A stretch of DNA of 64,000 nt. It comes from Limisphaerales bacterium. Its GTDB lineage: Bacteria > Verrucomicrobiota > Verrucomicrobiia > Limisphaerales > UBA11358. Where the stretch lies: the NCBI GenBank assembly GCA_003161635.1, contig PMOA01000100.1, positions 9,771-73,770 of the forward strand, read 5' to 3'. How positions within the stretch are numbered: the first letter of the stretch is position 1; the number at the start of each line of letters is the position of its first letter. The translations under genes were made by a program, and so were the position numbers. The notes under the pieces are model-generated. The model was not told the origin of the DNA and searched no databases. It saw only the letters and a program-made list of their open reading frames with translations. This document shows positions 1 through 64,000 of the stretch, one piece after another.

Positions 1-1705
1 GCCGCGGGTTTTGGCCGATGACTTCGGCCCGGCTGTAACCCGTGACCCGTTCAAAGACCGGATTGACGTAAAGAATGCGTCCCTTGGTGTCGGTGATGAC
101 GACGCTTTCCGGGGTTTGCTCAATGGCGGTCATCAGGCGGTTGAGCTCTGCTTCCGCCTGCTTGCGCGTGTCCTCATTGCCGATGGCGGAGGCGATAATT
201 CCGAGGATTCGACGGTCATCGTCGGTGGGCCGGTAATCCGTGCCGTAAACCACGCAGAGCGACCCTACGGCCTTGCCTTCGCATTTGACCGCGCACCCCA
301 GATAGGTTCGCAAGCCATACGCGCGCACATTGGGATCAGACTCGGCGTAAGATGTCTGGGGCAAATTGGTGATAACCACCGCGTCGTCCCGGTTGTCGCG
401 CAGGACATCGTAGCAAATGTGTCCCGCTGCAGAATCCTTTGACTTGAAGCCCGGCGGTGTCTGCCACTGGCCTATGGAGCAAAGCAAATCGCCTTGAAGA
501 CGATTATACAGAGCGCAAGTTGCTCCGAGCAGTTCACCGCAGAGGGCGGTCAGCCGGTTGATGTTCGAGTCATGGTCGTTGCCGAGCGCCAAAAGACAGC
601 CATTGATCCTCTTCAGCCGGTCGCTGGTCTTTTCCCGGGCGTTTTCCGCAAGCCTGCGTTCGGTGGTATCGGTGAATACCGCCGCAAACTGATCCCTGAT
701 GGGGCTGAAGATCCAGGCATCGTAAAACCTGCCCTCCACATCTGAAAAGTTCTGCCACGCGATCGGTTGGCCGGTTTGTGCCACCAAGCCAAACGCGTCA
801 ATCATGTCTTGTTCCACCGCTGGATTTACTTCCCTGCCCGTTTTGCCCAGCACGGCTGATGCTGGAACGCCCGTCAGCTTCTCAAAGGCGGGATTGACTT
901 CAAGATAACGGAAGTCAATGGGCCGTCTTTGTTCGTCGTAGATCATTTCATGCAGCGCAAAACCAACGGTCAAATTTTCGAAAAGCAGGCGGTATTTGCG
1001 TTCACTCTGGCCCAGCGCTTCCTCCGCCAGCTTGCGTTCGGTGATGTCCCGGCAGAGGGTCAGGATTTGGACCCCTTGCCCGCTCTTGGCCACCGTCGCG
1101 TTGATTTCAACCGGAGTGACCTGCCCCGCTTGCTTCACGTAATCAATTTCCAGATCTTTGATGAAGCCCTGCTGCAAGCACTTCTTGATCCCTGCGGCAT
1201 TCCGCTCACGGTCGTGCGCCGCCGTCCATTCGAGCACGCTTTTGCCGATGATTTCCGCCAGCGTGTTATGCCCGGTGAGCTGGACATACTCCTGGTTGGC
1301 CCCGCGGACTTTGCCTTCCGAATCCAGAATGACATAGCCCGTGTCCGTCGTTTCGATCAGCGCGCGGTATTTCTCCTCGCTTGCCAGTTGCGAAAAGCGC
1401 GCGTGCCGCAATCGCGAGACCAGCCGGTAAATCAGCACAAACAGCAGCGAGCCGGTGACCAGTACGAAGAGCAGCCCTTTGAGAGTGGACATTTCGTTCC
1501 AGGCTTTCGGATTCGCACCGATCGCCGCGACAAACTTGTCCGTGCAGAAAATCCAAAGCCCCGCGATCAGGACGTACCAAAAAACGATTTTGCCAGCGCT
1601 CCGGAATGGCGGTATCGGGGGGATCTCAGCAGGCTGTAATCCTTCGCGTGGGGTTCCGGCTTTTTCGCAACCCAAATTTGAGCGGCCAAGTTGTTCAACG
1701 TTCAT
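1..1705 (-). CDS. multi-sensor PAS/PAS/GAF/PAS signal-transduction protein, N-terminal ~568 codons; gene runs off the left edge
   Basis: Not in the ORF track because it has no stop inside the window. My own translation of the minus strand from ATG 1705-1703 stays open to position 2 (MNVEQLGRS...). It has two hydrophobic segments (IVFWYVLIAGLWIFC, LLFVLVTGSLLFVLIY), PAS-like blocks (EEKYRALIETTDTGYVILD; SERKYRLLFENLTVGFALHEM; LMTAIEQTPESVVITDTKGRILYVNPVFERVTGY) and a GAF-like block (AGHICYDVL...KAVGSLCVVY). The plus-strand ORFs 11-442, 494-745 and 929-1639 are antisense shadows. Confidence 0.75.
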   Translation of the reverse strand, partial: MNVEQLGRSNLGCEKAGTPREGLQPAEIPPIPPFRSAGKIVFWYVLIAGLWIFCTDKFVAAIGANPKAWNEMSTLKGLLFVLVTGSLLFVLIYRLVSRLRHARFSQLASEEKYRALIETTDTGYVILDSEGKVRGANQEYVQLTGHNTLAEIIGKSVLEWTAAHDRERNAAGIKKCLQQGFIKDLEIDYVKQAGQVTPVEINATVAKSGQGVQILTLCRDITERKLAEEALGQSERKYRLLFENLTVGFALHEMIYDEQRRPIDFRYLEVNPAFEKLTGVPASAVLGKTGREVNPAVEQDMIDAFGLVAQTGQPIAWQNFSDVEGRFYDAWIFSPIRDQFAAVFTDTTERRLAENAREKTSDRLKRINGCLLALGNDHDSNINRLTALCGELLGATCALYNRLQGDLLCSIGQWQTPPGFKSKDSAAGHICYDVLRDNRDDAVVITNLPQTSYAESDPNVRAYGLRTYLGCAVKCEGKAVGSLCVVYGTDYRPTDDDRRILGIIASAIGNEDTRKQAEAELNRLMTAIEQTPESVVITDTKGRILYVNPVFERVTGYSRAEVIGQNPR

Positions 1706-1981
1706 AAAAACCCTGACGCACGCTTGACGCCAGAAGCTATTTCACAGGTTCCTCAAAACGAGATTTGCGAGGAACCTCGAAGGGAACATCATCTCATTGT
1801 CGGTCAGACCACAGGTATGTGTAACAGATGACAAAGCCGCCGGCAAGGTTTCAATGGCTGGATGAATTCTTATTCACGACCAGTCTTTGGAAGTCATGAC
1901 CGTCGAAGCGGAGAAGTAAGGAGAACTCGCACAAGTGATTGCGCGAGCGAGGCGATCGAAGTTCGTAACGCCCTGAAAGAA

Positions 1982-2007
1982 CGAAGCCGGGTGTATCGCC
2001 CGGCTCG
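1982..2007 (-). terminator. candidate intrinsic terminator downstream of the deoxyhypusine-synthase-like gene
   Basis: GC stem GCCGGG (1986-1991) pairs with CCCGGC (1999-2004) around a 7-nt loop. On the minus strand it is followed by TCTTTC, so the U-tract is weak. Confidence 0.4.
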
Positions 2008-2032
2008 TTGAATACTCGTCGCTGGAAAACGC

Positions 2033-3241
2033 TCAACCCAGCGCCGGCTCGGTGCCGTCAATCATTTTCACCTGGTTGTGCTCGAAGTATTCCTTCGTCA
2101 ACGCCTTCACGGCTTTGGCGCGCTGATCGTAGAGTCGCTTCAGCTTGCGCGGCTTGTGCCGGGCCAGCGCGTAGCTCGTGATGATCGGCATGGCGATGGT
2201 CGTGTCGGTGTAGCAGACGACGGCATCGGGCAAACGATCCGGGTCCACCTTGCCCCAGCTCACGGCTTCGCTCGGCGTGGCGCCGGAGAGGCCGCCGGTG
2301 TCGGGCCGCGCATCGGTGATTTGAAGGAAGTAATCCTGGCCGTATTCCTTGATGCGCAGCACTTCCTGGATTTGCGGCTCGGTCTGGAGCATGAAGTTTT
2401 TTGGACTGCCGCCGCCCCAGAGCACCACGGCGCTCTTGCCGCCGGCCCGCTTGGCGGCGAGGACGATGGCGGTGGTTTCATTCACGTCAATCGAGGGGTT
2501 CATGCGCAGTTTGTTGCCGCGCAATTCCACACCCGCCACGTTCATGCCAATGGTCGAGTCGCCGGGCGAACTAGTGTAGCATGGCACCCCGGCACGATAG
2601 GCGGCGGCGAGCACGGACACGTCCTTGAGGCCGGCCTTGCGTTCCCATTCGGCGCAGTATTTGCCGATGAGATGGTGCAGTTCGGCGGTGCCCATTTCCT
2701 TCTGAAACTCGGGCTGGATGAGAATGTCGCGGAGGATTTCGTCGGTGGCCATCAGGCAATCGCTGTAGCCGAGCAACACGTCATAGACGCGGACGATGTC
2801 GTTCTCGCGCAACTCGGTGTCGTCAAACTTGAAGTTGCCGACGCGCACCGGATAATTCAGCGCGAAGTGCATGTCGTGATAGAGATTGGCGCCGGTGGCC
2901 ACAATCCAGTCCACGAAACCGGCCTTGATGAGCGGCACGATGGACGAACAACCCATGCCCGCTGGCGTGAGCGCGCCGGAGAGGCTCATGCCGATGGTGA
3001 CATCCGCTCCGAGCATTTTCTCCGTGAAGAGCTGGCAGCTTTCCTTGAGCCGCGCGCCGTTGTAGGCGAGAAAGGTTTCGTCCACCAGGTCGGCGAGCTT
3101 TTCCTTGCCGGTGATGTTCTTGGGTAGGATGCGCTTGCCGGACATGAATTTGTCCCGGTTCGGGCATTTCTTTTTCTTCAGCCATTCCGGCGTGTCCAAA
3201 AGGTCTTCGCGATAACGTGAGGTTCGTTGTGTCTTGGCCAT
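2033..3241 (-). CDS. deoxyhypusine synthase-like / homospermidine synthase-like protein
   Basis: ORF 2033-3295. Family-typical blocks: [74 protein letters not shown] prefer the internal ATG at 3241 ([10 protein letters not shown]) because the longer start overlaps the divergent gene. The start is uncertain; 3145 is also possible. Confidence 0.8.
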
Positions 3242-3276
3242 AAATTTATGGAAAATTTGTACCGCATACGATACAA

Positions 3277-4677
3277 ATGTTCTCAAGTTTGCCAACTCTT
3301 AAAAATTTGGTGCTGGCAGGCAGTGGAACTTCCGGTTTCGTTCTGGCCTGTGTTGTCCTTTGCTCTTGCGGTTCAAGCCGCAGTGCCGCCGCCCATTTGC
3401 AGGCGGCTTTGCATACAAGACCAAGCGGTCATCAACTCTTTGACTCAAACCAAATCACGAATGCAGTTCAAGAGTTTGGCGAAAATCGCGAAGCCGCTTT
3501 CACCGTTCTCAAAGCAGCCAGCAACGAGACCAATACGCTTGTTAACGCCGGCCGGATAATTGATACCAATAAATTTGTTCGTGCCGGTGCAATTTATGGA
3601 ATTGGCCAATTGGGCAAATCGGTTCCTGAAGTCACGCCGTTTCTCTGGGATGTCATTTACTCTCCATCAAGAAACAGGCTTGATCGTTGGATGGCTTTTC
3701 GCTCTCTTCAAAACATTGGATTCCAAGCACAGGACATTCCGGTATTGGCTAAATTGCTTTCTGCCCCGGCAAGCAATCAGAACATTTTAACCAAGGTTGT
3801 GCCTGAAACCATTTCCGGGCTGATTGAGACCAATCCGCCAGCGGCAAGGCCATATTTTTCTTCGGTGGAAAATTTGCTGGATGATTCGAATCCGGACACC
3901 CAATTCCGCGCGGCGCTGGCGTTAGTCAAAAGTGAAGGCGCAAACAATCCCAAAATTTTCTCCGCGCTGCACGCGCTTTTCGAGCGTCCGAATGACCGTG
4001 ACAGTGGATACTTCAAAAGCATAGCAGCGCAAATTCTCGGTGAAGCCGGGCCGCCAGCCAAACCGCTTGTGCCGGACTTGTTGGAATTCGCCAAATTGCC
4101 GGACGAAGATTACATTTATCAACTCGTCGCCAGGATTGAACCGGAGTTGGGTTCGCAAATTCCCGAGGTGGCGCAAGCGCTCAAAGACCAAAAGCGCGCG
4201 CAAATGTGGGCGGAAAAATGGAAATCGGGTTCATACACGCTGGACGATCTACGCTCCGCCTTGAAGGAGGAGGATCAGGCGCTGATTGCGGCAAAACATC
4301 TGGCCGAAATGGGTGCCACCGCAAAAGCTGCCGTGCCGGACATGATTCAAGCTTTGTGGGGAAAGGATGAAGATACACGAGACGCAATCCTGGCCGGCCT
4401 TCACAAAGTGGATCCGCAAGTGGTGGTTGCCAAAATTTACGTGACCAATATTCCGGTTGCCTTTGGCGGTGCGTATTCGATTTTGGAGAAAATGCCTGCT
4501 TCACAACAAAACAAAGCGCTGACGGATTCCTGCTTTCGGATGATGTTCATGGATGGGTGGGTTTTGCCCGACGAACTGGCCGCCCTGACAAATAACCTGG
4601 CAGTTCAAGCCCCGGACGCATACCGCGCGTTTGTCGAAGGGCTGAAGCCAGCAACCTGCTCGAAACCGACGAATTAA
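3277..4677 (+). CDS. HEAT/ARM-like repeat protein with lipoprotein-type signal peptide
   Basis: ORF 3277-4677. N-terminus [14 protein letters not shown] is lipobox-like. The rest has a repetitive alpha-helical pattern with recurring A..LG..G..A...VP.L blocks. There is no catalytic motif. Confidence 0.45.
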
Positions 4678-4811
4678 CCGCCTCAGTCCTTGGGAACCAT
4701 TAGCTGCAAGATTTCCGGGAGTTGTTTTCTATGTTTTCCAAAGCTCATCGACCGGCGCGGCGGGAAAATTAATTTTCCGCACAACTTTCGCGTCGCAACC
4801 CAAAGGAAAGA

Positions 4812-5897
4812 CTAGCGCACGGTCACCAAATCCGGCTGGACCAGTGAGAATCCGCCCTGGACATTATCGTGAAATTGGGCTGCAACGATGATATTGTTGG
4901 TGCAGGTGGTGTTATTCACCCGGAAGGCCGCGCTGCCGCAGTTGCTGGTGATCAGGTTGGTGAAGGAGTTGTGCGCGCATTCGGTCTGGGGAACAGGCTG
5001 CCAGCCGCCTTCAGTCTGTTTCTCGGTGTGCGCCATGAAAACACCGTAATGGCGGCTGTTGCGGATGGAAATATTGTGAAATTGATTGTCGCAGCTCTCG
5101 CGCATGAAGATGCCCAGGTCGTTTACGGTCAGAACGGCATTGCTGATGACGTTGTGATTGAAAGCCAGGTCGAGCGAAATGCCGGCACCGGGATTGTCGT
5201 GGAGGTAAAGTTCCGTGAACAGGCAATCCGCCGTTTGATAACAGGCCAAACCGTCGAACTCGTTGTCAAACGCGGTCAAATCCCGCACCGTCAGCCGCCG
5301 CACGTCCCGCGTGGTGACCAAGCCGCCGGAACGGCAGCGGGCACAGGTCACATGTTCCACTGTCGAATCGCTCACATTTTGAATGGTAATTCCATTGTTG
5401 CGGACCTCCGAGCTTTCGCCCTGAAGCTGCCAGAGTTCGCGTTGCTGGTGGTAACGGTTTCCGTCAATAAAAAGGTCGCTGACGCGCAGGTCTTTGACAG
5501 TTGAATGTGGATTGTTGACTGGTTCACCCAGGATGATAACCGGGCAATTGGCGCCATCCGCCAGGCGCAGGACTGTCGCATCCGCGAAACCGCGCAAGGT
5601 CTGATGATCGCGCTGCAACACGATGGGCTGGCGGACTTCAAAAGTTCCGGGTGGCAGCACCACTTCCCCGCCACTTTCGGGCAGGATGTCCAGCGCTTGT
5701 TGGATTTCGGCGCTGGTCACGCCGGCGGGCAACATTGCGGCCTCCGGTGCCACGCCGGCGGGCAACATTGCGGCCTCCGGTGCCTCGCCAAGTATTTGGG
5801 GAGCAATCCCGTGACTCACCGGAAAGGTCAACAACCCCACGCATAAGGCATGCTTTACGACCGCCAAACTTTTGATTTGATGCAAGCTCATTTTCAT
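4812..5897 (-). CDS. secreted right-handed parallel beta-helix repeat protein (pectin-lyase fold)
   Basis: ORF 4812-5897. It has a signal peptide (SLAVVKHALCVGLLTFPVSHG) and repeated ~22-aa PbH1-like units (NGITIQNVSDSTVEHVT, RDLTAFDNEFDGLACY, LYLHDNPGAGISL, ISIRNSRHYGVFM). Confidence 0.6.
   Translation of the reverse strand: MKMSLHQIKSLAVVKHALCVGLLTFPVSHGIAPQILGEAPEAAMLPAGVAPEAAMLPAGVTSAEIQQALDILPESGGEVVLPPGTFEVRQPIVLQRDHQTLRGFADATVLRLADGANCPVIILGEPVNNPHSTVKDLRVSDLFIDGNRYHQQRELWQLQGESSEVRNNGITIQNVSDSTVEHVTCARCRSGGLVTTRDVRRLTVRDLTAFDNEFDGLACYQTADCLFTELYLHDNPGAGISLDLAFNHNVISNAVLTVNDLGIFMRESCDNQFHNISIRNSRHYGVFMAHTEKQTEGGWQPVPQTECAHNSFTNLITSNCGSAAFRVNNTTCTNNIIVAAQFHDNVQGGFSLVQPDLVTVR
5718..5783. 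repeat. perfect 33-bp tandem duplication inside the beta-helix gene
   Basis: CACGCCGGCGGGCAACATTGCGGCCTCCGGTGC occurs at 5718-5750 and again at 5751-5783. This gives APEAAMLPAGV twice in the mature N-terminal linker. Confidence 0.95.
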
Positions 5898-6134
5898 AAG
5901 CGCGGTACAATTGTTAGCAAACGCTGTTCCTGTTTTAAAACTCGCTCAAGGCAGATGAATTTTCAACAATTAATTTTGAAATTTAGCAAATGTTTTAGTT
6001 GAACGAATGAACAAAGCAGCCGATGGTAAGCGTTGAGGGGTTTGGCGGTCTTGGTTGCGTTGTTTTTCCCGGTGTTGAATTTCGTTTCGGGATTTCCCAG
6101 AGGCCGTGAAGCCGTTATGCTCTGCTCGAATTTT

Positions 6135-7256
6135 ATGGCAAACCTGCAATCGGTGAATACATCAACACCCGCCGAACTCGGCTATGCCATGCCGGCGGAG
6201 TGGGAGCCGCATGAAGCCACCTGGCTGGGCTGGCCGCACAACGAAACCGACTGGCCGGACAAGATTGACACCATCCGCTGGGTTTATGGCGAAATGGTGC
6301 GGAAAATTTCGATGGGCGAACTCGTGCGGATTCTCGTCCGGCACCGGGCCGAACAGAAACTTGCCACCAGCTATTTGAAACGTGCAGGCTGCGATTTGAA
6401 GCGGGTTGAATTTGTCGTACATCCGACCAATCGCGGCTGGACGCGCGACAGCGGACCGATTTTTGTGAAACAAGGTAGGGACGCGCTGCCGCGCGTCCAG
6501 GCTGACCAGCAGGTCAGCCCTACCACGGAGACCGCCATCGTCCATTTCCATTTCAATGCGTGGGCAAAATACAACGATTGGCAAAAGGACACCAAGGTCC
6601 CGGAAACCGCCGCGGAACTTTTGAAGAAATCGCTTTTCAACGCGCAAGTCAACGGAAGGAATTTCATCATCGAAGGCGGGGGCATTGAGGTGAACGGTCA
6701 CGGCACGCTGCTGACCACCGAGGAATGCTACCTTCATCCCAAAATCCAAGTGCGAAATCCCGGCATGACGAAGGCGCAATACGACGAGACGTTCAGGAAA
6801 TATCTCGGCGTCAAATACGTCCTGTGGCTGCTCAACGGCCCGGTCGGCGATGACACGCACGGGCACATTGACGACATCTGCCGCTTCGTGAATCCGAAAA
6901 CGCTCGTGCTCATCCGGGAGACGAACCAGAAAGACATTAATTACCGTCCACTGGCTGGGAATTGGGAGCGCGTGCAGGATTTCCGGCTCGAAGACGGTTC
7001 AAAACCCGAAGTGGTGCCGCTGCCGATGCCCGCGCCAATTTTCTACGACGGCTATCGCCTGCCCGCGAGTTACGCGAATTTTTACATCTGCAACGCCTGC
7101 GTCATCGTCCCGACCTTCAACGATCCGAACGACCGGGTGGCGCTGGGCACGCTCGGCGAGTTGTTCAAAGACCGTCCGGTGGTCGGCATCCACGCCGTTG
7201 ACCTCGTCCTAGGATTTGGTTCGCTGCATTGCCTGACCCAGCAGCAACCGATGTGA
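6135..7256 (+). CDS. aguA: agmatine deiminase (peptidyl-arginine deiminase family)
   Basis: ORF 6033-7256, whose first codon is TTG. Motifs: MPAEWEPHEATWLGWPH, WTRDSGPIF, HFNAWAKY, IEGGGIEVNG.GTLLTTEEC, DDTHGHIDD, YANFYICN, GSLHC near the C-terminus. ATG 6135 (MANLQS) gives a family-typical ~373 aa. Confidence 0.88.
   Translation: MANLQSVNTSTPAELGYAMPAEWEPHEATWLGWPHNETDWPDKIDTIRWVYGEMVRKISMGELVRILVRHRAEQKLATSYLKRAGCDLKRVEFVVHPTNRGWTRDSGPIFVKQGRDALPRVQADQQVSPTTETAIVHFHFNAWAKYNDWQKDTKVPETAAELLKKSLFNAQVNGRNFIIEGGGIEVNGHGTLLTTEECYLHPKIQVRNPGMTKAQYDETFRKYLGVKYVLWLLNGPVGDDTHGHIDDICRFVNPKTLVLIRETNQKDINYRPLAGNWERVQDFRLEDGSKPEVVPLPMPAPIFYDGYRLPASYANFYICNACVIVPTFNDPNDRVALGTLGELFKDRPVVGIHAVDLVLGFGSLHCLTQQQPM
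6474..6524 (+). repeat. family-A double-hairpin palindromic element, in-frame inside aguA
   Basis: Sequence GGTAGGG-ACGCG-CTGCCG-CGCGTCC-A-GGCTGAC-CAGCAG-GTCAGCC-CTACC. It is 51 nt (17 codons, GRDALPRVQADQQVSPT). It has the same ends and architecture as the copies at 10210, 10660 and 15679. Confidence 0.85.
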
Positions 7257-7310
7257 GTTTCAATTCGGATAATGCTCGACACGAGCCTGAATACAGGCTA
7301 TATTCAGCCT

Positions 7311-7610
7311 ATGAAAATTGCCAGCCGTCCCCGTTTCCGAAAACTGAAGATCAATTTGCAATCGCAAATGTTCACGTTGAGCAATGCCAAAACGTATTTG
7401 GGGCGCTTGATGGAAAAAGCCGGCCGGGGTGAAACGGTTTATATCGTCAAGGGACGGCAGCGGTTCATTTTGCAGGAAGTTCCTGAAATCGAGCCTGTCC
7501 CCATCCGTCCGCCGAATTATTTCGCCAACGCCTACAGCCAGGCTGAAATTCAAGAGGACAATCGTCTAGCCAAAGCCTCGGTGATTCGCGCCCCCAAAGA
7601 CCTTGAATAA
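7311..7610 (+). CDS. Phd/YefM-like type II antitoxin (candidate)
   Basis: ORF 7272-7610. The core FTLSNAKTYLGRLMEKAGRGETVYIVKGRQRFILQEV matches the antitoxin N-domain pattern (S.AK..L..L......GE.V.I...G). It lies 13 nt upstream of the toxin gene. The start is ambiguous (7272, 7311 or 7368). Confidence 0.55.
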   Translation: MKIASRPRFRKLKINLQSQMFTLSNAKTYLGRLMEKAGRGETVYIVKGRQRFILQEVPEIEPVPIRPPNYFANAYSQAEIQEDNRLAKASVIRAPKDLE

Positions 7611-7622
7611 AAAAGGAACGCC

Positions 7623-7961
7623 ATGAGACAATGGGACATCTTCATGTTTCCGTTCAGCAAAGAAAGGCGGCATCCCGCCGTCATCATTTCCAATGATGAA
7701 ACGTGCCAGAATCCTGATATTGAAGAGGTCAATGCCCTGCTATGCACCTCGGCCAAGGTGAACCGGAGCGCGAAGTCCACCGAAGAAGCATTGGACGAGG
7801 CCGACGGGCTGGATTGGAAAACCATGGTCCGTTGCGACAAAATTCATCTACTGCCCAAAGCGCGCTTCGACGACCAGAAGAGCCAGGTCACCGAAGAACG
7901 CCGGCACCTGATTGCCCGGAAAATGGTGGAAGTGTTGCGGCTTCCCATTCACCGCCGGTAG
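7623..7961 (+). CDS. PemK/MazF-like toxin (candidate)
   Basis: ORF 7623-7961. WDIFMFPFSKERRHPAVIISND ... ALLCTSAK ... GLDWKTMVRCDKIHLLPKARF follows the MazF/PemK pattern (G.I..v.F....e...RP.vVvS ... v.P.TS ... v.cdqi..l...R). Confidence 0.55.
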   Translation: MRQWDIFMFPFSKERRHPAVIISNDETCQNPDIEEVNALLCTSAKVNRSAKSTEEALDEADGLDWKTMVRCDKIHLLPKARFDDQKSQVTEERRHLIARKMVEVLRLPIHRR

Positions 7962-7972
7962 CCATAAAAGCA

Positions 7973-8139
7973 AAGCGCCGTAGGCGCGGCATATTTGTAG
8001 CTTTTCGTTTCATAGAAATCACAAGCTCCGTAGGAGCGACATCGTCCGGTGGACGGGCGGAATATGCCGCTCCTGACGGAGCTTGGAAATTTTTTGGGAT
8101 GCGATTTCTACAAATATGTCGCCCCTGAACGGGGCTTGG
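7973..8139. repeat. cluster of four REP-like hairpin units in alternating orientation (BIME-like)
   Basis: The units lie at 7973-8000 (+), 8023-8042 (+), 8062-8086 (-) and 8108-8139 (-). The consensus is AAGC-NCCGT(N)AGGN-GCG-R-CATATTTGTAG. The stems are GCGCC/GGCGC, GCTCC/GGAGC, GCTCC/GGAGC and GCCCC/GGGGC. CATATTTGTAG (7990-8000) and CTACAAATATG (8108-8118) are perfect inverted copies. Confidence 0.8.
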
Positions 8140-8229
8140 TTTGTTGCCGGCTTGCTGCACAGCCTCACGCAGCACCCACCGGTGTGATTTTTTCTGGGCA
8201 AAATTTTCGCCGGGCGCAAAGTCAAAATT

Positions 8230-8514
8230 GTGAAACCAAACAAAATCTGGCCGGTTCTTCGAGATGTTATCATCGTGACTGTGTTGACTGGCCTGGGAGG
8301 GTTTATTGTTGGCTTTGCATCAACCGAACACAACTCTCCGCTTTATATTTACAGTTTAGCAATATCAAACAGTTTGTTTTGCATCATCGGTTTTGCCATC
8401 AGTGGTTGTCTGGCCGTTGGAAACCGCTGGCGTCACTTGGCAATTGTTGCAGCTATTGCTTGGACGGTCAGTATCTTCAACGTGATATTTTTTGGAGTAA
8501 CAATTATCCAGTGA
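8230..8514 (+). CDS. small integral membrane protein (3 predicted TM helices), unknown function
   Basis: ORF 8230-8514 with a GTG start. It is 94 aa with hydrophobic stretches VIIVTVLTGLGGFIVGF, LAISNSLFCIIGFAISGCLAV and LAIVAAIAWTVSIFNVIFFGV. Confidence 0.45.
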   Translation: MKPNKIWPVLRDVIIVTVLTGLGGFIVGFASTEHNSPLYIYSLAISNSLFCIIGFAISGCLAVGNRWRHLAIVAAIAWTVSIFNVIFFGVTIIQ

Positions 8515-8592
8515 GCAGCGTCAGCTATCGCGGTTGCAATTTTTGCTCTCATCGGCGGCGGCATCTCATTGCTGTTTAAAAGAAAAAATCAG

Positions 8593-9084
8593 ATGGAAAT
8601 ATCCTCCAATACCGGAGACGATAAATTTTACGAGGAGGTTGCGCGTGAGTTACAGGAAAAACCAATGGTTCCCGGACTCTGGACAAAAGCTTATGCCGAA
8701 ATGGGCGGTGACGATGCCAAAGCTCGTGCGCTATACATAAAATATCGCGTCGCTCAATTGTCAGAGGCTAGTCGGCAGCAACTTGAAGAAGCCCAGCTTG
8801 CAAAGCACCAACAAGAAAAACAACGACGAGATGCAATCGAGACAGCAAAATGGCAGGCGCGATCAACTTCACACCGGGTAGCTCATACCTTTCTCTTTAT
8901 CATCTGTTTACTGTTAGTCCTCCTCTTTGGCCTCACCGGCGTTTGTGTCATTTTTCTCCCATTCACCGAAGGTTCGAATTCTGGCGATTCTTTAGCTGGA
9001 GTAATCGGAGGCGCAATTTTTTCATTGTTAATTGCCTTTTGTTTCGGTTTAGCCACGAAACATTGCTATAAAGAAATGCAGTGA
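8593..9084 (+). CDS. membrane protein with N-terminal GLWTKAxAExxGDxxKAxAxYIKxRV motif, coiled coil and two C-terminal TM helices
   Basis: ORF 8569-9084; I prefer ATG 8593 (MEISSN). The N-terminal motif recurs in many uncharacterised bacterial proteins in my recollection. The TM helices are FLFIICLLLVLLFGLTGVCVIFL and VIGGAIFSLLIAFCFGL. Confidence 0.45.
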   Translation: MEISSNTGDDKFYEEVARELQEKPMVPGLWTKAYAEMGGDDAKARALYIKYRVAQLSEASRQQLEEAQLAKHQQEKQRRDAIETAKWQARSTSHRVAHTFLFIICLLLVLLFGLTGVCVIFLPFTEGSNSGDSLAGVIGGAIFSLLIAFCFGLATKHCYKEMQ

Positions 9085-9099
9085 CACCTGCGTCAGTTT

Positions 9100-12096
9100 T
9101 TATACCTTTTGTTTTACCGCTTCAACGCAACGGCCACAAATCGTCGGATGCTCTGGATTTTTTCCAATGTCTGTTTCCCAATGCCAGCACCGCTCGCACT
9201 TCTGGCCGTCGGCTTTGGAAACTGAATGTGAAATTGGTCCGCCAACTTTCATTTTCAATTCCGAAACATTCAAAAGCTCACGCAATAAATCTCGATCAGA
9301 AAATTGGTTTTGAACCTGCGGAATGACGATTTCGACTTTTGCTTCCAGAGCTTTGCCAATGGTTTTGGCTTGGCGTGCCTTCTCCAATTCCGGCAAAAGT
9401 GTTTCGCGCCACAGTTTGAGCCAGTCCCATGTCCCGATTTCATCAGGGTCTAATGTGAAGGTGCTTTGTTTGAATTCACTTTCGTGAACCGAACTTGTTT
9501 TCTTCCCCGGCACAAACTCCCATGCTTCATCCGTCGTGAAGGCCAGAATCGGCGCGAGCATCTGGCACAGGCTGGTCACCAGCCGGTGCAGCGCGGTCTG
9601 GGTCGAGCGGCGGCGATGTGAATTGGCCGGGTCGGTGTAAAGCCGGTCTTTGATGACGTCGTGGTAGATCGAGGACAGCTCCACGGCCACAAACTGGCTG
9701 ACTTTTTGATAAACGACGTGGAATTCGTAGTCGTCGTAGGCCTTGATGACTTCCTGCTCCAGTTTCGAGAATTCGCCAAGAATCCAACGATCGAGGCCAG
9801 TCAGGTCGTCGTCTCTGACTTTATGCTTCGCCGGATCGAAGTCGTAAAGGTTCGAAAGCTGGTAGCGCAGGGCGTTGCGGATGCCGCGGTAGGTCTCCGC
9901 CACCTTGGTGATGCGTTCCTCGCTTACGATGATGTCGTTGCGGTAATCCTGCGACGCGACCCACAGGCGGACGATGTCCGCGCCGTGTTTCTTCACGTAA
10001 GCCTCGGCGGTCTGCGGTTTTTCGTAACCGCCCTGACTTTGTTTGCTCTTGGAAATTTTCTCGCGGTCGGCGTCCACCATGAAGCCGTGGGTGAGCACGG
10101 TCTTGAACGGCGCTGCGCCGTTGCCGGCCAGCGAAAGCAACAGCGATGATTGAAACCAGCCGCGATGCTGGTCAGAGCCTTCGAGATAGACGTCCGCTTG
10201 CCATTTTTCGGTAGGGCCGCGCTGCTGCGCGGCCTCGGATGTCTGGGACGAGCAGCAGCTCGTCCCTACCAAATGTTGCAATTCGCTTCGCCGCATCAAC
10301 ACCGTGCGCGAGGACGAACCGGAATCAATCCACACGTCGAGCGTGTCGTTGGACTTGTTAACGGCTTCCGCGCCTTTCCAATCCTTCGGCTTCACGAGCG
10401 ACCAAAGTTCGGCGGCGGATTTTTCGAACCACACGTTCGAACCGTGTTTTTCAATCAGGTCGGCGGTATTGCGGACGATTTGGGCATCGAGGATCGGCTC
10501 GCCTTTCGCGTCGTAAAACGCCGGAATCGGCACGCCCCAAGTGCGTTGGCGCGAGATGCACCAGTCGGGACGGGTTTGCACCGCGCTTTTGATGCGGTTG
10601 ACGCCCCAGTCCGGCACCCATTTGACGCGGTCAATTTCGGCGAGAGCGGCGGCGCGGAAGGTAGGGCCGCGCTGCTGCGCGGCCTCGGATGTTTGGGACG
10701 AGCGGCAACTCGTCCCTACCACGTGATCAATGCGAATAAACCACTGGTCCATCGCCCGGAAAATGACGGGCGTCTTGCTGCGCCAGCAATGCGGATAGCT
10801 GTGGTGATAATTCTCCTGGTGCAGCAGCGCCTTGCAAACGCGCAGTTCGTGCAGGACCGCTTCGTTGGCGTCACTTTTGCCGTGTTTCTCGAGAATGGAT
10901 TTGCCAACCATCCCGGCCGGCATCTGTTGCTCGATGGGCAAATCGCTCGTGTGCGCGAAACGACCGTCGTCGTCCACTGGCGAGTAAATCGGCAAACCGT
11001 TTTGCGAGCCGAGGCCGTAGTCTTCGAGACCGTGTCCCGGTGCGATGTGAACGAACCCGGTGCCGGTGTCGCTGGTGACGAACCCGGCAGAATAGAGCTT
11101 GCCGGTGCGATTGCAAAACGGGTGCTGAAACTGCAATGCGGCAAGCTTTTCGGTTGGGAACGGTTGTTCGCTGTAATTGCTCCAGCCGCACTTCTCCGCA
11201 ATGGCAGGCAGCAAACCGCGGAACAAAATGTATTTTTCGCCGCCGACTTCGACCTGGACGTATTGGAATTTGCTGTTGTAAGCAACGGCGAGGTTGGCGG
11301 GCAGCGTCCACGGTGTCGTCGTCCAAATCAGCACAAACGTGTCCGGCTGGCCGACGATGGGGAACTTCACGAAAATGCTCTGGCTGACATGGTCCTGGTA
11401 TTCGACCTCAGCTTCGGCGAGCGCGGTGCGGCAAGGGATGCTCCAATAGACCGGTTTTTTGCCGCGATAAACAAAGCCTTTCCCGACGATGTCCGCGAAC
11501 AGGCGCAGTTCGTCGGCTTCGTATTCCTTGTTCAGCGTGAGATACGGATTATCCCAGTCGCCGAGGACGCCAAGTCGTTTGAATTGCGTGCGCTGGATAT
11601 CAATGTATTTGCGGGCGTAGGCTTCGCAGGCTTTGCGGATGGTGGCGGCGCTTTCCGAAGGTGCTTCCGGCATCTTGCCGGAAGATCCAATTTCATTTGG
11701 ATTGCCAGTACTAGTTGAGGAAGATGGATCTGCCGGCGGGACGCCGGCAGCACGTTGCTTGCGCATCTCCTGAGAAACCTTGAATTCGATGGGCAATCCA
11801 TGGCAATCCCAGCCCGGCACATACGGCGCGCTGAAACCCCGGAGGGTTTTATATTTGATGATGATGTCCTTGAGAATCTTGTTCAGCGCCGTGCCGATGT
11901 GGACGTCGCCGTTGGCAAAGGGCGGGCCGTCGTGCAGGATAAATTTTTCCGCGTTTGCGCGCGCCGCCTGAATTTTTGTGTATAGCCCGGTTTCCTGCCA
12001 TTTTTTGAGCCGTTCCGGTTCCCGCGCGACGAGGTCGGCTTTCATGGGAAAGCCGGTTCGCGGCAGGTTGAGCGTGTTTTTGTAGTCCGTCGCCAT
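9100..12096 (-). CDS. ileS: isoleucine--tRNA ligase (type 1, C-terminal Zn finger) carrying in-frame repeat insertions
   Basis: ORF 9100-12096, 998 aa. Motifs: PPFANGDVHIGTALNK (HIGH), WTTTPWTLPAN, YPHCWR, PDWCISRQRTWGVPIP, YLEGSDQHRGWFQSSL, KISKSK (KMSKS), CERCWHW...CGRC. Confidence 0.97.
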   Translation of the reverse strand: MATDYKNTLNLPRTGFPMKADLVAREPERLKKWQETGLYTKIQAARANAEKFILHDGPPFANGDVHIGTALNKILKDIIIKYKTLRGFSAPYVPGWDCHGLPIEFKVSQEMRKQRAAGVPPADPSSSTSTGNPNEIGSSGKMPEAPSESAATIRKACEAYARKYIDIQRTQFKRLGVLGDWDNPYLTLNKEYEADELRLFADIVGKGFVYRGKKPVYWSIPCRTALAEAEVEYQDHVSQSIFVKFPIVGQPDTFVLIWTTTPWTLPANLAVAYNSKFQYVQVEVGGEKYILFRGLLPAIAEKCGWSNYSEQPFPTEKLAALQFQHPFCNRTGKLYSAGFVTSDTGTGFVHIAPGHGLEDYGLGSQNGLPIYSPVDDDGRFAHTSDLPIEQQMPAGMVGKSILEKHGKSDANEAVLHELRVCKALLHQENYHHSYPHCWRSKTPVIFRAMDQWFIRIDHVVGTSCRSSQTSEAAQQRGPTFRAAALAEIDRVKWVPDWGVNRIKSAVQTRPDWCISRQRTWGVPIPAFYDAKGEPILDAQIVRNTADLIEKHGSNVWFEKSAAELWSLVKPKDWKGAEAVNKSNDTLDVWIDSGSSSRTVLMRRSELQHLVGTSCCSSQTSEAAQQRGPTEKWQADVYLEGSDQHRGWFQSSLLLSLAGNGAAPFKTVLTHGFMVDADREKISKSKQSQGGYEKPQTAEAYVKKHGADIVRLWVASQDYRNDIIVSEERITKVAETYRGIRNALRYQLSNLYDFDPAKHKVRDDDLTGLDRWILGEFSKLEQEVIKAYDDYEFHVVYQKVSQFVAVELSSIYHDVIKDRLYTDPANSHRRRSTQTALHRLVTSLCQMLAPILAFTTDEAWEFVPGKKTSSVHESEFKQSTFTLDPDEIGTWDWLKLWRETLLPELEKARQAKTIGKALEAKVEIVIPQVQNQFSDRDLLRELLNVSELKMKVGGPISHSVSKADGQKCERCWHWETDIGKNPEHPTICGRCVEAVKQKV
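10210..10270 (+). repeat. family-A double-hairpin palindromic element, in-frame inside ileS (copy 1)
   Basis: Sequence GGTAGGG-CCGCG-CTGCTG-CGCGGCC-TCGGATGTCTG-GGACGAG-CAGCAG-CTCGTCC-CTACC. On the minus strand it reads VGTSCCSSQTSEAAQQRGPT (20 codons). Confidence 0.9.
10660..10720 (+). repeat. family-A double-hairpin palindromic element, in-frame inside ileS (copy 2)
   Basis: Same ends and both hairpins as copy 1; the loop of hairpin 2 is CGGCAA. On the minus strand it reads VGTSCRSSQTSEAAQQRGPT. Confidence 0.9.
11664..11750. repeat. hairpin-rich 87-nt segment inside ileS (candidate third in-frame insertion)
   Basis: Two perfect 9-bp hairpins: CTTCCGGCA-tct-TGCCGGAAG (11664-11684) and CTGCCGGCG-gga-CGCCGGCAG (11730-11750). 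They flank ATCCAA-tttcat-TTGGAT (11685-11702). The segment encodes low-complexity AAGVPPADPSSSTSTGNPNEIGSSGKMPEAP. Confidence 0.55.
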
Positions 12097-12191
12097 TTTT
12101 CGGAGCGCGAACGGTAACAGCGGCGAAAAGCGGTGTCAACGAACGCAGGGAGTTTGAAATTTGCCAGACACATCAAATTGGGGAAGAAAAA

Positions 12192-12228
12192 CCGGGTCAA
12201 TCAGTCAGAGGATGACCGAGAGACCCGG
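12192..12228 (-). promoter_or_regulatory. terminator-like hairpin plus U-tract in the ileS 5' leader (candidate attenuator)
   Basis: CCGGGTC (12192-12198) pairs with GACCCGG (12222-12228). On the minus strand the hairpin is followed by TTTTTCTTCCCC, about 95 nt upstream of the ileS ATG (12096). An alternative pairing GGTCA/TGACC is possible. No minus-strand gene lies upstream that it could terminate. Confidence 0.3.
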
Positions 12229-12388
12229 GGAATTTTGATGAGTACAACGTAAGCTCATGTAGAAATCTCGAATCTGAGTTTGTACCGGAACCCAGATCGA
12301 AAACTGTTAAAATCAAAGAGCGCCTTATAACCGCCTTGCACTGGAGTCAATTAATCACAATTGCTAATTTTTGTCAAACATGGTTTGA

Positions 12389-12895
<507 letters not shown>

Positions 12896-13284
12896 ATCAA
12901 ATATTGCGCGTCAGAAAACAACGGAAAGCAAGGGAAACCTTGATTTAACCCCCTGTGAATAACTCGTGAACAAAAGTTAATATGTTATCCTAGATACTTT
13001 CGTTCCAATTGCATAAAAAGCTCCTGTTAATTGAAGTTGTTTGGGGCGTCTTATCATTTTTACCAGACATGTGATGGTGATGTGGATTTTGTTTTTCGTA
13101 AGATGTTGATAACAAGCAGTTTGTTTCGATTGAAAAATAAAGCTTTTGGCGGTAGAGTTGAATGCATGTCTGCTTTCTCAGGGTCATGGCTCTTTGCCAA
13201 CGCGAATATCGGTGAAAACCGGCAGCCAATCCCAAGTTGGGGGCTAGGTGAATAAACCACTTTAAAAACGGGCTTTTTGACAAA
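12896..13284. other. candidate chromosomal replication origin (oriC) upstream of dnaA
   Basis: This 389-bp non-coding stretch is visibly AT-rich. It carries DnaA-box-like 9-mers: TGTGAATAA 12954-12962 (8/9 to TGTGGATAA), TTATCCTAG 12985-12993 (7/9), TGTGGATTT 13081-13089 (7/9) and TGTTGATAA 13104-13112 (8/9). It also has A/T runs (TTGAAAAATAAAGCTTTT). Confidence 0.5.
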
Positions 13285-14649
13285 GTGCAAACACAAATTT
13301 CGGCTGAAAAAATTTGGAATTCTGCGCGGGAACATCTCCGTTCCAAGCTGAATAACGAAACCTACAACATGTGGTTCGCGCCGCTGCGAGCCTGCGCGAT
13401 TGACGGCAACAACGTGACACTGGAGGCGGCCAACGAATTCAGCGGAGTCTGGCTCAAGGACAATTACCTCAGCCTGTTGCAGGATGCCTTTGCCGTCGCC
13501 GCCGGTCGCCAATTGCAGGTCAAATTCAAAATTGCCACGGGAAATGCGCCGGCTCCGTCCGCATCCGCACCAGCGTCGGTCAAAACAAAAGCTCCCGAAT
13601 CCGCTCACGAGCGCCAAGCCAACAGCGATCTGCATTTCAATCCTAAAAACACCTTTGAATCATTCGTCGTCGGCAACAACAATAATTTTGCCTATGCCGC
13701 CGCGCTCGCCGTCGCCCAGGCGCCCGGCAAATCCTACAACCCGCTTTTTCTTTACGGCGGCGTCGGACTCGGCAAGACACATTTGCTTCACGCCATTGGC
13801 CAGCACGTTTCGGGAAACAAAAAGGGCGCGCGCGTCGCCTACCTTTCATCCGAGAAATTCACGAACGAATACATTGACGGAATCCAAAACAACCAGCTTG
13901 CCAAATTCCGCAAAAAATACCGCCAGACCGATGTGTTGTTGATTGACGACATTCAATTTCTCGCCGGCAAGGAACGCATCCAGGAGGAATTTTTCCACAC
14001 CTTCAACGCGCTGCATGAGTCGCACAAGCAGATCGTGCTCACGTGCGACCGGCCGGCCAGCGAAATTCAGGGGCTCGAACACCGCCTCGTCTCGCGGTTC
14101 GAATGGGGTCTGGTCACCGACCTTCAACCGCCGGACGTTGAAATGCGCCTGGCCATTCTCCAAAAGAAGGCGCAGATCATGGGCGTGACGCTGTCGGACG
14201 ACATCATGAATTTCCTGGCCAATCGCATCCGCACCAACGTCCGCCGGCTTGAAGGCGCGCTCATCCGCGTGGTGTCCTACGCCTCGCTCACCGGCAAGAA
14301 ACTCACCATCGAAGTCGTCGAAGGCTTGCTGCGTGAAATTCTTCACGAAGAAGGCCGTTTTTCCGTCAACATCGAAGTTATTCAGAAGAAGGTCGCGGAA
14401 CATTTTGACATTCGCCTTGCCGACATGACCAGCAAGCGCCGCCCGGAAAACATCGCCTTCCCGCGCCAGATCGCCATGTATCTTTCGCGCCAGATGACTG
14501 AAAGTTCGCTTAATACCATCGGCGAAGCCTACGGCGGACGCGATCACGGCACGGTGCTGCACGCCTGCCGCCTTGTCAAAGACCGCATGGAAGTGGACGC
14601 CAATGTCCGCCAGGTCGTCCATTATCTGGAAAAGCAGTTGATGCGCTAA
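13285..14649 (+). CDS. dnaA: chromosomal replication initiator protein DnaA
   Basis: ORF 13285-14649 with a GTG start. Motifs: NPLFLYGGVGLGKTHLLHAIG (Walker A), LLIDDIQFLAGKERIQEEFFHTFNAL, LTCDRPP-like, RIRTNVRRLEGAL and the C-terminal DNA-binding block PRQIAMYLSRQMT..S...IG..YGGRDHGTVLHA. Confidence 0.97.
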   Translation: MQTQISAEKIWNSAREHLRSKLNNETYNMWFAPLRACAIDGNNVTLEAANEFSGVWLKDNYLSLLQDAFAVAAGRQLQVKFKIATGNAPAPSASAPASVKTKAPESAHERQANSDLHFNPKNTFESFVVGNNNNFAYAAALAVAQAPGKSYNPLFLYGGVGLGKTHLLHAIGQHVSGNKKGARVAYLSSEKFTNEYIDGIQNNQLAKFRKKYRQTDVLLIDDIQFLAGKERIQEEFFHTFNALHESHKQIVLTCDRPASEIQGLEHRLVSRFEWGLVTDLQPPDVEMRLAILQKKAQIMGVTLSDDIMNFLANRIRTNVRRLEGALIRVVSYASLTGKKLTIEVVEGLLREILHEEGRFSVNIEVIQKKVAEHFDIRLADMTSKRRPENIAFPRQIAMYLSRQMTESSLNTIGEAYGGRDHGTVLHACRLVKDRMEVDANVRQVVHYLEKQLMR

Positions 14650-14653
14650 ACTT

Positions 14654-14700
14654 GATTGCGAATTAAATCCGCAGTCGGCAATCTGCAATTCGCAATCGTT
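14654..14700. repeat. 11-bp perfect inverted repeat plus five tandem AATCYGC-type heptamers between dnaA and the ABC gene
   Basis: GATTGCGAATT (14654-14664) and AATTCGCAATC (14687-14697) form the inverted repeat. The heptamers AATCCGC AGTCGGC AATCTGC AATTCGC AATCGTT run from 14666 to 14700. The segment may act as the dnaA terminator hairpin, but the U-tract is weak. Confidence 0.6.
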
Positions 14701-14701
14701 T

Positions 14702-15679
14702 ATGGCCGTCATTGAAGTCAGCGGTCTCACCAAGACCTTTCGCACCTACAAAAAGCAGCCGGGGTTTGGCGGCGCAATCAAAGGGCTGTTTCATCGCCAA
14801 TACGAACAAACCATCGCCGTCAACGATGTGAGTTTCAAGATTGAACCCGGCGAACTCGTCGGTTTTCTCGGCCCGAACGGCGCGGGCAAGACCACCACGC
14901 TCAAGATGCTCGCCGGTCTGCTTTATCCCACCGGCGGCTCGGCACGCGTGCTCGGTTACGTCCCGTGGGAACGCGCCGACGGCTACCGCCGCCAGTTCGC
15001 GCTCGTGCTCGGCCAGAAAAACCAGCTTTGGTGGGATTTGCCCGCGCGTGAATCGCTCGAACTGAACGCTAAAATTTACGGCATTCCCGCCGACCGCTTC
15101 GAGCGCACCGTCACCGAAATGAGCGAAATGCTCAACGTCCGCGACAAGCTCAACATCAGTGTTCGCGAGCTTTCCCTCGGCGAGCGCATGAAGATGGAAT
15201 TGATCGCCTCGTTGCTGCACCAGCCCAAGGTGTTGTTCCTCGACGAACCGACCATTGGCCTCGACGTGGTTTCCCAAAAGATCGTCCGTGAATTCATCCT
15301 CCGCCACAACACCGGGCAAAAGACGACGATTTTGCTCACGAGCCATTACATGGCCGACATCCAGGCGCTTTGTGACCGTGTCATCATCATTGACCGCGGG
15401 AAAATTTTCTTCGACGGCAAGTTGAGCGAAATCGTGGATCGCTTCGCTGATTTCAAACTCGTCACCATTCAATGCGAAAAAGTGAACGATTATCCGGCGG
15501 AAAATCTGGCGTGCTACGGTGAAGTCGTTGAAAAAAACGCCGGCTCCATCAAGTTTAAGGTCAAACGCGACCGCGTCATCGCCGTCTGCAAATCGCTGCT
15601 CGATGATTTGCCGGTAAGTGACATTGACATTCAGGAAGTGCCCATCGAAGACGTGATCCGCCAGATTTTTGCGCGATAG
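14702..15679 (+). CDS. ABC transporter ATP-binding protein with ~90-aa C-terminal extension; no permease gene adjacent
   Basis: Motifs: GFLGPNGAGKTTTLKML (Walker A), LSLGERMKMELIASLL (signature), VLFLDEPTIGLD (Walker B), LLTSHYM (H-loop). Confidence 0.88.
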   Translation: MAVIEVSGLTKTFRTYKKQPGFGGAIKGLFHRQYEQTIAVNDVSFKIEPGELVGFLGPNGAGKTTTLKMLAGLLYPTGGSARVLGYVPWERADGYRRQFALVLGQKNQLWWDLPARESLELNAKIYGIPADRFERTVTEMSEMLNVRDKLNISVRELSLGERMKMELIASLLHQPKVLFLDEPTIGLDVVSQKIVREFILRHNTGQKTTILLTSHYMADIQALCDRVIIIDRGKIFFDGKLSEIVDRFADFKLVTIQCEKVNDYPAENLACYGEVVEKNAGSIKFKVKRDRVIAVCKSLLDDLPVSDIDIQEVPIEDVIRQIFAR

Positions 15680-15730
15680 GTAGGGCCGCGCTGCCGCGCG
15701 GCCTCGGACGACCAGCAGGTCGTCCCTATC
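15679..15730 (+). repeat. family-A double-hairpin element, intergenic copy abutting the ABC gene stop codon
   Basis: Sequence GGTAGGG-CCGCG-CTGCCG-CGCGGCC-TC-GGACGAC-CAGCAG-GTCGTCC-CTATC. Its first G is the last base of the TAG stop (15677-15679). The linker is shorter than in the ileS copies. Confidence 0.85.
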
Positions 15731-15765
15731 TTGTTATTCCTCCAAAAAGATGTTTCAATCCGCGT

Positions 15766-16203
15766 GTGGATGTTTTCCTGCAAGCGGCGATTGAGGAAGC
15801 CAAGAAAGGTTTGGCTGAAGGAGGAATTCCCATCGGTTCGGTGCTCGTGCTGGACGGCAAGATCATCGGGCGGGGCCACAACCAGCGGGTGCAACACGGC
15901 AGCGTCATTCACCACGCAGAAATGAACTGCCTCGAAAACACCGGACGGCTCAAGGCTTCGATTTACCAGCGCTGCATTCTTTATTCGACGCTTTCGCCGT
16001 GCCCGATGTGCAGCGGCGCGGCGTTGCTTTACAAAATCCCGCGTATCGTCATCGGCGAAAATATGACGTTCCAAGGCCCGGAAGCATACGTCCGCTCGCA
16101 AGGCGTGCAGGTGGAAGTGCTGCAAGACCCGGCGTGCATTCAGCTAATGAAGGATTTCATCGCCGCCAAGCCGGAACTTTGGAATGAAGATATTGGCGTG
16201 TGA
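15766..16203 (+). CDS. cytosine deaminase, CDA-fold (yeast FCY1-like)
   Basis: GTG start. HAEMNCLEN...LYSTLSPCPMCSGAALLYKIPRIVIGEN...F...PELWNEDIG. The H-A-E and PC..C zinc motifs are present, and the C-terminal tail closely resembles my recollection of yeast Fcy1. Confidence 0.8.
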   Translation: MDVFLQAAIEEAKKGLAEGGIPIGSVLVLDGKIIGRGHNQRVQHGSVIHHAEMNCLENTGRLKASIYQRCILYSTLSPCPMCSGAALLYKIPRIVIGENMTFQGPEAYVRSQGVQVEVLQDPACIQLMKDFIAAKPELWNEDIGV

Positions 16204-16248
16204 ACGCAGCGTTGCAATTGTGCAAACGGTTCAAGTATTCTCGCCTGA

Positions 16249-16683
16249 ATGAAATGTCCAAAGTGCAATGTTGATCTTCAAACCCAAAATGATCGTGGTG
16301 TAGAAGTCGAGGCTTGTCCGAATTGTCAGGGAATGTGGCTCACGCCTGCCGAATTGGATGAACTGGAAAATGAAGCTTTCAATAATGAGGCGAACAAAGG
16401 TTCACTTTATCTCGTCAGCCACGATACAGAACTTAAATGTCCGGTTTGCTCCGCACCGCTCAAACGATTCGATTATCGGTTCTTCGATTTGCAACTTGAT
16501 TGCTGCCCTGAACATGGTTTCTGGTTGGACAAAAACGAGGACAGTCAGATTTTGGAGTTGATGCAGGGCGAAGAAGCGCGAATTGAAAGAAAATTTGGAA
16601 CGGAAGATTCTTGGGCAAAATACATCAACCATTTGCGCTCGCCTTCGTTTTTCACAAAGGTCAAAGGTTTGTTTCACCGATAA
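16249..16683 (+). CDS. double zinc-ribbon (zf-TFIIB-like) protein, unknown function
   Basis: Two CPxC...CPxC(H)G.WL modules are present: CPKCNVDL...CPNCQGMWL and CPVCSAPL...CCPEHGFWLD. Confidence 0.6.
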   Translation: MKCPKCNVDLQTQNDRGVEVEACPNCQGMWLTPAELDELENEAFNNEANKGSLYLVSHDTELKCPVCSAPLKRFDYRFFDLQLDCCPEHGFWLDKNEDSQILELMQGEEARIERKFGTEDSWAKYINHLRSPSFFTKVKGLFHR

Positions 16684-16685
16684 GA

Positions 16686-17954
16686 CTACGCCGCCGCTTG
16701 GTCCTGCTTGCGCCGCACAATTGGTTTGCTTTCGCCCAGCACCACCGGCCGGGTGATTTTGACGTGAATGATGCTGCCGTTGTCCGGCGCTTCATACATC
16801 AAATCGAGCATTAATTTCTCAATCAACCCGCGCAAGGCCCGCGCGCCTGTGCCTTTTTTCAGCGCCTGCGTTGCCAGTTCATGCAGTGCGTCCGGGGTAA
16901 ATTCCAGTTCCGCGCCTTCCATGGCCATGAGTTTGGCGTACTGTTTCGTCAGCGCGTTTTTCGGCTCGGTGAGAATTGCCACCAGCTCCTCCCCGGTCAA
17001 TTCGGCCAGCGTCGTCACGACCGGCAGCCGGCCCACAAATTCGGGAATGAAACCGTAATTGAGCAAATCCTCCGGTTCGGCGTGTTGGAGAATTTCATTG
17101 CGCACCGCGCCGGCGTTTTTTTGCGCTTCCCCAATTGCGCCAAAACCAATCACGTGCCGGCCCAGCCGCCGGTGAATGACTTTCTCCAACCCGATGAACG
17201 CGCCACCGCAAATGAACAAAATGTCCGTCGTATCCACGCGGATGTATTCCTGCTGCGGATGTTTGCGTCCGCCCTGGGACGGGACGTTGCAGACCGTGCC
17301 TTCGAGGATTTTCAGGAGCGCCTGCTGCACACCTTCACCTGAAACGTCGCGGGTGATGGACGGGCCTTCCGCCTTGCGCGCGATCTTGTCAATCTCGTCA
17401 ATGTAAACGATGCCGCGCTGGGCGCGCTTCACGTCGTAGTCGGCGTTCTGGAGCAGACGCAAAATAATGTTCTCCACATCCTCGCCGACATACCCGGCCT
17501 CGGTGAGCGTCGTGGCATCGGCGATGGCAAAGGGCACGTCGAGAATTTTGGCGAGCGTCCGGGCCAGCAGCGTTTTGCCTGAGCCGGTCGGCCCGATCAT
17601 CAAAATGTTGCTCTTCTCGATTTCAACGTCGGCGTGCTTGGTGGCTGCGCCGCCCTCGGCGCAACTCCCGCCTTCCGCCGGAGTTTTCGGCTGGATCCGC
17701 TTGTAATGATTATGCACCGCCACGGCCAGGATTTTTTTTGCGTGTTCCTGGCCGACGCAATAAAGGTCAAGCTGCCGTTTGATGACCGCCGGTTTGGGGA
17801 TGGTGAACTTCGGCTGCTGCTTTTTGGTGGCGGCCGCGAATTCCCGGTCGAGAACGTTTTTGCAGAGAAGGATGCAGTTGTCGCAAATATAAACGTCCGG
17901 TCCTGCGATGAGCTTGCGCACTTCCGCGTGCGACTTGCCGCAGAAACTGCACAT
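16686..17954 (-). CDS. clpX: ATP-dependent Clp protease ATP-binding subunit ClpX
   Basis: Motifs: CSFCGK...[13 protein letters not shown] (Zn finger), [68 protein letters not shown]. The ORF-track start at 18044 runs through a repeat, so I prefer ATG 17954. Confidence 0.97.
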
Positions 17955-18055
17955 GGTGATGTTGTTCGGACGGGCCACTTGGAATTTACGATTTACGATT
18001 GCCAACGGCGAATGGCGCGGCGCATTTAGAATTACAGCGAACATCCGAACGCTTC

Positions 18056-18096
18056 TCCCTCGCCCTTTCGGAAAGGAAGAGGGCCGGGGTGAAGAT
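18056..18096 (+). repeat. family-B repeat (CTCCCTCGCCC-loop-GAGGG..GGGGTGARG)
   Basis: TCTCCCTCGCCCTTTCGGAAAGGAAGAGGGCCGGGGTGAAG has the same architecture as the copies at 20548-20590 (+) and 20612-20654 (-). Confidence 0.7.
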
Positions 18097-18133
18097 TCGC
18101 TTTGAGTTCATGCGACGTTTGAGATTATCTTGT

Positions 18134-18763
18134 TCACACAACCACCGAACTTTTCTCCATGGCTCCCGGGATTTCCTTGCGGGATTGCACCACCTGGTCC
18201 ACCAGGCCGTAATTTTTGGCTTCTTCGGCGGACATGAAGTTGTCGCGGTCGCAATCCTTCTCCACCTGTTCCACGGTGCGGCCGGTGTGCTTGGCGAGAA
18301 TGCTGTTCAATCGCTGCTTGAGCTTGAGCATATATTTGACGCGGATTTCCACGTCGCTGGCCTGGCCCTCCGCGCCGCCCAGCACCTGATGGATCATGAT
18401 GTTCGCGTTCGGCAGCGCGAAGCGTTTGCCCTTTGTGCCCGCTGCCAGCAACACCGCGCCCATGCTCGCCGCCTGCCCGACGCAGTACGTGTTCACGTCG
18501 CAGGTGAGATATTGCATCGTGTCGTAAATCGCCAGTCCTGACGTGACGCTGCCGCCGGGTGAATTGATGTAAAGATGGACGTCCTTTTTCGGATCGGACA
18601 TTTGCAGGAACAAAAGCTGCGCGATGATGATGTTTGCGATCGTGTCATCCATCGGGGTGCCAAGAAAAATGATGCGGTCCACGAGCAGGCGCGAATAAAT
18701 GTCCCAGCTGCGCTCGCCGCGCCCGGTCTGCTCAACCACAATCGGAACCAGAAAATCTTGCAT
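18134..18763 (-). CDS. clpP: ATP-dependent Clp protease proteolytic subunit ClpP
   Basis: From ATG 18763: [33 protein letters not shown]..., [41 protein letters not shown]. The longer ORF-track start (18922) reads through a repeat element. Confidence 0.95.
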
Positions 18764-18810
18764 GGCTAAATAACTACTCCATTTTTGCCGCAAGTAAAGG
18801 CGCGAAACGT

Positions 18811-18924
18811 TTTTGGACTGCGGCGGCAAGCGGAGCGCGACGCCGCTTTCGCAGAAGGTAAAATTCCACAATCGCCGGTTTTCAAAGCGCTGTCGCCGCT
18901 GCGCTCTGCCAGCGCAGTCCAAAA
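18811..18924. repeat. 114-bp MITE/REP-doublet-like element with perfect 12-bp terminal inverted repeats
   Basis: TTTTGGACTGCG (18811-18822) and CGCAGTCCAAAA (18913-18924) are the terminal inverted repeats. The arms stay similar for ~40 bp (GCGGCGGCAAGCGGAGCGCGACGCCGCTTTCGC versus the reverse complement GCGCTGGCAGAGCGCAGCGGCGACAGCGCTTTGAA). There is an internal hairpin CTGCGCT-ctgcc-AGCGCAG. Confidence 0.8.
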
Positions 18925-18943
18925 TGTGCGGCTCTGTGGTGGC

Positions 18944-19468
18944 TTAATTTCTCTGCGCTCTCCGCGGCGCCTCTGCGTTTAATTTCACCCAAATCAGCCG
19001 GAATGCGCTCGCGAAATCTCCCGGTTTCTCCGCGATCCAGCGTGTGATTTTTTCCGGCGCGAACCACCCGCCACTCTCAATCTCGTCGGGGTGCAGTTGA
19101 AACGGACCTTCCGCTTCGCAGCGGTAAACCCGGCAAAACTCCCAGCCCGTTTCCTTGCAGGCGTCAATTTTGAAAAGCCGCCGCGAACATGATTTCACTT
19201 CCAGCCCAATTTCCTCGCGCAACTCGCGCACCGCGCACGCATCGTAATCCTCACCCGAATCCACGTGACCCGACGATGACGAATCCCACAAACCGGCGGC
19301 GGTATCTTTCTTCATGGAGCGTTTTTGCAGAAAAACCTCGCCGCGCGAATTGAACACCAGCACATGCACCGCGCGATGCTTCAAGCCGAGCCGATGCACC
19401 GCGCGGCGCGGCTGGCGGTCAATCACCTCGTCGCGCTCGTTGACGACGTCGAAAATTTCCTCGCTCAT
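18944..19468 (-). CDS. NUDIX hydrolase
   Basis: From ATG 19468 (MSEEIFDVV...). The Nudix box is GHVDSGEDYDACAVRELREEIGL (G.5E.7REUxEExGU pattern). Confidence 0.85.
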   Translation of the reverse strand: MSEEIFDVVNERDEVIDRQPRRAVHRLGLKHRAVHVLVFNSRGEVFLQKRSMKKDTAAGLWDSSSSGHVDSGEDYDACAVRELREEIGLEVKSCSRRLFKIDACKETGWEFCRVYRCEAEGPFQLHPDEIESGGWFAPEKITRWIAEKPGDFASAFRLIWVKLNAEAPRRAQRN

Positions 19469-19540
19469 GGATTCATGTTCCGTATTGTGTGTGGCGTCAA
19501 GCAACGGGAAGCGCAGGCACAATACTTGACGTAATCTGCA

Positions 19541-20413
19541 TCACGCAACACGTTGTGCCAACGCCACGAACTGTTCCAAACTCACCGCTTCCGCGCGGAT
19601 TTGTGGAGAAAGCTGCAGTTTTTCAAATGCCCGCTCCAATTTTTCCGCCGGCCAATCTTTGCGCAGCAGTTTCAACATCATTTTTCGCCGTTGCGAGAAC
19701 GCCCGTTTGACGATTTTCGCGAACATCACGCGCTGGTGGTCCGACAAAGGCGGTTGGGCGCGACGAATCAAAACCACGCAGGCCGAATCCACGTCCGGCT
19801 CCGGGAAAAAGCAGCTTGCCGGAATCTTGAACCAATCGCGCAGCTCGTAGTCGAGTTGAAGCAGCAGCGTCAGCACACCGTAATCTTCGTCACCGGCTTT
19901 GGCCATGAGCCGGCGGGCAACTTCGAGTTGCAATGTCGCGACCATCCGTTCCGGTCGTTGGGGCGATTGCGCCAATTCCACAAAAATGGTTGAAGCGACG
20001 GAGTAGGGCAAATTCGCCACGAGCTTCCAGTCGCCCCAATCGTGCGACTCGCGGCGGAGAAATTCCAGCGCGTCGGCGTGGATTAGATGTAGCGCAGGCG
20101 TCCCGCCTGCCTTGAGCAAAGTGGTCGAATTGTGCAGGCGGGACGCCTGCGCTACGTTAAACCGCTCGCGCAAAAATTCCACCAGTCGCAAATCTTTTTC
20201 GATGGCCAGAACTTCCCCCGCTTTCTCCAGCAACCATTCCGTCAGCGGACCCAACCCCGGCCCAATTTCCAGAATTTTGTCCGCTTTTTCCAGTTCCGCC
20301 GCCTCGACGATGCGGCGGAGTTGGTTGGCGTCGTGCAAAAAATTTTGGCCGAGGGATTTCGTCAACTGAATCCCGCGCGTGGCCAGCAGTTCCCGCATTT
20401 CCGAAAGCTTCAC
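19541..20413 (-). CDS. rsmA: 16S rRNA (adenine1518/1519-N6)-dimethyltransferase RsmA/KsgA, carrying an in-frame palindrome
   Basis: Motifs: GQNFLHD, ILEIGPGLGPLTE (SAM motif I), AIEKD, ANLPYSVAS, FFPEPDVDSA, RRK....L. Confidence 0.9.
   Translation of the reverse strand: MKLSEMRELLATRGIQLTKSLGQNFLHDANQLRRIVEAAELEKADKILEIGPGLGPLTEWLLEKAGEVLAIEKDLRLVEFLRERFNVAQASRLHNSTTLLKAGGTPALHLIHADALEFLRRESHDWGDWKLVANLPYSVASTIFVELAQSPQRPERMVATLQLEVARRLMAKAGDEDYGVLTLLLQLDYELRDWFKIPASCFFPEPDVDSACVVLIRRAQPPLSDHQRVMFAKIVKRAFSQRRKMMLKLLRKDWPAEKLERAFEKLQLSPQIRAEAVSLEQFVALAQRVA
20089..20155. repeat. 67-bp perfect-arm palindrome inside rsmA
   Basis: GTAGCGCAGGCGTCCCGCCTGC (20089-20110) and its exact reverse complement GCAGGCGGGACGCCTGCGCTAC (20134-20155) are separated by a 23-nt loop. 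The segment is translated in-frame as VAQASRLHNSTTLLKAGGTPALH. Confidence 0.9.
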
Positions 20414-20505
20414 CGGGAAGGATTAAACCACGGCTTGTCGCGCTGAAGCAAAGCGAAAGCGGAATGAACACGGCGTAAAGCCGCGTGGCGGCCACGCCGC
20501 TATAC

Positions 20506-20711
20506 GCGGATGGGCACGGATAAAAACGACGCGCGGAATATGTTCTGTTCCCCTCGCCCCGCCCAGCGGGGAGAGGGATAGGGTGAGGGGATTTGAGTTT
20601 TCTACGCACCACCTCACCCCGCCCTCTCCCCCAACTCCGTTGGCGGAGAGGGAGAAAACGCAGTCGCGCACTTCGGTGTTCAATCCATGTTTATCTGTGT
20701 TCATTCGTGGC
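20506..20711. repeat. two composite repeat units in tail-to-tail inverted arrangement
   Basis: The left unit is GCGGATGGGCACGGATAAAAAC (20506-20527) followed by family B (+) at 20548-20590. The right unit is family B (-) at 20612-20654 followed by ATGTTTATCTGTGTTCATTCGTGGC (20688-20711). The right unit is about 70% identical to the reverse complement of the left. Its end overlaps the last codons and the stop of the aminotransferase gene. Confidence 0.65.
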
Positions 20712-21996
20712 TCAAAACTTCCGCGAGCGCGATGACGGCTTTGGCCAATTGCGCTTTGGTAATCGTAAGCGGGGGCGTGAAGCTGATGACGTTACCATAT
20801 TCCCCTTCGGGCAACAGAATGAAGCCGCGCTGCAACATGGTTTTAATGGCCTGCATGGCCGCGTCAGTGGCTGGCCTGCCGTCGGACAAGTGCAGTTCGA
20901 CGCCAGTCATCAAACCCAAACCGCGCACAGCGATTTGAAATTTCGGATTTGAAATCTTCGATTGCAGTTCACCAAGCAGAAATTCGCCAAGTTCCGCGCT
21001 GCTTTTGGACAAATCCAAGTTTTCAATTTCTTTGATTTGTGCCAGCGCCATCGCGCAGCCAACGGGATGGCCGAGGAAGGTGCTGGTGTGAATCGCCTCT
21101 CCGCGCGATGCCGGCCACGCGGTATCCATCAGGTCGGCGCGGCCAATGCAGGCCGAGAGCGGGAAACCGCCGGTGAGTGCCTTGCCCAGGCAGATAAGGT
21201 CGGGCATGACGCCGGTGTGTTCGCAGGCAAACCATTTTCCGGTGCGGCCAAAGCCGGTGTAAATTTCATCAAGAATCAGCAGCGCACCGTGTTCGTCGCA
21301 AAGTTTTCGCAGCAGCGGCAGAAATTCCTTTGGCGGAATATTGATGCCGCCGCGTGCTTGCACCGGTTCGACGAGAATCGCGCCAATCCATTCGCGGCGG
21401 AAAAAATGGCGGATGGACCATTCGACAGCGGCGAGGTCGTTGGATTTGTTTGGAAATGGCACGAAGTTTGCAAACTCGCGAAGCTGAAAGTGAAACGGGT
21501 TGCGGAAAAAATTGCGGTGGGTGGCGTTGAGCGCGCCGTAGCCGAGGCCATGATACGCGCCCTCGAAGGCAATTACACCGCGTTTGCCAGTGGCCAGCAT
21601 CGCGGTTTTGAACGCGGACTCAACGGCTTCAAAACCGGAATTGCTGAAAATGACTTTGCCCGATTTTTTGCCGTTGCTCCAACGTTCAAATGTGATTCGG
21701 CTCAAGTCGCGGGCGAGTTCCGCTTTGCGCGCGTGCGGATGCACATCGCCCATGGCGTGCAAAAGCCGGGACATTTGTTTTTGCCCGGCCTTGACGACGT
21801 GCAGGTTTGCGTGACCGGCGGCGGCGACACCAAACGCGGCGGTCAAATCGAGATATTTTTTCCCGTCAGCGTCCCAAACGTAAACGTCTTTGGCGCGTTC
21901 CCAAACGATGGGCCAGGAGCCGTCCGGCTCCATGAACACAATGTTGCGCGACTCGTAATCACGCAGCAGGTCAAGAATTTGACGGTTCTTGCTCAC
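20701..21996 (-). CDS. class-III (omega/acetylornithine-type) PLP aminotransferase
   Basis: Motifs: DADGKKYLDL, FSNSGFEAVESAFK, GAYHG, LILDEIYTGFGRTGKWFA, DLICLGKALTGG (PLP lysine), TFLGHP. Confidence 0.85.
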   Translation of the reverse strand: MSKNRQILDLLRDYESRNIVFMEPDGSWPIVWERAKDVYVWDADGKKYLDLTAAFGVAAAGHANLHVVKAGQKQMSRLLHAMGDVHPHARKAELARDLSRITFERWSNGKKSGKVIFSNSGFEAVESAFKTAMLATGKRGVIAFEGAYHGLGYGALNATHRNFFRNPFHFQLREFANFVPFPNKSNDLAAVEWSIRHFFRREWIGAILVEPVQARGGINIPPKEFLPLLRKLCDEHGALLILDEIYTGFGRTGKWFACEHTGVMPDLICLGKALTGGFPLSACIGRADLMDTAWPASRGEAIHTSTFLGHPVGCAMALAQIKEIENLDLSKSSAELGEFLLGELQSKISNPKFQIAVRGLGLMTGVELHLSDGRPATDAAMQAIKTMLQRGFILLPEGEYGNVISFTPPLTITKAQLAKAVIALAEVLSHE

Positions 21997-22862
21997 TAAA
22001 CTCCCCGTTGTTCCGGCGGCCAGATGATTTTGTGCATCTGAACTTGAAACCGCACCGGCAGCGCGTCGGCGATGATTCTTTCCGCCAATTCGCGCCGCGA
22101 AACCGGCGTCTGGCCGGCGGGAACCTTTTTCAATGATTTATTTTGTTGCTCCGGCGCAAGCGGATGCACCCACGAAAAGAGCAGGGGGCATACCATGTTT
22201 GGCCGGTGTTCGGCGATTTGCTGCCTGGCCCACTCATAATCTTCAACCGTGCCGATGACGAATTTGATTTCGTCGGTCGCTTTCAGGAGTTTGAGATTTG
22301 CCCAGCGATTGCCTTCGGCCTCGCCGCTGCTGGGACATTTCAAATCCATGATGCGCCGAACGCGCGGGTCAACCGGCGAAATGTCATGCGCGCCGCTGGT
22401 TTCAAGCAACACGGTGAACCCATCGTCGCAAAGTTGCTTCATCAACGGCAGGGAATTTTTCTGGAGCAACGGTTCGCCGCCCGTAAGTTCGACCAAGGGC
22501 ACGGAGTTAAGGGTTGAGCCGTCTCCGCTCCGCTTCGCCGCGCCAAGGGGTTGAGGGTTGAGGGGCGGGCGGAATGACGCGGCCAGCCGCCGGACTTCCG
22601 TGCAAATTTCTTCGAGTGATTTTTTTTTGCCTTCGGTAAAGGCGTAGGCGGTGTCGCAATACGAGCAGCGCAAATCGCAGGCGGTGAGCCGGATAAAAAC
22701 GCACGGCAGCCCGGCGAAGGTGCTTTCGCCTTGCAAGCTCAAATAGATTTCGTTGACAACCAGTGTGTCGGACACGCTGGCAATGTAGCGTTCCGGCGTT
22801 AAAAGGAAATGGCTGTGATTTGCTTTAGCACGATTCGCGGCTATCTTCTGGATAATCTGCAA
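21996..22862 (-). CDS. queE: 7-carboxy-7-deazaguanine synthase QueE (radical SAM)
   Basis: Motifs: EIYLSLQGESTFAGLPCVFIRLTACDLRCSYCDT, ELTGGEPLLQ, LETSG, KFVI..., VQMHKIIW. The N-terminal ~35 aa may be an over-extension. Confidence 0.8.
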   Translation of the reverse strand: MQIIQKIAANRAKANHSHFLLTPERYIASVSDTLVVNEIYLSLQGESTFAGLPCVFIRLTACDLRCSYCDTAYAFTEGKKKSLEEICTEVRRLAASFRPPLNPQPLGAAKRSGDGSTLNSVPLVELTGGEPLLQKNSLPLMKQLCDDGFTVLLETSGAHDISPVDPRVRRIMDLKCPSSGEAEGNRWANLKLLKATDEIKFVIGTVEDYEWARQQIAEHRPNMVCPLLFSWVHPLAPEQQNKSLKKVPAGQTPVSRRELAERIIADALPVRFQVQMHKIIWPPEQRGV

Positions 22863-22927
22863 TTATCCGCGCTTCAGGTGTGGAATTGGTGTTCGGGCAT
22901 AGAACTTGCAGCAGAAATTGAAAATTC

Positions 22928-24508
22928 ATGAATAAGTTGCGCGGCGCACAATTCCTCCTAGCCTTCGTTTTCTTAGGGCAAATGGCCGCCCGCGCATCGA
23001 ATCTCGACACCATCGGCGTTACGCTGTTGCAAGCGGTGACGACCAACGTCAACGGTGCGGGCATCCCCGTGGGGCAGGCGGAGGCGGGGAACGGGGCGAC
23101 GACCAACTGGCAGGTAAATCCCAGCACGGTCGGACAGCCGATCAACCTGTTTACTTACTACTCCAGCGGCGGTTCGGCGACAACCTTTCCCAATGCCTTG
23201 GGCGCCGAGTCTGGACACGCGGACGCGGTGGCAGGAAATTTTTACGGCGTGCCGCTCGGTGTGGCCACGAACGTCGCGCACGTGGACAATTACGACACGA
23301 GTTATTTTTACAACTCGATCATCGCGGCGACTGTCCCTCCCAACATCAATGATGCGGTGGTGAACCAAAGTTTTAACTTTACCGGAACCACCGTTGCCCA
23401 ACAACAGGCCATTGACTCGAACTACGACGATTACGCCGCGCAATTCAAAACTCTTTTCGTTTCCGGCGCGGGCAACGGCGGGCCGGTGTATCCGCCGTCA
23501 ACGTGTTACAATGGCATCAGCGTGGCGGTGGACAATGGCAGTTCAAGCATCGGGCCGACGGTGGACAATGGCCGCGCCAAACCGGACATCACCGCGCCGG
23601 GTTATCCCGCGGGGCTCACGAGTTTTTCCACGCCTTATGTTTCCGGCGCGGCGGCGGTGCTCATGCAGGCGGGATTGCGCAGTGACGGCGGCAGCGACAC
23701 CAATTCCGCCGCCGACATCCGCACGGTGAAGGCGCTGCTGTTGAACGGCGCCATCAAGCCCGCCGATTGGACAAACAACGCCTCTTCGCCGCTGGACACG
23801 CGCTACGGCGCAGGGGTGCTGAACGTTTTCAATTCCTATAAACAACTCATCGGCGGCAAGCGCGGTTATATTGTTTCCACCAGCGTTTCCATCGACACTC
23901 CGCATCCGCCCACCGGCGCAACCGGAACAGTCGGCGTGTTGAGCGGCTGGGATTTCAACACCAACACCAGCGTCGTGCATCCGGCGGCGCTCGATGCCGT
24001 GAACCATTATTATTTCAACGTCACCAATTCCAGCAGCAACGCCGCGTTCACCGCCACCGCCACGCTGGTTTGGAACCGCCAGCAAAGCCAGACGGGCATC
24101 AACAATCTCAATTTGTTTCTTTACAACGCCGCCAACAGCAATCTCGTCGCGTGCAGCACAAGCCTGGTGGACAATGTGGAGCACATCTTCATGTCGAAAT
24201 TGCCGCAGGGCCGTTACGATTTGCAGGTCTGGAAAGCCGGCGGCTCCGGCATCGTCAGCACTTCCGAAGCCTACGCGCTGGCGTTTGAATTTTTCTCGAT
24301 GTCGCTGAACGTTGCTAAATCCGGCACCAACGTTGTCCTCAAATGGCCGGTTTATCCAACGGGTTTTATTCTCGAATCCACGACCAATTTGATATCGCCA
24401 ATTCTTTGGAGCACAAACAACCCGGCTCCCGCCGTGACCAATAATCAAAATTGCGTTACGCTTGGCGCGACGAATGGCAGCCAGTTTTTCCGGCTGCGGC
24501 GACCGTGA
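22928..24508 (+). CDS. secreted subtilisin-like (S8) peptidase with C-terminal FFRL-ending domain
   Basis: Signal peptide MNKLRGAQFLLAFVFLGQMAARA. S8-like blocks: GIPVGQAEAGNG (position of the Asp motif), SGHADAVAGNF (His), VSGAGNGG (oxyanion Asn), PDITAPG, TSFSTPYVSGAAAVLMQ (Ser). Confidence 0.7.
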   Translation: MNKLRGAQFLLAFVFLGQMAARASNLDTIGVTLLQAVTTNVNGAGIPVGQAEAGNGATTNWQVNPSTVGQPINLFTYYSSGGSATTFPNALGAESGHADAVAGNFYGVPLGVATNVAHVDNYDTSYFYNSIIAATVPPNINDAVVNQSFNFTGTTVAQQQAIDSNYDDYAAQFKTLFVSGAGNGGPVYPPSTCYNGISVAVDNGSSSIGPTVDNGRAKPDITAPGYPAGLTSFSTPYVSGAAAVLMQAGLRSDGGSDTNSAADIRTVKALLLNGAIKPADWTNNASSPLDTRYGAGVLNVFNSYKQLIGGKRGYIVSTSVSIDTPHPPTGATGTVGVLSGWDFNTNTSVVHPAALDAVNHYYFNVTNSSSNAAFTATATLVWNRQQSQTGINNLNLFLYNAANSNLVACSTSLVDNVEHIFMSKLPQGRYDLQVWKAGGSGIVSTSEAYALAFEFFSMSLNVAKSGTNVVLKWPVYPTGFILESTTNLISPILWSTNNPAPAVTNNQNCVTLGATNGSQFFRLRRP

Positions 24509-24521
24509 AAATTTCGCGCGC

Positions 24522-25316
24522 TCAGGCAAAATGTCCGAGCGCGGAATGTTTCCCGATGCGATAACTCCGCGTGATGGCTGTGGTCACGTGGCGTTTGCCG
24601 ATTTCAACCGCGTGCGGTAAATCATGGTTCAACGCCAGCGCCGCCACGATGGCCGCCGAATACGTGCAGCCGGTGCCGTGAGTCGAGACGCCTTTGATAA
24701 ACGGCGCGCTCAACAGCAATTCCGTCCGGCCGTCAAAAAAAATGTCCACCGCATCGCGCACGCCGCGCAAATGGCCGCCTTTGACCAGCGCGGCGCAGCC
24801 GAACCGCATGTGGATTTCCCGCGCCGCCACACGCATATTTTCAACGGACGCAATTTTGCGTCCGATCAAAATCCCGGTTTCGTCGAGGTTGGGTGTGACA
24901 AGAATTGCGAGCGGCAGCAATTGTTCCCGCAAAATTTTAATCGCCGCTGGTTTCAGCAATGCCGCGCCGCTGGTTGAAATCATGACCGGATCAACCACGA
25001 GCGGCGGGCACTTTTGCTTTTTGAAAGAATCAGCGACGACACGAATGATTTCCGCTGAAAACAACATTCCGGTTTTCACCGCCACCGGCCGCAATTCCTC
25101 GAACACGGCTTTCATTTGCTGCCGCACGATTTCAGGCGAACACGGTTCGACGGCGAGAACGCGCCGGGGATTTTGTGCGGTGAGGCAGGTGATGACACTC
25201 GCGCCGTGAACGCCAAGCGCGGCGAAGGTTTTCAAATCGGCCTGAATGCCGGCGCCGCCGCCGCTGTCGGAGCCGGCAATGGTAAGCGCCACCGGCCATT
25301 TCACGATCCGTGACAT
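24522..25316 (-). CDS. thiD: hydroxymethylpyrimidine/phosphomethylpyrimidine kinase
   Basis: From ATG 25316 (MSRIVKWP...). Motifs: ALTIAGSDSGGGAGIQADLKTFAALGVHG, VKTGML, VVDPVM, VTPNL.E, LVKGGHL, TGCTYSAAI. Confidence 0.88.
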   Translation of the reverse strand: MSRIVKWPVALTIAGSDSGGGAGIQADLKTFAALGVHGASVITCLTAQNPRRVLAVEPCSPEIVRQQMKAVFEELRPVAVKTGMLFSAEIIRVVADSFKKQKCPPLVVDPVMISTSGAALLKPAAIKILREQLLPLAILVTPNLDETGILIGRKIASVENMRVAAREIHMRFGCAALVKGGHLRGVRDAVDIFFDGRTELLLSAPFIKGVSTHGTGCTYSAAIVAALALNHDLPHAVEIGKRHVTTAITRSYRIGKHSALGHFA

Positions 25317-25395
25317 GAGTTTGAACTTACCGGCATTCGCACAAAACGGCACGGAAAAAGACCGGCCGGCGGGGACTTGGGTTGCCCGGACCGTC

Positions 25396-27372
25396 TCAAG
25401 CGAGGCGTTTGTCCGACGCAGTAATCCGGAGAAGCAGGTCGTTCAGTTCCTGCATGCGCGGCGGTTTGCCGATAACGGCGTCCACTTCTGAAGCGGTTTC
25501 TCCCTCTTCCCTCATTATCGTGCCCCAGCCGGTCATCATGATGATGGGTGTGTTGGGGGACTCCGCTTTGATGGTTCGGGCCACTTGGTGTCCATCCATC
25601 TTTGGCATGCCCAGATCCGTAATGACCACTTCGTAGGGCTGGTTTTTCAGCATGGCTGTGCGGAACAATTCCATTCCGTGCTCCCCGCCGGAGGCAACCA
25701 TCACCCGATGATTGAAGTGAGTGAGACAATCGTCCAGGAGTTGCCGGACCTGCGCGTCGTCATCAATACAGAGGATGTGAAGGGAGCGCTTCGGTTTGAC
25801 TTGTGGCGAGGTGCCCCGCACGGTTTGCGGAGGTTTTTCCTGAATGGGGAAAATAAGCCGGACACAGGTGCCGCGGCCGGGAGCGCTGTCAATCTCAATA
25901 ATGCCGTCATGGCGTTGCACCATTCCATAGACCATCGCCAGACCGAGTCCGGTGCCGCCGCGCTGGGCCTTGGTGGAAAAGAATGGTTCCAGACAATGTT
26001 GCCGTGTTTTCTCATCCATGCCGAAGCCGTTGTCCTTCACTTCGACCTGAAGCTGCCGCTCGGAGGTCCCACTCTCTTCCGAAACGGGACCACTAATGGA
26101 ACGAGTGGCAAAGGTGATGGTGCCGCCTTGCGGCATGGCGTCCACCGCATTGAAGACCAGGTTGATCAACGCTTCCCGGAGTTCACCGGCATCGCTGTGC
26201 AGCAAGGATGGCTCCGGTTCCAGTTCACATTGGACGTTAATGGAGATCCCTTGGCGTTGCGAAAGGTCACGCCAACGAGGGCGGGTGAGTTCGATCACCT
26301 CCTCAATGACTTTATTGATGTTCACTTGGGTCAATTGCTCCTCGTCAGAGCGGCGGCGATAGAACTCCCGCATGCGGGCGACGATTTGAGCTATGTCCCC
26401 GCCCGCCTGGTTGATGGTTTGCAGGTAATGCTTTGAGACCTCCGGCAAATCCGGCAGCGTACTTAGCAGCAGTTCCGAATAGGCGACAATGGGAGATAGC
26501 GCGTTGTTGACATCGTGTGCAACACCGCTGGCCATTTGTCCCAAGGCACGGAGGCGCTCCTGCTGCACCACCACATGCTGGGTCCGGCGCAACTCTTCGT
26601 AAGCCTTTTGAAGTCCATCGGTGAGGCGCACTTGATCATAAAGGCTGCGGCATTGTTCCTCGGTGGAGAGAACTTTGACCTGCAAGGCTTCCTTCTCCGA
26701 ACGAACTGCCGCGATTTCGGCAAGGACCTGCTCATTTTTGTATCGGACCTCCTCCAAGACGAGCACAATCATGCTGACGGCGATGAAAAGCTGCAACACT
26801 GCGGCCACAAAAAATCCGGTGCTAACCAGGTTGTCGTATTGCTGCGCAAGCGGATAACTTCCCAAATAAAAACCCCACAGCAAAAAGCCCAACGCCAGCA
26901 TGCCCGCACCCACGAACGGCATTTTCTTCCGCGACTGGTAGAAACAAAACCCGGCAAAAATACTGCCGGAACCAAGCAGAATAAAGACCGGCAACTGAAT
27001 TTCCAATGTACTTGAGAGGATTTGCGGACTGACGATGGTCCAAACCACCAGGAACACCATGAACAGACCAAACAACGTCTGCCGAACGGGGAGGTTGAGA
27101 AAACGCAAGCTGCCCCACAAAAGAAAGACCGCCGAAATCGCCACACAACACTGCTTGAGCATGAAAAAGACGCTCTCAGGCGGAGAATTTTGCGTTGGGA
27201 GGCTTAACGTCAGCCACAGGGCATAAAATAACCACGCCGCCGTCCACACGGTGAAATATTCCCGTTTGGTATAACGATTCAGGTAGTAAAAAAGCCCCAC
27301 CAGCACCCACACGCTTAACAGCGACACCATCAACGCCGCCTGCATATATTCCCGGGAAAATATCAAATCCAT
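25396..27372 (-). CDS. hybrid sensor histidine kinase/response regulator with ~6 N-terminal TM helices
   Basis: The N-terminal ~210 aa are polytopic. The HisKA H-box is LGQMASGVAHDVNNALSPI. HATPase motifs are NLVFNAVDAM (N), DNGFGMD (G1) and GTGLGLAMV (G2). The C-terminal receiver is ILCIDDD...VVITDLGMPKMDG...GKP. Confidence 0.9.
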   Translation of the reverse strand: MDLIFSREYMQAALMVSLLSVWVLVGLFYYLNRYTKREYFTVWTAAWLFYALWLTLSLPTQNSPPESVFFMLKQCCVAISAVFLLWGSLRFLNLPVRQTLFGLFMVFLVVWTIVSPQILSSTLEIQLPVFILLGSGSIFAGFCFYQSRKKMPFVGAGMLALGFLLWGFYLGSYPLAQQYDNLVSTGFFVAAVLQLFIAVSMIVLVLEEVRYKNEQVLAEIAAVRSEKEALQVKVLSTEEQCRSLYDQVRLTDGLQKAYEELRRTQHVVVQQERLRALGQMASGVAHDVNNALSPIVAYSELLLSTLPDLPEVSKHYLQTINQAGGDIAQIVARMREFYRRRSDEEQLTQVNINKVIEEVIELTRPRWRDLSQRQGISINVQCELEPEPSLLHSDAGELREALINLVFNAVDAMPQGGTITFATRSISGPVSEESGTSERQLQVEVKDNGFGMDEKTRQHCLEPFFSTKAQRGGTGLGLAMVYGMVQRHDGIIEIDSAPGRGTCVRLIFPIQEKPPQTVRGTSPQVKPKRSLHILCIDDDAQVRQLLDDCLTHFNHRVMVASGGEHGMELFRTAMLKNQPYEVVITDLGMPKMDGHQVARTIKAESPNTPIIMMTGWGTIMREEGETASEVDAVIGKPPRMQELNDLLLRITASDKRLA

Positions 27373-27622
27373 ACCTTTAAGTCCTATAATTTCATTTCCG
27401 GCTGCACTTTAATCAACCTGTCAACTTGGCAGCTTTGATTATTAAACCTTCAGATTGTTGCATAAGCCTTTCCGAACAAATCAGATATATCTAATCATAA
27501 AATCAGATTCTGTCAATCTTTCTGCCATGCGGTTTAGGAAGCATTTTCCGGGCCGGGAAGGAACTTACGCCTTCACCTACTTTCTCTTTGGAACCCGTCC
27601 TTATACGCTTATACTCAAGCGC

Positions 27623-29374
27623 ATGGACAAAGAGCAAGTCGCGGAAATTTTAGCCGAAATCGGCACACTGCTGGAATTAAAGGGCGAAAATCCGTTCAAG
27701 ACGCGTGCCTACGCGAATGCCGCGCGAACGATTGAAAGTCTAAGCGAGCCGCTGACAAAAATTGTCGCCGAAAATCGGCTCGGCGAAATCAAAGGTGTCG
27801 GCGAAGCGCTCACGAAAAAAATCACCGAATTTGTCACAACCGGCAAATTGAAGTATTACGATGAGTTGAAGGCTTCGATTCCACCCGGTTTGATCGAGAT
27901 GCTGGAAATTCCCGGGCTGGGGCCGAAGAAAATCCAGGCGCTCAACCAAAAACTCGGCGTGGATTCGGTCGAGAAACTCGAAGCTGCCTGCAATGCTGGC
28001 AAAGTGGCCGAACTCGACGGCTTTGGTGAAAAAACGCAGTCGAATTTGCTCGAAGGCATTGCGCGCCGCCGTACTTACGCTTCGAAACATTTGTTGAGCG
28101 AAGCGTTGCGCGCCGCCGAACCGTTACTCGACGGTTTGCGCGGGTATTCTGACGTCATCCGATGTAGTGCTGCCGGCAGTTTGCGGCGGGTCAAGGAAGT
28201 CATCGGCGACATTGATTTGCTGGCATCGTCGAAAAAGCCGGCGGAGGTAATTGGGGGGTTTGTCGCGCAGCCGGGCATCATCAAAGTCACCGCCAAGGGT
28301 GAAACAAAGGCAAGCGTCATTCTGGACGGTGGCATTCAATGCGATTTGCGTGTGGTGAGCGACAAGGAATTCCCGTTTGCGCTTGCGTATTTCACCGGCA
28401 GCAAGGAGCACAACATCGTCATGCGCCAGCGGGCGATTCAGCGCGGCCTGCGGCTCAACGAATACGGCTTGTTCAAATCGAAGGAAGAGACGCGCGACTC
28501 AAAGCTGCTTGTGCCGTGCCGGGACGAAACGGAAATTTTTACGAAACTGGATTTGCCGTTTGTGCCGCCTGAACTGCGTGAAGATCACGGAGAATTTGCG
28601 GCGGGTGAAAAGAACGATTTGCCGCGGCTCATCGAATGGACGGATTTAAAAGGCGCGCTGCACAATCACTCGACGTGGAGTGACGGCCACAATCGGCTTG
28701 AGGAAATTGCCGAATACATGGAAGAACTTGGTTTGGCATACTGGGCGATCACCGACCATTCGAAGTCGTCGTTTCAGGCGAATGGTCTCGACGTAAAACG
28801 CGTTCGCGAGCAAATCAAGGAAATCAAAAAGATTAACGGGCAGCTTGCCGAACGCGGCAGCGATTTTTGTCTGCTCACCGGAACTGAAGTGGACATTTTG
28901 CGCGACCGGCTGGATTTCAACGACGAATTGCTCGCAGAACTGGACGTGGTGGTGGCAAGCTTGCATGTTCCAGCCAGCGGCGAGGCGGAGAACACAAAAC
29001 GTTTGATTCGGGCGGCGGAAAACAAATTTGTTCACATCATCGGCCACATGACCGGCCGGCTGCTTTTGGAACGCGAACCGTATCCAGTCAACGCGCAGGC
29101 GGTGATTGATGCGTGTGCTGAGACTGGAACATGGATCGAGTTGAACTGTAATCCGCACCGGTTTGACTTGGACTGGCGGTTGTGGCCTTACGCAAGAAGC
29201 AGGGGCGTGAAATGCGTCATCAACCCGGACGCGCACCGGAATGAACACGCTGATTTTCTCAGGCTGGGCGCGGGAATCGCGCGCAAGGGTTGGCTGGAAC
29301 AAACAGACGTCGTCAACACTCTTACCTTAAAATCGCTGCGGAAGGAATTGAAACGCAAGCGCTTAAATGGTTGA
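27623..29374 (+). CDS. DNA polymerase/3'-5' exonuclease PolX (Pol beta-like domain plus PHP domain)
   Basis: From ATG 27623 (MDKEQVAEILAEIGTLLELKGENPFKTRAYANAAR). Motifs: GVGEALTKKI, GLGPKK, GSLRRVKEVIGDIDLL, FTGSKEHNI. PHP motifs: LHNHSTWSDG, ITDHS, ASLH, HIIGH. Confidence 0.88.
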   Translation: MDKEQVAEILAEIGTLLELKGENPFKTRAYANAARTIESLSEPLTKIVAENRLGEIKGVGEALTKKITEFVTTGKLKYYDELKASIPPGLIEMLEIPGLGPKKIQALNQKLGVDSVEKLEAACNAGKVAELDGFGEKTQSNLLEGIARRRTYASKHLLSEALRAAEPLLDGLRGYSDVIRCSAAGSLRRVKEVIGDIDLLASSKKPAEVIGGFVAQPGIIKVTAKGETKASVILDGGIQCDLRVVSDKEFPFALAYFTGSKEHNIVMRQRAIQRGLRLNEYGLFKSKEETRDSKLLVPCRDETEIFTKLDLPFVPPELREDHGEFAAGEKNDLPRLIEWTDLKGALHNHSTWSDGHNRLEEIAEYMEELGLAYWAITDHSKSSFQANGLDVKRVREQIKEIKKINGQLAERGSDFCLLTGTEVDILRDRLDFNDELLAELDVVVASLHVPASGEAENTKRLIRAAENKFVHIIGHMTGRLLLEREPYPVNAQAVIDACAETGTWIELNCNPHRFDLDWRLWPYARSRGVKCVINPDAHRNEHADFLRLGAGIARKGWLEQTDVVNTLTLKSLRKELKRKRLNG

Positions 29375-29547
29375 GGCAGGCAAGATTTTAAGGGCTTTTT
29401 GCTGTCCAGATAAGCAAAAAAATGCTTTGACTGTGATAAGATTTTGTTGGTAGCTTTACTTGGTCGTTGGCTGTTTGCCCTTTTTTTGAATGTTAAAGGG
29501 CGTGAATGGTCTAAATAATGATCCGGGGTGATAACGATATGAACGAT

Positions 29548-30837
29548 ATGAAAAAGTTTTTTATCTCTGTGGGACTCATTGCTGCCGGGACGGCCAGCCT
29601 TCAGGCTGCCTATGCCCCTGACTGGAATTCCAAGTCGGCTTCTATGTGGAGTGTTTCGGGCACGCTGCGGGGGTTTTATGATGACAACTACGAAACGGCG
29701 CCAAATGGAGCCAAACAAGGCAGCTTCGGTTTTGAGTTTTCCCCCGAACTTGAGTTCAACATGCCACTGCAACAAACCGAGTTGGGGATGCGTTACATTT
29801 ACGGTTTGTATTATTATCAGCAGCGGGAGAAGCTAGGCGAAAACCCGATTGACCAGACCCAGCAATTTGATTTGTGGGTGGATCACGCGTTCACCGACCG
29901 TTGGCAGGCAAGAGTGCAGGATTCGTTTATCATGGGGCAGGAGCCGGAATTGATTGATCCCAATACCTCCGTGACGCGCCGCGTTAATGGAAATAACATC
30001 AGCAACACTGGCACCCTAATTCTGAACACGGCTTGGACGCGGTTATTCAGCACCGCGTTGAACTATCAGAATTCATTCTTCGATTACCAGAACAGCGGCG
30101 CTACCACTGCTAATCTTGCGACTCAAGGCGCCAGCCTTGCCGGTTTGTTGAATCGCATTGAGCAATTGGTTTCGTTGGATTTTCAATGGCATGTCGCACC
30201 GGAAACCGTGGCCTTTTTTGGCGGTCAGCTTGGCGTAGTAAATTATATAGGGGATGAGCCGATTGCTCTCAATACTGTAGGGCCTCAACCATTTTATTAT
30301 AGCGACGCTCGTGACAGCCGTTCGTACTATGGATATGTTGGGATTCAACGCAGTATGCTTGCGAATTTGAGCTTTACCGGCAAAATTGGAGCTCAATACA
30401 CCGACAACTATAATGATAACACAACTTCGCTCAATCCCTATGCGGATCTTTCGTTGATTTATACCTACTTGCCGGGCAGTTACGCCCAAATTGGTTTTAC
30501 TCAAACGCAGAACGCAACCGATCAAGTGACGCCCGACAGCAACGGTCACATCACCTTGTCTACGGAGAGTTCCACGGTTTACGCTTCCATCAACCACAAA
30601 TTGACATCCAAGCTGCTGGGCACAGTCATTGGGCGCTGGCAACACTCGATATACAATCAGGGCCTTTACAATAATCAGGCGCTTGATTACTATAGTTTGG
30701 GTGTAAACCTGTCGTATAGTTTCAACCAGCATTTTTCAGTTGATGCCGGCTATAATCTTGATGATGTTGTCTCTAAAGTTCCGGGAAACAGTTATACGCG
30801 CAACCGCATTTATTTGGGAGTTACAGCCGCCTATTAG
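29548..30837 (+). CDS. outer-membrane beta-barrel protein of the EPS export block (EpsL-like role is an inference)
   Basis: From ATG 29548 (MKKFFISVGLIAAGTASLQA signal peptide). It shows an alternating-hydrophobicity strand pattern, is Tyr/Asn/Gly-rich, and ends LGVTAAY with a C-terminal aromatic residue. Confidence 0.55.
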   Translation: MKKFFISVGLIAAGTASLQAAYAPDWNSKSASMWSVSGTLRGFYDDNYETAPNGAKQGSFGFEFSPELEFNMPLQQTELGMRYIYGLYYYQQREKLGENPIDQTQQFDLWVDHAFTDRWQARVQDSFIMGQEPELIDPNTSVTRRVNGNNISNTGTLILNTAWTRLFSTALNYQNSFFDYQNSGATTANLATQGASLAGLLNRIEQLVSLDFQWHVAPETVAFFGGQLGVVNYIGDEPIALNTVGPQPFYYSDARDSRSYYGYVGIQRSMLANLSFTGKIGAQYTDNYNDNTTSLNPYADLSLIYTYLPGSYAQIGFTQTQNATDQVTPDSNGHITLSTESSTVYASINHKLTSKLLGTVIGRWQHSIYNQGLYNNQALDYYSLGVNLSYSFNQHFSVDAGYNLDDVVSKVPGNSYTRNRIYLGVTAAY

Positions 30838-30920
30838 CCAGCCGTGTTAAACTAAATTGTTTTGAACGTTTAGACGGGAGCCGGGTCAATGGTCTGGCTT
30901 CCATTATTTTTTTCCGACAT

Positions 30921-33092
30921 ATGGATTCATTACAACATCAGCCGCAACAGGAAACCAGGCTGCACTTCCTGGACTACTGGCGCATCATCCGCATTCGCAA
31001 GGCCATCATCATCACTGTTTTTCTGATTACCGCCATCGTCGCCACAGCGGTAACATTCCTTTTGCCCGAATCCTACGCCAGCACGGCCCGAATCAGAATC
31101 GAACCCGACTCTATTGCAGACATTACGGGCGTTGGCAATCACGTGACCTACGCTTCTTATGATCCCTATTTCATTCAGACCGAATTTGAAATCATCCAGG
31201 ACCGTGTTGTTTTGGGAAAAGTCATCGAAGCCCTGAACCTGAATGTCGAGTGGGGCAAAAAATACTTTGGCGGCGAAACACTCAAAACTCCCGAGACCAT
31301 GGAGTTTCTCAAGAAACGAATGAGCCTGATGCCCGTGCGCAACACCAAGCTCATTGGAATCACCGTTTATAGCGAAGACAAAAACGACGCTGCGCGCCTC
31401 GCCAATGCCATTGCCGAAGCCTACCGCAATTACCGCCGCGATCTGCGCAATCAACTCACCCTGAATGGCATCAAGGTTTTGGAAGATCAGTTTAAGTCGG
31501 ACCAAGAGCAAATCCAAGCCGTTCAAACCAATGTGGACAACCTGCGTCATGAATTGAGCGTCAATGACAGTGATCCCAACTCCATGATCCCCACGCCTAC
31601 GCTCTCGCAGGAGCAATTGCGCAACTACAACGCCATGCGTCTCGAAGGCGAGACGCGCTACATGAAACTGGAGAAACAACTGACCCAACTTCAGGCCTTA
31701 AGCCCGGATAAAATGAGGGACGTTCTGCCCACGTTGATTCCAGATGTAGCACTGTCCGATTTGTTGAACAAACTGCATGAGTCTCAACAGGCATTCGTCA
31801 CTTTGACAAACGACTATTCACCGGCCGATCTACATATCGCCCGTGTCCAATCCATGATTGACGAGTTGAATCCCCAGATTGACGCCCGGGTCACCGGCAT
31901 CATGGCCAGCTTGGAAAACCAGGTTCAGTCAGAGAAAGCCGCCCTCGACTCACTCACCGCCAGTGTTGAGACAGCCAAAGAAAAAGATCAGTTGGATTTC
32001 AGTAAAGGCCAGCCCTACTGGGAGAAAAAGCGCGAACTGGGAGAAAAGATCGAATTCCACAAGCTGCTTGGCGTCAAAATCGCACAGGAAAGGCTCGACC
32101 TTGAAATTCCCAAAACTTCAATAGTGGAAATTACCGGCCCGGCCGAGCCTGGAGACAGCCCCGTCAAACCAAACAAGACATTGAACATCGTTCTCGGTGT
32201 TGTCATCGGCTTGATCATGGGGGTCGGTTTGGCCTTCTTCATTGAATATCTGGATACCAGCGTCAAGACGATTGACGAGGTGGAGCGTGCGTTCCAATCG
32301 CCGGTGCTTGGCGTTATCCCGCAAAACGTCGGCTACTTGGTGGACGAAGGTCTCGAAAGCCCGCACGCCGAGGCCTACCGTGTGCTGCGCACCAACATCC
32401 TGTTCTCACGCAAGGACGAAAAGCTCAAGACCGTTGTCGTCGTCAGCGCCGGTGCGGGAGAAGGCAAATCCATCACCGTCATAAACCTAGCCACGGTGTT
32501 TGCTCAAGCCGGCCAGCGCGTATTGGTCGTGGATTCCGACCTGCGCCGTCCGACACTGCATAAACTGTTGCACATCAGCAACAACATCGGCCTGACCAAT
32601 TATCTGCTGAAACAAAACAAACTCGAAGAAATCATCCTGCCCACCAGCGTGCCGATGCTTGACTTCATGGCCAGCGGCAAACTGCCGAGCACTTCGATGA
32701 GCATTCTTGGTTCGGCGCAGATGAAGGAAATGGTCGCCGAATTGAAGCAGCGATACGATTTCATCTTCTTTGATTCGCCGCCCATTCTGGGTGTGAGCGA
32801 CGCCTCGGTCTTGGCCAGTGAAGTGGACATGGTCATTCAGGTTATTCAATACCGCCGTTATCCACAGCCCATGAGCATCCGCGCCAAGCAATTGATCGAA
32901 AAAGTCGGCGGCAACCTCATCGGCATCCTCCTCAACAACATCAACATGTCGCAGGACGAAAGTTATTACTACTACACCGGCTACTCCCAGGGTAATTATT
33001 ACTACTCGCGCAACGAAGACGCTCAGGAAACCCCCACCAAGGGAAAAGATTCCGACGACACCGACGTGATCGGGATTAAACAAAAGTATTGA
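30921..33092 (+). CDS. polysaccharide co-polymerase / BY-type tyrosine autokinase (Wzc-like)
   Basis: Wzz-type N-domain with TM (IIITVFLITAIVATAVTFLL), a long coiled coil and a second TM. Kinase motifs: SAGAGEGKS (Walker A), VDSDLRRP (A'), IFFDSPP (B). The C-terminal Tyr cluster is YYYYTGYSQGNYYYS. Confidence 0.88.
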   Translation: MDSLQHQPQQETRLHFLDYWRIIRIRKAIIITVFLITAIVATAVTFLLPESYASTARIRIEPDSIADITGVGNHVTYASYDPYFIQTEFEIIQDRVVLGKVIEALNLNVEWGKKYFGGETLKTPETMEFLKKRMSLMPVRNTKLIGITVYSEDKNDAARLANAIAEAYRNYRRDLRNQLTLNGIKVLEDQFKSDQEQIQAVQTNVDNLRHELSVNDSDPNSMIPTPTLSQEQLRNYNAMRLEGETRYMKLEKQLTQLQALSPDKMRDVLPTLIPDVALSDLLNKLHESQQAFVTLTNDYSPADLHIARVQSMIDELNPQIDARVTGIMASLENQVQSEKAALDSLTASVETAKEKDQLDFSKGQPYWEKKRELGEKIEFHKLLGVKIAQERLDLEIPKTSIVEITGPAEPGDSPVKPNKTLNIVLGVVIGLIMGVGLAFFIEYLDTSVKTIDEVERAFQSPVLGVIPQNVGYLVDEGLESPHAEAYRVLRTNILFSRKDEKLKTVVVVSAGAGEGKSITVINLATVFAQAGQRVLVVDSDLRRPTLHKLLHISNNIGLTNYLLKQNKLEEIILPTSVPMLDFMASGKLPSTSMSILGSAQMKEMVAELKQRYDFIFFDSPPILGVSDASVLASEVDMVIQVIQYRRYPQPMSIRAKQLIEKVGGNLIGILLNNINMSQDESYYYYTGYSQGNYYYSRNEDAQETPTKGKDSDDTDVIGIKQKY

Positions 33093-33124
33093 TTGTGCGC
33101 CCAGTTTCGTAAGGATTAGAGACA

Positions 33125-33733
33125 ATGAAATTATTTTGGAAAGCGTCAAGTTTGGGATTCTTTGCCTGTGGCCTGCTGTTCACCAGTGTCATTTTCACTG
33201 GATGCCATTCGCCGGTAATGACCGGTTCGCCATCCACAGGCTATACTACAGCGGAGGTTGCCCGTTTTCACGTCGGCGATACCGTCATCGTGACTTTGTC
33301 CGGCCTTCCGTCTGATATTCTTCCGCATCAGGAACCCATCAAGGAAGACGGCACCATCACCATGCCTGATATCGGGCATGTTCAAGCTGCGGGCAAAACT
33401 GCGGGGGAACTTCAGAACGAAATATATAATCTCTATGTGCCGAAACTTTACCGCCATCTCACGGTCACCGTGAATACCGGAGATCGCGTCTACTACGTTA
33501 CCGGTGAAGTCAAGCAACCCGCACGCCAGCTCTACTCCGGCCAAATGACCGTCACCAAGGCCATTACGACCGCGGGCGATTTCACTGACTTTGCCAATCA
33601 CAAAAAAGTCTTGCTCACCCGCGCCAATGGGCAGCGCATAAAAGTGAATTGCGACAAAATTCAAGCCGGCAAGGCCGTAGATCCGTTCGTTTATCCCAAC
33701 GACCAAATCCAGGTACCGCGTCGAATTTGGTGA
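33125..33733 (+). CDS. polysaccharide export protein (Wza-like Poly_export plus SLBB)
   Basis: Lipoprotein signal (LLFTSVIFTGC). Motifs: GDTVIVTL, EDGTITMPDIGHVQAAGKTAGELQNEI, YYVTGEVKQPA. Confidence 0.8.
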   Translation: MKLFWKASSLGFFACGLLFTSVIFTGCHSPVMTGSPSTGYTTAEVARFHVGDTVIVTLSGLPSDILPHQEPIKEDGTITMPDIGHVQAAGKTAGELQNEIYNLYVPKLYRHLTVTVNTGDRVYYVTGEVKQPARQLYSGQMTVTKAITTAGDFTDFANHKKVLLTRANGQRIKVNCDKIQAGKAVDPFVYPNDQIQVPRRIW

Positions 33734-34122
33734 TGATTCAACTCAACATCCTTTCGGGAAGAAAGGCGGGCGCTCAATCGGCAGCCCGCCGTTTTCCTTT
33801 CCGCATCGGACGTGCGGCGGGAAACGAACTGCAACTCGACGATGACGGCATTTGGGATCAGCACCTCACACTGGAATTTAACCGGCAGAAAGGTTTCACG
33901 CTTGCAACCGCGCCAAACGCCCTGACCACCGTCAACGGCGAACCCGTTCAGACCGCGATTCTTCGGAACGGTGACATCATCACCCTCGGTTCCGCCAAAC
34001 TCCAGTTCTGGCTTGCCGCCGCCCGCCAGCGCAGCCTGCATCTGCGTGAAGCATTCGTCTGGGTGTTGCTGGCGGCTGTCACTGCCGCCCAATTTGCATT
34101 GATTTACTGGCTCATCCGTTAA
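33733..34122 (+). CDS. FHA-domain protein with C-terminal TM anchor
   Basis: The ATG at 33733 shares its A with the last base of the Wza TGA stop (TGATG). [27 protein letters not shown]...TVNGEPV...[10 protein letters not shown] is a typical FHA pattern. The TM helix is [20 protein letters not shown]. Confidence 0.75.
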
Positions 34123-35672
34123 TGCCGGAAGTGCCGCGTGCCGGTGAATGCCATTGCCATATTCCGTGCATTCGCCGCCGCAATCACTTCCGCGTCGCGC
34201 ACCGAACCGCCCGGTTGAATCGCCGCCGTGGCACCCGCTTCCGCCGCCGCAATCAAACCGTCCGGGAACGGGAAAAACGCGTCGCTGCAAACCACGCTGC
34301 CCTTGAGCAAAAGCTTTGCTTCGCCCGCCTTCCAGACCGCAATCCGGCTTGCGTCCACGCGGCTCATTTGTCCTGCACCAATGCCCAGCGTCCGGTCGGC
34401 CGCCGCATAAACAATCGCGTTTGACTTCACGTGCTTGACCACGCGCCAGCCAAAAAGCATTGCGCGCAATTCATTGTCCGTCGGCTGCCGGCGGGTGACG
34501 ATTTTCAAATTCGCGCGCGCCGCTGTTTTTAAATCGCGCTCCTGCAACAAAAACGAACTTGCCCCAACACTTCGCACGTCCAGCGACCGTGCGGCGAGCG
34601 GTGATTTTAAGACTTTGAGCAGCCGTAGATTTTTTTTCTTCTTCAAAATCATCAGGGCTTCCGCTGAAAAATCCGGCGCGACGATGACCTCGCTGAAAAT
34701 TTCCGCGATGGCCTCCGCGCACGTGCCGTCAAGCGGACGGTTCACGGCGATGATGCCGCCGAACGGCGCCTGTTTGTCCGTCGCAAACGCCTTGTCCCAC
34801 GCCTCACGCAAATTTGCGCCCTGGCCGACCCCGCACGGATTGGTGTGCTTCAAAAGCGCCAGCGTCGGCGGGTCGTCCGAAAATTCCGCAATCAAATTCG
34901 CCGCCGCCGTCAAATCCAGAATGTTGTTGTAGGAAAGTTCCTTGCCGTGCAGTTGCTGGAAAAATTCATTGAAGCCACCGTAAAGCGCAGCCGCTTGATG
35001 CGGATTTTCACCGTAACGCAGCGGCTGCGCCAGCGGCGCGAAAACATTGAGTGAAGATGGCAGGCTGGAAGCCTCCGCCACGTTGAATTCTTTTTGCAGA
35101 TGCGCGGCAATTGCGCCGTCGTAGGCGGCAGTGCGCGCAAAAACTTTCGCTGCCAGTTTGCGTCGCAGTTCGAGTGTCGTATCGCCGTTGGCGGAAATTT
35201 GTTCCGCGACTTCCGCGTAATCCAGCGGATCAACGACCACCGTGACACTGTCGTGATTTTTTGCCGCGCTGCGGAGCATGGACGGCCCGCCGATGTCAAT
35301 GTTCTCGATCGCGTCGTGCAGCGTCACGTTCGGTCTGGCGACGGTTTGCTCGAACGGATAAAGATTCACAACGACGAGATCAATCGGCTGAATGTTATGC
35401 GTGCGGACAGCGGCTTCGTGCGTTTCGTTGCCGCGAATGAAAAGCAAACCGCCGTGGACTTTCGGATGGAGCGTTTTGACGCGGCCATCGAGCATTTCGG
35501 GAAAGCCGGTGTGTTCGCTGACGTCTTTTACCATGAGCCCGGCCTCGCGCAGCGTTTTGGCAGTGCCACCGGTGGAAATAATTTCAATTCCGGCTTTTGC
35601 CAGAATTTGCGCGAACGGAATCAAGCCCGTTTTGTCCGAAACTGAAATCAGCGCCCGTTGAATTTTTGCCAT
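34119..35672 (-). CDS. purH: bifunctional AICAR transformylase / IMP cyclohydrolase
   Basis: From ATG 35672 ([17 protein letters not shown]). Motifs: GGTAK.L...[67 protein letters not shown]. Confidence 0.96.
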
Positions 35673-35718
35673 AGCCCGACCAAAATCCCCCATGACTGCC
35701 GCTGCCGTCAACGGCAAA

Positions 35719-37083
35719 TCATGGTTTTGACGGCGCGGGCTTTTGAATCATGTCCCCGCCGATGGCGCGTTCGAGCCTGGCGCGGGCGACGGCATAATCG
35801 TGCAACGCCTGGATTTGCGTCGTGCGCGCCTGCGTCAGTGAAGTCTCGGCGTCGAGCACGTCGAGTTGCGTGCTGGTGCCGGCGTCGGCGCGGGCGCGCG
35901 CCTCGCGCAGGGCTTCGTCGGCCTGCTCCTGCACTTTTTGCTGCGACTCCAGAACCTCACGCGCCTCGATGAAATCGGAATAGGCCGTGCGAACTTCGAG
36001 CTCAATTTGGCGTCCCTTGTCGTCCACGTCAGTCCTGGATTTTTCGTAAAGCGCCTTGGCTTGGACGACTTTGCCGCGCGTCAGCATCCCGTCAAAAATA
36101 TCCCAGCTCAATTGTCCGCCGGCGTTCCAGCCGTGAATATCATGATCGAGTTCGACCGGCTGCGTAAATTGGGCGTTATACCAATTGTAACCGGCAAAAA
36201 CCTGAACCGTCGGCTTGTAGCCGGCCTTGGCGTTGACGACATTGAGGCGCTGCAACTCCGCCGTTTTGCGCGCGGCGACAAGTTCGGTGCGTCTGGCCAG
36301 CGCCTGCTGGATGGCGGCGGGCAAATCCACCTGATACGGTGCGGCGTCGAGCGTATCCGTCAGGTTCAACGGAATATCGTCCCAAATTTCGCGCGGCAGA
36401 TTGTAACCCAGCAGATTCGACAAATTATTTTTGGTGATGCGATAATTGTTTCGCGCCCGAATCAGAGCCGGACGCTCATTGGCGACAGCGACTTCGGCGC
36501 GCAACACGTTGAAGTGCGGCACGGTGCCCGCGTCGTAACGGCGTTGCTGGTCTTCGAGTTCCTTTTGGAGCAGGTTGACCGAGGCCTCATGCACGGTGAT
36601 TTGCTGGGCGGCAAGCAGCACGTCGTAATACACCACTCGCGCACCAAGCAATGTGTCGGCAATCACGGCCTGATATTGCGCCAGCGCCTGCTGCTTCGTG
36701 ACGCTGGCCGCGCGCAACGCCGCGACCATTTTTCCGCCCTCGTAAATGGATTGAACGATTTGAACGCCCGCATTCCAGTTTTGATGCGGTTGGCTGAAGC
36801 CAGGAAAGGATTCAATCGCGTTCGGATCGGTGTCCTTATATTGCCCGGTGGCTTGGACTTGCGGCAGGGCGACGGCGCGCGTCTGCACGACCACGCCATA
36901 CTGCGCATCAAGATCGTTCCTGGCCTTGAGGATCGTGGCGTTTTGTGAGAGCGCGATATTGAGGCAGTCGGTCAGCGACAGCGGGCGCGTGATCCAGCCG
37001 GGTAAACTGGTATTTGTGTTTTGCGCTGTTATGTTCCAGACAAAACAAATGAGCACTCCTGCGCAGAATAACAACTTTTTCAT
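35719..37083 (-). CDS. TolC-family outer membrane efflux protein
   Basis: Signal peptide [20 protein letters not shown]. Two OEP repeats show the typical pattern ([14 protein letters not shown]...; Y.P.V.....Y; coiled-coil heptads). Confidence 0.85.
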
Positions 37084-37158
37084 ACGGCCATGAATCTATC
37101 ATTTGGGCAATTTAGCGCAAACTTGCAATTTTTTGCCGCATGGGCTTTCCTTTGCCCG

Positions 37159-38127
37159 ATGTGGCGGCGAAGAATTTTTATTTTAACCTTCAGTTTTGCG
37201 CTTGCCGCGTTTTTTGTCGCTGGTTGTTCCTCGAATTCTTCGAACGTCTTTCAAGGCTACATCGAAGGCGAATACGTTTACGTGGCGTCGCCGCTCGGTG
37301 GCGCGCTGACAAATCTGGCCGTTGCGCGCGGTGATGAGGTGAAGACCGGGCAATTGTTGTTTGAGTTGGAACGCGGGTCGGAAGCCGCGACTGTCCAACA
37401 GGCGGAAAAAAATCTCGCACAGGCTCAATCCCAGTTGGACGATTTGAACAAAGGCAAGCGTCCGACGGAAATCGCCTCGCTCGAAGCGCAACTGGAGCGC
37501 GCACAGGCCAATTTGAAACTGTCCGCAGCCGATTTGGCCCGGCGTGAGCAACTCGGTGGCGCCGACGTGGTTTCCAAGGAAGAATTGGATCAGGCCCGAG
37601 CCCAGCGCGACGTCGATCAGGCGCAGGTTAACCAACTGATGGCAGATTTGGAAACGGCTCGGCTCGGCGGTCGGGAGGATGTTGTTCGCGCTGCCGAGGC
37701 CGGCGTCGAATCGCAGAAGGCTGCGTTGGACAAGACGCGCTGGTCGTTTGACCAGAAGGAGCAGTTCGCGCCGGCGAACGCGTTTGTGCATGACACATTG
37801 TTCCGCCTCGGCGAATGGGTTGCGTCGGGTAATCCGATCGTCGAGCTGTTGCCGCCAGGCAATGTGAAAGTGCGTTTCTTCGTGCCGCAGGAAATGTTGC
37901 CGCGAATCAAGACCGGCGAAAACGTCAGCGTCACTTTTGACGGCGGCAAGCACGCGTATTCGGCCACGGTCAATTACATTTCCACGCAGGCTGAATTCAC
38001 GCCGCCGGTTTTATACAATCGCGAGAACCGCGCGAAACTGATTTTCATGATTGAGGCGAAATTTTCTCCGGTGGACGCGGCGGACCTTCGCCCCGGCCAG
38101 CCGGTGGATGTGAAAATCTCTCCTTGA
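37159..38127 (+). CDS. HlyD-family periplasmic adaptor (YbhG-like)
   Basis: I prefer ATG 37159 (MWRRRIFILTF...AGCSS). Motifs: G.IEGEYVYVASPLGG.L..L.V.RGD.V..GQ.LF.L, a long coiled coil, then V.V.FD...Y...V.YIS..AEFTPP. Confidence 0.85.
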   Translation: MWRRRIFILTFSFALAAFFVAGCSSNSSNVFQGYIEGEYVYVASPLGGALTNLAVARGDEVKTGQLLFELERGSEAATVQQAEKNLAQAQSQLDDLNKGKRPTEIASLEAQLERAQANLKLSAADLARREQLGGADVVSKEELDQARAQRDVDQAQVNQLMADLETARLGGREDVVRAAEAGVESQKAALDKTRWSFDQKEQFAPANAFVHDTLFRLGEWVASGNPIVELLPPGNVKVRFFVPQEMLPRIKTGENVSVTFDGGKHAYSATVNYISTQAEFTPPVLYNRENRAKLIFMIEAKFSPVDAADLRPGQPVDVKISP

Positions 38128-38130
38128 GGC

Positions 38131-39057
38131 ATGAGCGCGAGCGAACTCGTCATTGACGTTCACGGCGTCACGAAAAAATTCGGCGGACGCACCGTCGTCA
38201 ACGACATCGCGATGCAAGTGCGCCACGGCGAGATTTACGGTTTCCTCGGACCGAACGGCAGTGGCAAGACGACTTTTCTGCGGATGCTCTGCGGCCTGCT
38301 CAAGCCGGATGCCGGCAGTGGCCAGTGTCTCGGTTTCGATTTTCGCGCGCAAAGTTCCAAAATAAAAAAGCAGGTCGGCTACATGACGCAGCGGTTCAGT
38401 TTTTACGAAGATTTGACCATCGAGGAAAATCTGGATTTCATCGCGCGCATTTACGGCGTGCAGCAGCGCAAGGCCGCCGTTGAAAAAAGTCTCGAACGGC
38501 TCGGCATGACCGAACGTCGCAAACAACTCGCCGGTGAATTGTCCGGCGGCTGGAAACAGCGGCTCGCGTTGTCCGCGTGCCTGATTCACGAGCCGCAACT
38601 GCTTTTGCTCGACGAACCGACGGCGGGTGTTGACCCGAAGGCGCGCCGCGATTTTTGGGACGAAATTCAGCAGCTTGCCGGCGCGGGATTGACCGTGCTG
38701 ATCACCACACATTACATGGATGAAGCGGAACGCTGCAATCGCGTAGCCTACATCAGCTATGGAAACTTGCTGGCAAGTGGAACGGTTGAAGAAGTTTTGA
38801 AAAATTCAAAACTCACGACGTGGGAAGTGACCGGCGGGAATTTGCATGAACTCGCGGAAAAAATTCGCGGAAAACTCGGCGTCGAACAGGTCGTCGCGTT
38901 CGGCTCGACGCTGCACGTCAGCGGGAGCGACGTGGAAAAATTGCGCGCGAGCGTAAGTTCGTTGATCACGGGCGATCATCACTGGAAAAAAATTCAATCT
39001 GGACTCGAAGAAGTTTTCATCAGCCTGATGGAAACCGCGAAGGACAATTACTCGTGA
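38131..39057 (+). CDS. ABC transporter ATP-binding protein (ABC-2 type)
   Basis: Motifs: GFLGPNGSGKTTFLRML, LSGGWKQRLALSACLI, LLLLDEPTAGVD, ITTHYMDEAE. Confidence 0.9.
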   Translation: MSASELVIDVHGVTKKFGGRTVVNDIAMQVRHGEIYGFLGPNGSGKTTFLRMLCGLLKPDAGSGQCLGFDFRAQSSKIKKQVGYMTQRFSFYEDLTIEENLDFIARIYGVQQRKAAVEKSLERLGMTERRKQLAGELSGGWKQRLALSACLIHEPQLLLLDEPTAGVDPKARRDFWDEIQQLAGAGLTVLITTHYMDEAERCNRVAYISYGNLLASGTVEEVLKNSKLTTWEVTGGNLHELAEKIRGKLGVEQVVAFGSTLHVSGSDVEKLRASVSSLITGDHHWKKIQSGLEEVFISLMETAKDNYS

Positions 39058-40184
39058 GATTCAGCTGGCAACGGTTTTGCGCCATCGTCGCGAAGGAGTT
39101 CATCCAAATGCGGCGCGATCGGCTGACATTTGCCATGATGCTTGGCATTCCGCTGATGCAACTTATTCTGTTCGGTTACGCCATCAATTCCGACCCGAAG
39201 CATCTGCCGACCGCCGTTTATTCCGCCGACAACGGCACTTTTTCGCGCACGATTGTCTGGGCGATGCGCAACAGCAGTTACTTCGACATCACGCGCGAAC
39301 CGCAGAGCGAGGCGGAAATTCAAAAACTGCTGGCGCAAGGCACAGTGCAGTTCGTGGTGGAAATCCCGGTGGATTTCTCGCGCAAACTGCTGCGCGGCGA
39401 ACAGCCGGATTTGCTGCTCGAAGCCGACGCAACCGACCCAATGGCCATAGGCTACGCCGTCGGCGCGATGAATTCGCTGACGCCGATCGTTTTGAATCGT
39501 GATTTGACCGGGCCACTGGCGAAACTTCGCGCCAGTTCCGCGCCATTCAATCTGGTTTTGCATCAGCATTACAATCCCGAAAACATCACGCAGTATAACA
39601 TCGTGCCCGGACTCATGGGCGTGATCCTGACGATGACGATGGTCATCATCACGGCACTCGCCATCACACGCGAACGCGAGAGCGGCACGATGGAGAACCT
39701 GCTTTCGACGCCGCTGCGCCCGGTCGAAGTGATCATCGGCAAAATCGTGCCTTACATCATGGTCGGCTACATGCAGATTTTTTTGATTCTGGTGGCAGCG
39801 AAATTTTTGTTTGACGTGCCGATGGTCGGCAGCGTGCCGTTGCTGCTCGCGGTGGCATTTTTATTCATTGTGGCGCATCTGGCGGTCGGCATCACTTTTT
39901 CCACCATTGCGCGAAATCAACGTCAGGCCATGCAGATGGGAATGTTTTTCTTTTTGCCGAACATTTTATTGTCCGGCTACATGTTTCCGTTTCGAGGAAT
40001 GCCGGGCTGGGCGCAGGACATCGGAGAAATTCTGCCGCTGACGCATTTTCTGCGAGTCGTGCGCGGGATTTTGCTGAAAGGGAATGGTTTTGCCGAAATC
40101 GCGCCCGACCTTTGGCCGATTGCGCTGTTTCTGGTCGTGATGCTGGCCATCGGCATCAAACGCTACCGGCAGACGTTGGACTAA
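39054..40184 (+). CDS. ABC-2 family permease (YbhR/YbhS-like)
   Basis: The GTG start overlaps the upstream stop (GTGA). The N-terminal TM is followed by a large periplasmic loop and five C-terminal TM helices. ERE.GT.E.L..TP is the typical ABC-2 motif. Confidence 0.85.
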   Translation: MRFSWQRFCAIVAKEFIQMRRDRLTFAMMLGIPLMQLILFGYAINSDPKHLPTAVYSADNGTFSRTIVWAMRNSSYFDITREPQSEAEIQKLLAQGTVQFVVEIPVDFSRKLLRGEQPDLLLEADATDPMAIGYAVGAMNSLTPIVLNRDLTGPLAKLRASSAPFNLVLHQHYNPENITQYNIVPGLMGVILTMTMVIITALAITRERESGTMENLLSTPLRPVEVIIGKIVPYIMVGYMQIFLILVAAKFLFDVPMVGSVPLLLAVAFLFIVAHLAVGITFSTIARNQRQAMQMGMFFFLPNILLSGYMFPFRGMPGWAQDIGEILPLTHFLRVVRGILLKGNGFAEIAPDLWPIALFLVVMLAIGIKRYRQTLD

Positions 40185-40280
40185 ACGACCGATTCAGAAC
40201 TGTAATTCATTGATTTTCAACGAGTTCAATTTCCCGGCTAAACTTGCAAATTTGGCCCATTTCGGTTCTCCTTAATCTAA

Positions 40281-41843
40281 ATGTGGCGACATAGTTGCCT
40301 GGTTTTAACAATCGGACTGGTGCTGGCCGGCAAGATATTGATCGGCGCGGAATCAGCCGAGGTCAATTTAGATTATGTGGCGCAACGCGCTCTCGAACGC
40401 GCGCGCCAACCTTTCCGCTCGCCGCGCGCCGATTTACCGAAGGTGCTGCGGCAGGAAAATCTCAACTACGACAAGTACCGCGAGATTGAATTCCGGCATG
40501 ACCGGGCGTTGTGGGCGGCGGACGGCCTGCCGTTTCACGTGGAGTTTTTTCATCCGGGCTACCTCTACCAGGAACCGGTTCACGTTTATGAATTTACGGC
40601 GACCCACGTGCAGCCCATCCGGTTCGTGCAGGACTTTTTCAATTACCGCGCGTTGCACATTCAAAACGAGATCCCTTCGGACACGGGTTACGCCGGGTTC
40701 CGCCTGTTGAATCAATTGAACGAATCGAACAAGTGGGATGAAATCGGCACGTTTCTCGGCGCGAGCTATTACCGGCTGCTCGGCAAGGGGCAGCGTTACG
40801 GCCAATCCGCGCGCGGACTGGCCCTGGACTGCGGGGAACCGGACCGTCCGGAGGAATTTCCGATTTTTACCGACTGGTGGCTGGGCAAGCCGCAAAAGGA
40901 CGATGGGCAATTAACCTTGTTTGCCATTCTCGACAGCGTTAGTTGCGCGGGCGCGTATCAATTTATCATCCGCCCGGGTGAAACGACCGTGGTGGACGTT
41001 GAAGCCGTGCTGTTTTTCCGCGAAACGAACAAGGTTCACGCCGTGAATACGAACCGGCTGCCCATCAAAACCATCGGCTGGGCGCCGCTGACGAGCATGT
41101 TTTTGTTCGGCAAAAATTCGGAGCGCAAATTCGATGATTACCGTCCCGAAGTTCATGACACCGACGGATTGCTGGTTCGCATGGACAACGGCGAAGTGTT
41201 CTGGCATCCGCTCGACAATCCCTCCGTCATGCGCCACCAAGTTTTTTCCGCCCCGAATGTCCGCGGTTTTGGATTGTTGCAGCGCGAGCGTTCCTTCGCG
41301 GCGTATCAGGACATGTTCAACCTTTATCACCTTGAACCCAGCGTGTGGATCGAGCCGCGGGGCAACTGGGGCGACGGCGATTTGCATCTGGTGGAACTGA
41401 GCGAGAATTACGAGGGCTTCGACAATGTCGTGGTATTTTGGGATCCCAAAAACAAACCCGCGCCACTGCAACCCCACCGCTTCAGCTACACGCTTCGTTG
41501 GATGAGCGAAACGGACAAGCTGTCCGAAGAGAAAGTCGTGTCCACGCGCATGGGTCTGGACTCAGGCTATGCGAATGCCCGGCAATTTGTGATTGATTTC
41601 GACGGGCCGAAACTCGACGCCATTCCCGAAACCGATCTTCCGCAGGCGGTTGCCAATTGCAGCGCCAACGCGGTGATTGTGTACAACCAGGTCCTGCGCT
41701 GCTTCGGGCTGGGTACCTGGCGCGTTATTTTGAAAATGCAACCCAGGCCCGGCAACGCCGATCCCGTGGACCTGCGCTGCACGTTGCAAAAGGGAACCAA
41801 CATTTTAAGCGAAACCTGGACTTATCAATGGAGTCCGCCATGA
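40281..41843 (+). CDS. opgG: periplasmic glucan biosynthesis protein OpgG/MdoG family
   Basis: It is 520 aa with a signal peptide. Family-like blocks: YDKYREIEFR.D.ALW, F.VEFFHPGY, GYAGFRL, E...FLGASYYR, GQ.YG.SARGLA.D, EFP.F..WWL. Confidence 0.82.
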   Translation: MWRHSCLVLTIGLVLAGKILIGAESAEVNLDYVAQRALERARQPFRSPRADLPKVLRQENLNYDKYREIEFRHDRALWAADGLPFHVEFFHPGYLYQEPVHVYEFTATHVQPIRFVQDFFNYRALHIQNEIPSDTGYAGFRLLNQLNESNKWDEIGTFLGASYYRLLGKGQRYGQSARGLALDCGEPDRPEEFPIFTDWWLGKPQKDDGQLTLFAILDSVSCAGAYQFIIRPGETTVVDVEAVLFFRETNKVHAVNTNRLPIKTIGWAPLTSMFLFGKNSERKFDDYRPEVHDTDGLLVRMDNGEVFWHPLDNPSVMRHQVFSAPNVRGFGLLQRERSFAAYQDMFNLYHLEPSVWIEPRGNWGDGDLHLVELSENYEGFDNVVVFWDPKNKPAPLQPHRFSYTLRWMSETDKLSEEKVVSTRMGLDSGYANARQFVIDFDGPKLDAIPETDLPQAVANCSANAVIVYNQVLRCFGLGTWRVILKMQPRPGNADPVDLRCTLQKGTNILSETWTYQWSPP

Positions 41844-42418
41844 ACGGCATTGGTGCGCTGACCGATTCCGCCGGCCATCTGGCGGGACGCCCGCTGGAAG
41901 AATGGAACGCGGCGTATGAGAAGGTGGAGAATTATTTCCACGCCCTGCGCGTCCGCAACAAGGCCCTGCTCGGCCAGCTGGTGCTCCGCGTGCTCGAACG
42001 CGCCGCGCACCGCGCGCCCGTCGAGCCGGAACGCTCCGCCACCCAGCTCGCCGCCGAGGAAATGGATCATATTGTGATTGAGTGGTTCGCCGAGGTGTTG
42101 CAGGAACCGCCGGCCAACGCCGACCAGATGCTCTCCACGCGCGGGCGGCTCGCGCTGCTGCTCGCCGACATGCCGGGCCGATGGCAGGAACAATTTTTGC
42201 GGCCCGGCCCGTGGCCGAAGGAATTCATCAGCGCCATGCGCGAAACCTATCTGCGCGCCGGACCGGATTTTCAGCTCTCAAAAATGACGCCGCGCCCCTT
42301 CGATCTTGGCCCGATTACAACCCTGACGAATCTGGGCAAGCTGCCCTATCTCAAAATGGTCCTGGCCTGGACGCTGTTTGCCCTGCTGCTGGTGGTCATT
42401 TTCATCATCACGCACTAA
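41840..42418 (+). CDS. hypothetical protein (192 aa, C-terminal TM anchor) between opgG and opgH
   Basis: The ATG at 41840 overlaps the opgG stop (ATGA), and the gene's stop is 3 nt before the opgH ATG. The N-terminal domain is helical, Ala/Leu/Arg-rich and soluble. The C-terminal helix is MVLAWTLFALLLVVIFIIT. I recognise no motif. Confidence 0.55.
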   Translation: MNGIGALTDSAGHLAGRPLEEWNAAYEKVENYFHALRVRNKALLGQLVLRVLERAAHRAPVEPERSATQLAAEEMDHIVIEWFAEVLQEPPANADQMLSTRGRLALLLADMPGRWQEQFLRPGPWPKEFISAMRETYLRAGPDFQLSKMTPRPFDLGPITTLTNLGKLPYLKMVLAWTLFALLLVVIFIITH

Positions 42419-42421
42419 GCC

Positions 42422-44596
42422 ATGTCCGGCGTTTCTCCATCCGCCACGGCCTCAAGCCCGTCACCGTCCCTGCGGGTGGCGTCTGTGCCACGCACCGCGC
42501 GCGGCTGGCGGCTGTTCATCTTTTATTCCTGCGCACTGCTGCTCACCGGTCTGGTCTCGATGCTTTTTGCCGATTTGCTGTGGCGGACGGGCTGGTCCGC
42601 GTCGCGCACCGTGCTGATGGTTTTGTTTGTGATTTTGTTTTTGTTCGCCGCCATCGGTTGCATGCACGGCTTGTATGGTTTTGTCTTGCGGATGTTCGGC
42701 GACGACCGCTGCATCACAGGTCTGAAGGAATATCGCGGGCAAAGCATTGCCGGCATCAGCACGGCCATTGTCTTCCCGGTTTACAACGAAGACGTCGTGC
42801 GCGTCTGCGAAGGCTTGCGCGCAACGTATGAATCCCTGGAAAAAACCGGCCAGCTTGAACGCTTCGACTTTTTCATCCTGAGCGACTCCACCAATCCCGA
42901 CAAATGGGTTGAGGAGGAGCGGCGCTGGTATGATTTGGTTCGCGAACTCGACGCGCTGGGCCGCATTCACTATCGCCGCCGGCTGAACAACGAAGGCCGC
43001 AAAAGCGGGAACGTGCGCGATTTTCTCAACGCTTGGGGCCGCCGCTACCGCTATTTCATGGTGTGCGACGCTGACAGTGTCATGCGCGGCGAAACGCTCG
43101 TGGAGCTGGTGAAATTAATGGAAGCGCATCCGACCGCCGGACTGATCCAGACGGTGCCCGCCACGGTCAACTGCGAATCGCTTTTCGGGCGCATTCAGCA
43201 ATTCGCCAACCGTCTTTACGCGCCGATCTTCATCGCGGGCCTGAACTACTGGGCGCTCGATATCGGAAATTACTGGGGGCACAACGCCATCATCCGCACC
43301 GAACCGTTCATGCAATTCTGCGATTTGCCGCAACTGCCCGGACGCAAGCCGTTCGGCGGCCAGATTCTCAGCCACGATTTTGTCGAGGCCGCGCTGCTGT
43401 TGCGCGAGAACTGGGAAGTCTGGTTCGCCTACGACCTGGAAGGCAGTTACGAGGAAGCGCCGCAGGCCATGATCGAAAACGCCCAGCGCGAACGCCGCTG
43501 GTGCCAGGGCAATCTGCAGCACGGCCTCGTGCTCTTTGCCAAGGGACTGCGCGGGGTGAGCCGGCTGCATTTGATGCTGGGCATTTGCGGGTATCTCGCC
43601 GGGCCGCTGTGGCTGGCGTTCCTGCTCACGTTCAACTGGATTTGCTGGTTTCACAAACACACCGGCCTGTCGGATATTCCCGTTCACGCCTTCACGCCGT
43701 ATTTGAACCTCAGCGCCACCACCCACGCCCTGCTCATTTTCGTCATCTGCATGGTCGTCATCATGCTGCCGAAGGTGCTGGTGCTCATTGACCTTTCGTA
43801 TGATTCGCAACGCCGCCGCGCGTTCGGCGGTCTGGCGCGCGCGACCACCGGCGTCGCGGCCGAAACCATTTTTTCCACGTTGCACGCGCCGCTGCTGATG
43901 TTGTGGCACACGCGGTTTGTCCTCATCAACCTGCTGGGCGTCAGCGGCGGTTGGTGGCCGCAAAAACGCGCCGCCGACGGCACGGCGTGGACCTATGCCA
44001 TCCGGCGGCATTGGGGGCACACGTTGTTCGGGCTAGTTTGGGGCGCATTCATGTGGTGGCTCGGACCGTCGCTGTTCTGGTGGTTCACGCCCATGCTGGC
44101 GGGAATGATTTTGTCCATTCCCTTGAGCGTCTTCACCAGCCGGCGCAGCCTCGGCGCGCGCGCGCGAAAGCTGGGATTGTTTCTCACGCCGGAAGAAATC
44201 GCGCCGCCGCCGGAATTGGTCGCGCTCCGTGCGAACATGAAAGTCCATGAAATCACCGAAGACACTTCCCCGCGCCGTCCGCACGCGGGTCTGGCGGAGG
44301 CGGTGCTCGACCCTTACGTCAACGCCATTCACGTTTCACTGCTGCGCGAGAAGCAACTTAATCCGTTTTATGCCGAACAGCTCGCCACGCTGGGCGTCGG
44401 GACCCCCCAAGTACGCGCCTTGGGCGAAAAATTGCTGGCTGCCGGGCCGGACAAATTGACGCCTGCCGAACGGCTTTTAATCATGGCCGACGAGCGCACC
44501 ATGGTCTGGCTGTATCATGAAGCCTGGCTGCGTCAATCGCTCGCGCCGTGGTGGAAAGCCTCGATTCGCGGATACAGCCGGCAGGATGAGTCGTAA
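42422..44596 (+). CDS. opgH: glucans biosynthesis glucosyltransferase H (GT2, OpgH/MdoH)
   Basis: Motifs: TAIVFPVYNED, FFILSDST, YRRR..N.GRKSGN, MVCDADS, WGHNAIIR, SHDFVEAALL, QRERRWCQGNLQH. There are multiple TM helices on both sides of the GT2 domain. Confidence 0.9.
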   Translation: MSGVSPSATASSPSPSLRVASVPRTARGWRLFIFYSCALLLTGLVSMLFADLLWRTGWSASRTVLMVLFVILFLFAAIGCMHGLYGFVLRMFGDDRCITGLKEYRGQSIAGISTAIVFPVYNEDVVRVCEGLRATYESLEKTGQLERFDFFILSDSTNPDKWVEEERRWYDLVRELDALGRIHYRRRLNNEGRKSGNVRDFLNAWGRRYRYFMVCDADSVMRGETLVELVKLMEAHPTAGLIQTVPATVNCESLFGRIQQFANRLYAPIFIAGLNYWALDIGNYWGHNAIIRTEPFMQFCDLPQLPGRKPFGGQILSHDFVEAALLLRENWEVWFAYDLEGSYEEAPQAMIENAQRERRWCQGNLQHGLVLFAKGLRGVSRLHLMLGICGYLAGPLWLAFLLTFNWICWFHKHTGLSDIPVHAFTPYLNLSATTHALLIFVICMVVIMLPKVLVLIDLSYDSQRRRAFGGLARATTGVAAETIFSTLHAPLLMLWHTRFVLINLLGVSGGWWPQKRAADGTAWTYAIRRHWGHTLFGLVWGAFMWWLGPSLFWWFTPMLAGMILSIPLSVFTSRRSLGARARKLGLFLTPEEIAPPPELVALRANMKVHEITEDTSPRRPHAGLAEAVLDPYVNAIHVSLLREKQLNPFYAEQLATLGVGTPQVRALGEKLLAAGPDKLTPAERLLIMADERTMVWLYHEAWLRQSLAPWWKASIRGYSRQDES

Positions 44597-44615
44597 CCGC
44601 GACTTCTCGCTGCGG

Positions 44616-45764
44616 CTAGAGCAATTCCAGCACTCGTTGCAACTCCGCGTCCGTGTTGTAAAAGTGCGGCGAGAGGCGGAGGTAATTTTGTCCCTTGCGA
44701 TCGGTGCGCAACGACGTGACGACACCGGCATCCGTCAACTTTTTGTGGAGCGCCGCGAGGTCCTGGCTGGGCTGGTGAAAGGAAACAATACTGCTGGTGT
44801 TTTCCGGTTTTACGTCCGCGTTCAAAACCGTAAAACCTTTCGCCTGCAGCGCCGGCGCCAGCCACGCGCGTTTGCGCAGCAGTTCGGCGGCGATGTTTTC
44901 GACGCCGATTTCCACCACGAGTTCCATTGCAGTGATCAAACCGACCAGGCCGAGCAGATTGTGCGTGCCGGCTTCGTATTTCGTCGCGTCGTTGCGGAAA
45001 ACAATTTGTTCCTGCGCGACGAAATTCGGGCAACGCACATTATGCCAGCCGTAAATCGGCGGGTTCAGTTTTTCCTGCAACTCGCGCCGGACATAAAGCA
45101 GGCCCGCACCGCAAGGGCCGAGCAGCCATTTGTGCGCGTCGGCGGCGAGAAAATCCACGTGCTCTACCGTCGTCGGAAACGCGCCGAGCGTCTGAATCGC
45201 ATCGAGACAAAATAGGATTCCACGTTCGCGCAAAAATTTGCCGATGGCCTGAAAATCAATGCGATAGCCACTGATGAAGTGGCAGGACGCGAGCGCGACG
45301 AGCCGGGTGTTTTCGTCCACCTGACCCATCACGTCCTGCGGGCGGATGACGCCGAAGCCGCGGGTGTTCAACAGGCGGACTTCGACGCCGTGTTCGGCCA
45401 GCGCCATCCACGGATAAACGTTCGACGGGTAATCGTCATGATAAATGAGGAGGTTGTCGCCCTTGCGAAAACTCAGCCCGGCGGCGACAAAACTCAGCGC
45501 GAGCGAAGTCGGCCCGACGAGTGCGACTTCCTCCGGCTGGCAATTCAACAATCGCGCCCCAAGTTTGCGCGCATCGTTCAAGCGGTGCAGAACGAAGGCT
45601 TCCTGATCTCCCAGCGTGCCGCGTTTGGCGCATTCGGAAACGGCTTCGGCGACGCGATGCGGCAACGGACAAACCCCGGCGTGCGCGAGGAAAATTTTGT
45701 CGCGAGCGACAGGGAACTCACGTTGGCGAAGTTCCTCGTTCGCGAGCAATTCGGTCAATGTCAT
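44616..45764 (-). CDS. aminotransferase class V-fold PLP enzyme (cysteine desulfurase/epimerase-like)
   Basis: Motifs: FLAHAGVCPLP, SCHFISGY, DAIQTLG, FLAADAHKWLLGP.G.G (PLP-Lys context). Confidence 0.75.
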   Translation of the reverse strand: MTLTELLANEELRQREFPVARDKIFLAHAGVCPLPHRVAEAVSECAKRGTLGDQEAFVLHRLNDARKLGARLLNCQPEEVALVGPTSLALSFVAAGLSFRKGDNLLIYHDDYPSNVYPWMALAEHGVEVRLLNTRGFGVIRPQDVMGQVDENTRLVALASCHFISGYRIDFQAIGKFLRERGILFCLDAIQTLGAFPTTVEHVDFLAADAHKWLLGPCGAGLLYVRRELQEKLNPPIYGWHNVRCPNFVAQEQIVFRNDATKYEAGTHNLLGLVGLITAMELVVEIGVENIAAELLRKRAWLAPALQAKGFTVLNADVKPENTSSIVSFHQPSQDLAALHKKLTDAGVVTSLRTDRKGQNYLRLSPHFYNTDAELQRVLELL

Positions 45765-45806
45765 GCGGCGAAAGTAATGGGCAAAGGTCCGGCTCGCAAA
45801 GCGGAA

Positions 45807-46805
45807 TTAAAAGTGGCTTGCGGCGTTGATTTCGTTGAAGTAACCCAGCCAGAATTGGACGACTTTGTAGGCGATCATCAGCGCGACGAGGAAATAAAGG
45901 ATGCGCGGCGTCCATTGGGCAAAGGCATGGAGCTTGCGCGTGCCTTCCTCATTGTAAAGCCGGTTCAGATGGCGGAGCGTTTCATCAAGTTTGCCGCTGA
46001 CTTCGCCGCTGGCGTAAAGATTGGCGAACATTTCCGGGAATATCGGGCGGAGGCGCACGGCTTCGGACGGTGTTTGACCGGCGGCCACTTGCGGTTTCCA
46101 CGCCTGCACCGCGTGTCGCAACGCGGGCGAGCCGCTTGCGGCTGCGGCCAAATCCCAGGCCTCGATGATATTGACCCCCGCACTGATGAGCGCTTCGAGC
46201 GCCGCTGCGAGCCGTGACAGGGCGAGACAATGCCGCGCCGTGCCGAGAATCGGAATCGGGCGCAAAAGAGATTCGATTCGCGCGCGCCAGTTTTCGCCGT
46301 GTTTGCTTTGCGTGGCGTAAATGGCAAGCGCGACGACGGCGTAAATTGGAATCAGCACCCCGAAGGTTTTTGCCAGGTAAGCGGGCAAATTACCGGACAG
46401 GAAGAATTGCGCGAAGGGAAAAATGAAGATGGCCAGATGAAACAGCACGACCGGATAAATCAAATCGGCGATGACCTGGCGCGCAATGCGGGCGCGGTCG
46501 TTGTAGTAATCGGCGAGCAGACGGAAACAGGCGTCGAGCCGCCCGCTGTGTTCGCCGGCTTCAATCAACGCGAGGTCAAACGCGGGCAGCCAGCCGAGAG
46601 GTTGCAATGATTCGGCCAGCGTCGCGCCCCGGGCGAGTTCATCGAGCAGGCGTTGCAACGGCTCGCGGAATGAAGGGGCCGGCGGACTGCGTTTGATTTG
46701 CTCCAGCGCACGAACGACGCCAATTCCGGCGGACGTGAGCTGGGCGAGTTGATGAAACAACTCGGCGCGCTGGGTGAATTGGCGGGGAGTGACGATGAGC
46801 GGCAT
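45807..46805 (-). CDS. GspF/PilC-family (T2SS-F domain x2) inner-membrane platform protein, orphan
   Basis: There are two repeats of the T2SSF pattern (L...L..G..L..AL.....P......I..GE.SG.L...L..L...Y) separated by TM helices. It is 332 aa, shorter than canonical ~400-aa GspF. No secretin, ATPase or pseudopilin gene lies nearby. Confidence 0.65.
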   Translation of the reverse strand: MPLIVTPRQFTQRAELFHQLAQLTSAGIGVVRALEQIKRSPPAPSFREPLQRLLDELARGATLAESLQPLGWLPAFDLALIEAGEHSGRLDACFRLLADYYNDRARIARQVIADLIYPVVLFHLAIFIFPFAQFFLSGNLPAYLAKTFGVLIPIYAVVALAIYATQSKHGENWRARIESLLRPIPILGTARHCLALSRLAAALEALISAGVNIIEAWDLAAAASGSPALRHAVQAWKPQVAAGQTPSEAVRLRPIFPEMFANLYASGEVSGKLDETLRHLNRLYNEEGTRKLHAFAQWTPRILYFLVALMIAYKVVQFWLGYFNEINAASHF

Positions 46806-46832
46806 AATCCCGCCTCGCGGGACCGGCAGCGG

Positions 46833-47165
46833 TCAGGCCGCGACGCGGTCCAGGCTGGCCTTGAAATCGCGCCGGCTCTTGGCGCCAACCATTTGCTCGG
46901 CGATTTCGCCCTTGTTAAAAAGCAGCAGGGTGGGAATGGCGCGGATGCCGTACTCGGCGGCGAGCGACTGATGTTCGTCAATGTTCACTTTGCCGATTTT
47001 CACCTTGCCGTCGTATTCGTCGGCCAGTTCGTCAAGGAGCGGCGCGATCATTTTGCATGGGCCGCACCATTCGGCCCAGAAATCAACGAGCACGGGCACC
47101 GGCGATTGCAAAACCTGCTGCGCAAAATTTTCCTGCGTGAGCGTGACGATTAATGGAGAAGCCAT
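46833..47165 (-). CDS. trxA: thioredoxin
   Basis: [18 protein letters not shown]...[12 protein letters not shown]. The protein is 110 aa. Confidence 0.93.
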
Positions 47166-47217
47166 ACGTCAAATGGGATAGTTTTTGGCACGAGAAACAA
47201 TGCGGTCAAAACCGGTT

Positions 47218-47649
47218 TCAGCCGATTGCATTTTTGAGGATCAGGAACATCCAGACCACAGTGCCGGTGGCAAACAATCCAGCCACAACCGCGGCGATGA
47301 CCAGAATGTTGTCGAGCGCGCCAAACGTGGGAGCGGTGGCAGGCGCCGCTCTTTGGACCGCCGGAGCGGAACGTGTTTGAGCTACGGGCGCGGCAGCGGC
47401 AGTGGCCCTTGGCGCCGCCGCAGTGGATGCCGACGGGGTTTTTGCCGTGGTAAGTGGTGCTGCACTGGGAGCGCCGGTAGGACCGCCGGGCGGCAGCGTC
47501 GGCAGTTTGATGGTCGGCGCCGTGGATGGTTTCGGCGGCAAATTGATTCGGACGGTCTCTTTTTTGGGCTGGACCTTGCCGGTTTCTTTTTTTACCGGCG
47601 GCACAGCGCCTGCGGGCGCGCCTAGTATATTCGAAGGAATGTCAGCCAT
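47218..47649 (-). CDS. Pro/Ala/Thr-rich protein with C-terminal TM anchor, unknown function
   Basis: ORF 47218-47649. The N-terminal ~110 aa are low-complexity. The C-terminal helix is ILVIAAVVAGLFATGTVVWMFLIL. Confidence 0.4.
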   Translation of the reverse strand: MADIPSNILGAPAGAVPPVKKETGKVQPKKETVRINLPPKPSTAPTIKLPTLPPGGPTGAPSAAPLTTAKTPSASTAAAPRATAAAAPVAQTRSAPAVQRAAPATAPTFGALDNILVIAAVVAGLFATGTVVWMFLILKNAIG

Positions 47650-47740
47650 AGTATTTAGTGGTTCAAGATAAACGGCGGACGGCGGCTGTCAAATTAAATC
47701 CTGGAAACACATGGGAGGACTGTTGGCACACAACCCGCCA

Positions 47741-49123
47741 TCAAGTCTTTTCCTCAATCAATTCACGCCGTGCGCCGCCGAGCAATTGTTCGACGAAACC
47801 GGTCGAATAAACGCCCCGCCGGAAATTCGGGTCCTGCATGATGGCTTGCTGGAAGGACACTGTGGTTTTAATGCCGGTAATCATATATTCGGCGAGTGCG
47901 CGGTTCATGCGATCCATCGCCTCGCGCCGGTCCTTGCCGGTGGTTATCAGTTTGCCAATCATCGAGTCATACGTCGATGGGATCGTGTAACCCGCGTAAG
48001 CATGGGTATCCACACGCACGCCGCGGCCACCGGGTTGAAAATACATCTCAATCCGTCCCGGGCTGGGACGGAACTCATCAAACGGGTCCTCGGCATTGAT
48101 GCGACATTCGATGGCATGACCTTTGATTTGAATGTCGCTTTGCGAATGTTGCAGCGGCTCGCCCATCGCCAGCAGGATTTGATAGCGCACGAGATCAATG
48201 CCCGTGACTTCTTCGGTGACCGGGTGCTCGACTTGAATCCGCTTGTTGACTTCGAGGAAATAAAAGTTGCCGTGATTATCCACGATGAATTCGACGGTGC
48301 CGGCGTTGGTATAGTGTGCGGCCTCAGCGATTTTCACGGCGGCCTTGCCGATTTTGTCGCGCAATTTGCGGAATTTATACTCGAGCAATGGCGACGGCGC
48401 TTCTTCGATAAGTTTTTGGTTGCGGCGTTGAACGGAACAATCACGTTCGCCCAGATGAATAATGCGGCCTTTTTGGTCACCGAGAATCTGAATTTCGATA
48501 TGATGCGGATTCTCGATGTATTTCTCAATATAGACCCCGGAATTGCCAAACGTCTTTTCCGCTTCGTTTCGCGCCGTGTGATAACCTTTCACGAGCGAAA
48601 TGTCATTATGCGCCACACGCATCCCGCGTCCGCCACCGCCGGCGACGGCTTTGATCATCACCGGATAACCGATGTGTTTGGCGATGGCCAGAGCGTCCGG
48701 TTCTTTTTCAACGACGCCTTCCGACCCTGGCGGTATGGGAACGCCGGCCTTTTTGGCCAGTGCGCGGCTGACCGCTTTGTCGGCCAGCGCCTGCATCGTG
48801 CGCGGATTTGGGCCGATAAAACGAATGTTGCAACTCTCGCAAACCTCGGCGAAATGCGCGTTCTCCGAAAGAAAACCGTAGCCGGGATGAATCGCGTCCA
48901 CATCCGCGACCTCCGCTGCGCTGATGATGCGGTCAATGCGCAAATAACTTTCCGCCGCCGCCGCTTTGCCGATGCAAATGGCTTCATCGGCCAGTTGCAC
49001 GTGCATGGAATTGGCATCTGCCTCCGAATAGACGGCGACCGTGCGGACGTTCAACTCTTTGCAAGCGCGAATGATCCGAACAGCAATTTCGCCGCGATTG
49101 GCGACCAGAATTTTTTCAAACAT
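47741..49123 (-). CDS. accC: acetyl-CoA carboxylase biotin carboxylase subunit
   Basis: Motifs: [88 protein letters not shown]. Confidence 0.97.
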
Positions 49124-49174
49124 GGGCTTTCAGTGAAAGCAAACAGGATTAAACGAATGTTTCTGTGACTGAAG

Positions 49175-49630
49175 TCAGGCCGGCCGCACTTTGAACAGCG
49201 GCTGGCCGAATTCCACCGGTTTGGCGTTTTCCACCAGAACCTGCGTGATGACGCCTTTGACTTCAGCTTTGATTTCATTCATCACTTTCATCGCTTCAAT
49301 GATGCACACAACGGATTCAGGGTTGATTTCAGTGCCAATTTCAACGTAACTCCCGGCCTCAGGGGATGGCGCGCGGTAAAAAGTGCCGATCATTGGTGAT
49401 TTGACCTCAATTTCGCCGGTGGCTGGAGGTGGCGCTGCCGGGGCGACAGCCACAGGTGGCAAAACCGGAACAACACCCGCCGTTCCCGGTTCATCATACT
49501 GAACGACAGGCGAGCCGCCGTTCAAGCCGCGCTTCAGCCTGATTTTTGAATCCTGACGTTCCAACTCAAACTCCGTTATGGAGTTTTTTTTCATCAGGTC
49601 AATTATGGCCTTAATATCTTTTATATCCAC
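49175..49630 (-). CDS. accB: acetyl-CoA carboxylase biotin carboxyl carrier protein
   Basis: The C-terminal lipoyl-like domain has the biotinylation motif IIEAMKVMNEI. There is a Pro/Ala linker, and the N-terminus reads DIKAIIDLMKK. Confidence 0.92.
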   Translation of the reverse strand: MDIKDIKAIIDLMKKNSITEFELERQDSKIRLKRGLNGGSPVVQYDEPGTAGVVPVLPPVAVAPAAPPPATGEIEVKSPMIGTFYRAPSPEAGSYVEIGTEINPESVVCIIEAMKVMNEIKAEVKGVITQVLVENAKPVEFGQPLFKVRPA

Positions 49631-49683
49631 GGCGCGTTTTCGTTAAAGTAAACTCGAATTCCTGTTTTTTAATCCATAATACC

Positions 49684-49716
49684 CAAAAAAGCAGCAGCCG
49701 AAGTTCGACTCTGCTT
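49684..49716 (-). terminator. hairpin plus U-tract between aroQ and accB (terminator or attenuator)
   Basis: The minus strand reads AAGCAG-agtcgaacttcggctg-CTGCTT-TTTTGGG, about 55 nt upstream of the accB ATG in an AT-rich spacer. Confidence 0.4.
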
Positions 49717-49834
49717 GAATCATTATTAAGTTGGATGGCATCCTATTCATTTGAAAGATTATCGTCAAGTTTCAAAATAGAAAAAAATTTGACCACAAAA
49801 ACGGACAAAATTGCCATAAAAATCAATTTTATTG

Positions 49835-50275
49835 CTATTTTTTATTAACTTTAACGTCAATGGCAGCTTCCAATGCCAAAATATAGGATTTTTGGCCAAA
49901 GCCGGTGATTTGTCCCCAGCAAACCGGCGCAATCAACGATTTGTGTCTGAATTCTTCTCTCGCATGAATGTTTGAGAGATGAATCTCAATGGTCGGTACC
50001 CCTACCGCTGCAATCGCGTCCCGTAGCGCAATGCTGGTATGGGTGTAAGCGGCGGCATTGATGACAATCACGTCAAACTGCCCTTTTGCCTGCTGAATCC
50101 AGTCAACCAGCTCGCCTTCCAGATTGGATTGCCGAAAATCAATCCCCGCCTTCAACTGTGCGGCACGTTCACGCACTTTTGCCTCAATATCGGCCAAAGT
50201 CGCGCGGCCATAGACTTCAGGCTCGCGCTGTCCCAACAGATTCAGATTCGGCCCGTTGAGAAAGAGAATTTTCAT
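49835..50275 (-). CDS. aroQ: type II 3-dehydroquinate dehydratase
   Basis: From ATG 50275: [62 protein letters not shown]. Confidence 0.93.
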
Positions 50276-51690
50276 GTGTGGTGGGCAGAATAACCGGTCA
50301 TCGGATGCTTGTCGATTTGATTTCCGGTCGTGGCGAGCAGAAAGCCCAATAAGGTGAAGGCCGTCCAAGCCAATGCCGGAACATAGAGGCTAAACTCACC
50401 AAACCCTTGGATAAACCAGGCAAATACTCCCAGAAAAATGGCGAAGCTTGCCGGATCACCAGAGCGCCAGACGCGCCGCCCGATCGTCAGCAGTGAAAGC
50501 ACAATCCACGCTCCGTAAAGCGTTCCGCCGACAATGCCCGAATCCGAAAATTGTTCGAGGTAGTCATTATGCGCCAGGCGGGCCATTTCGGCGGTGGGCG
50601 ATTTGAGTTGTGCGTAAGGCCGTTGAAAAGTGCCCGGACCCGTTCCCAGCAGCGGATGCTTGAATGTGATTTCCACCGCCGCGCGCCAGTAATCAAACCG
50701 TGCGCCGACGCTGGTTGCGCCGGCGGCAAAGTAACCGTGGAATCGCACGGCAAAAATTCCCAGTCCAATCACCGTTACCGCGATGAGTGCCGCCCATTTC
50801 AATCGGGGAGGCCACTGCAAGCGAAACAAGCACGCGCCGCCAATCGCCACCGCAATCAGCCAACCCAACTTTGAGCCGGTCCAAAAAAATGCCGCGCCAC
50901 CCAGAAAAATGGTCAGTGTGATTACCGTCGCGCGAATGGATGGTCGCAGTCGTTTTGTGCTGTTGAACGCCAAAACGAGCGACCCCGGTAATAACAGCAG
51001 AATTAAGCCCGCCAAGGCGTTGGGATAAACCAACGTGCCCATGACGCGCCCTTTGGCAAACTTGGCGAGGATGGCCGGATTGGGCACGTCCACGGCATTG
51101 GTGGTGATGATGACCTGGTTGCGTTTCATCTCCATAAACAGTTCCGGCGGAAGGTTTGTCCAGCCGGTGCGCGCTCCTTCCAACAATATTTGCCGGCTTT
51201 GCGGGAACTCGAACAGCCGCTGGTTGATTCCCCGAACGAGGCAAAATGCGAACGTCATCAGCACGCCGATGAGCAGCCAATGCCAGGCGCGTTCGCGTCC
51301 GAAAATAAATGCGCCGATGAAATAGCAAGCGAGGCATCCGGCAAATTGACAAAGCGTCGTTGCGGTGAGATTGCCATCCACGGTTTGCGTGGCTGACAGA
51401 AGCTGCCAGCCGAACCATAGCAACGGCAGCAGCCAGAGCCAGCGCGTTCCCGGCCAGCGCGGCTTGCTCGTGAACACAAGCGCCGCACCCGTCAGTGCCA
51501 ACGGCAACAGAATCCAGTTGCTCCAATGTGTGGGCCAGGCGTCCGTCCAAAATTCGGTAGGCGAAACCGGCGGCGTGATTTTTTGGTCGAGGATGACCGG
51601 ATTGCCAAACTTCAAAATCGCCAGACCGAGAAACAGTCCGAATACGAGCGCGTAAAATCCGGTTCCGGTGATTTTTTTTTCAGACTTCAT
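50272..51690 (-). CDS. O-antigen ligase/polymerase-like (Wzy_C) polytopic membrane protein
   Basis: It has about 11 TM helices. A periplasmic loop carries GPGTF....Y........[17 protein letters not shown], the typical Wzy_C H-N-x-Y-L motif. Its stop overlaps the aroQ start (ATGA). Confidence 0.75.
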
Positions 51691-51713
51691 TGCGAGATTT
51701 CGTTCGCAACCGG

Positions 51714-52739
51714 TTAAAAACGAAGTTTGAGCAGGCCTACTTCCAGCGCCAGCGCTTCCTGCACGTTGGTGTGCAACAACCGCTGGGTTTGCTCCAAGGT
51801 TTGCAGATTTTCCAATGCCTGCCGTGGTGTAATGCGCCGGGCGACGGCTTCCGCACCGGAAATTTCAGGAAATTTCAGCAGGCTTCCGCCGGCAGCGAGC
51901 GTGCGCAGCCACACGTCGCGCAACCACCATTGCACGAGCAAAAGCGCCTCCGCCCGCTGGCGGCGATATTCCGCTTCGATGGCCGCCGCCAGTTCGTCCT
52001 CCCACTTTTCGCGCAAGTCTTTTTCGATTTCATCGTGCTGTTGCAATGGCGAGCGCGCGGTCAGGGTCTCATCCACGCGCACCCGGATTTCGCCGAGCCT
52101 TTGCAGCAGCGCGTCGAGCAGCCGGTAGCGCCCCAGCAAACTTTTTTGCTCATTGGCCGCCAGCGCGTCAAAATGCGCGAGCCATTCCATTTGCGCCGGG
52201 TCAAGCGATCGGGTGCCTTCGCCGAAAAAATTCAGGCGCAGACAGCGCGACAAAATTGTTTCCAAAATCCGCTGCGGCTCGGTCGAAAGCAAAATCAGAA
52301 CCGACTTGCCGGGCGGTTCTTCAAGCGTTTTCAAGAAAGCATTGGCGGCTTGAACATTAAGCCGGTCCGCCCCCGCGATGATCGCCACCTTGTATTCGGC
52401 CTCGGTGGGTTTGAGTTGGATTTCGCGCATCAACTCGCGCATTTGCTCGACGGTGACGATGCGCGATTTGGACTCAGGCCGCGCCCAATGCACGTCGGCA
52501 TGGGTGTCGTGGTCAATTTTCCGGCAGCTCAAACATGCGTCGCAGCAATCGGTCGTCACGCCGCCGGTTTTGACGGGGTTCTGGCAGTTCAGCGTTTTGG
52601 CCAGCGTGCGGGCGAGCGATTCCAACTCTTCGAGCTGATCCCCGGCGAACAGGTAGGCGTGGCCGAGCCGCCCGCGGGCGAGCGAACGCTGGAGCAATTC
52701 GACGCCTTGCGTTTGTTTCGCAAAATGTTTGAAGGCCAT
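51714..52739 (-). CDS. holB: DNA polymerase III subunit delta'
   Basis: Motifs: RLGHAYLFAG, CQNP....CCDACLSCRKI..D.HADVHW (Zn module), KVAIIAGADRLN.QAANAFLKTLEEPP, ILSRC. Confidence 0.88.
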   Translation of the reverse strand: MAFKHFAKQTQGVELLQRSLARGRLGHAYLFAGDQLEELESLARTLAKTLNCQNPVKTGGVTTDCCDACLSCRKIDHDTHADVHWARPESKSRIVTVEQMRELMREIQLKPTEAEYKVAIIAGADRLNVQAANAFLKTLEEPPGKSVLILLSTEPQRILETILSRCLRLNFFGEGTRSLDPAQMEWLAHFDALAANEQKSLLGRYRLLDALLQRLGEIRVRVDETLTARSPLQQHDEIEKDLREKWEDELAAAIEAEYRRQRAEALLLVQWWLRDVWLRTLAAGGSLLKFPEISGAEAVARRITPRQALENLQTLEQTQRLLHTNVQEALALEVGLLKLRF

Positions 52740-52840
52740 GCGCGTTTAAGATGAAAGTTCGTCCGATTTTGACGCTTCAGCTTTCAAAGCTTGTTGGCGT
52801 AGAAATTGCGCGTTCACCCGGCCGGTGGGCAAACAAAATT

Positions 52841-54175
52841 CTATTGGGCGTGGAGTATTTTCCAATCAGCATAGTGTTCTAGCATTCGCTTTGGGGTGTC
52901 GTTGTACCACGAATAACCATTGCGACGTTCTTCCGAGATTTCGTTCACGTTGTCGTGAATACTCTTGTCCCGGTCGCCAAAAATCGGACGGTCAGTGCCG
53001 ATTTCATAATAGCGGGCCCAAATCGGTTCGTTGCCCGGCGCGGGAACGAGGCGACGTCCGTCGTCATAATCAAATTTGAAAGCCATGTCGTAGATTTTGG
53101 TTTTTTCAAACCACGCTGCGGCGGCATTTACAGCCGCGACGATCTCCGGGCTGGGAACGGGTTGTTCCATCAAAAACATCATAAGTTCCGCGCTTTCGCC
53201 ACTGGTCTGTGACGGCATCTCGTAATTGCGGGCCGAAGTCGGTTGCAGTGTCAGCGCGTCATGTTGCTGGCACCACACGGTGCGGCGGCCATTCACAACA
53301 ATCTGGGTGGCAAGCACGCAGGCGATTCCGCGCTGAAGGCTGGCCGCCGCCCGCGCGCGGTATTTTTCCGGCACGAAGGCAAATTCACTGTTCGTTTCGG
53401 AAATGTCGCGCAACAAAGCGAGCACGTTGAGCATAACGTTGTCGTTGCAGGTGATCGCGTCGTGATAATCACCCTGGAGCGGCCACACTTGAGGCCAGCC
53501 GCCGTTCGGATATTGCGCGGCAAAAATGTAATCAAGACCGTGCAGAAATGCCGCGCGATAAGGCACAGATTGATTGGTTCCGGTTGCGGCAATGACTTTC
53601 GCCAAAAAACGCAGTTCCGTGCTCGTGGCATCATTATCGAATGTGCCAACGTAGTCCCAATGGGCATCGCGGGATATGTCAAAGTCCGCCTTGCCAAGGT
53701 GACGCGAGTTGTTGTTGGAGGTGAAACTTTCGCCCGGAGCGCGCGGGTGTTGCGTCATGTCCAGATTTTTGCTCCAGCCTCCGGCCGGAGTCTGAAACGA
53801 AACCACGATGTCCGCGATGCGCCTCGCCTCGCTTTCGCCATACCAGGAAGCGGGGTTGTTCAACGGAATGCTTCTCGCCGAATGACCTGGCGGTGGAACA
53901 CCAAGCTGCTTGATGCCGTGCTTGCGCATTTCCGCCTGAAGAAAAGCCTGGTCAGCCCGCAACTGCCTGGTCGAACGCTTCAGATATTCTTTCCAGACGG
54001 GTTGTTGTGCGCGTGGCAGCGCGGCGATGCGCCCGGCTGTCAACGGCTGTGTTGGTGAATTGGTGCCGATGATTGCGGCTGGCAGAACCGGGGTAAAAGT
54101 GAAGAACAGCCCAAACAAAGCCGCAAAAACGCGCCACTGGCGCAGCCAATTTAAAAAATTGGGCGAACAATTCAT
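52841..54175 (-). CDS. pectate lyase, PelA/Pel-15E (PL10-like) family
   Basis: From ATG 54175 (MNCSPNFLNWLRQWRVFAALFGLFF signal). Blocks recalled from PL10 are Q.P.GGWSKN, TFDNDATSTELRFLA, YPNGGWPQ.WP and TCNDN.M. The call rests on recollection only. Confidence 0.65.
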   Translation of the reverse strand: MNCSPNFLNWLRQWRVFAALFGLFFTFTPVLPAAIIGTNSPTQPLTAGRIAALPRAQQPVWKEYLKRSTRQLRADQAFLQAEMRKHGIKQLGVPPPGHSARSIPLNNPASWYGESEARRIADIVVSFQTPAGGWSKNLDMTQHPRAPGESFTSNNNSRHLGKADFDISRDAHWDYVGTFDNDATSTELRFLAKVIAATGTNQSVPYRAAFLHGLDYIFAAQYPNGGWPQVWPLQGDYHDAITCNDNVMLNVLALLRDISETNSEFAFVPEKYRARAAASLQRGIACVLATQIVVNGRRTVWCQQHDALTLQPTSARNYEMPSQTSGESAELMMFLMEQPVPSPEIVAAVNAAAAWFEKTKIYDMAFKFDYDDGRRLVPAPGNEPIWARYYEIGTDRPIFGDRDKSIHDNVNEISEERRNGYSWYNDTPKRMLEHYADWKILHAQ

Positions 54176-54387
54176 GTTCTTCAATTGTGTGACTGGTTTG
54201 GAGGGTTGCGCCAACAAAATCGGTGTTGAAAAACCAATCTTTGAGCCTTGTTTTTGCCTGACTCAAATAGGAGCCGGGAGGGCTTGACCTTCCGGGCCGT
54301 TGTTTCACCTTTCCTGTGCCGGTTGACCGGCGGGAGATGTCCCTTCAACCACGCCGTAAGATGAACACCTTGGATTCCGGCTGGAAC

Positions 54388-55914
54388 TTATGAGATGAAT
54401 CCGTTGCACAGGCCATAGTAGGTGTCATTCCATTTCAACTCCTGCCGGAATGCCCGGATGTTCGTGTCCTCGTCAATGACCAGCAATTCCACGCCAGCCA
54501 TGGTCGCAAAATCTTCGATCATCTCCGTGGTGACCGCCTGGCTGAATCCCGTATGGTGCGCACCCCCGGCATAGATCCACGCGGTGGCGGCGACCGGCAG
54601 GTTCGGTTTTGGAATCCAGAGGGCGCGCGCCACCGGCAGTTTGGGCAGCGGCTCTTCCGGCGGGACAACCTCCACTTCGTTCACGAGCAGGCGGAAACGA
54701 TTGCCCATGTCCATCATGGACGCGTTGAGGCCCGGGCCCGGCGGGGTGTCGAACACCAGCCGCGCGGGGTCGGCCTTGCCGCCAATGCCCAGGGGATGGA
54801 CTTCCAATGATGGTTTTCCTTTCGCGATGCTCGGGCAAATTTCCAGCATGTGCGCTCCAAGGACTTTCATGCCCTTGGAATCCAGATGATAGGTATAATC
54901 TTCCATGAAGGATGTGCCGCCTTTGAGGCCGGAGGCCATGACTTTCATTGCGCGAACGAGGGCGCAGGTTTTCCAATCGCCTTCCGCGCCAAAGCCGTAA
55001 CCTTCAGCCATGAGCCGCTGAACCGGCAAACCCGGCAATTGCGCCAAGCCGTGCAAATCCTCGAAGGTCGTGGTAAAGCCCTTGAAGCCGCCCGCTTTCA
55101 AAAATTTGCGCAAGCCAATCTCAATCCGGGCGGCTTCGCGGATGGCCACCCGCAGGGGCGGGTTCCGGCGGAGGGTGGAGGGAAGCCGGTAACTGGCTTC
55201 GTATTCGTTGAGGAGCGAGTTGATTTGCGCATCCGTTGCGGCATTGACGTATTTCACCAGATCACCCAGGCCGTAGCCGTTGACGGAATAACCAAACTGC
55301 ATTTGCGCGGCGACCTTGTCGCCTTCGGTCACGGCAACTTCCCGCATATTGTCGCCAAAGCGGGCGAACCGGGCGCCCTGCCAGTCATTCCAGGCGGCCG
55401 CCGCGCGGCACCAGGCGCCGATTTGGTCCTGGACGTCGGCATCCTGCCAGAAACCAACGACGACTTTCCGGTTCAGGCGCATCCGGCTCATGATGAAACC
55501 ATGCTCCCGGTCACCGTGGGCGGACTGGTTGAGATTCATGAAGTCCATGTCAATGGATGACCAGGGGATGCTGCGATTATACTGGGTATGGAGGTGCAAG
55601 ATCGGCTTCTGAAGAATCTTGAATCCGTTGATCCACATTTTGGATGGCGAAAACGTATGACACCAGGTAACCAACCCGATGCATCCGGACGACTGATTGG
55701 CCCGCTGGCAGAGGGCAAACACTTCTTCGGGGGTCTTGACGGTCGGTTTGAAAAGCACCTTGACCGGGATGGCACTTGCGGCATCCAGTGCCCCGGCAAT
55801 CTCCCGGGAATGGGCGGCAACCTGTTTGAGGGTTTCCGGCCCGTATAGCTGCTGGCTGCCGGTGACAAACCAAACTTCCATTCGTTTCAGATCAATCATA
55901 AATGTGCGTTCCAT
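54388..55914 (-). CDS. araA: L-arabinose isomerase
   Basis: Motifs: [82 protein letters not shown] 55899 (MIDLKR) is an alternative start. Confidence 0.95.
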
Positions 55915-56100
55915 TTTCCCGGTATTTGGAAGGTTGTCAATGAATGGGGCGGCGGGGTGTAAATAAACCCGGGTGTGGTGCCGGGTCCCCGCTCATCCAT
56001 GGCACGGCTGCCTCCGGCTTGCGGGTGTATGTGCTCCGCGTCGGGAGACCGGTGTTTGCCAATGTTGTTTGATTTTCATCATCTCCGGCACAAATCCCAA

Positions 56101-56134
56101 ATAAAAGGAAAAGGGCAGGCACGCATGCCTGCCC
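56101..56134 (-). terminator. intrinsic terminator after the PEP-CTERM gene
   Basis: A perfect 9-bp stem GGGCAGGCA (56113-56121) / TGCCTGCCC (56126-56134) encloses a 4-nt loop. On the minus strand it is followed by TTTTCCTTTTAT. Confidence 0.7.
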
Positions 56135-56163
56135 TGAGGGAACAGCATATTTTCTAAAGCAAC

Positions 56164-57018
56164 TCAAGAAATGGCACTTGAGCGGCGGCGGAAAACCAGC
56201 ATCATTGCAAAACCGCCCAGCCCCAGCAACGCAACGCTGGCCGGTTCGGGAACGGTTATGACTGTAAAACCCGGATCGCTGAGCAAGTCAATGTTGACAT
56301 TGCCTACTACTCCGTTTCCTTCAAGGATGCCTCTCGCAATCAAGTCGTTTACCTGGGCGGTAGCGTCGCCAACCACAACCAACTTGCCTCCAGCGATATC
56401 AATGAGCCGTGTGGCGTCAGTGGATAATGTGCTACCCCACACACCGGCAGTAGGCGTACCGGTAAGAAGACCGTTGAGAGCAGTCACCGTCCCGCCATAA
56501 ATATTCAGGTGGCCACCCACCGCCAAATACTTCGTGGTCATCTGAGAATTGCCGTACAGGTTTACATCCACCCCCGGTGGGGCCGACCACCACCACATGT
56601 CACCGACAAAAATGCTATCTCCCGTAGTAAGTGAAGCATTGCCGTACAGGTTAACGAAAGTTCTGGGGCCCGCTATGGCGCCAACCGGAGCAATGCTATA
56701 ACCAGCGTTCACAGTGCCGTAGATATCGAGAGTTTGTCCCCACTCCGGGTATAACGTACCAGTGAGTTGTACCACGTCTGACGCGCCGATCGTTACCGGC
56801 AAAGTAGACACAACTGGATCAACGAAAATTCCGTTTGCAGTATTAGGCGGCACCACCCCTTGCACCCAGTTTAACGGATCACTCCACGATGTACCATCAC
56901 CAAGGCCTGACCAGTTATAATCTACGGCCGAAGCGTTTTGAACCAAACACGCTGCCAAAGCCACTGGAATTAAGTAATAGGGTTTTCTAAACATAACTTG
57001 TTGTCCTTTCTGTTTCAT
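56164..57018 (-). CDS. PEP-CTERM sorting-domain protein
   Basis: It has a signal peptide, a Gly/Thr/Asn-rich beta-repeat body, and the C-terminus VPEPASVALLGLGGFAMMLVFRRR (PEP motif, TM helix and basic tail). Confidence 0.85.
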   Translation of the reverse strand: MKQKGQQVMFRKPYYLIPVALAACLVQNASAVDYNWSGLGDGTSWSDPLNWVQGVVPPNTANGIFVDPVVSTLPVTIGASDVVQLTGTLYPEWGQTLDIYGTVNAGYSIAPVGAIAGPRTFVNLYGNASLTTGDSIFVGDMWWWSAPPGVDVNLYGNSQMTTKYLAVGGHLNIYGGTVTALNGLLTGTPTAGVWGSTLSTDATRLIDIAGGKLVVVGDATAQVNDLIARGILEGNGVVGNVNIDLLSDPGFTVITVPEPASVALLGLGGFAMMLVFRRRSSAIS

Positions 57019-57090
57019 AATTGTTTTTATGGCGTCAAATCCTTCTGTCCGAGTGAGACATCATTTTAAGGTTAACTTGACATTCTAATA

Positions 57091-57165
57091 TCCAATATTT
57101 CAGCGAAGAAAATCAACGCCATTTTGCGCAAAAGAATCGCCAAAATGCGAACGCCCAAACACCTT
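57091..57165 (-). promoter_or_regulatory. conserved ~70-nt intercistronic element, copy 1 (upstream of the PEP-CTERM gene)
   Basis: TCCAATAT..CAGCGAAGAAAATCAACGCCATTTTGCGCAAAAGAATCGCCAAAATGCGAACGCCCAAACACCTT is about 88% identical over the core to 59741-59820. Confidence 0.6.
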
Positions 57166-57265
57166 CAAATAGCCTGTTTCACACGGAATAAAGCGGATCG
57201 TTACGGTCGCCGATCCGGCACGGAGCGCAGCAAGCTGGTCGTGCGTGCCCGCACGAACGTCGTTT

Positions 57266-59704
57266 TCATCGCCGCAAACGGTAGAACCCCTGGCCGTTGG
57301 TCGTGGACTGCGTGAGCCGCCATCGGTCGTTGACGAGCGTCGGAGACTGGGCAGCCGGCGTCCAGACCGGGTTTGTGCCAAGTGCAGAAGTGGTTTCCGG
57401 CACGAAGCCCACCGCCCACGACGGCCACGAAAGCGTCAGGCCCAAAGCGGAGTTGGATTGCACCAGGGTCACGGGCAGCGCAAGCGCATCCGGACCGAAC
57501 TGGTCGTTCACGGCGATTTCTTCCGGCGTGAGCCGCCCGTCGTAAATGCGCAACTCGTCAATGGTCGCGTTCAGCCACGCATCGGCGCTGAAAAGCGAGC
57601 GGCCAATGAACGACCATGCGGAACTCACATTGGTCAACGCGGGCCATGTGTTCGTGACGGCCTTTTCCAGCACCCCGTTTGTGTAAATACCGCTGTAGCC
57701 GGTCGCGGGGTTAACCAGGCACGCGATGTGGACGGTGCGATTATCCAACGTGCCGGCGATGTCCAGGTTTACGGTGCTGCTGGACACCCGATGCGTGCCG
57801 GCGCCCGTGTGTGGGCTGAAGAACAGGAAGTTTTGTCCGACGCTGCCGGAGATGTCCCCGAAGTCACAGACGCGCGCCGAACTTCCGTTCACGCCGAACG
57901 TGGCCCAGAATTCAATCGTCACCGCCGAGGAGCCGGAGACCAGTCCGCCGGGCAGGCTGACGTAGCCACCGGAGACGCCGGTGAGTTTGAGCGCGTTGTT
58001 CGTGACGGTCGCATTGCCCATGAGCGTGCCATGCGCCATGCCGATGGAGTCCCACGCGTTGCTCGCAAAGCTGTAACGATGCGCCAGCGCCGGATGCGCC
58101 CAGGCAACGTCCCTGACTTCCCTGGCGCTCAACGCGCGTCCGAAGATGCGGAAGGAATCAATCTTTCCGCTGAAGGCTGGATCGGGCCATTGACTCTTTC
58201 CGATGTAGTTGCTGCGCGCAAGCGTTTGCCAGGGGCGAATCGTCACGCTGGAGTTTGTTCCGACCGGATTGCCGTTGAGGTAAAGCAGACCTTTCGTGCC
58301 GTCGAGCGTGACGGCGACATGGCACCACGAGCCGGTGGGCATGGCGCTGGGCGCGTCAATGATTTGTTCGGCTCCGTTGCCGTTGATAGTGATGGCGAAA
58401 CGCATCTTCCCGTTGTTGGCGCGCGGCGTGAGGAACAGGTACTGGCTCGTTCCGGCGCCGAAATCGAACACGCGCTGCCAGTCGCCGCCACCGTTCCACT
58501 TGGCCCAGGCGGCAAACGTGCTGGCGTTCGCGACAGGAATGGGCAGAAAGACATATTGCGAAATGCCATCCAGGCTCAGGATATTGCCGCGCCCGGGTTC
58601 GTTGGTGATGACCGCGCCGTTCTGAAGCGTGCCGTTGTAAAGCGCCAGATGCTCGCGGGCGTCGGTGTCAAACGGGTAAAACGCGCTCCAGTCATTGGTG
58701 AGCACCGGCCAGCCATCATCGCTCCAGCTTAACCGCGCCAGGCCGAGCGTGGCCGTGCCGCCGTCGTTGCCGTCGTAGTAGTGATAGGTGAACCAGTTCG
58801 TGCCGTTGTCGTTCATGATGGCCGCGTGGCCGGGGCCGATGAAGCGCGCGGTGCTTTCCAGAAACATCGAGCCGCCGCCACTGGTCATATTGGTGCCGCT
58901 CTTGTCGTAATACGGCCCGGTGACACTGGTGCTGCGGCCCACGCGGATGTTGTAGGTGCTGTTCACGCCGGCGCAGCACCCGCCGAAGTTGACGAACAAA
59001 TAGTAATAGCCGCCGTGCTGGTAAAGACACGAGCCTTCCTCGGTGTTGCTGAAAAATACCGGGCCATTGTTGGAAACCCGGTAGATCGGGGAATTGGCCG
59101 AGATGCGTTTGCCGGTGGACGGATCCAACTGCATGATGAGAATGCCGTCCGAATACGAACCGAAGGACATCCACACCGTGCCGTTGATATCCACCATGAT
59201 GCTCGGGTCAATGCAGTTGTAGGCGGTGAGGTCGGTGTTGGTGGTCGTCGCAAAATTCGGGTTGGATTGGATGACTTTGCCCTGATCCGTCCAAACCGGC
59301 GAAACCAAGGAAGGCGAGGTGACGAGGCCGATGGCGGAATTGATCGTGCCCCACTCTGAGCAGGCATAGTAAAGATTATACCGGCCGTTGAAGTAGGCGT
59401 TGTCCGGCGCCCAGAAATATCCGGTGAAGTTAGTAATGGCATTGGTCGTCCACGCCGGCGGACCGCCGGGAAACACGGCGCTGACGGCGGTCCAGTTGCG
59501 CAGGTCAGTGGAAGTTATTCCCGAGATGCCCTGACCGTCACCAAAGACGAAATAATTGTTGCCGTCCTTGATCATCGTGCCCGGGTCATGCAAATAGTAG
59601 TTACCGTAAAAGGGCATCTGGGCATTGGCCGTCCGCAGGCAAAACAACGCCAGCAGGCAGAATGCTGCCCACCGCAATCCATGTCCAAAACAGTTCATTG
59701 GCAT
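57266..59704 (-). CDS. GH43 endo-arabinanase-like catalytic domain plus three LamG/concanavalin-like domains plus FYRL-ending C-terminal domain
   Basis: Signal peptide. GH43 blocks: YLHDPGTMIKDGNNYFVFG, YFWAPD, FGSYSDGILIMQLDPSTGK, EGSCLYQHGGYYYLFVNFGGCCAG.NSTYNIRVGRS, GPGH. The downstream modules repeat the pattern WA.....G..W.RVFDFG and LDGT...LY.NG. Confidence 0.88.
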   Translation of the reverse strand: MPMNCFGHGLRWAAFCLLALFCLRTANAQMPFYGNYYLHDPGTMIKDGNNYFVFGDGQGISGITSTDLRNWTAVSAVFPGGPPAWTTNAITNFTGYFWAPDNAYFNGRYNLYYACSEWGTINSAIGLVTSPSLVSPVWTDQGKVIQSNPNFATTTNTDLTAYNCIDPSIMVDINGTVWMSFGSYSDGILIMQLDPSTGKRISANSPIYRVSNNGPVFFSNTEEGSCLYQHGGYYYLFVNFGGCCAGVNSTYNIRVGRSTSVTGPYYDKSGTNMTSGGGSMFLESTARFIGPGHAAIMNDNGTNWFTYHYYDGNDGGTATLGLARLSWSDDGWPVLTNDWSAFYPFDTDAREHLALYNGTLQNGAVITNEPGRGNILSLDGISQYVFLPIPVANASTFAAWAKWNGGGDWQRVFDFGAGTSQYLFLTPRANNGKMRFAITINGNGAEQIIDAPSAMPTGSWCHVAVTLDGTKGLLYLNGNPVGTNSSVTIRPWQTLARSNYIGKSQWPDPAFSGKIDSFRIFGRALSAREVRDVAWAHPALAHRYSFASNAWDSIGMAHGTLMGNATVTNNALKLTGVSGGYVSLPGGLVSGSSAVTIEFWATFGVNGSSARVCDFGDISGSVGQNFLFFSPHTGAGTHRVSSSTVNLDIAGTLDNRTVHIACLVNPATGYSGIYTNGVLEKAVTNTWPALTNVSSAWSFIGRSLFSADAWLNATIDELRIYDGRLTPEEIAVNDQFGPDALALPVTLVQSNSALGLTLSWPSWAVGFVPETTSALGTNPVWTPAAQSPTLVNDRWRLTQSTTNGQGFYRLRR

Positions 59705-59740
59705 CCTATTATGTCATCCGGGTCGCAACACAATCACCAC

Positions 59741-59820
59741 TCCAATATCCAACATTGCAGCGAAGAAACAAACGCCACTTTGCGGAAAATGACCGCCAAA
59801 ATGCGAACGCCAAACATCTT
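59741..59820 (-). promoter_or_regulatory. conserved ~70-nt intercistronic element, copy 2 (between GH51 stop and GH43-LamG start)
   Basis: TCCAATAT..CAGCGAAGAAACAAACGCCACTTTGCGGAAAATGACCGCCAAAATGCGAACGCCAAACATCTT. The 18-mer CGCCAAAATGCGAACGCC is identical in both copies. Confidence 0.6.
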
Positions 59821-62281
59821 AATTTTGTGGAATCCGCAACGTGGTCAATGAGTATGGCTCCATCGTGCAGGTGAACACGGGCGCAATGCCGGGGAGTTCG
59901 CCTTTCCGCGGCGCGACGGCATCCGGTTTATCGAGCGAATTTTCGGCGTCCGGATCGGGGTTCGTCAATGTGATGGTCCGGGCTTTGTTTCCCAGTTTGC
60001 CGGCGCCGTTCAGTTTTATCGTCACGGACATGGGCTCGGCAAACGGATTGACCATTTGCAAGACCAGTTCACCGGCGCGCTGGTCGCGGCCGGCGGCGGC
60101 ATAGAAGGTTGCGACCGGTTTGTATTCAGCCTCGTGGATCAGTTTGCCGTCGAGATACGCTTTCACGTTGCCACCATGCAATTCAATGCGGATGTCATAC
60201 CAACGGCCAGTTTCGATTGAACCGCGCACGTGGTTTTCCACCAAGCTTCCGCCTTGCAATGAGTGCTCGGCGTTGCCCCAGCCGCCGAGGTTCCACCAGA
60301 CGGGGTGGTTGATGTCCGGCGTCTGGAACAGGACGAGGAAACCTTCGTCGCCGCCAAGCTTGCGCGCCTTCAAGGTCAGGGTGTAATTCGTCCAAGCGGG
60401 GTCCCCAAAGACCGCGCGAATGTTCTCGCCGGCAGCATTCTGCCGCAAGACGCCGTCCACCACGGTCCAATCACCGCCCGCCGTTTTCCAGCCTTCCAGC
60501 CCTTTCGTGAAATCACTTTCATACAAGATCCGGCCGGCCGGGGTGACGACGCGGATGTTCTTGTATTCCGCGCGTGTGTTCCAGGTGCCCACCCCGACCA
60601 TGCCGGCATGAGATTCCGTGGTCCGGGGGGCCTCGACGTTCACGGGCAAAACCACATCTGGCCGGTTTTGCGCGAATTGCGCCTGAACATAATACGATGG
60701 AGTCAATTCGACGCGGGAGTTGTCGAACCAGATCAAATCCGGGTGCCATTGGTCGTGGCCCACCTTGCCGAACAGCGGCGCGTAGGAGGCCAGCAGGACT
60801 TCATCCGCATTCTTCCACAGACCGGTCATATAAGCGGCTTCAGCGAGGGCGGCGCGCAGGTTGTTTCGCCGGGCAGTGCCATCGTGGGCCGCAAATTCGC
60901 CGACGAAAATTTTCGGGCCTTTGCGGTCATAGCTGTCGTAACGGTTCACATTTTCATACAACCACCGTGACGGCACATAATAATGTTCGTCCACCACATC
61001 CGCCGGCGTGCCGGTGCGGAATTTGTTCCATGCAAACTGCCAGAGCGAATCGTTGGGGAGCGGCCCGGCACCGCTGATGATCTTGATCTCCGGATATTTT
61101 GCCTTGATGGCCCGATGGAATACATCGTAGCGGTCAAAATAAACCTGCTGCCACTGCTCGTTCCCGACGGCGATGAACTTCATATTGAACGGTGCGGGAT
61201 GTCCCATCGCGGCGCGTTTGGCGCCCCAGACGCTGTTGATCGGGCCATTGGCGAATTCAATCAAATCGAGGGCATCCTGCACGTAGGGGCCAAGCTGGTC
61301 GAGCGGCACGGGCGGGCCTTTGCGGGCTTGGCAGCACATGCCGCAGTTGACCACCGGCACCGGTTCCGCGCCGACGTCTTGGCAAAACTGGAAATATTCA
61401 AAGAAGCCGAGCCCATAGGTCTGGTTGTATTCCGGCGACCGGCTGTCCTGCCATACGTTCCAGTTTTGTTTGCGTTCGGACACATCCCCGATGGTGTCCT
61501 TCCACCGGTACATGTTGCCAAAGTCCTTGCCTTCGACGACACAGCCGCCGGGAAAACGCAGGAACCCGGGCTTCATATCCGACAGTGCCTGTGCCAGGTC
61601 GGCCCGCAATCCATTGCGCCGACCGTGGAAGGTCTTTTCCGGAAACAGCGAAACCATGTCTACATCCACCACGCCCGGTTGGGTGGCCAGCACGACGAGC
61701 CGGGCATTCGTGACCGAAGCGGTGCTGGCAAGCTTTGCCTCGAATTTCTTCCAGGTTTCGCCAATGTCCGTGATGTCGGTGGCCGCCAAAGCCTGACCGC
61801 TGGCATCTTCGAGGGCGACGTGAAGTGCCGCCGAATCTCCCGCCCGCCGCCGTGCGTAAACCGAGAACAGATAATTGTCACCGGCATGCAAGACGATGCC
61901 ATCGAAACCCGCGTTGACCGCGCCGTACCCGGTATTGCCGGGATCAACGGCATAGATGCGGAGGAAATGAAGATTATTGGCGTTGAGCGGCGATTCGGAT
62001 TCAACCATGAGCCGGCCCTTGGCTCCGGCGTTCGTCACTTCACTCCAGGCGTAGAACGGTTCGCGATCCTCGAAGGAGCGGTTTTGCACCAGTTCGGCGT
62101 AAAGCCCGCCGTCAGCCCCATAATTGATGTCCTCGAAAAACAGCCCGTGCAACGTGGGCGGAACCGCCAGCCCGGGGTTGTTCACGTCCACAGTGACTCG
62201 CGCCTGGGCGGCGCCGGTATTGAACGGCACGGCGGACGCCGCGGCCAGCGCGAAAATAATCAGAAGGACGCTTGGGTTCAT
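59819..62281 (-). CDS. GH51 alpha-L-arabinofuranosidase with an extra concanavalin/DUF1080-like module
   Basis: Signal peptide. Motifs: GLFFEDINYGADGGLYAELVQNRSFE, LRFPGGC.VEG, YRWKDTIG, FIAVGNEQW (acid/base Glu), VDEHYY, FVGEFA. The extra module is GWKTAGGDWTVVDGVLRQ...GFLVLFQ...WYDIRIEL.G..VKAYLDG. Confidence 0.9.
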   Translation of the reverse strand: MNPSVLLIIFALAAASAVPFNTGAAQARVTVDVNNPGLAVPPTLHGLFFEDINYGADGGLYAELVQNRSFEDREPFYAWSEVTNAGAKGRLMVESESPLNANNLHFLRIYAVDPGNTGYGAVNAGFDGIVLHAGDNYLFSVYARRRAGDSAALHVALEDASGQALAATDITDIGETWKKFEAKLASTASVTNARLVVLATQPGVVDVDMVSLFPEKTFHGRRNGLRADLAQALSDMKPGFLRFPGGCVVEGKDFGNMYRWKDTIGDVSERKQNWNVWQDSRSPEYNQTYGLGFFEYFQFCQDVGAEPVPVVNCGMCCQARKGPPVPLDQLGPYVQDALDLIEFANGPINSVWGAKRAAMGHPAPFNMKFIAVGNEQWQQVYFDRYDVFHRAIKAKYPEIKIISGAGPLPNDSLWQFAWNKFRTGTPADVVDEHYYVPSRWLYENVNRYDSYDRKGPKIFVGEFAAHDGTARRNNLRAALAEAAYMTGLWKNADEVLLASYAPLFGKVGHDQWHPDLIWFDNSRVELTPSYYVQAQFAQNRPDVVLPVNVEAPRTTESHAGMVGVGTWNTRAEYKNIRVVTPAGRILYESDFTKGLEGWKTAGGDWTVVDGVLRQNAAGENIRAVFGDPAWTNYTLTLKARKLGGDEGFLVLFQTPDINHPVWWNLGGWGNAEHSLQGGSLVENHVRGSIETGRWYDIRIELHGGNVKAYLDGKLIHEAEYKPVATFYAAAGRDQRAGELVLQMVNPFAEPMSVTIKLNGAGKLGNKARTITLTNPDPDAENSLDKPDAVAPRKGELPGIAPVFTCTMEPYSLTTLRIPQN

Positions 62282-62324
62282 GGTTCGGATTTTTATATGT
62301 CTTTTGATGCGAGGCGAGGCGGGT

Positions 62325-63395
62325 TCATTTTGCCGGAGGCATTTTCACTTCCGGCCAGCCATGGGCATCCCAGCGGAAGGGCAGGATGGCCAGCGTCGGC
62401 AGGCCATGCCGGGTGCCATCATAAAAATGACAACTCAGCCAATCGGTGCCGCCTTCGGAAACAATGCCGGCGTGTCCCGGTCCGATGAACGGCCCGGCGG
62501 TGCTTAAAAGCAAGGTGCCGCCCCCGGCCATTAAATCCGTTCCGTCCTTGTCGAGGTACGGCCCGGTGACTTTTTTGCTCCGGCCCACCCGAATCTCGTA
62601 GGTACTGTTCGTTCCCCGGCAGCAACGCCCCCAGTTGACGAAGAGGTAATAATAACCGGCGTGACGATAAATATAGGACGCTTCAATGGAATCGTTGCAG
62701 GCCAGCGAGTACAGGGGGGAATTGGTGGCCATCCGTTTGCCGGTGTTTGGGTCAAGTTGAATCAATTTGATGCCGCCCCAAAAGGAACCGAACGCGAGCC
62801 AAAGATTGCCGTCGGCATCCTGCACAATGGCCGGATCAATCGTGTTAAAATTGTCGGTGTTGGTGGATTGAACGACGATTCCCTGGTCCGACCAATGGAA
62901 CTGCGGATCGCCGGGGTCCAACGTGGGATTGACCGCCAAGCCGATGGCCGACTGGTTTTTGCCAAAAGACGAGACAGAATAGTAAAGCAGGTAACGATTG
63001 CCGAGATGAATGACGTCGGGTGCCCAGTAATACAGCCAACGGTTGGCCGGGACGGCCTGGGCAACCCAGGCCGGTGCGTTGGTGAAAACACCGGGCCCGG
63101 GTTCCCATTTCACCAGATCTTTGGAGTGATAAGAGGGAACACCCCGGCCCGTGTAAAAAACCCAATACTCGTCCTTGCATTTGACAATCGTGGACGGGTC
63201 ATGCGCGCGGACTTGACGGCTGCCGAACTCCGCCAGTAGCGAGGTTGTGCGGGCCGCGGCTTGAGTTGGCATGGAATTGATTTGCGCCGGGACCGGCGTT
63301 CCCACCGCCAGCAAAAGCGCAACCACAATCGCCCGTATAACGTTTTCAATGCGATTCCGGCCAGGATTCATTTGCGAGTTGTTGAAAGGGTTCAT
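62325..63395 (-). CDS. GH43 endo-1,5-alpha-L-arabinanase
   Basis: I prefer ATG 63395 (MNPFNNSQ...), which overlaps the upstream stop (ATGA). Motifs: AHDPSTIVKCKDEYWVFYTG, YWAPDV, FGSFWGGIKLIQLDPNTGK, IEASYIYRHAGYYYLFVNWGRCCRG.NSTYEIRVGRS, GPGH. Confidence 0.9.
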   Translation of the reverse strand: MNPFNNSQMNPGRNRIENVIRAIVVALLLAVGTPVPAQINSMPTQAAARTTSLLAEFGSRQVRAHDPSTIVKCKDEYWVFYTGRGVPSYHSKDLVKWEPGPGVFTNAPAWVAQAVPANRWLYYWAPDVIHLGNRYLLYYSVSSFGKNQSAIGLAVNPTLDPGDPQFHWSDQGIVVQSTNTDNFNTIDPAIVQDADGNLWLAFGSFWGGIKLIQLDPNTGKRMATNSPLYSLACNDSIEASYIYRHAGYYYLFVNWGRCCRGTNSTYEIRVGRSKKVTGPYLDKDGTDLMAGGGTLLLSTAGPFIGPGHAGIVSEGGTDWLSCHFYDGTRHGLPTLAILPFRWDAHGWPEVKMPPAK

Positions 63396-64000
63396 CGCAC
63401 CAGACGGAAAAATTCGGCCGCCGGGGAATCCGGGATGCGAACCGGGTTGGCGGCGTTGTTGTTGGTTGTCCACGGCCCGATTACATTGGTGGCCTCGAGC
63501 AGGGTTGCCGTGGGGTCGATCCAATAGACCAAGGTTTCGTCCGGGTAAAGGGCCAGTCCGATTTTCAACGGATCGCCCGGCGACGAATCCTCAACGAAGT
63601 AAGCACGGGACACGGCCCCCAACAGGCTGTTGACCGGATTGCTCAAAGTGACCCGGAAGAAGGTGCCGGGCTGAAGCAGCGTGGCCGGCAAGGGAAGGTT
63701 GGTGGTCAAAATGCCGGGAACGATCTGGAGCGTGCCGTTGGTCACGAAACGGCCATCCGCCGTTTCGATGCGGTAATCCACGGCAACGGCGTTGGTGACA
63801 AAGGGATTGAGGCCGACGGGAATGCCGTCGGGCAATGAGGCAAGGTCATTCAAGTTTGTCCCGACCTTGAGGTCCACCTGGATGGGCAGCGTGGGCGGCG
63901 TCTGCAGCCGGAGGATGGAGAGCGAATTGGCCGGGAAGGCATAAACAAAGTTCGTGCCGGCGTTGGTGATGGTAGTGGTGACGGGAAACACCTTGGTCGG
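63392..64000 (-). CDS. C-terminal part of a larger secreted protein (beta-sandwich end, Calx-beta-like module, FFRL-ending domain); gene starts beyond the right edge
   Basis: The ORF is open to the window end. FAFPANSLSILRL resembles the end of a glycosidase beta-sandwich. AVAVDYRIETADG...GTLQIVPG...FRVTLSNP is Calx-beta-like. The protein ends TNVIGPWTT...AAEFFRLVR. Confidence 0.6.
   Translation of the reverse strand, partial: PTKVFPVTTTITNAGTNFVYAFPANSLSILRLQTPPTLPIQVDLKVGTNLNDLASLPDGIPVGLNPFVTNAVAVDYRIETADGRFVTNGTLQIVPGILTTNLPLPATLLQPGTFFRVTLSNPVNSLLGAVSRAYFVEDSSPGDPLKIGLALYPDETLVYWIDPTATLLEATNVIGPWTTNNNAANPVRIPDSPAAEFFRLVR

Follow-up and report, generated by a model that had tools for sequence, protein, structure and literature searches.

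The stretch of DNA analysed here (the window) comprises 64,000 nt from the assembly GCA_003161635.1 of a Limisphaerales bacterium (contig PMOA01000100.1, positions 9,771-73,770, forward strand). The ileS gene occupies positions 9100-12096 of the window on the minus strand and encodes an IleRS of 998 aa with the Pfam domains tRNA-synt_1, Anticodon_1 and zf-FPG_IleRS, which matches the IleRS of PDB entry 8c9e with an E-value of 5e-223. A pseudogene, which the first-pass annotation had named as a case that would change its interpretation, is not indicated: the ORF is intact and contains a HIGH-type (HIGT) and a KMSKS-type (KISKS) motif, the editing domain and the C-terminal zinc-finger cysteines, and identical or approximately 100% identical proteins were recovered from independent assemblies (P0001 (14 contigs), P0002 and P0003).

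The gene contains two 61-bp inserts. The insert at site A (10660-10720, minus strand) encodes aa 459-479 (VGTSCRSSQTSEAAQQRGPT) and consists of a unit at 10660-10684 (stem GGCCGCGC), a spacer at 10685-10694 and an inverted unit at 10695-10720, the stem of which (GGACGAG) includes a G-T wobble. The insert at site B (10210-10270, minus strand) encodes aa 609-629 (VGTSCCSSQTSEAAQQRGPT) and is built in the same manner from a unit at 10210-10234, a spacer at 10235-10245 and an inverted unit at 10246-10270. As originally described, the two copies are near-identical (95% identity, 3 of 61 positions differing) and share one orientation and codon phase on the coding (minus) strand. The statement that each copy adds exactly 20 sense codons is correct only as an approximation, because 61 bp is not a multiple of three and corresponds to 20 whole codons plus one base; for the same reason the exact insertion event cannot be reconstructed. 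The net gain relative to an orthologue with empty sites (L001) is 19 residues at site A and at site B; a closely related empty site was not found for the 61-bp elements. In the predicted RNA fold of the elements (-36 to -39 kcal/mol, z = -5.2 and -5.8), the terminal repeat pairs at the base of two hairpins. Transcription and translation would presumably yield hydrophilic loops of about 20 residues in an enzyme that still functions. A location in surface loops is plausible from the alignment; the inserts could not be placed in an AlphaFold2 model of the window IleRS (38-sequence alignment, mean pLDDT 46.9, pTM 0.31).

Two further members of the family had been proposed in the window, and both are real, giving a total of four dimers. 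The dimer at 6474-6524 (plus strand, 51 bp, 25 + 1 + 25 nt) contributes 17 in-frame codons (GRDALPRVQADQQVSPT) to an agmatine deiminase ORF (6135-7256; PAD_porph, E = 2.5e-108). The dimer at 15679-15730 (52 bp, no strand assigned) has a degenerate right tag (CCCTATC), is extragenic and has as its first base the final base of the TAG stop codon of an ABC-ATPase ORF (14702-15679). Palindromic inserts of other families are present as well. A third in-frame insert of ileS, which belongs to a separate repeat family (11663-11751, minus strand, approximately aa 113-148, QRAAGVPPAD...SSGKMPEAPSES; predicted fold -40.6 kcal/mol, z = -5.5), is absent from the orthologues L003, L122 and L001, which read KAGDTSADAA. 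An rsmA/ksgA ORF (19541-20413; RrnaAD, E = 1e-49) carries in-frame (VAQASRL...AGGTPAL) a GTAG-tagged REPIN of another family at 20089-20155 (minus strand, 67 nt), with perfect arms of 22 bp and a predicted fold of -51.3 kcal/mol (z = -9.7). The pattern GGTAGGG-N35-60-CCCTACC occurs three times in the window and in none of 100 shuffles. An Rfam scan of the window yielded no family at gathering score, and SorY matched the elements at chance level only (E = 0.36).

The first-pass description of palindromic ends enclosing two GC hairpins matches the sequence, but the element is not of the MITE type defined by terminal inverted repeats: it joins two 25-nt GTAG-tagged REP units tail to tail. Each unit consists of a GGTAG tag, an 8-bp GC stem and a 4-nt TGCY loop. 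In the ileS elements two such units are inverted with their tags facing outward around an 11-nt spacer, and of the 7 bp of the terminal repeat 2 bp are part of the hairpin stems. Related loci totalling 0.94 Mb contained 227 hairpin-forming GGTAG units, of which 142 make up 71 tag-outside dimers (spacers 0-28 nt, mode 1 nt) and 85 are other units. At 228 of 308 sites (74%) in these loci, GGTAGGG is followed by a stem in which seven or all eight of the pairs form. The GGTAG tag precedes the stem in every copy; since all searches required GGTAGGG, only the adjacency of tag and hairpin is independent evidence. Covariation was assessed in 77 distinct units chosen for pairing at six or more of the eight stem positions; 97.4% of cells were paired, versus 75% in shuffled and 35-52% in slid controls, a percentage partly built in by the preselection, so that the weight rests on these controls and on the two-sided changes, which affect six of the eight stem pairs. 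The stems thus covary, which argues that the hairpins are maintained. The minimum free energy structure of the dimer is not a single long REPIN-type hairpin but a pair of neighbouring hairpins that 4-5 bp between the tags close off, because the two units carry different stems; other families at the ileS sites (L121, L124) and the element at 20089-20155 do form long hairpins. In unit length (within 20-40 nt), GC-rich stem-loop (within 6-9 bp), GTAG at one end and dispersal as single and dimer copies, the elements agree with GTAG-tagged REPs.

The family comprises at least 117 match stretches, nearly all in Verrucomicrobiota MAGs, where the 51-bp dimer is the most common form. The motif recurs well beyond ileS, a point on which the first-pass interpretation depended: the element was found in about 39 distinct, unrelated genes, and 27 of 30 host ORFs have a Pfam match (including LigA, MutS, RecQ, CysRS, PurL and HypF). 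These REPs are not predominantly extragenic. In a sample of 80 dimers, the 50 with a length divisible by three (3n) are found in real genes at roughly the rate of random positions (38/50 in sense ORFs, versus 66% of random windows), with no detectable gene avoidance; among the 51-bp dimers the proportion is 31/37. The 30 non-3n dimers are depleted from genes (9/30 intragenic; Fisher p = 7e-5), as are the lone units (22/85). The phase GGT AGG G... was observed in 30 of the 31 intragenic 51-bp copies, a bias that avoidance of stop codons alone does not explain.

Published RAYTs were compared by tblastn with about 117 loci of 8 kb, five of which yielded matches; no RAYT gene was detected by tblastn in the 64-kb window. 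In the relative L040 a RAYT-like ORF (5077-5550) with an HLH motif and a Y motif has GGTAGGG REP arrays on either side, an assignment that comes from tblastn (E about 1e-10) and lies below the Pfam thresholds. ORFs of three other loci (L052, L068 and L077) pass the Pfam threshold for Y1_Tnp (PF01797). The arrangement that defines a REPtron, a cognate RAYT flanked by the same repeats, is accordingly found in L040 and not in the window. Neither the ileS sites (A, B and N) nor the agmatine deiminase site showed a target-site duplication, and comparison of a filled with an empty site (L125 versus L126) gave none either; inspection by eye of the empty ileS and deiminase loops revealed no common target motif.

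That the inserts are not ancestral, as first proposed by comparison with E. coli IleRS, is borne out by clean gaps relative to IleRS sequences of solved structure (PDB) and by orthologues that are empty at site A (P0031, P0072, P0107) or at site B (P0063, P0072, P0083); the inserts have therefore been acquired. The loops concerned are hypervariable, and nearly all IleRS orthologues have something at these positions. Close relatives carry unrelated palindromic elements in the same three IleRS loops and in one agmatine deiminase loop, and for this reason the IleRS loops are regarded as junkyards in which such elements land repeatedly. The length of IleRS orthologues that are about 80% identical varies between 931 and 1115 aa.

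Taken together, we consider it probable (roughly 0.8) that the 61-bp segments of ileS are copies of a GTAG-tagged, REPIN-like REP dimer that is spread by a RAYT and filtered by selection within genes. By analogy with RAYT/IS200-type enzymes, the units would be non-autonomous repeats moved in trans by a REP-associated tyrosine (Y1, HUH) transposase, which would recognise tag and hairpin on single-stranded DNA and would leave no target duplication. Copies may land anywhere and be filtered afterwards by selection, the intragenic survivors being those that keep the frame, avoid the GG-TAG-GG stop phase and lie in tolerant loops; this filtering is seen family-wide and presumably applies to the ileS copies. 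We infer in particular that the dimers are mobile and that the inserts are translated.

An origin as a conventional MITE, with 7-bp terminal inverted repeats recognised by a DDE transposase and incidental internal hairpins, would agree with the nearly invariant GGTAGGG/CCCTACC ends and with a Y...R bias just outside the dimer ends (66/80 and 71/80), but is improbable given that the 25-nt unit is also found singly and in dimers whose spacers vary from 0 to 28 nt, that the covarying stems indicate maintained hairpins, that no target-site duplication was seen, that the repeats flank a Y1-type gene in L040 and that 7 bp is far below the typical length of MITE termini. Still less credible, and largely refuted, are fast-evolving lineage-specific loops with coincidental palindromy, a decaying ileS pseudogene or an assembly artefact. 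The loops are indeed hypervariable among orthologues and the data are metagenome assemblies; against this, shuffled sequences lack the pattern, the folds score z = -5 to -6, the same DNA is present in unrelated genes and between genes, the flanks show coding-type conservation, and the ORF is intact, with its catalytic motifs and with identical recovery from independent assemblies.

Retention could also reflect co-option: IleRS function might be served by the hairpins at the mRNA level, for instance through pausing of translation or an effect on mRNA stability, or by the loops at the protein level. Between species the elements are identical at 61-63 of 63 nt, which exceeds the flanking coding DNA (89-92%; third positions 76-81%), and both differences within the L123 element are synonymous. 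A recombination tract was considered as the source of this identity and rejected, as mismatches resume 9-35 nt from the element ends and no clear tract is apparent. The near-constant occupancy of the loops points in the same direction as the identity, but close relatives have unrelated sequences in these loops and other orthologues have none, the same element is present in about 39 unrelated proteins, and the conservation is equally well explained by constraint on hairpin and tag as a transposase substrate. Co-option is about as unlikely as the MITE origin, and a RAYT-spread REP dimer remains the preferred reading.

Of the new results, the repeated use of the same insertion sites is the most interesting. 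As a tentative and rather doubtful extension, coding loops rather than intergenic DNA might be a main REP habitat in this verrucomicrobial clade, with particular loops acting as reusable landing pads; one palindromic family after another, each unrelated to the last, would insert into or displace its predecessor at identical codon positions of essential genes (three loops of IleRS and one of agmatine deiminase). If so, new elements would target pre-existing palindromes instead of merely surviving in permissive sites, which would offer new insight into the insertion-site choice of RAYT-type enzymes, and the 51-bp dimer (25 + 1 + 25, GGT AGG G...) would be a form adapted to ORFs. The family also provides a quantitative signature of selection, in which length modulo three and codon phase determine persistence in genes. 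For annotation, such repeats make the proteins of metagenome-derived Verrucomicrobiota longer and more variable in length, and the hypervariable "junkyard" loops can confuse orthology, alignment and structure prediction.

Among known systems, bacterial MITEs (Correia/NEMIS, Nezha, ERIC) are small non-autonomous palindromic repeats that occasionally lie in-frame and extend or interrupt ORFs. Their terminal inverted repeats of 15-30 bp, target-site duplications and DDE-type mobilisation were all unseen here. In REPIN/RAYT systems the repeated unit is reportedly an inverted REP doublet; the Y1 transposase gene is present once and lies between REPs, the target is not duplicated, and copies persist for long at orthologous positions. 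The present elements resemble them in the inverted doublet, the REP-flanked Y1-type gene (in L040), the lack of target duplication and the persistence at orthologous positions. Classical REPINs form one long hairpin and are almost entirely extragenic, whereas in the dimers described here the stems differ between the units, two hairpins form, and the 3n copies lie mostly within genes.

Rickettsia palindromic elements (RPEs), of which RPE-1 measures about 100-150 bp, are said to be palindromic selfish repeats inserted in-frame and apparently tolerated. We know of no established link between RPEs and RAYTs and, judging by their description, of no sequence relationship to the GTAG dimers. The likeness to RPEs drawn in the first-pass annotation holds for the in-frame tolerance of palindromic selfish DNA in functional, often essential genes, but the GTAG tag architecture does not make the dimers members of an RPE family. 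RPE-4 and RPE-6 are described as CGTC-type REPs in the Opitutus terrae study cited below (PMC3733652), and unit architecture as well as host phylum set RPEs apart.

The closest counterparts are the GTAG-tagged REP families, especially GTAG-17/18/19 of the verrucomicrobium Opitutus terrae. The intragenic GTAG REPs listed for this species number about 70, and many are dimers that encode 15-30 aa; the same study (Di Nocera, De Gregorio & Rocco 2013, BMC Genomics 14:522, PMC3733652) also reports that other species have REPs within genes for tRNA synthetases. The suggestion that such insertions had not been described for this lineage therefore fails at the phylum level, and the present elements constitute a new family and lineage of a phenomenon already catalogued; nothing beyond that report was found in the later literature on in-frame REPs in Verrucomicrobia. 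The features shared with those families (PMC3733652) are a GTAG tag at the end of a short GC hairpin, single units and inverted dimers with spacers of 1-2 nt or longer, RAYT genes flanked by the repeats, many in-frame copies in housekeeping genes of a verrucomicrobium, sometimes twice per gene, adding 15-30 residues, and some copies that supply or abut TAG stops. Reuse of the same loop by unrelated elements is, as far as could be seen, not described there. The differences lie in the unit (here GGTAG-GGNCGNGC-TGCY), in the encoded peptides (here GRDALPRV... and VGTSCR...), in the 3n dimers without detectable gene avoidance, and in the hosts, which are Limisphaerales/Pedosphaera-like MAGs. The range of in-frame REP dimers in housekeeping genes is thereby widened from one cultured verrucomicrobium to many uncultured Limisphaerales-like lineages.

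The segments at 10210-10270 (site B) and 10660-10720 (site A) are 61 bp long, near-identical (3 mismatched positions) and located within an intact ileS open reading frame (9100-12096, minus strand). The product is an isoleucyl-tRNA synthetase (IleRS) of 998 aa; its HIGH-type and KMSKS-type motifs are intact, and it has an editing domain and the zinc-finger cysteines. As described in the first-pass annotation, the copies share codon phase and orientation; the encoded residues are aa 459-479 (site A) and aa 609-629 (site B). The window has three occurrences of the pattern GGTAGGG-N35-60-CCCTACC, and 100 dinucleotide-preserving shuffles gave none; the pair is genuine and far exceeds chance expectation. 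The predicted RNA fold of each copy comprises two hairpins closed by the terminal repeat (-36 to -39 kcal/mol, z about -5.5). An Rfam search of the window yielded no family matching the 61-bp elements.

The unit of this GGTAGGG family is 25 nt long and consists of GGTAG followed by an 8-bp stem (GGNNGNNC) whose complementary arm comes after a TGCY loop. Two inverted units with their tags outward form a dimer, in which a spacer of 1 nt gives a 51-bp form and a spacer of 11 nt the 61-bp form found in ileS. Two inverted 25-nt units describe the structure better than the initial description, a 7-bp terminal repeat around two hairpins. In 0.94 Mb, composed of the repeat-containing loci plus the window, 228 of the 308 GGTAGGG sites precede a stem in which 7 or more of 8 positions pair, and 142 units make up 71 dimers. 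Covariation was assessed in 77 distinct units picked for pairing at ≥6/8 stem positions, a selection that inflates the proportion of paired stem cells (97.4% vs. 75% shuffled), so that two-sided changes are the informative measure; these were found at 6/8 stem pairs, and pairing falls to 35-52% when the partner columns are slid. What is maintained in the family is therefore the hairpin itself rather than its sequence.

Both 61-bp segments proved to be insertions rather than ancestral sequence, as had been proposed. Solved IleRS sequences align with clean gaps at both, and among 38 orthologues (76-100% identity) site A is empty in three (IDH-QKFR) and site B likewise in three. Elsewhere in the set, unrelated sequences fill the loops, at least nine of them at site A, with comparable diversity at site B. 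At the DNA level all alternative fillers examined are strong palindromes (-20 to -81 kcal/mol), several of them with GTAG- or GTGG-type tags, except the site-B filler of L122 (L-numbers denote loci of relatives), a CTCAACC-type short tandem repeat with no fold (0.0 kcal/mol). A third ileS loop (aa ~113-148) follows this pattern too: at 11663-11751 it holds an in-frame insert, an 89-nt palindrome of another repeat family (AAGVPPAD...SSGKMPEA), which the window has in common with L002 and which L003 (a close relative), L122 and L001 lack. The site-A element of the window is that of L003, not L002, and its site-B element that of L002 and L123, not L003. The element combinations across ileS orthologues are thus a mosaic.

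The two further family members reported for the window are also real. The copy at 15679-15730 is a dimer abutting the stop codon of an ABC-ATPase gene, and that at 6474-6524 is a 51-bp dimer adding 17 codons in-frame to an agmatine deiminase gene. The agmatine deiminase loop has the same reuse pattern. Its basal state is KRKS|QTAIV, 120 orthologues show at least ten different fillers, and the position of the GGTAGGG dimer differs slightly between two lineages. The codons for the conserved WTRDSG motif of agmatine deiminase (6437-6453, CTGGACGCGCGACAGCG) are 94% complementary to the neighbouring REP arm at 6484-6500, which could reflect chance or a sequence that drew the insertion.

No target-site duplication is visible at the ileS and agmatine deiminase insertion sites. 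An element common to two species is identical at 61-63 of 63 nt, against 89-92% in the flanking 300 nt and 76-81% at third codon positions, and no extended identical tract was found around shared elements. Loop reuse may arise because new elements prefer existing palindromes, older ones decaying into linker sequence; possibly, instead, each protein has very few insert-tolerant positions, so that independent hits pile up. Non-palindromic fillers in ileS and agmatine deiminase orthologues (A1; proteins P0126-P0232) consist of short tandem repeats, among them STLNPQPSTNN (CTCAACC repeats), NPQSAIRNPQS and HPTSNIQHPTS, and the hot-spot loops therefore gather several kinds of repetitive DNA.

Coding context was recorded for 80 strict GGTAGGG...CCCTACC dimers, scored as intragenic when spanned by a long ORF whose GC content by codon position is of the sense type. 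Dimers of 3n length are intragenic in 38/50 cases (51-bp dimers, a subset, in 31/37), vs. 9/30 for non-3n dimers (Fisher p = 7e-5); the values are 22/85 for lone 25-nt units and 66% for random 51-nt windows under the same rule. All but one of the 31 intragenic 51-bp copies (30) use the phase GGT AGG G..., which yields peptides such as GRDALPRVQADQQVSPT; the GG-TAG phase contains a stop, and the other open phase, used by the ileS copies, encodes cysteines. These data show that intragenic survival depends on length modulo 3 and phase. The hosts are 39 different genes, and 27 of 30 tested host ORFs have clear Pfam identities, including NAD-dependent DNA ligase, RecQ, CysRS, PurL, HypF, EPSP synthase, COX15, P-type ATPase, MutS (two inserts) and ABC-F (two inserts). 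A pyrimidine precedes 66 and a purine follows 71 of the 80 dimers. At L020:6867-7151, three 51-bp dimers lie 78-156 bp apart with more units between. All share one frame close to the beginning of a 1930-aa ORF and form a BIME-like cluster within or just upstream of a giant gene.

The window holds other repeats. A 67-nt GTAG-tagged REPIN (an inverted REP doublet) of a different family (20089-20155), with perfect arms of 22 bp and a fold of -51 kcal/mol, is in-frame within rsmA/ksgA (19541-20413, minus strand) and encodes VAQASRLHNSTTLLKAGGTPAL. A minus-strand stop-to-stop frame of 269 aa contains a 114-nt palindrome (18811-18924, -58.8 kcal/mol), which may either belong in-frame to the N-terminal end of a putative ClpP gene, so named from synteny with L002/L003, or lie just ahead of that gene. 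The 145-nt region 7982-8126, with 19-nt GTAG-ended inverted arms and a very strong fold (-77.5 kcal/mol), is apparently non-coding, between small ORFs and ileS; 5718-5783 is a perfect 33-bp tandem duplication (CACGCCGGCGGGCAACATTGCGGCCTCCGGTGC x2).

A scan with one unit against one genome per prokaryotic species gave at least 117 matching stretches, nearly all in Verrucomicrobiota MAGs labelled Limisphaerales, Pedosphaera or Verrucomicrobiia. Using REP-associated tyrosine transposase (RAYT) queries from the supplement of PMC3733652, tblastn matched 5 of ~117 8-kb loci chosen only for containing the repeat; no RAYT gene was found in the 64-kb window. The RAYT-like ORF of L040 has both an HLH and a conserved tyrosine motif; arrays of the GGTAGGG repeat lie upstream and downstream of it, a classical REPtron layout. 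Pfam Y1_Tnp is passed by the ORFs of L052, L068 and L077 and not by that of L040. In L077 (1353-3815), an 821-aa threonyl-tRNA synthetase ORF (tRNA_SAD, tRNA-synt_2b, HGTP_anticodon) contains a whole IS200-like Y1 transposase (RAYT/TIRYT-like) domain at ~2202-2853, in the same reading frame, with zero stop codons, between the arms of a perfect 24-bp inverted repeat (GGGGAGCGCGCGCGTCCCGCGTGC / GCACGCGGGACGCGCGCGCTCCCC) and just ahead of the YYLKAMNCP motif; a whole autonomous element in-frame within an essential gene looks unusual.

The GGTAGGG elements form a family of structured repeats that carry a GTAG tag and keep their hairpin; the family is dispersed in many genomes and associated with Y1 transposase genes. 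E. coli TnpA-REP and the IS200/IS605 enzymes are the model for transposition on single-stranded DNA without target duplication. By analogy, a RAYT working in this manner would have spread the copies in trans; those in ileS would be transcribed and translated, and probably lie in tolerant surface loops.

The proposed reading as selfish in-frame palindromes is right in substance, but the class is that of GTAG-REP dimers. The elements act like Rickettsia palindromic elements without belonging to any of their families; MITEs were also considered, and their defining characters do not fit. Nor is the phenomenon new to the phylum. The GTAG- and CGTC-tagged REP superfamilies go back to Di Nocera et al. 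2013 (PMC3733652), who also tied GTAG REPs to RAYTs. In their supplementary list, Opitutus terrae accounts for ~70 entries; many are dimers that encode 15-30 residues, and some occur twice per gene (hosts include DNA ligase, UvrA, PurL and HypF). For other species, the list includes REPs within tRNA synthetase genes. At ileS insertion site N, L124 carries a single hairpin encoding SGTGVSPVS, which matches the GTGVSPV/GTGVPPV signature of O. terrae GTAG-19 (PMC3733652) and suggests that this family extends across verrucomicrobial orders. A literature search found no later description of the GGTAGGG family or of loop reuse. Interest lies mainly in the frame filter, which is quantitative, and in unrelated elements recurrently occupying the same loops; the GGTAGGG elements share the defining features of the GTAG superfamily (PMC3733652) but differ in sequence family and host order.
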